Program-made: the position numbers and the translations under genes
Part shown: positions 1 through 13,995 of the stretch, piece by piece
Layout of the letters: each line of letters starts with the position of its first letter
Numbering within the stretch: the first letter of the stretch is position 1
Source: an uncultured Verrucomicrobiae bacterium
GTDB lineage: Bacteria > Verrucomicrobiota > Verrucomicrobiia > Methylacidiphilales > UBA1321
Length of the DNA: 13,995 bases
Direction of reading: 5' to 3'
NCBI GenBank assembly: GCA_963743595.1
Contig: CAVURW010000209.1
Coordinates: 1 to 13,995, forward strand
Notes under the pieces: model-generated
The model's database searches: none
Told to the model about the DNA's origin: nothing
The model's input: only the letters and a program-made list of their open reading frames with translations

Positions 1-110
1 ATGTTTTTGTTTAACCTATTCGTTCGGTTGGTCTTGCTAGTGGGCTCTTGGTTTCATAAGATATTTAGATGGTCATCCAAATGCCCCCATTTAACAATTG
101 CCCGAAAGAG

Positions 111-1436
111 CTACCTAGTTCGGTCGACTGACGAAACCATCTCTTCCTTCGAACGGAACAGGGAGGAGAACATCGGGTTGAGCACAAAGGTGTCGCCTTC
201 GGTCGCCCAACCTTGCCACTTTTGCCGAATCTCTTCGGCAGAATCCTTGGTGAGGTCCGGCACCACACAGGCTTTGTGATCCGAGAGCTCGGCGAGATCG
301 TAGACTCCCCAGCTGCTGCCATGGCCCGCTTTGTTTTTGTAACTCCACATCGTCCAACTCAGCCCCTCCTGGTTGTACGCATTGATCCCGAAATCCCAAG
401 CCTGAGCGCTGCCAAAGAAGTTAAACTCGCCGACAAACGCAGGCACCTTCCATTGGCTTTGCATCTCGTGGATGCCTTTGATGTCCCCGAGCGTCTGTGC
501 ATCGTTATCGGCTGTGTCCTTGGCTCCAAAATGATAGAAATGAAACGAGTAGACGACGTTGCGGTAACCACACTTTTGGGGGTCATTCAAGGAATGCCAA
601 TCCCACATCCCCTCCATGCAAATGATGTGGTCGGGATCGCTTGATCGTATTGCCGAGTAGATCTGCGCGTATTGAGCGCAAACGGCCTCGGAAGAGGGCT
701 CGGATAACCCTTTGGGAGCCGAGTTATTCGGTTCGTTTAAGAGATCGTACATCGCCACAGCGGGGTTGCCTCGATAATGCTCCGCGATGTGCTTCCAAAT
801 CGCGGCCGTCTCGCTCTTCCAGTGATCCTGTTTCCAGTAACCGGTCGAGGAGCCGTCTTGATTCGCAAGGGCGGGTAGGAACGCGTGAAAATCGACAATC
901 GTGTAGATCCCCTGCTTCCAGGCGTTCTCGATCAGCCAATCCATTTTCTTAAAACCGTCCGGGCGAAACGTGCCCGCTTCGGTCATCAGCGTGTCATAGG
1001 CAAACGTGAGCCGCACTGCGTTCATCCCGAGGTTCTTAATGTTATCGAGATCGTGGAGATTGAACCACGCGTCCTCGTAGGTACTGACTAGGTTCTCCGC
1101 ATCGGTGGAGCCGAACCGGTTTTCAAGCAAATGCCGCACCTCGTAATCGTAGCCGTTGTGGCCGGGGTTTGCGTCCCGCAACGTGCCTGAAGAATCCATC
1201 GGACACATCCAGTCTTGCCACTCCAGCCAGCCGCCCACATTCACCCCTCTGAGTTGCACCACTCTACCAGCACCGTGCCCGTCTCGAATCTGGACGCCGT
1301 TCGCGGCAAGAAACGCGCTGTCTTGCGCTGCTGCCGAAACCAACCCAAACGCCAAGATGAATACGACACCTTCCAAGAACTTGCAGAACTTCTGAACCAT
1401 ATGCAAAAGTGTACGGCTCCCTTCTTCAGAGCGCAT
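111..1436 (-). CDS. Secreted glycoside hydrolase family 5 protein (cellulase / glucan beta-glucosidase-like)
   Basis: 441-aa ORF. GH5 signature residues are readable: acid/base motif 'LLNEPNN', nucleophile motif 'FVGEFNFFG', and N-terminal 'RGVNVGGWLEWQDWM' resembling the GH5 'GGWLVLEPW' start of the barrel. A signal-peptide-like segment 'MVQKFCKFLEGVVFILAFGLVSAAAQ' begins at the second Met, so the ATG at 1400 is a plausible true start. No SD at either start. Confidence 0.85.
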   Translation of the reverse strand: MRSEEGSRTLLHMVQKFCKFLEGVVFILAFGLVSAAAQDSAFLAANGVQIRDGHGAGRVVQLRGVNVGGWLEWQDWMCPMDSSGTLRDANPGHNGYDYEVRHLLENRFGSTDAENLVSTYEDAWFNLHDLDNIKNLGMNAVRLTFAYDTLMTEAGTFRPDGFKKMDWLIENAWKQGIYTIVDFHAFLPALANQDGSSTGYWKQDHWKSETAAIWKHIAEHYRGNPAVAMYDLLNEPNNSAPKGLSEPSSEAVCAQYAQIYSAIRSSDPDHIICMEGMWDWHSLNDPQKCGYRNVVYSFHFYHFGAKDTADNDAQTLGDIKGIHEMQSQWKVPAFVGEFNFFGSAQAWDFGINAYNQEGLSWTMWSYKNKAGHGSSWGVYDLAELSDHKACVVPDLTKDSAEEIRQKWQGWATEGDTFVLNPMFSSLFRSKEEMVSSVDRTR

Positions 1437-1529
1437 CCCTCTTTGGAGTAAGATTTTCGGTTAATCCACGAACGCGCTTGGGAACCTGAAACTCCTGCCG
1501 TGGTTCGATTAGGTGATTGGGACACGAAG

Positions 1530-1973
1530 TTAATCGATGTCCGACTCAACAAGCATCCCAAGCAAAATTAGGGACTCTTGCCAGCCGAGATAGCACGACT
1601 CGCGAGGAATTGCTTCAGGCACTCCGTGTTGGGTTACGGTCATTTCGGTGCCACAGGCGACCTGCTTCAGTGTGACCGTCACTTCCATAACGCCCGGAAG
1701 GTTCGCGTCATCGAACCAATTGCTGTAGCGAATTCGCTCATACGGCACCAGTTCCAGGTACTCCCCGCCAAACGAGTGTCCTTGTCCTGTTCTAAAATTT
1801 GTGAACGACATCCTAAACTTGCCACCGACTTTGCCGTCCATTTCGTGCACCTTGCCGATAAATCCATTTGGCGGAAGCCACTTCGAGAGCGCATCGGCAT
1901 CGAGGAAGGCCTTGTAGACGTGCTCCGGCAATGTGCAGAGCACTCGGTGAAGTTGAATCGTGTGCGTACCCAT
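1530..1973 (-). CDS. SRPBCC superfamily protein, Activator-of-Hsp90-ATPase-homolog-1 (AHSA1/YndB)-like
   Basis: 147-aa ORF. Sequence pattern 'LHRVLCTLPEHVYKAFLDADALSKWLPP...GGKFRMSF...GEYLELVPYERIRYSNWFDD...VTVTL...GTEMTVTQHGVPE' matches the conserved layout of the bacterial AHSA1 domain (PF08327-like), which also fits the ~150-aa size. Confidence 0.8.
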   Translation of the reverse strand: MGTHTIQLHRVLCTLPEHVYKAFLDADALSKWLPPNGFIGKVHEMDGKVGGKFRMSFTNFRTGQGHSFGGEYLELVPYERIRYSNWFDDANLPGVMEVTVTLKQVACGTEMTVTQHGVPEAIPRESCYLGWQESLILLGMLVESDID

Positions 1974-2059
1974 AATTTACCCATGATCTACGCACAGAAC
2001 GGAGCTCGGCAACAAGCCAACTTTCCACCGCATGCACTGGCAAAGCCCGATAACCGGAA

Positions 2060-3625
2060 CTATTCCCACTCGATCGTCGCGGGTGGCTTAGAAGAAATGT
2101 CGTAGACGACGCGGTTGATGCCGCTGACTTCATTGGTGATTCGCGTCGCGATTTTCTCCAGCACAGCGTAATCGATCTTCACCCAATCGGCGGTCATTCC
2201 GTCCTGGCTCTCGACGATACGCACAGCGCAGGTCAATGCGTATGTTCGCTCGTCGCCTTGAACGCCTACACTGCGTACGGGTAATAGCACAGCGAATGCC
2301 TGCCACACCTTTTCGTACCAACCGCTTGCTTTCATTTCCTGGATCACGATGGCGTCGGCTTCACGCAAGATCGCTGTCTCCGCCGCGGAGACGGGGCCGA
2401 GAATGCGGACTGCAAGCCCAGGGCCAGGGAACGGATGACGCCACACCATCTCCTTCGGCAGGCCGAGCGTCTCGCCTAAATGCCGGACCTCGTCCTTAAA
2501 GAGTTGCCGAAGCGGTTCCACGAGCTTGAAGGCCATGTCTTCCGGCAGACCACCGACATTGTGATGGCTTTTGATCACAGAAGCCGGGTTATCACCGATG
2601 GCCACGCTCTCGATCACGTCAGGGTAGAGCGTGCCTTGCGCCAGGTACTTGGCATCGCCCACCTTTTTGGTCGCTTCGGAGAACTCTTCAATAAATTGGC
2701 GACCGATGATCTTCCGTTTCTGCTCGGGATCGCTAATGCCCGCTAACTTGGCAAGGAACCGCTCCCCTGCATCCACTGTGTGCAAATTCAGCTTCATGTT
2801 CCGCCCAAACACCTCTTCGACGCTCTGACGCTCGCCTTTTCGGAGCAGGCCGTTATCGACAAAAATACATTGGAGCTGCTCGCCGATCGCCTGGTGTAAA
2901 AGCGCGGCTGCCACACTGGAATCGACGCCGCCACTGAGGCCGAGAATGACTCGATCCGACCCGACTTGTTCCTTGATCGCTGCGCAGCTCGATTCGATGA
3001 AGCTATCCATCGTCCACGTCGGTTGCGCGCCGCATATGTTGTAGACGAAGTTCGCCAAGATCTGCAGGCCCTTCGGCGTGTGCGCAACTTCTGGGTGAAA
3101 CTGCAGGCCGTAGAGACGTCGGGCTGAGTCTTCGATCACCGAGAACGGCGAGTTACTGGAATGTGCAACCACTCGGAAGCCTGGCGGCAACGTCTTCAAC
3201 GCGTCGCCGTGGCTGTTCCAAATCTCCAGCTCATTCGGGAGATCGCCCAGCAGCAAGGATCGCATCTCCGGGGCCACGTCGGGCTTGGTATCCTCACGCA
3301 GCATGTAACCGCGCCCATACTCCCGGCGATCACTGCGCGCGACATCGCCACCGAGCATCGCGCCGAAAAGCTGCATGCCGTAACAGACCCCTAAAATCGG
3401 TAGGCCAGCCTCGAAAATGGCGGGGTCGGGCCGGGGCGCTTTCGGCGCGTAAACGCTGGCAGGACCGCCGCTGAAAATAATCCCGGCTGGTTCGCGGCTC
3501 TTGAGTTCGCTGATGGGCGTATCGTAACGCAAGATTTCGGAGTAAACTTTGAGTTGGCGAATGCGTCGGGCAATGACTTGGGTGTACTGCGAACCGAAAT
3601 CGAGAATGAAGATTTTGTCTGCCAT
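2060..3625 (-). CDS. guaA: GMP synthase (glutamine-hydrolysing)
   Basis: 521-aa ORF. The N-terminal class-I glutamine amidotransferase domain starts with the canonical '[20 protein letters not shown]'. The PP-loop ATP pyrophosphatase motif 'SGGVDSSV' is present. The C-terminal dimerisation domain ends in 'PPATIEWE', typical of GuaA. Confidence 0.97.
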
Positions 3626-3697
3626 AAAAAAGGAAGCGGGGATGCTAATACAGAAGCGAAGTTTATGCCACCTCGAACGCTCCTTTCTTTACAGTTT

Positions 3698-5509
3698 CTA
3701 TTTGTTTCCGGGGGTGGGGGAGACGGGCTTTGACGGGGCGCTCTCCTCTAGATCGTCGTAGGCCGCATCGGTAAAGTGCCGTCGATATTTCTCCGGAATG
3801 AGCGGGGTCAGATCTATCGCCGTGCCTTCAATGGGATCGACCAAAGAAATTCGCAAGGGATTCATGTGCTCCAGAACGACGAGACGGAGTTTAAGCGATT
3901 TCTGATGCATCTTCGCAATCAAATAGGGCACCTGCTCCGTGGTGTACGCGCCGTAACCCCAAAACGGCGTGCATTCCAGCGGCGTTTTTTTGATCGGTGC
4001 GGTGGGCGAGTAACCGGTTGCATTTTTCACCTGAATGAGACCCGCGAAGTTTGCGGTGCCGAGCAGACAGAAGGGCACCTGATGACTTGCTTGATTTTCT
4101 GTAGGGAGCAGTCGGTCGATAATCGGGACGATCATTTCGCCGGGCTTCAGGTACTTACGCACCTCTGCCCAGTAGGTGTAGACCTGCCCTGACATGACGA
4201 GATCACGATCTTCCCGGGAATGATTGATCGCAGGGACGGGAGCATACGGTAGGGGCGCGAGGAAGACGATCGCGCCGAACCGGAGCATCGTCATTCGGAA
4301 ATTGCGGGAGAATCCGGGCCGACGCGTCACTAGGAAAAGATGGAAAAAGAACTCGAATTGCATGATTTCGCGGAACGGCCAGCGGAAGCTGTTTAGGAGC
4401 GGCAGATGCGACATCACTTCCGAAATCCAAAACGGGCGCGAGATGAAAATGACCAGCGTGGCGAGGATAAAGACCAGGAGTTGCTCGAATTTGCTGAATC
4501 GTCGGAAGCTCAGCAGTGCCGGGGCGATACACCATGATGCGGCGCACCCCAGGTAACTTTCTACAGGAAGCACATCCATGTGCTTGGCGGTCGGGTCGTT
4601 AAAAATATGAAGCGAGGTCCAGCCTCCTGCAAAAAGGGAGACCGGGAAGTAAGCAAGCGGCATCGCCAGGCCGGAAATCGACCGAGGATCCAATCCGGAG
4701 GAACGCGTGCTCGCGTAGTATCCAGCAACCATATCGACAAGCAGAGGCGAAATCAGAACGACCGAGAGGATCGAGCCCAGACCCCAGATCAGCAGTGGAC
4801 GGATCGACTGCGATTGCGAGGCGTAGGTCACCGTAAAAAGCGAAAGAATGAGGCCCGTGGAGATGGTCATTAACGGGTGGCCGCCCAGAATTTGATGGAT
4901 CTGAAAGAGTGCCACCAAGCTGATTCCCGTGCGGAGCGACGGCGATAGAATCGCCAGCACCAACCACGGCACGGCGCTGTGATTATTGAGAAAGATATTC
5001 CAGCTGGCGGTGACATTCAGAACATAAAGATTGAAGTTAAAGCTAAGCGCATAAAAGAGGATCATGTTGTCGTGGATGCTCAACGAATACTTCTTCTTCA
5101 GAAACCGGGAAACCGCGACGAACCCCAGCATGGCAATTTGCAGGTTCAAAAAAGCGACGATATCGAACGAGTAGATGAGCAGCCCGAAATTTGAGAGGTA
5201 GGCCACCAGGAAAATGAACGGGTGCCAGTTAAACAATCCAGGATCGGCCAGCAGATTATAATTTCCGCCGAAGAGGTAGTCGGAGATGAACGGCGAGTGC
5301 CCCTCGCCCAGGTGCCGCCCGATTTCCGCGATGATCCCGAGACCGCCCGTTAACGTGTCGTCCGTCAGGAAGTAGCAGGGCCGCCAGATTTGAAGGAGAA
5401 TGAAGCCCAGCGTGTTGAGAATCGCAGCGCGTATGTAGATGTTTTTGGGCCAGAGAAACTTCAGCAACTGCATAGCGCAGGAGAGTACCGGAACGGGTCC
5501 GGTTGTCAA
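3698..5509 (-). CDS. Polytopic integral membrane protein with C-terminal soluble domain; possible GT-C-fold glycosyltransferase (ArnT/PMT/YfhO-like)
   Basis: 603-aa ORF with more than 10 hydrophobic helical segments over the first ~430 aa, followed by a ~170-aa hydrophilic C-terminal domain. The first extracytoplasmic loop after TM1 contains an acidic 'FLTDDT' motif, reminiscent of the DD/DE motif of GT-C glycosyltransferases. The functional call is tentative. An alternative start at the Met of 'MQLLKF' (coordinate 5473) is possible. Confidence 0.75.
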   Translation of the reverse strand: MTTGPVPVLSCAMQLLKFLWPKNIYIRAAILNTLGFILLQIWRPCYFLTDDTLTGGLGIIAEIGRHLGEGHSPFISDYLFGGNYNLLADPGLFNWHPFIFLVAYLSNFGLLIYSFDIVAFLNLQIAMLGFVAVSRFLKKKYSLSIHDNMILFYALSFNFNLYVLNVTASWNIFLNNHSAVPWLVLAILSPSLRTGISLVALFQIHQILGGHPLMTISTGLILSLFTVTYASQSQSIRPLLIWGLGSILSVVLISPLLVDMVAGYYASTRSSGLDPRSISGLAMPLAYFPVSLFAGGWTSLHIFNDPTAKHMDVLPVESYLGCAASWCIAPALLSFRRFSKFEQLLVFILATLVIFISRPFWISEVMSHLPLLNSFRWPFREIMQFEFFFHLFLVTRRPGFSRNFRMTMLRFGAIVFLAPLPYAPVPAINHSREDRDLVMSGQVYTYWAEVRKYLKPGEMIVPIIDRLLPTENQASHQVPFCLLGTANFAGLIQVKNATGYSPTAPIKKTPLECTPFWGYGAYTTEQVPYLIAKMHQKSLKLRLVVLEHMNPLRISLVDPIEGTAIDLTPLIPEKYRRHFTDAAYDDLEESAPSKPVSPTPGNK

Positions 5510-5561
5510 AACCGGGGGCGATTGTCGTTCGTGATAAACCTGTTAGCGTGATTAGACTCTT

Positions 5562-6020
5562 ATGTTTGATCACAAGATCGTTATGGCCCAAATCCAGTTA
5601 GATCGCACCATGGAGTACGTCTCAATCATGACCCTGCTTCCTACGGAGCAACGTCGTCAGATGATGGTTCGAATTGGTCTGGCGATTGACAAGATGGCCA
5701 CGCTGAACCGAGAGGATTTTGGAGACAGTCCTTTTATCGAACAACGCCTTCTGGAATTTCGGTCAGCATGCGAATCGGTTTCCAATCTCTCTTCAACGGG
5801 TAGAGTTTTAGACGGGAAAGAACCCTGTCCAGTTTGCTGCTCGCCCATAAAAAAACCGGGGGCGACTCCCTTAGAAATATTTTATTCCACGAATTACTAT
5901 TGCCCCGAGTGTATTAGGCCGATCGAGGAGGCCAGTGCAAGACTGAATGCTGCTGAGGGCTTTAACGAGGCTGCTTACCTGGCATTTAGAGTAACCTTGA
6001 CCAAGAAACGCCCATCCTGA
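5562..6020 (+). CDS. Small hypothetical protein with C-terminal CxxC-x18-CxxC zinc-ribbon (paralog A)
   Basis: 152-aa ORF. It is paralogous to the next ORF at roughly 30-35% identity by eye. Shared blocks include 'MTLLPTEQRRQM' vs 'MTLLPTDQRQQL', '...LNRE.FG' vs '...LNRCFFG', and 'LDGKEPCPVCCS...PGA...CPEC' vs 'LDGNAECSVCGT...PGA...CSPC'. The amino-acid-level conservation despite DNA divergence supports real coding. Confidence 0.65.
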   Translation: MFDHKIVMAQIQLDRTMEYVSIMTLLPTEQRRQMMVRIGLAIDKMATLNREDFGDSPFIEQRLLEFRSACESVSNLSSTGRVLDGKEPCPVCCSPIKKPGATPLEIFYSTNYYCPECIRPIEEASARLNAAEGFNEAAYLAFRVTLTKKRPS

Positions 6021-6022
6021 TT

Positions 6023-6433
6023 ATGCTCGATCTCAACCACCCGCAGACCAAGTGGATTTTTCGTGTCTCTCATGAAAAGGATGCGATTCACGAATTGACG
6101 CAAATGATGACCTTACTGCCGACAGACCAACGGCAACAACTGCTGGAACGTGTGCTCATCCACATCGAACGAATTCGGGAGCTAAACCGTTGTTTCTTCG
6201 GAGGTAAGTCAGATAACGAAGGAGCCATCGTGGAGCTGGAGAAGGCCTGTCGGAAACTCGCCAGCCTACCCTCGCAGAAAAGTTTTCTGGATGGCAACGC
6301 GGAGTGCTCCGTTTGCGGAACGATGATCGAGCCCCCCGGTGCCTACAACATTGTCCTTTGTTCTCCCTGCTGGCAGGGTTCATTATACGCTCTGGAATCC
6401 GTTGGAAGTCATTTTGGAACGAACGTCATCTGA
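6023..6433 (+). CDS. Small hypothetical protein with C-terminal CxxC-x15-CxxC zinc-ribbon (paralog B)
   Basis: 136-aa ORF starting 2 nt after the stop of paralog A (TGA-tt-ATG). Same architecture as paralog A: a helical N-terminal half carrying the 'MTLLPTDQRQQ' block, then a four-Cys zinc ribbon. A hairpin 'ccgtgt-aaatcc-acacgg' lies immediately after its stop (6434-6451). Confidence 0.65.
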   Translation: MLDLNHPQTKWIFRVSHEKDAIHELTQMMTLLPTDQRQQLLERVLIHIERIRELNRCFFGGKSDNEGAIVELEKACRKLASLPSQKSFLDGNAECSVCGTMIEPPGAYNIVLCSPCWQGSLYALESVGSHFGTNVI

Positions 6434-6470
6434 CCGTGTAAATCCACACGGCTGCTTCAGCCCCGTAACG

Positions 6471-6505
6471 AAAAAGGGTGCGTGACCGTTTCCAGCCACG
6501 CACCC
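6471..6505 (-). terminator. Rho-independent terminator for the flotillin-like gene (minus strand)
   Basis: A 9-bp GC-rich stem (gggtgcgtg 6476-6484 / cacgcaccc 6497-6505) with a 12-nt loop. On the minus strand it is followed directly by the T-run read from 6475-6471 (UUUUUCGUU). It lies 20 nt downstream of the TAA stop at 6525-6527. Confidence 0.55.
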
Positions 6506-6524
6506 GATTTCTCATCCGACGACG

Positions 6525-8519
6525 TTACACCATTTGATTCGGGTCAGTCGGAACACCGGGGAGGATGACGCCTCCGTCTTCGCTCGCGGGTTCAGGCACG
6601 CTAGGCACGGTGGGCATGGCGGTCGTGGCTGTAATCACATCCCCGCTACCCACGCGATCTTTCAGCGTCGTGCCCAGAAGAGCCTCGAGCAAGCCGCCAC
6701 CTGCTGCACCGCCACCGCTGGTGACGGAGACGTCCGGTACGATGCGCACATTGCGTTCACCCACGATCTGCATGATTTGCAGTGCGGCGAAGGCTTGGCC
6801 TCCGAGTGCTTCCACACCGGCGCGATAGGCTTGCGCCTTGGCCAAACCGGTCGTGCGAATGGCTTCGGCTTGACCCAAGGCGCGGAGGCGAATGGCTTCC
6901 GATTCACCCTGCGCGGCCTTGACGTTGGCCTGAGCATTCAGCTCAGCGATCATCACGCCCTGCTCGCTGGCGACGACCTGTTGTTGAATGTTCGCGATGG
7001 AGGTCTCACGCACCAGCAACTGCCGTTGTTTCTGCGCGGCTTCCTGCATCTCGTAGGTCTCCTTCTCTTCCTCTGCGAGTTTACGATCCGTCTGCGTCTT
7101 CATCAGCGCTTCCGGAGGCGTGATATCGCCGATCAACGTATCGACCGCTTGCACGTTATACTCGCCGAGAGCCACGCGTATGAATTGGGCCGCTTCCGAC
7201 TGGCGCTCACTGCGGGCCCGTAAGAAATCGAGCACCGTGTAGTATTGCGCGGAGTTCCGGAAGTAGTTGCCGACGATCGGTTGCAGCACGTGATCGACAA
7301 GATTCTGCATCGAGCCGACACGGGAGATGACACGGGGAGCGTCCATGGCACCCACGTGGATGATCTGCGCGACGTCCAGGTTAAAGGCGAATCCATCGCG
7401 GGAACGCACAGTAATGCTGCTCAGTTTCGCATCGAGATTGTGCGCCTCCGATTGGCGAGCCCAGTTCAATACAATATTGGTGGTGGGCACGCGTTCTACA
7501 CGCATGATCTTCGGGTTGATGGGGTGCTTGCCGGGGTAGAGTGGCGAGACCCACACGCCCTTATGGCCGGGCTCCACCAGATCGCCGTGCAGGAATTCCT
7601 TCCCGGAGACGTCGATGTGCGCTTCCCCAACGAAGGAGATGACCACACCCACGTGACCGATGGGAATTTCCAGCATTTCCACCTGTTCCACTTGGACGAA
7701 CCAGGGGTTCAGATTCCACGTACCAGAGAGCAGCACCTGCTGTTGCAAACCACGTTGGCCGCCGTTGTTCAGGTAGGCCTGAGGATTCTGGAAGTTATCG
7801 TGATCCGAGATCATGGGGCCGGCGATTTCGCCAGCAGGAATCGGCTTTCCATCCATGGTGGTGACCACTCCCACGCGATTCGACGCCACCTCATACACGT
7901 AGAACTGTTCCGGCACCATGCCGAACTTGGCGGCAGAGGCGGAGGTAATGACGTTGAAGAGCGCCTGGTTGATCCTGTACGTACCTGCGGTGAGGATGCT
8001 GAGCTGGCGACCTTTTTCGCCACCATTCAGCAAGAACGCGCGGGCGTCCTGGAAGTTGTTACAATCGACGAATTTAGCCAGGATCCGGTCGGAAGGAATG
8101 GAGCAGCCATCGTTGGCAAGAACCAACGCAATTTCGCCGGCGGGCACTTCCACCAGAGGAGCCTTAAAGACCTCGTACATGAAGAACCAGTAGCCGAAAT
8201 GGATACCTGGCCCGAGCGTTTCAGCTTGGTAACCAGCCTCGCCATTGAGCGCGACGAGTTGGCCGGGCGGCAACGATTTGGCTGAGAATTTCTTCACGAC
8301 GACGCCGACCTGCCGCTCATGAATCCGTACAGCGCCCGTAACGAGCGGTAGGAAAATGAGGCAGACGATCAACACGACCACCACGGCGAAGAGGATGAGC
8401 ATCCACACGTGTGAGTACGAGGAGGAGTTGTCCTCGCTGGTGACCTGTGCAAGAGTAACTAACGGGTGATTCAGTGAGCCCAGGAGGCTACTGACCGACA
8501 TGGCAAGGGTGCCGTTCAT
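6525..8519 (-). CDS. Flotillin-like SPFH/Band-7 domain membrane protein (YqiK/FloT-like)
   Basis: 664-aa ORF. An N-terminal hydrophobic anchor 'WMLILFAVVVVLIVCLIFLPLV' is followed by a long SPFH-type region. The C-terminus is a Glu/Ala/Gln-rich coiled-coil 'flotillin' segment ('EAAQKQRQLLVRE...ELNAQANVKAAQGESEAIRLRALGQAEAIR...AKAQAYRAGVEALGG') and then a Gly/Ala/Pro/Thr low-complexity tail. Alternative starts exist at coordinates 8501 and 8402. The convergent terminator is annotated separately. Confidence 0.88.
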   Translation of the reverse strand: MNGTLAMSVSSLLGSLNHPLVTLAQVTSEDNSSSYSHVWMLILFAVVVVLIVCLIFLPLVTGAVRIHERQVGVVVKKFSAKSLPPGQLVALNGEAGYQAETLGPGIHFGYWFFMYEVFKAPLVEVPAGEIALVLANDGCSIPSDRILAKFVDCNNFQDARAFLLNGGEKGRQLSILTAGTYRINQALFNVITSASAAKFGMVPEQFYVYEVASNRVGVVTTMDGKPIPAGEIAGPMISDHDNFQNPQAYLNNGGQRGLQQQVLLSGTWNLNPWFVQVEQVEMLEIPIGHVGVVISFVGEAHIDVSGKEFLHGDLVEPGHKGVWVSPLYPGKHPINPKIMRVERVPTTNIVLNWARQSEAHNLDAKLSSITVRSRDGFAFNLDVAQIIHVGAMDAPRVISRVGSMQNLVDHVLQPIVGNYFRNSAQYYTVLDFLRARSERQSEAAQFIRVALGEYNVQAVDTLIGDITPPEALMKTQTDRKLAEEEKETYEMQEAAQKQRQLLVRETSIANIQQQVVASEQGVMIAELNAQANVKAAQGESEAIRLRALGQAEAIRTTGLAKAQAYRAGVEALGGQAFAALQIMQIVGERNVRIVPDVSVTSGGGAAGGGLLEALLGTTLKDRVGSGDVITATTAMPTVPSVPEPASEDGGVILPGVPTDPNQMV

Positions 8520-9064
8520 ATAGAATATACCGACGCTACAGTCTGCCCGCTAACCTAAGGAGGTCAGGCGAGCCGACATCTTTTCGAGCGAGGTGATCGT
8601 GAGGCGTATCGCGTGTCTCTCAGAGACTGCGGTGCACCACGGTTTTCGCCCTCCCACATGCCTACGGAGTTAGCTGACGGGCTGGATCTTGGAAGTGATC
8701 CTCTGGCGGTTTTTCCACCAGATTTGCCCCATCCTTTGGGCGGGTTTTGGATTGAGATTCACCGGGTGCTTGGCCGGGAAAAGTCAGGTCCGAAATGCTC
8801 AAAGGAGTTTGGTTCCCCCGCGCTCGATCTTGGAACAGGATCGACGCTTAGGCGGCTGACCTGACGAGTTCTACATGCAAACAAGGTACTGGAAGAGTTA
8901 CAAAAATGCAAGTTGACACGGCTCTCAAGCTGGTCGGGAAACGTGTGAGAACCGGGCGAGAGCAGGAGTGTACTTAATTAGATATACTAATATTAGAAGA
9001 TCTCGTCTGCCGCCCGCGCCAACCTGTTATCGACGAATCGCCCGCCTCCCGCTACGTTTTCCCC

Positions 9065-10195
9065 ATGGGCCCGCGCAGGATCGTTTGGTTTCTTTGGAGC
9101 ATCGCCGCCTTGGCGCTGATCATCTGGGCTCGCGAGAGCTTTTTTCGTGAGTCGCTCCTGGAGCTCCAGTGGCGTCGAACGGGAGTGCCCACAGCGGCAT
9201 TTGGCGGGCTTTCCATCGATAAAGAGGGGCAAGTAGCGCTCTCCTATAATAACCAGTTTTCCGTCTACGACATCAAATCGGCTCAATGGCAGACGGTTGC
9301 GACAACTATTCCAGCCGATTATGTTCCCCGCACGAATCTCTCGAATGGGTTGATTCTTTGCCTCAGAAACTCTTCCGGCTACACCTCGGTGACTTATGGC
9401 GGTGGTCGCTCGCTAGTCAGCGGCTCGATTGTGACGACAAGCATATCGACGACGATATCCGTGCCCTCCCTCTCGCCTGCACCGAAGACGCCTCAAATCT
9501 ACCTAATAGATGAGGACAAGAAAACGGGTAGTTACGCCAAGGGGCCTAACTACGACTTCTCCGGTAGCCCCTTTATTGCGCTCAAAGACGGACGGGTGCT
9601 TTTTATCGATTCTTCCAAGAACTGCAGCGTTTATGACCCGGTGGCTGGTACATGGACAGATGCACCGGGAACCGCTCTTGGGACCCCAATCCTCACGTTA
9701 ATGGAGGATGGACGCGTTTTCCTGATGACTGGAAGTGACGCTTCCATTTTCGATCCTAAAACGATGAAATGGAGCGCCGTTAGCCCACTACCAACCGCTA
9801 TGGGAATCGTTCGCGGGGGAGTGAGTCTTGCAGATGGGAAGGTCATGGCGCTAGGGGATCATGGCCGTTCCAATTACGATCCGCGCCCCAATTCGTGGGA
9901 TCCGGTCGCGCCCGGCCATTACTCGGATACACCGTATTGCGGACGCTTACGTTCAGGTCGGGTGGTTTATTTAGGACTGGAAACACGGCCCGGACTATTT
10001 GGGCCCGCTTCGGACATCTTGTGCAAATTGTTTGATGAAAAAAGCAAGCTGGATCAAGAGGTTCGCCTGCCTCCTGAAGTTCAATACCTCTACGGAGCGC
10101 TGATGCTACCCAACGGTAAATTTATGGTGATGGGAATAAGCCAATCCTCAAATCCATGCTGTTGGTTAGTCGACGAATTGCCAGCAGAGAAGTAG
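9065..10195 (+). CDS. Signal-anchored Kelch-repeat beta-propeller protein (paralog 1)
   Basis: 376-aa ORF with an N-terminal hydrophobic segment 'IVWFLWSIAALALIIW'. It shows recurring blade motifs of the Kelch type: 'LKDGRVLFID...YDPVAGTWTDAPG', 'LMEDGRVFLMTG...FDPKTMKWSAVSPLP', 'LADGKVMALGD...YDPRPNSWDPVAPG', 'LRSGRVVYLG'. A NanM-like mutarotase or another Kelch propeller is possible; function is unassigned. Confidence 0.8.
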   Translation: MGPRRIVWFLWSIAALALIIWARESFFRESLLELQWRRTGVPTAAFGGLSIDKEGQVALSYNNQFSVYDIKSAQWQTVATTIPADYVPRTNLSNGLILCLRNSSGYTSVTYGGGRSLVSGSIVTTSISTTISVPSLSPAPKTPQIYLIDEDKKTGSYAKGPNYDFSGSPFIALKDGRVLFIDSSKNCSVYDPVAGTWTDAPGTALGTPILTLMEDGRVFLMTGSDASIFDPKTMKWSAVSPLPTAMGIVRGGVSLADGKVMALGDHGRSNYDPRPNSWDPVAPGHYSDTPYCGRLRSGRVVYLGLETRPGLFGPASDILCKLFDEKSKLDQEVRLPPEVQYLYGALMLPNGKFMVMGISQSSNPCCWLVDELPAEK

Positions 10196-10205
10196 TGTAG
10201 CGTTC

Positions 10206-11375
10206 ATGAAACCGGGCTTGGCTACGCGACTAACACGAGATGCGATTCTCCTCGCCGTCGTTTTGTTGGGAGCCGTGCTCATCCGGTCCGCCCTCTTACC
10301 CGAGCAGATGAACATCGTCAAAACGGGCGACCTAAAAGCTCCCATGCTGGATGGTGCGTGGTTGCGTCTAGATGACGGGCGGTTCTTTGTTTTTGGTGCC
10401 ACCGCACCCCAAAGTCCGAATGAGACCTCGGAGAGTGGCACTGCGGAAATTTATGATCCGAAACGGGGCGAATGGTCGATGGTGCCCGGAAAGCTGAACA
10501 ACTTCCAGTTCGCCTCAGCGCTTTCCGGCGGCAGGGTGATTTGCGGCTTCTCAAATAAGACCGACGACTACTACCAGCTCTACAATACGACCGATAAGAA
10601 TTGGTCCAACATTCCCACGCCCCCCGGCAAGCTCGCCACGTACACGGCCCTGGATTGTCTTCAACTCAAATCGGGCGAGCTCCTCTTTGTCGGAGACTCC
10701 TCGGCAGTCGAGCAGATGGGCGAGAAAACGTGCGCGGAATATAACCTGAAGACGCGAACCTGGAAAAAAGTGGGCGATCTTATCCATATCCCCTCCCAAT
10801 CGTTCGGCATGATTTTGGAAGACAACGGAAAGGTGCTGAAATTTGGGATCGACGGCGAGGAAGAATTCGATCCCGCGAGCTACACGTGGAGCAGCAGCGT
10901 GCAAAGAGTTTCCATGCTGCCCGGACAACCCTTCATCCGCAGCCTAAACGAGAACGCCGAGACCGTCAGTTGGAACGTGAACACCCACGCGGAGCTTAAC
11001 CTCGGAATCCGCTCCTCCAATGCGCCCGCCACCATCTTAAAAAGTGGCCGCATCTGGGGCTGCGGCGGATTTATCCCGACCCACCAACTTCTCGTGCCGA
11101 TCCCGCTGATTTGGTTGAAAACCGAACCGGATGCCTTGCTCTCAGACAGTTGGTTGTTCGACCCGGCCACTAACCACGTTCAGTTCGGCTCGTTACTGCC
11201 AGAGCCCCGGTCCAATCACACCTTAATCACACTCGATGACGGACGCGTGGTCGTCTGCGGCGGCGTTTTGATGGCCGCCTTTAACCCGAACAAATCCAAC
11301 GACCCGATCAACCCGAGCGTCTTTAACACCGTTGCGACGAGAACCTGTTTTATCGTGAATCCCGAAGGTCAGTAG
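10206..11375 (+). CDS. Signal-anchored Kelch-repeat beta-propeller protein (paralog 2)
   Basis: 389-aa ORF that begins 10 nt after paralog 1 stops, consistent with an operon. It has an N-terminal hydrophobic segment 'ILLAVVLLGAVLI' and the same blade motifs: 'LDDGRFFVFG...YDPKRGEWSMVPG', 'LKSGELLFVGD...YNLKTRTWKKVGD', 'LEDNGKVLKFG...FDPASYTWS', 'LDDGRVVVCGG'. Confidence 0.8.
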   Translation: MKPGLATRLTRDAILLAVVLLGAVLIRSALLPEQMNIVKTGDLKAPMLDGAWLRLDDGRFFVFGATAPQSPNETSESGTAEIYDPKRGEWSMVPGKLNNFQFASALSGGRVICGFSNKTDDYYQLYNTTDKNWSNIPTPPGKLATYTALDCLQLKSGELLFVGDSSAVEQMGEKTCAEYNLKTRTWKKVGDLIHIPSQSFGMILEDNGKVLKFGIDGEEEFDPASYTWSSSVQRVSMLPGQPFIRSLNENAETVSWNVNTHAELNLGIRSSNAPATILKSGRIWGCGGFIPTHQLLVPIPLIWLKTEPDALLSDSWLFDPATNHVQFGSLLPEPRSNHTLITLDDGRVVVCGGVLMAAFNPNKSNDPINPSVFNTVATRTCFIVNPEGQ

Positions 11376-11381
11376 GCAACG

Positions 11382-12142
11382 GCAACGTGACGTTGCATCC
11401 AATAACCAGCGTGACGCTGGACCCTGTAGCCCTTTCGCTATCACGATGCCCCCTGTCTCTAGGCCCAGAGGCTAGCGTGACATTGGACCGAGTAGCGCTT
11501 TTCCTTTTCACGATGCCCTGTCTTTAGGCCCGGAGGCCAGCGTGACGCTGGACCCGGTAGCGATTTCGTTTTCACGATGCCCCCTGTCTTTAGGCCCGGA
11601 GGCCAGCGTGACGCTGGACCCGGTAGCGATTTTCCTTTTCACGATGCCCCCCTGTCTTTAGGCCCGGAGGCCAGCGTGACGCTGGACCCGGTAGCGATTT
11701 CGTTTTCACGATGCCCCCCCTGTCTTTAGGCCCGGAGGCCAGCGTGACGCTGGACCCGGTAGCGATTTCGTTTTCACGATGCCCCCCCTGTCTTTAGGCC
11801 CGGAGGCCAGCGTGACGCTGGACCCGGTAGCGATTTCGTTTTCACGATGCCCCCCTGTCCTTAGGCCCGGAGGCCAGCGTGACGCTGGACCCGGTAGCGA
11901 TTTCGTTTTCACGATGCCCCCCTGTCCTTAGGCCCGGAGGCCAGCGTGACGCTGGACCCGGTAGCGCTTTTCCTTTTCACGATGCCCCCCCCTGTCCTTA
12001 GGCCCGGAGGCCAGCGTGACGCTGGACCCGGTAGCGATTTCGCTTTCACGATGCCCCTGTCCTTAGGCCCGGAGGCCAGCGTGACGCTGGACCCGGTAGC
12101 GCTTTTCGTTTCCACGATGCCCCCTGTCTTTAGGCCCGGGGG
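11382..12142 (+). repeat. Tandem array of 11 head-to-tail copies of a 65-70-bp GC-rich unit (consensus ~CCAGCGTGACGCTGGACCCGGTAGCGATTTCGTTTTCACGATG(C)nTGTCTTTAGGCCCGGAGG), no spacers
   Basis: Direct reading: the hairpin core 'ccagcgtgacgctgg' recurs at 11406, 11472 (degenerate 'ctagcgtgacattgg'), 11537, 11603, 11671, 11739, 11807, 11874, 11941, 12011 and 12076. The periods are 66, 65, 66, 68, 68, 68, 67, 67, 70 and 65 bp. A degenerate half-unit 'gcaacgtgacgttgc' sits at 11387-11401, right after the Kelch-2 stop. The central units are identical and the edge units are degenerate. The poly-C tract per unit is 5,3,5,6,7,7,6,6,8,4,5 C's. The period is not a multiple of 3, so the array is non-coding. 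Confidence 0.95.
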
Positions 12143-12328
12143 TCGGCTTCAATGGTAGCCCAGCTCAAGGAGCGTAGCGACGCAGGGCTGGGTGTCATCA
12201 AACAAGCGTTTGCGGGCTGTAAGCTCGCGTCAAACCGTTTGATCGCGAACATGTCTTGAGCCCGCTTCGAATTTACACTTAATCTGTTAGCACTGAGGAC
12301 ATTGTCAGTTGGGCGATGAAGAAGATCG

Positions 12329-12838
12329 TTATTTGCCATCAGTTTTTCGATTTATAAATAGATCAACAACATCGATTGCATGTCCGATTTGGTGATCATC
12401 TTCGGTATCGCTTTCTTCTAAGACCCACCACAACCAGAGCTTTAAGGCGTTGAGTTCGTTTGCATCTAAACCCGAAAGCCGACTCGCAGATTCCATGAGA
12501 TCTTCGATTTTCTCGACGCGGTGCGCCAGGGACCAAAAGATGAAACTAACTATCGAGCTATCGGCTGCGTTTAGCCGCAACGTCGCTACCATTATCTTTG
12601 GAAGAAAATAACAAAATGCATCAGGTGTCAAAAAGCCTGATGCACCCCCTAAACGGTCGAGAGTTCGAATATCCACCACGCTCCAGTCGAGCGTGTCCAG
12701 CGCTATGATATCTGCCAAATCGGAATCAGAGATTTGTTTGGGTTGCGTCGGATCTTTGAAATAGAGGTGTTTAGGTCGAGGTCGGGCGACAAATGCCTTT
12801 TCGATTAGCGAAATCAATTCCCGCCTGTCACCGTTCAT
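12329..12838 (-). CDS. Hypothetical cytoplasmic protein, translationally coupled to the upstream degP/htrA-like gene
   Basis: 169-aa ORF with no signal peptide. Its ATG (12836-12838) overlaps the TAA stop of the upstream protease gene by one base (TAATG on the minus strand). It is noticeably lower in GC (~42-45% by spot counts) than its neighbours (~57%). No domain recognised by eye. Confidence 0.65.
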   Translation of the reverse strand: MNGDRRELISLIEKAFVARPRPKHLYFKDPTQPKQISDSDLADIIALDTLDWSVVDIRTLDRLGGASGFLTPDAFCYFLPKIMVATLRLNAADSSIVSFIFWSLAHRVEKIEDLMESASRLSGLDANELNALKLWLWWVLEESDTEDDHQIGHAIDVVDLFINRKTDGK

Positions 12839-13995
12839 TAATGCATCTTCGCCGCAGAGAGATTCACAAAACCGCCCGTGCCATCGTTGCCGTGGCTGAT
12901 CAGAAGCAAAACGCTTTCGCCCGGCTTTACGGTTTTCGCGAGGTCGTCAAAGTCCTTGGCGGTGGTGATGTCGTGGCCCGGACCGCGATTGACCCAGGCT
13001 TTTAAGATGAGGTCGCCGACTTGCACCTGGAGGTCTTTCGCCAGGCAATCATCGCTTAATGAAATGACGACCGCAGCGGGCTTTTTGTTCTCGGGATCGA
13101 TCTTGAATTTGTCCCGTGTTTTGTCGTTGAGATCATCCACCTTGATGCCCGAAACAACGGTTGCCTCGGTTGGCGTCGCTGGATGCTCGGCCGTCGGAAT
13201 CTGTTCCGGCTGACCCACACCACCCTTCGCGACCGCCTCCGTCAGTTGTCCGATTTTCACGCTGACGGTTGCTTGACGCCCATCACGAATGTAGCCGAGC
13301 GTGATCTGGTTCCCAATGGGGATTTGCGCGACCAACAACCGAAGTGCCGCTGGGCTGGTGACATGGTGACCGTCTACGGAAGTGATGAAATCGCCGGCGT
13401 GCAGTCCGGCATTTTGCGCGGGAGATCCATCCTCCACGGCATCGACCAGCGCCCCTTCATCCGTATCCAGACCCAATTGCTGGCGGACGTCATCCGACAA
13501 CTCTTTTTCATAGCGCACACCCAGGTAGCCGCGAACTAAGTAGCCATTCTTGATGAGGTCCACCACGGCGTACTTCGCGAGATTGCTCGGAATCGCAAAG
13601 CCGACGCCCATATTCACGCCGGTCGATGACGCGATCGCGGCGTTGATTCCCACCAGCTCGCCCTGACAATTCACCAGCGCTCCACCGGAATTGCCGGGGT
13701 TGATCGCCGCTGTCGTTTGAATGAAATCTTCATAGGACGACTCATTCAAATTCCGGCTCTTGGCACTGACAATTCCATTGCTGAAGGAATCGTTCAGGTT
13801 AAACGGATTCCCGGCGGCAAAGACCTGCTCGCCGATCTTGAGATTCTCAGAATCGCCCCATGGCAACGCGGGCAGTCCAGTGACATCGATTTTGATGACG
13901 GCCAAATCGACCGATTCATCCGAAGCGATGACCCGCGCCGAAAACTTGCGGTGATCGGTGAGCCGTACTTGAATCGATTCAGCTCCGGCCACGAC
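12838..13995 (-). CDS. DegP/HtrA-family periplasmic serine endoprotease with two PDZ domains (5' end beyond window; partial)
   Basis: The trypsin-like domain shows the catalytic Asp context 'DLAVIKID' and the catalytic Ser motif 'GNSGGALVN'. It is followed by two PDZ-like segments ('...GALVDAVEDGSPAQNAGLHAGDFITSVDG...' and '...AAVVISLSDDCLAKDLQVQVGDLILKAW...'). The ORF is open to the window edge, so the N-terminus including the catalytic His is expected upstream of 13995. Confidence 0.93.
   Translation of the reverse strand, partial: VVAGAESIQVRLTDHRKFSARVIASDESVDLAVIKIDVTGLPALPWGDSENLKIGEQVFAAGNPFNLNDSFSNGIVSAKSRNLNESSYEDFIQTTAAINPGNSGGALVNCQGELVGINAAIASSTGVNMGVGFAIPSNLAKYAVVDLIKNGYLVRGYLGVRYEKELSDDVRQQLGLDTDEGALVDAVEDGSPAQNAGLHAGDFITSVDGHHVTSPAALRLLVAQIPIGNQITLGYIRDGRQATVSVKIGQLTEAVAKGGVGQPEQIPTAEHPATPTEATVVSGIKVDDLNDKTRDKFKIDPENKKPAAVVISLSDDCLAKDLQVQVGDLILKAWVNRGPGHDITTAKDFDDLAKTVKPGESVLLLISHGNDGTGGFVNLSAAKMH

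Follow-up and report, generated by a model that had tools for sequence, protein, structure and literature searches.

What kind of element is formed by eleven near-identical, GC-rich units that follow one another, head to tail, in the gap between two convergent genes of an uncultured Verrucomicrobiae bacterium? This question is raised by a stretch of 13,995 nucleotides, referred to below as the window, in which the original prediction had placed a spacer-less tandem array of a unit of about 67 bp, presented as unlike REP or BIME clusters and, by implication, as specific to this locus. Extragenic palindromes and their tandem clusters have been described in many bacteria. The analysis reported here leads back to them: with a probability of roughly 70%, an extragenic palindrome of the REP/BIME type was amplified locally into the cluster seen here, which is as such the Verrucomicrobiota counterpart of a tandem BIME/REP cluster.

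The array is the only one reported in the window by Tandem Repeats Finder (11406-12139, period 68, 11.0 copies, 92% matches, 3% indels, score 1172). With unit borders defined as cuts at the recurring palindrome, it extends from 11406 to 12142 on the + strand and is resolved by unit splitting, alignment and consensus folding into 11 head-to-tail units of 65-70 bp. Their lengths are, in order, 66, 65, 66, 68, 68, 68, 67, 67, 70, 65 and 67 bp; the units are strictly abutting, and the mean column identity across their alignment is 92%. The eleven copies without spacers announced by the original prediction are therefore present, and the unit is GC-rich as stated, with a GC content of 0.63 in the array versus about 0.55 in the surroundings. 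Each unit is composed of a 25-nt head, namely the hairpin CCAGCG-TGA-CGCTGG followed by ACCC and GGTAGC, and of a tail, about 42 nt long and rich in pyrimidines (GATTTCGTTTTCACGATG-Cn-TGTCYTTAGGCCCGGAGG). The 15-nt palindrome CCAGCGTGACGCTGG has 11 sites in the window, all of them within the array, and its 22 matches on both strands compare with 0.39 expected from shuffles.

The copies differ in their degree of conservation along the array. Units 1 and 2 (11406-11536, + strand; 11406-11471 and 11472-11536) are the most diverged, and unit 2 has a decayed hairpin (CTAGCG/CATTGG, with two G-T pairs and a single C-A mismatch); the perfect hairpin is present in 10 of the 11 units. Units 3 to 8 (11537-11940, + strand; 11537-11602, 11603-11670, 11671-11738, 11739-11806, 11807-11873 and 11874-11940) constitute a homogeneous core, in which unit 5 is identical to unit 6 and unit 7 to unit 8. 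Units 9 to 11 (11941-12142, + strand; 11941-12010, 12011-12075 and 12076-12142) are variants in the T-rich segment, and their poly-C runs contain 8, 4 and 5 C, respectively. Over the whole array, the differences between units are concentrated in this poly-C run (3-8 C) and in the T-rich segment. An identical centre with degenerate edges fits an ongoing or recent homogenisation, in agreement with what had been proposed initially. Beyond unit 11, the homology fades out at about 12147: a repeat copy is detected at 12104-12147 with 91% identity, and positions 12143-12147 of the + strand may be the remnant of a twelfth head (GTCGGC versus GCCAGC). BLAST gave no support for a further repeat module in 12143-12328, and the idea that this right flank is the relic of a 'GTCATCCCGAGCGTAG...' module was dropped when a comparison with the fetched loci returned nothing significant.

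The placement of the array in a convergent gap behind the second Kelch-repeat gene is as first described, with some corrections to its borders. This gene (10206-11375, + strand, 389 aa), recognized from the ORF list and from Pfam Kelch matches, ends with a TAG stop codon (11373-11375) located directly before the repeat region, which is co-oriented with the upstream operon. The convergent gene (12329-12838, - strand, 169 aa, stop codon at 12329-12331), taken from the ORF list, is called DUF6714-like on the basis of a Pfam match to PF20461 of 24 bits, below the 27-bit cutoff; its stop lies 186 bp from the end of the array. No homologue other than the protein itself was found for either gene, the threshold being E<=1e-20 in the case of the Kelch protein. 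The right end given originally, 12142, is that of unit 11. The left end, 11382, has to be moved to 11406, since positions 11382-11405 contain no array unit and correspond instead to a separate variant palindrome, GCAACGTGACGTTGC followed by ATCC and then by AATAA. The complete leader (11376-11405, + strand) starts with the six nucleotides GCAACG (11376-11381), a duplicated 5' arm that separates the TAG stop from the first hairpin, and continues with the variant hairpin GCAACG-TGA-CGTTGC (11382-11396), the flank ATCC (11397-11400) and the linker AATAA (11401-11405). A variant head, GCAACGTGACGTTGCATCC (11382-11400), thus stands immediately before the array. The leader is found elsewhere as well: the sequence GGCAACGTGACGTTGCATCCA is matched at 21/21 positions in loci L031 and L032 and at 19-20/20 in L023, L017, L033 and L022, and the same layout of a TAG stop, a duplicated arm and a hairpin recurs in dispersed copies such as TAG-CCAGCG-CCAGCGTGACGCTGG in L020.

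A repeat of this type immediately raises the suspicion of an assembly artefact, in which the number and order of the units would come from the assembler and the poly-C lengths from homopolymer errors, the true locus containing in the extreme case one or two units. About 214 bp of the array centre (units 4-7) are purely periodic, presumably too long a stretch for short reads to settle the number of copies. In addition, contigs of run ERR11571142 in the Logan k=31 assembly break at window positions 11411 and 12214, and the differences between units cluster, as seen above, in a homopolymer. Such an origin is nevertheless very improbable. The units display mosaic substitutions that would not be invented by an assembler loop, both flanks are independently confirmed by contigs of the same run, and comparable arrays of the head exist in contigs of other samples whose names suggest long-read assembly (L033, 'ctg104493_2x_l'). 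The array is confirmed as real, and its copy number, that of the assembly, is provisional. As a separate observation, the repeat length accounts only partly for the two Logan break points.

Other well-known types of repeats were considered for the array and rejected, in line with the original prediction: iterons, a coding repeat (the ORFs that overlap the array do not exceed 73 aa, and the unit period is not divisible by three) and CRISPR. Like CRISPR arrays, this locus is intergenic and contains regularly spaced short palindromes. Unlike them, it has no spacers, since the 42 nt located between palindromes are themselves repeated (92%); no cas domain is encoded in the window, and the palindrome is found singly, dispersed behind many genes.

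It is this dispersal that points to the nature of the array. Every unit begins with 25-27 nt (CCAGCGTGACGCTGGACCCGGTAGC) identical in sequence to a family of dispersed hairpins. When one genome per GTDB species was scanned with the pattern AGCGTGACRYTGGACCNNGTAGC, 24 loci were detected where about one was expected by chance, according to a rough estimate based on collection size, and 21 of these belong to four Verrucomicrobiota MAGs, Tous-C9LFEB, HJP_bin11, Methylacidiphilales bin.034 and Opitutia Tous-C4FEB. Between them, these head-rich MAGs have the accession prefixes NEUU01, JAFIGT01, JBGGNE01 and NEVA01. A BLAST comparison of two units with these loci shows a similarity limited to nucleotides 1-27 of the unit, often at 100%. 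The 42-nt tail has no significant BLAST match in the fetched loci, and the tail pattern TCACGATGCCCN{0,6}TGTCYYTAGGCCC gave 0 matches in the JGI metagenomes. The unit is therefore a composite, with a dispersed head and a tail that is specific to this locus, as would fit DNA from the flank of a single palindrome that was amplified along with it. Several Verrucomicrobiota MAGs share the head almost unchanged, whereas the sequence adjoining it varies. In the approximately 22 kb of the host examined (the window and locus L002), no other head was encountered. No match to the repeat was found in phage and plasmid collections, and the single match among viral contigs seems to be due to chance or to coding sequence. 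The claim that the array is unlike REP/BIME elements is contradicted by these data: the first 25-27 nt of its unit are those of a hairpin family located at gene 3' ends, and a variant member of this family precedes it.

The diversity of the family was assessed by a census of the hairpins built on the core CGTGACG in 284 kb of fetched loci. Of a total of 67 full hairpins, 44 are CCAGCG/CGCTGG followed by ACCC; five are GCAACG/CGTTGC followed by ATCC, the variant present in the window at 11382-11400; CCAACG/CGTTGG with ATCC accounts for three copies, GCAGCG/CGCTGC with ACCC for two and CAAGCG/CGCTTG with ACCC for one, the last 12 copies being other single variants. These variants are compensatory on both arms, which indicates that the stem of the head is kept. 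The mismatches in the hairpin variants, seven G-T against two A-C, are too few to tell the folding strand. The family is located at gene 3' ends, in the orientation of the gene. Of 85 strand-specific matches, 22 are preceded, at 40 nt or less, by the end of an ORF that has the same orientation and 100 codons or more, versus 7.7% of random positions, and six copies are in direct contact with a TAG stop.

The sequences adjoining the head in the dispersed copies reveal further structure. Downstream of GTAGC, a second hairpin of the form GC-T-GA...TC-GC is present in 20 of 26 pattern-selected copies (mean z -2.1), and its stem occurs in seven or more different versions, each with full complementarity. 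The array units do not contain this second covarying hairpin (z about 0); GGTAGC follows the hairpin and ACCC in all 11 of them. Copies retrieved with a search pattern devoid of GTAG mostly lack this motif, as in ACCCAATA, ACCCATAG and ACCCGATT. In MAG bin.034, inverted doublets of the head, resembling REPINs, delimit elements of 90-115 bp (L023, L024 and L026), and in MAG Tous-C9LFEB the head is nested in elements of about 150 bp bounded by inverted repeats of 31-35 nt, TGCCCGATCCCTCGACTACGCTCGGGATGAC ... GTCATCCCGAGCGTAGTCGAGGGATCGGGCA. With its inverted doublets, nested heads and second hairpins, the family is a mosaic in the manner of BIMEs. The inverted doublets and the nested heads could also evoke an element of the MITE type, bounded by terminal inverted repeats and moved in trans, that inserted repeatedly into or beside itself; the array would in that case be a pile-up of insertions instead of the product of duplication. 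Such a pile-up is improbable in the window, which contains no transposase gene: the units abut directly, all in one direction, and are devoid of terminal inverted repeats and of target-site duplications, so that membership of the MITEs was rejected for them. The identical adjacent pairs (5/6 and 7/8) and the tail shared only by these units point to a local duplication.

Tandem amplification of the head is also observed elsewhere. The guaA gene places the window in Verrucomicrobiota, and the guaA relatives that carry names are Methylacidiphilales and Verrucomicrobiota MAGs. The contig of the nearest relative (L033, guaA 80% identical) contains 10 head copies in 13 kb and a tandem array of 146 bp x 3.9 (93% matches), which starts at the guaA stop codon, TAG being directly followed by CCAGCGTGACGCTGGACCC, and in which the head alternates with CCAACGTGACGTTGGATCC. 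When metagenomes were scanned for pairs of direct heads separated by 35-65 nt, five loci were obtained. On one of them, the contig L031, an array of 82 bp x 2.3, which combines the head with a linker and with a GCAACG variant in inverted orientation, starts likewise at a TAG stop; two direct heads 58-81 bp apart are found in each of L028, L029, L030 and L032. The implied specificity of the repeat to one locus does not hold, since the head is tandemly reiterated at other loci of other genomes. Its distribution is patchy, as the guaA relatives with 73-76% identity have no head within 6-21 kb. In one of these relatives, L036, other tandem arrays, of period 87-265 bp, occupy intergenic regions.

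The structure of the unit was also considered from the standpoint of folding. The sole robust structure is the head hairpin, with its 6-bp stem and 3-nt loop, which can be extended across the unit junction to an imperfect hairpin of 28 nt. A single unit folds no better than shuffled sequences (z -0.4 on the + strand, -0.3 on the - strand), and folds of two units are marginal in comparison with shuffles (z -2.0 and -1.6 on the two strands). Folding of the alignment shows the head hairpin alone, and no covariation inside the array. No promoter-like site was detected in the array. Rfam 15 gave no match at E<=1, either for the array or for the dispersed copies of eight loci. A c-di-AMP riboswitch, away from the array, is the only Rfam match in the window. 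A G-quadruplex array on the minus strand was rejected by eye, because each unit has 2-3 G-runs and the required fourth run is about 45 nt away. A terminator scan flagged 13 sites, versus 2.4 expected: in nine units, a weak alternative hairpin of 5 bp (CGCTGGACCCGGTAGCG) is followed by the T-rich segment ATTTCGTTTT. This hairpin competes with the stronger head hairpin, which has ACCCGG on its 3' side.

These terminator-like sites could be taken as the sign of a dedicated functional array, in which the 67-bp units would be selected as a protein-binding platform or as a battery of small RNAs or terminators, and would not be a by-product of REP amplification. The orientation shared with the upstream operon goes in the same direction, as does the near invariance of the head next to varying sequence, which suggests a sequence-specific recognition. 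Selection on the full unit nevertheless seems unlikely to explain the array. The tail is found nowhere else, so that conservation of the full unit is unsupported; the loss of the hairpin in unit 2, at the edge, argues against selection on each unit; neither an Rfam match, nor a promoter-like site, nor a folding signal above shuffles was obtained; and the spacing is not conserved, given that other arrays of the head differ in their period (58-146 bp) and in their linkers.

Comparison with known systems clarifies the position of the array among extragenic palindromes. A close parallel is provided by the BIME-2 elements of E. coli, of which several copies follow one another in tandem, strongly conserved at a given locus and differing in number from strain to strain (Ton-Hoang et al. 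2012, PMC3333891). As in BIME-2 and atypical BIMEs (PMC3333891), the palindromes described here are located behind genes or between convergent genes, form tandem series of similar copies, belong to a dispersed family and undergo an amplification that is thought to be ongoing. Unlike BIME-2, in which REP and iREP alternate, the array unit has one hairpin and a 42-nt unstructured linker, and its heads are direct in 11 of 11 cases; the head moreover lacks a GTAG tag abutting the stem, has no linked RAYT, is unrelated in sequence and belongs to a Verrucomicrobiota host. Of the defining features of REP/BIME clusters that were examined, the array displays the majority, the alternating orientation of BIMEs in the strict sense being absent. 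A second comparison concerns the GTAG/CGTC-tagged REPs of Di Nocera et al. (2013, PMC3733652). REPs are abundant according to this source in a verrucomicrobium, Opitutus terrae, the GTAG-18 and GTAG-19 families of which are included in its set, and clusters of single palindromes reiterated in tandem with flanking DNA are already described there. The head resembles these REPs by its 6-bp stem and 3-nt loop, its complementary stem sub-families and its location downstream of ORFs; it differs from them by the absence of a tag at the foot of the hairpin, the GTAG of the array units being placed 5 nt 3' of it. A third parallel is offered by REPINs, reported as inverted REP doublets mobilised by RAYTs (Bertels and Rainey 2011, PMC3116915). 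The inverted doublets of L023, L024 and L026 and a RAYT-like Y1_Tnp gene in a related lineage (L034) recall this system, whereas the array of the window has no inverted partner and the RAYT of L034 is flanked by a different REP.

The family itself is apparently undescribed, its kind being known. A literature search by head sequence produced one unrelated paper and located a description of the family nowhere. The supplements of PMC3733652 contain no head sequence and its intragenic REP lists no head-encoded peptides; as far as these supplements and lists show, the head family is distinct from those described there. The original prediction had held that the array would be ordinary if its unit matched a known, annotated repeat family. 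With a head that matches a REP-type family, the array is essentially ordinary in this sense, even if this family was found described nowhere.

The possible role of a transposase deserves separate attention. A search of the window and of the head-bearing loci disclosed no Y1_Tnp gene. One RAYT-like Y1_Tnp gene was found in the relative L034 (PF01797, 27.7 bits), where it is flanked by a different GTAG REP, GTAGGCGCCGATCTCCGAGCGGCGC, and a tblastn search with its protein against all the fetched loci and the window disclosed no further copy. Speculatively, the head could be the recognition substrate of a candidate enzyme conserved in Verrucomicrobiota. This enzyme, a HUH transposase similar to RAYTs or else a different nuclease or recombinase specific for single strands, would place the head exactly at TAG stops and build the head-to-tail arrays by strand transfer or by an amplification of the rolling-circle type. 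This proposal is doubtful at present, if somewhat less so than the alternatives discussed above. The substrate would in that case be the 19-nt head formed by the hairpin and ACCC; the succession TAG-CCA-GCG-TGA provides two in-frame stops. Strand transfer by TnpA_REP and rolling-circle models have both been proposed for the amplification of BIME-2 (PMC3333891). If the proposal were correct, a live amplification system would have produced the array, recently and at unusual length, in a phylum without a studied example.

Under the preferred reading of a locally amplified extragenic palindrome, the history of the locus could be as follows. A hairpin CCAGCG-TGA-CGCTGG with its ACCC, dispersed behind genes in the phylum, would have stood as one copy past the stop codon of the second Kelch gene, beside a variant copy. 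This hairpin and about 42 nt of adjoining DNA would then have been duplicated head to tail, up to 11 copies, presumably by replication slippage, by unequal exchange or by a strand transfer of the Y1-transposase type as proposed for BIMEs. Continuing exchange would keep the central copies identical while the copies at the edges decay. As for function, the + strand hairpins in the 3' UTR of the Kelch operon may, as proposed for REPs, slow down 3'-5' exonucleases and partly stop read-through, and the repeat block may buffer convergent transcription or supercoiling between the Kelch gene and the DUF6714-like gene.

The array opens no new category of repeats and its practical value is limited. Its interest lies in the family to which it belongs: CCAGCGTGACGCTGGACCC and its covarying variants are common to several Verrucomicrobiota lineages and are found unusually tight against stop codons. 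This family repeatedly yields tandem arrays that break short-read assemblies and that could be used as variable-number markers. Should a cognate enzyme be found, the family would offer a system outside the Proteobacteria for the amplification of REP clusters.

In the contig L033, the nearest relative (guaA 80% identical), a tandem array of 3.9 copies of a 146-bp unit can be observed at positions 5988-6585. This array starts exactly at the stop codon of guaA, and each of its units contains both the head CCAGCGTGACGCTGGACCC and the variant CCAACGTGACGTTGGATCC. Further intergenic tandem arrays were detected in another guaA relative, L036, between positions 6190 and 7625, where units of 88 bp, 87 bp and 265 bp are repeated 3.0, 2.3 and 1.9 times, respectively. 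The 87-bp unit comprises the sequence CCGTCATCCCGAGCTTGTCGAGGGATC, a module present as inverted repeats on either side of heads in the head-rich Verrucomicrobiota MAG Tous-C9LFEB.

The proximity of heads to stop codons is found at several of the fetched loci. A head directly follows a TAG stop codon at position 111 of L010, 6161 of L011, 7563 of L019, 4309 of L025, 2004 of L031 and 8128 of L032, and at positions 3349 and 5988 of L033. At these junctions, the sequence TAG-CCA-GCG-TGA provides two in-frame stop codons, two codons apart. In other copies of the head, the TAG precedes a partial duplication of the hairpin's 5' arm. The TAG is either a part of the head element itself or the target of this element.

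A gene of the Y1_Tnp type, RAYT-like, was observed next to guaA in a third relative, L034 (positions 5371-5917; guaA 76% identical). It encodes a protein of 144 amino acids that scores 27.7 bits against PF01797 and contains an HLH (HUH-like) and a YILQNP motif, which we take to be RAYT-like features. The flanks of this gene carry GTAG-tagged REPs, GTAGGCGCCGATCTCCGAGCGGCGCTGCC, distinct from the head family.

Around the array of the window, the Logan k=31 contigs of run ERR11571142 (L001 and L002) stop at positions 11411, 6 nt inside the first unit, and 12214, 72 nt past the array. Both ends are located within sequence that is unique in the window. A simple collapse of the repeats fails to explain them; a drop in coverage or heterogeneity of the population are possible causes. 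The products of the two flanking genes were compared with a collection of 5.8 billion proteins: Kelch-2 (10206-11375) has no homologue but itself at E<=1e-20, and the DUF6714-like protein (12329-12838) has none but itself at E<=1e-5. The window covers the whole of its contig, 13,995 bp. Elsewhere in the window, a c-di-AMP riboswitch (RF00379) was detected over the full length of the model at 8644-8864 on the minus strand (56.1 bits, E 5.7e-11). The gene directly downstream (6525-8519, minus strand) encodes an SPFH/Band 7 protein of 664 amino acids; genes for SPFH-domain proteins are not known to be typical in this position.

Perfect 25-nt heads were also found in contigs labelled as Clostridia and Nitrospina MAGs, the latter containing two head copies (copies at 5135-5159 in L006, and at 2771-2788 and 5028-5052 in L021). 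This occurrence could reflect mis-binning, a horizontal spread of the element or a wider distribution of the family.

Follow-up and report, generated by a model that had tools for sequence, protein, structure and literature searches.

The REP sequences of the GTAG/CGTC superfamilies are palindromic stem-loops of 20 to 40 bp with an unpaired terminal GTAG or CGTC tag, and their dimers are dominated by the HH/TT types, whereas head-to-tail dimers have been reported as rare (PMC3733652). Classic REPs are high-copy and lineage-specific. In E. coli, REPs located near stop codons have been reported to influence translation and mRNA decay. Recognition of hairpins of this kind by Y1/HUH enzymes has been described (PMC3479197, PMC6006769).

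Here, we describe a tandem array located downstream of 2 Kelch-repeat protein genes in a 13,995-nucleotide stretch of DNA from an uncultured Verrucomicrobiae bacterium, which in its full length is referred to as the window. The reading that we favor, with a probability of roughly 0.55, is that the array represents a head-to-tail cluster of a REP-like palindromic module that was amplified together with 48 nt of flanking DNA after the Kelch operon. An amplified REP-like selfish or structural repeat provides the best description because almost invariant copies of the hairpin are dispersed over the genomes of numerous uncultured bacteria and of phages.

The module shares with REP/BIME elements a short GC-rich stem-loop (here a 15-nt hairpin plus tail) with an unpaired conserved tag on one side and complementary stem variants, a mainly extragenic dispersal with frequent copies at 3′ ends and occasional ones in ORFs, and the formation of tandem clusters in which the unit and its flank are reiterated, in mosaic with other motifs, with no target-site duplication. 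It differs from them in that it is very short, with a 6-bp stem and a 3-nt loop, and in that head-to-tail arrays are common, whereas the catalogued REPs mostly form HH/TT dimers. Furthermore, the tag is located 3′ of the stem and consists of A[C/T]CC (GGRT in the opposite orientation) followed by A-A/G-T, and a GTAG/CGTC tag is absent from the module consensus, which counts against the REP-like reading. So do the seemingly modest, low-to-moderate copy number per genome and the exact conservation of the same 19-mer across phyla and phages, which is unusual for the lineage-specific REPs. The module is absent from Rfam, from the REP catalog paper and its supplements (PMC3733652), and from all searchable papers. 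A GTAG was noted in the window unit (ACCCGGTAGCG), but is not conserved elsewhere.

The tandem array and its locus

The array is located between the 3′ ends of the Kelch operon and a convergently oriented DUF6714-like gene (Table 1), and its polarity is sense relative to the Kelch operon, in agreement with an earlier annotation made from the DNA letters (the sequence-only reading). No homolog of the second Kelch protein was identified at E ≤ 1e-20 among 5.8 billion proteins, while the best relatives of the DegP protein, with 43% identity, were found in Verrucomicrobia MAGs. The only exact protein matches were located on 2 short-read contigs from the same sample that ended at or near the array. 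The repeat explains the breaks of short-read assemblies at this locus.

Tandem repeat analysis with TRF yielded a period of 68, 11.0 copies, 92% matches and a score of 1172. Units anchored on CACGATGCC were 64 to 69 nt long with a period of 67 to 68 nt, and they differed from each other mostly in a poly-C tract (C3 to C8) and in the T/C patch. The inner units were nearly identical in sequence, whereas the units at the edges had diverged. For the 15-nt palindrome CCAGCGTGACGCTGG, 10 exact occurrences were counted, as compared to 0.39 expected from shuffles (up to 3 mismatches allowed). The 11-copy repeat in the sequence-only reading is thus real, but the interval of 11531 to 12075 assigned to it was too short on both sides. 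Likewise, the hairpin CCGG-AGG-CCAGCG-TGA-CGCTGG-AC-CCGG, which had been attributed to every unit, was exact in 9 units, while the module at 11406 lacks the outer stem, the module at 11472 is decayed and the last unit is truncated. An exact 28-mer covering the hairpin and its flank had no match in genome, metagenome or viral collections, and the full unit of 67 to 68 nt is private to this contig.

A module built like the array hairpin, here called A-type, begins 6 nt past the TAG that ends the second Kelch gene. It differs from the array hairpin by 2 compensatory stem-pair changes and by its ATCC tail, and identical A-type modules were also identified in 4 other loci (L003, L057, where it forms a tandem of 4, L145, and L181).

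Table 1. Positions of the array, its modules and the surrounding genes in the window
Feature	Position	Strand	Basis or remarks
First Kelch-repeat gene of the operon (product of 376 aa)	9065..10195	+	Pfam Kelch_6/Kelch_1/Kelch_3, ORF list
Second Kelch-repeat gene (product of 389 aa); stop TAG 11373-11375	10206..11375	+	Pfam Kelch matches
A-type module GCAACG-TGA-CGTTGC-ATCC, outside the array	11381..11399	+	
Whole tandem array	11406..12139	+	11 units, each consisting of a 19-nt B module and the roughly 48 nt of flank amplified with it; TRF, repeat search
First B module CCAGCG-TGA-CGCTGG-ACCC, without outer CCGG stem (array start)	11406..11424	+	
Decayed module CTAGCG-TGA-CATTGG-ACCG, second diverged unit; two G-T pairs, one C-A mismatch	11472..11490	+	
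Homogeneous units (n = 9), each with 28-nt extended hairpin CCGGAGGCCAGCGTGACGCTGGACCCGG	11530..12096	+	
Nine hairpins	11530-11557, 11596-11623, 11664-11691, 11732-11759, 11800-11827, 11867-11894, 11934-11961, 12004-12031, 12069-12096	+	
First of ten segments of TAGCGA spacer and T-rich patch TTTCGTTTT, one per unit with variants	11558..11572	+	
CACGATGC(n)TGTCYTTAGG segment, poly-C tract C3 to C8 between units	11640..11659	+	Chief source of unit-length variation
Truncated last unit (CACGATGCCCCCTGTCTTTAGGCCCGG...), passing into unique sequence	12113..12139	+	
DUF6714-like gene, convergent with Kelch operon	12329..12838	-	Weak Pfam match, ORF list
DegP/HtrA protease gene, partial in the window, 539 aa in L002	12838..13992	-	Trypsin_2, PDZ

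Dispersal and covariation of the hairpin module

The hairpin and its tail, a 19-mer with the sequence CCAGCGTGACGCTGGACCC, recurred exactly outside this contig and always with unrelated flanks. Exact copies were identified in at least 120 metagenome contigs, in 58 IMG/VR contigs and in 2 Verrucomicrobia MAGs, L003 (3 copies) and L006 (1 copy), both of which had been retrieved through the similarity of their DegP proteins, independently of the motif. The GC content of the carrier loci ranged from 29% to 72%. Copies were also present in a spoIIGA-sigE-sigG sporulation locus from Firmicutes (L114), for which reason a REP confined to Verrucomicrobia was rejected. A universal motif or vector contamination was rejected in view of the near-absence of the module from 7.3 Gb of plasmids and 2.3 Gb of cultured phages; a single match in an IncI1 coding region looks like a chance hit.

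Aligned copies defined a module of about 19 to 23 nt, consisting of a purine, the 6-bp stem CCAGCG/CGCTGG, a 3-nt TGA loop, an unpaired ACCC tail and usually AAT, with boundaries in the sequence logo at position -1 (purine in 88%) and about +3. Most copies were intergenic and dispersed, and some were located within ORFs. The genes surrounding them formed an unremarkable and varied set, with 160 Pfam families among 122 proteins and none of these families enriched. Some modules stood alone, others were joined in short direct arrays, and others again made up the 5′ head of longer mosaic repeats that were specific to a lineage. The other head-to-tail arrays of family modules had periods of 21, 26, 40, 44, and 142 nt. 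Five module copies were contained within 21 kb in L003, and roughly 2 extra exact copies were found per approximately 1 Mb of long ascertained contigs among the matches listed, while the roughly 20 kb available of the genome studied here contained no exact copy beyond the array. Around the module copies, there was no signal of a target-site duplication at any offset. A search for the empty site of a phage copy returned filled sites only, and in related cultured-type gut phages without the motif the junction differed by about 75 nt, with no clean insertion.

Several of the dispersed copies carried compensatory stem variants, namely GCAACG/CGTTGC, CCAGCA/TGCTGG, GCAGCG/CGCTGC, CCAACG/CGTTGG, and GAAGCG/CGCTTC, with retention of the TGA loop and the A[C/T]CC tail. 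When the variants were selected regardless of the tail, A[CT]CC was retained in 11 of 12 occurrences. The covariation score was 0.261 as compared to 0.163 in shuffles, none of 500 shuffles reached this value, and it was also above that of the slid controls. That the stem is kept by compensatory changes between copies was seen both within the window (11381 versus 11406) and across genomes. Judged from these comparisons, the module hairpin is under selection for pairing, because compensatory variants exist and the covariation exceeds that of all shuffles. Tail position 2 (C/T) shows a possible, base-triple-like covariation with stem pair 4 (G-C/A-T). A conserved second hairpin after the tail was considered and rejected, as small GC hairpins were equally common upstream (54 of 167) and downstream (60 of 167).

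We tentatively suggest that the 19-23-nt sequence R-CCAGCG-TGA-CGCTGG-ACCC-AAT could represent an undescribed, horizontally spread hairpin element with an invariant loop and tail, present in Verrucomicrobia, in gut and rumen Clostridia and in their phages, and with a preference for the ends of gene products. If so, it would be either a minimal mobile DNA of a new class, serviced by a single-strand-specific enzyme, or a conserved nucleic-acid signal read by a widely shared factor, and the possible covariation of the tail with stem pair 4 would be part of the recognition fold. If the distribution is confirmed, the module would offer a tractable case for studying the routes by which minimal palindromic repeats pass from one lineage to another and the reasons for their accumulation precisely at stop codons and tRNA ends, and it would serve as a marker for assembly breaks and for the linking of phages to hosts in poorly cultured groups.

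Gene ends, terminators, and small RNAs

In 12 cases, a sense copy of the module directly followed (0 nt) the stop codon of an ORF with 150 codons or more, and 11 further ORFs terminated at the loop TGA of sense copies, whereas only 1 antisense copy was located within 3 nt of an ORF stop. A stop trinucleotide occupied positions -3 to -1 in 33 of 168 copies (20%), as compared to a background of 3.4%, and 3 of 14 tRNA genes had a module in the same orientation that overlapped or abutted the CCA end. The excess of sense over antisense copies at stop codons and tRNA 3′ ends could indicate a role at the RNA level. The module would then be a conserved transcript-end signal, such as a stabilizer, a protein-binding site or a stop-proximal modulator of translation or decay, that was selected to sit at the ends of gene products, and the array would be its amplified version on the Kelch mRNA, where the position of the first module so close to the stop codon fits the same pattern. 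We consider this explanation unlikely. The overall orientation bias was weak, with 16 sense versus 10 antisense copies between co-directional gene pairs, and 9 copies were located in divergent regions. Copies within ORFs, which include in-frame copies in the N-terminus of a phage prohead protease and in a GemA-like phage ORF, occurred in 3 different frames and on either strand, and the G-T and A-C mismatches of decayed copies showed no strand preference. Moreover, the sense-only adjacency to stop codons can also be explained by strand-specific insertion, or by tolerance of insertions whose frame-1 TGA stops the ORF immediately.

The sequence-only reading had proposed that each unit is a semi-canonical intrinsic terminator, with up to 11 of them placed back to back after the Kelch operon. 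The array resembles Rho-independent terminators in having GC-rich hairpins where an operon ends and T-rich sequence on the sense strand, here within a convergent intergenic region. The 28-nt hairpin in each unit was part of the MFE fold, with a free energy of -15.9 kcal/mol as RNA and -11.1 kcal/mol as DNA, and had a pair probability of 0.96 in the nascent transcript. The T-rich patch, with the variants TTTCGTTTT, TTTTCCTTTT, TTTCGCTTT, and TTTTCGTTTC after TAGCGA or TAGCGC, is indeed confined to the plus strand, and no T run follows the hairpin on the minus strand. A pattern scan for terminators marked 9 sites as compared to 2.5 expected. However, the hairpin used at the flagged sites is a different one, with 5 bp and -4.0 kcal/mol, which accounts for 0.8% of the ensemble and is the only hairpin that touches the patch. 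The dominant stem is separated from the patch by the 6-nt gap that had already been pointed out, so that an uninterrupted U tract at 0 to 2 nt from the stem base is lacking; the spacer UAGCGA is followed by the interrupted UUUCGUUUU, and the segment of spacer and patch can form just a weak AGCG-AUUU-CGUU hairpin. The folding energy of single units was unremarkable on either strand (z = -0.9 to -0.2), and the same contig contains a textbook terminator after the Band_7 gene (6476-6505, minus strand), with a 13-bp stem and TTTTT directly after it.

Elsewhere, a T-rich tract was present downstream of only 6 of 127 distinct module copies, and on the other strand of 8 of 127. Since the patch is missing from 95% of the family, it is private to the array and lies outside the conserved element. 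Conversely, the module is conserved across distant genomes in its sequence, beyond its structure, which is another difference from Rho-independent terminators. An interpretation as consecutive terminators is therefore improbable, and annotating the window as 11 terminators or small RNA genes would be tempting but wrong.

The second proposal of the sequence-only reading, tandem genes for small structured RNAs (sRNAs or ToxI-like antitoxin repeats) that are processed into 67-nt units, is in line with the regular period of 67 to 68 nt and the single stable hairpin per unit. Type III toxin-antitoxin systems include such repeat arrays. We nevertheless regard this proposal as very improbable: in the Rfam 15 scan, the array gave no match at the gathering threshold and, at E ≤ 10, only chance matches to miRNA models (E of about 5 to 7), nothing was identified beside the module in 20 other loci, and the pattern scan revealed no promoter-like site. 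The folding of the units is as unremarkable for an sRNA as for a terminator, poly-C length differs among them, and only the 19-nt module is conserved elsewhere, the remaining 48 nt being private. A type III toxin-antitoxin array of the ToxI kind was rejected, as the plus strand contains no gene after the array, toxin or other, and the DUF6714-like and DegP genes are convergent.

We give next to no credence to an array of double-stranded sites that a protein dimer would bind, as in iteron-, centromere- or operator-like arrangements: CCAGCGT-G-ACGCTGG is a perfect 7-1-7 palindrome with regular spacing, but different palindromes linked by compensatory changes coexist in L003, L114 and the window, which fits pairing and not base-specific reading of a duplex, single copies are scattered beside unrelated genes, the conserved tail is asymmetric, and partition and replication genes are absent nearby.

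A proposed amplified REP-like repeat and related elements

For the REP-like reading, the proposed course of events is that a single module and about 48 nt of adjoining DNA were reiterated 10 to 11 times directly after the second Kelch gene's stop codon. The module would be recognized in its folded, single-stranded form, by a protein to which both the shape of the stem and the bases of loop and tail matter; the closest precedent for such a protein would be the HUH/Y1 enzymes, such as RAYT or the TnpA of IS200/IS605. The array could have grown through slippage during replication or unequal recombination of its units, or because new copies inserted repeatedly beside an existing one, and the combination of homogenized inner units and decayed edge units fits growth by any of these routes. 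In any transcript that runs out of the Kelch operon, about 12 stable hairpins would form, which could stall exonucleases or polymerase in the manner of REP/BIME clusters, as a side effect and not as canonical termination. The array may conceivably act as a local barrier at transcript 3′ ends.

The module copies showed no linkage to a U tract or to any neighboring gene family. No RAYT/Y1 transposase gene was identified in 1.38 Mb of loci, where approximately 0 to 1 would be expected even with a true link, and tblastn searches with approximate RAYT and IS608 TnpA queries returned chance matches alone, to a phage scaffold or protease-like ORF and to SecA. The genes that are flanked by inverted module copies encode deoxyhypusine synthase and SerB. 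An involvement of TnpB and omega-RNA, considered in view of a spacing of about 100 to 140 nt from antisense gene ends, was rejected because the genes in question are housekeeping genes. A coding repeat was rejected since the period is not divisible by 3 and no ORF in the array exceeds 70 aa, and a CRISPR array since the whole 67-nt unit repeats, including the intervening sequence, with no cas genes in the contig. There was also no support for a MITE, as most module copies are solitary and lack a target-site duplication signal.

Rickettsia palindromic elements (RPEs) and intragenic REPs likewise occur in frame within coding genes, but RPEs are 100 to 150 bp long and restricted to a genus, whereas the module is about 20 nt and widespread. 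The ends of IS200/IS605 elements and PATEs, which depend on a Y1 HUH TnpA, resemble the module in that a hairpin and adjacent single-stranded bases would form the recognition unit, in that there is no target-site duplication, and in that a strand-specific placement is plausible for the module. In contrast to these elements, the module has no transposase or TnpB gene nearby, its units of 19 to 23 nt carry no payload, and paired left and right ends are lacking, with the exception of one 190-nt element in L114. This locus also contains one inverted pair of modules that are 132 nt apart.

The tandem array and its surroundings

Tandem Repeats Finder detected one array in the 13,995-nt window, which spans an entire contig, at positions 11406 to 12139, with a period of 68 nt, 11.0 copies, 92% matches and a score of 1172. 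Anchored on CACGATGCC, the array was divided into 11 units of 64 to 69 nt, which differed in length chiefly in a poly-C tract (C3 to C8) and in the T/C patch, and the 15-nt palindrome CCAGCGTGACGCTGG occurred 10 times exactly, compared with 0.39 times in shuffled sequences in which 3 mismatches were allowed. The 9 inner units contained the exact sequence CCGG-AGG-CCAGCG-TGA-CGCTGG-AC-CCGG, followed by TAGCGA or TAGCGC and then by a T-rich patch. The hairpin is 28 nt long. The sequence-only reading had described the units correctly, both in the hairpin with 4-bp and 6-bp stems and a TGA loop and in the restriction of the T-rich patch to the plus strand, no T run being present past the hairpin on the minus strand. 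It had placed the repeat at 11531 to 12075, where it is indeed present, but this span is too narrow for the array and for the related hairpin that precedes it (Table). The inner units are near-identical and the edge units decayed, a pattern that fits growth and homogenization by unequal exchange or slippage. The poly-C variation among otherwise near-identical units, at 11579 to 12059, could be true slippage or a homopolymer error of the long-read assembly.

To the right of the array are two genes directed toward it, one DUF6714-like and one for DegP/HtrA, so that the array is located between two 3' ends. Among short-read contigs from ERR11571142 encoding the same proteins, the left one ended in the first unit and the right one about 70 nt past the array; such breaks are the expected effect of a real long tandem repeat on de Bruijn assembly. 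The closest DegP relatives, from Verrucomicrobia MAGs, were 43% identical, and in a collection of 5.8 billion clustered proteins the second Kelch protein matched only itself at E<=1e-20; the lineage is therefore very poorly sampled. The 2 adjacent small ORFs listed in the Table are paralogs, both with the motifs MTLLPT(E/D)QR(R/Q)Q and CxxC...CxxC; of the two, the Logan contig has a gene call for the second alone, for which no Pfam match is recorded.

Table. Features of the window and of other loci with family hairpins
Feature	Location	Strand	Details
Small ORF	5562-6020	+	152 aa
Small ORF	6023-6433	+	136 aa
Band_7/SPFH gene	6525-8519	-	flotillin-like, 664 aa
c-di-AMP riboswitch	8644-8864	-	Rfam RF00379, 56.1 bits, full length; precedes Band_7/SPFH gene
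Kelch-repeat gene 1	9065-10195	+	upstream of array
Kelch-repeat gene 2	10206-11375	+	upstream of array; TAG stop
Related hairpin GCAACG-TGA-CGTTGC-ATCC	11381-11399	+	6 nt past TAG stop of second Kelch gene
First array copy, without outer stem	from 11406	+	Tandem Repeats Finder, unit table
Second unit, decayed, CTAGCG-TGA-CATTGG	11472	+	unit table
Last unit, truncated	ends 12139	+	Tandem Repeats Finder, unit table
Array	L086		period 21 nt x2, two abutting copies
Array	L072		period 26 x3
Array, A type (GCAACG stem)	L057		period 40 x4.1, into contig end
Array	L088		period 44 x2
Array	L132		period 142 x2
B-headed repeat	marine group		body ~75 nt
Three-hairpin unit	L125		past tRNA-Ser 3' end
190-nt unit	L114		hairpins at both ends

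Distribution and anatomy of the module

Each unit consists of a 19-nt module, here called B (CCAGCG-TGA-CGCTGG-ACCC), and 48 nt for which no match was found elsewhere. The core and tail of B, CCAGCGTGACGCTGGACCC, were present as exact copies at DegP-anchored loci in 2 distant Verrucomicrobia MAGs, with 3 copies at locus L003 and 1 at L006. One of the L003 copies was located directly 3' of a stop codon, and at this locus a copy of GCAACGTCACGTTGC adjoins one of B, an arrangement that the window shares. The 19-mer was identified in at least 120 JGI metagenome contigs, the matches listed including marine, sediment, peat, soil, termite-gut and rumen samples, and in 58 IMG/VR contigs, and the G+C content of the module loci ranged from 29% to 72%. 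Furthermore, a Firmicutes sporulation locus, L114, identified by NCBIfam equivalogs of spoIIGA, sigE, and sigG, contained family hairpins directly past the sigE and sigG stops as well as 2 exact B copies. Plasmid sequences totaling 7.3 Gb and cultured phages totaling 2.3 Gb contained essentially no copies; a match in an IncI1 coding region in the plasmid scan was taken as likely chance. The module thus occurs widely among uncultured lineages from at least 2 phyla and in their phages, without being universal, and its copy number per genome appears modest.

A consensus was derived from 127 distinct copies, the flanks of which were unrelated, with information content falling to zero beyond position -1 (a purine in 88%) and about +3 past the tail (A in 72%, A/G, T), giving a module of about 19 to 23 nt. 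Its neighbors were ordinary and diverse, with 160 Pfam families and no enriched family among 122 neighboring proteins, and no target-site duplication was found at the copies.

As the sequence-only reading had considered, compensatory changes between copies keep the stem: the pairing-preserving variants included GCAACG/CGTTGC, CCAGCA/TGCTGG, GCAGCG/CGCTGC, CCAACG/CGTTGG, GAAGCG/CGCTTC, and GCCCCG/CGGGGC. In 31 variants picked by sequence similarity alone, covariation was 0.261 versus 0.163 +/- 0.026 in shuffles, none of 500 reaching the observed value, and was well above all slid controls. When a TGA loop and a perfect stem were the only criteria for selecting hairpins, the tail A[C/T]CC was kept in 11 of 12 occurrences of 5 stems compensatorily related to B, and not in about 24 unrelated hairpins with a TGA loop. 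The stem bases can thus covary freely, whereas those of the loop and tail are fixed; judged from the sequences, recognition of a folded single strand by a protein would leave this signature.

We also noted that the base at tail position 2 varies with the identity of stem pair 4 across the family and in the window (11381-11399 versus 11406-11424): G-C stems go with ACCC and A-T stems (GCAACG, CCAACG) with ATCC, as C+.G-C and T.A-T triples would give, although the independent events are few and there is one exception (L125:497).

Repetitive extragenic palindromes, gene ends and folding

Families of repetitive extragenic palindromes (REPs) have 5- to 13-bp stems, 2- to 20-nt loops, and an unpaired GTAG or CGTC tag, with stem subfamilies related by complementary changes and with copies also inside ORFs (Di Nocera et al., PMC3733652), a description that closely matches the behavior of the window array. 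Membership in the GTAG/CGTC superfamilies fails on the tag, since the present module has the tail A[C/T]CC, and the GTAG of the window unit is not conserved elsewhere. Head-to-tail dimers are reported to be rare in catalogued REPs, whereas head-to-tail is the arrangement seen here, and identity across phyla, as in B, is unusual for REPs. The B sequence was absent from PMC3733652 and its supplements, and the exact module strings were found in no searchable paper. No ORF resembling Y1, the REP-associated transposase, was found in 1.38 Mb of module loci, where hardly any would be expected. We favor, at a probability of roughly 0.55, the reading that a REP-like hairpin module and its flanking sequence were amplified together immediately past the Kelch operon, giving a head-to-tail cluster; a single-strand-specific enzyme would recognize the module, and the array would have grown by unequal exchange. 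As an object, the array is of a fairly ordinary kind. The finding is of moderate interest because its module may be an element that has not been described before and that combines unusual conservation with wide dissemination.

The main rival, that the module is an RNA-level signal at transcript ends, seems unlikely to us, and it is favored by adjacency to stop codons and tRNA ends. Twelve sense copies began 0 nt past the stops of ORFs with 150 codons or more, and 11 further such ORFs ended at the loop TGA, while a single antisense copy was within 3 nt of a stop; a stop trinucleotide occupied positions -3 to -1 in 20% of the copies versus 3.4% in the background. Of 14 tRNA genes at the module loci, 3 had a 3' end that the module's CCA overlapped or abutted. 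Copies were mostly intergenic in all gene arrangements (20 convergent, 26 co-directional and 9 divergent sites with both neighbors called), and some were located inside ORFs in differing frames: in the N-terminal extension of a ClpP-like prohead protease from a family of gut-Clostridia-type phages, at the C-terminus of another phage protein, and twice within a GemA-like ORF.

In 10 related IMG/VR phages (L140, 5608-5700, and relatives L148-L172), the module was antisense in the prohead protease extension, and identical even in a relative with diverged flanks. Their portal protein was about 75% identical to that of gut Clostridia 'Heliusvirales' phages, and their GenBank relatives were without the module.

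The interpretation of the units as terminator-like does not stand. The unit hairpin belongs to the minimum-free-energy fold (-15.9 kcal/mol as RNA, -11.1 as DNA), with a pair probability of 0.96 in the nascent transcript. This dominant stem ends 6 nt ahead of a T patch that is itself interrupted. A T-rich tract was present downstream of only 6 of the 127 copies, and of 8 on the other strand, so the T patch is not part of the element. A pattern scan flagged 9 'terminators' in the array via an alternative 5-bp hairpin, CGCTG...TAGCG, which competes with the main stem and accounts for 0.8% of the ensemble at -4.0 kcal/mol. Single units folded no better than shuffles (z of -0.91 and -0.22 on the plus strand, -0.82 and -0.62 on the minus strand), and longer stretches scored better only because palindromes of neighboring units can pair with each other. 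The window also contains a textbook intrinsic terminator at 6476-6505 on the minus strand, directly 3' of the Band_7 gene, with a 13-bp stem (GGGTGCGTGGCTG/CGGTCACGCACCC), a GAAA loop and TTTTT, and the organism therefore uses the canonical form. The proposal of small structured RNA genes likewise falls, as Rfam gave nothing at gathering thresholds in the array, only chance hits to miRNA models (E about 5-7), and the pattern scan found no promoter-like site there.

Other arrays and mosaic repeats

Family hairpins formed head-to-tail arrays of various periods elsewhere (Table), and in several lineages B formed the 5' end of a longer repeat specific to that lineage. The window array fits this pattern, its unit being B followed by unmatched sequence. 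In the sporulation locus L114, the unit of about 190 nt was located past both the sigE and sigG stops (1754-1931 and 2969-3150), its interior conserved and its terminal hairpins different (GCAGCG-TGA-CGCTGC / CCAGCG-TCA-CGCTGG versus GCCCCG-TGT-CGGGGC / GCCCAG-GCA-CTGGGC), and had no Rfam match. At L125 (409-560, 1900-1975, 2005-2075), the tRNA-Ser 3' end was followed by the module and 2 further hairpins, and a stretch of about 80 nt, which takes in the final 17 nt of the tRNA, was repeated 1.4 kb downstream, a duplicate resembling att-site duplicates or a segmental repeat.

At L003, a 33-nt inverted repeat (CCCTTCCACCCGATCCTTCGCTCTGCTCAGGATGA and its complement; 20367-20399 and 20550-20586) brackets a module pair and is possibly another repeat family hosting nested modules. 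In the marine family (L021, L024, L041, L054, L060, L061, L070, L117), the motif CCACTAGGCG was located upstream of the module, and its complement, CGCCTAGTGG, recurred about 150 nt downstream in some members, an arrangement that suggests a BIME-like mosaic.
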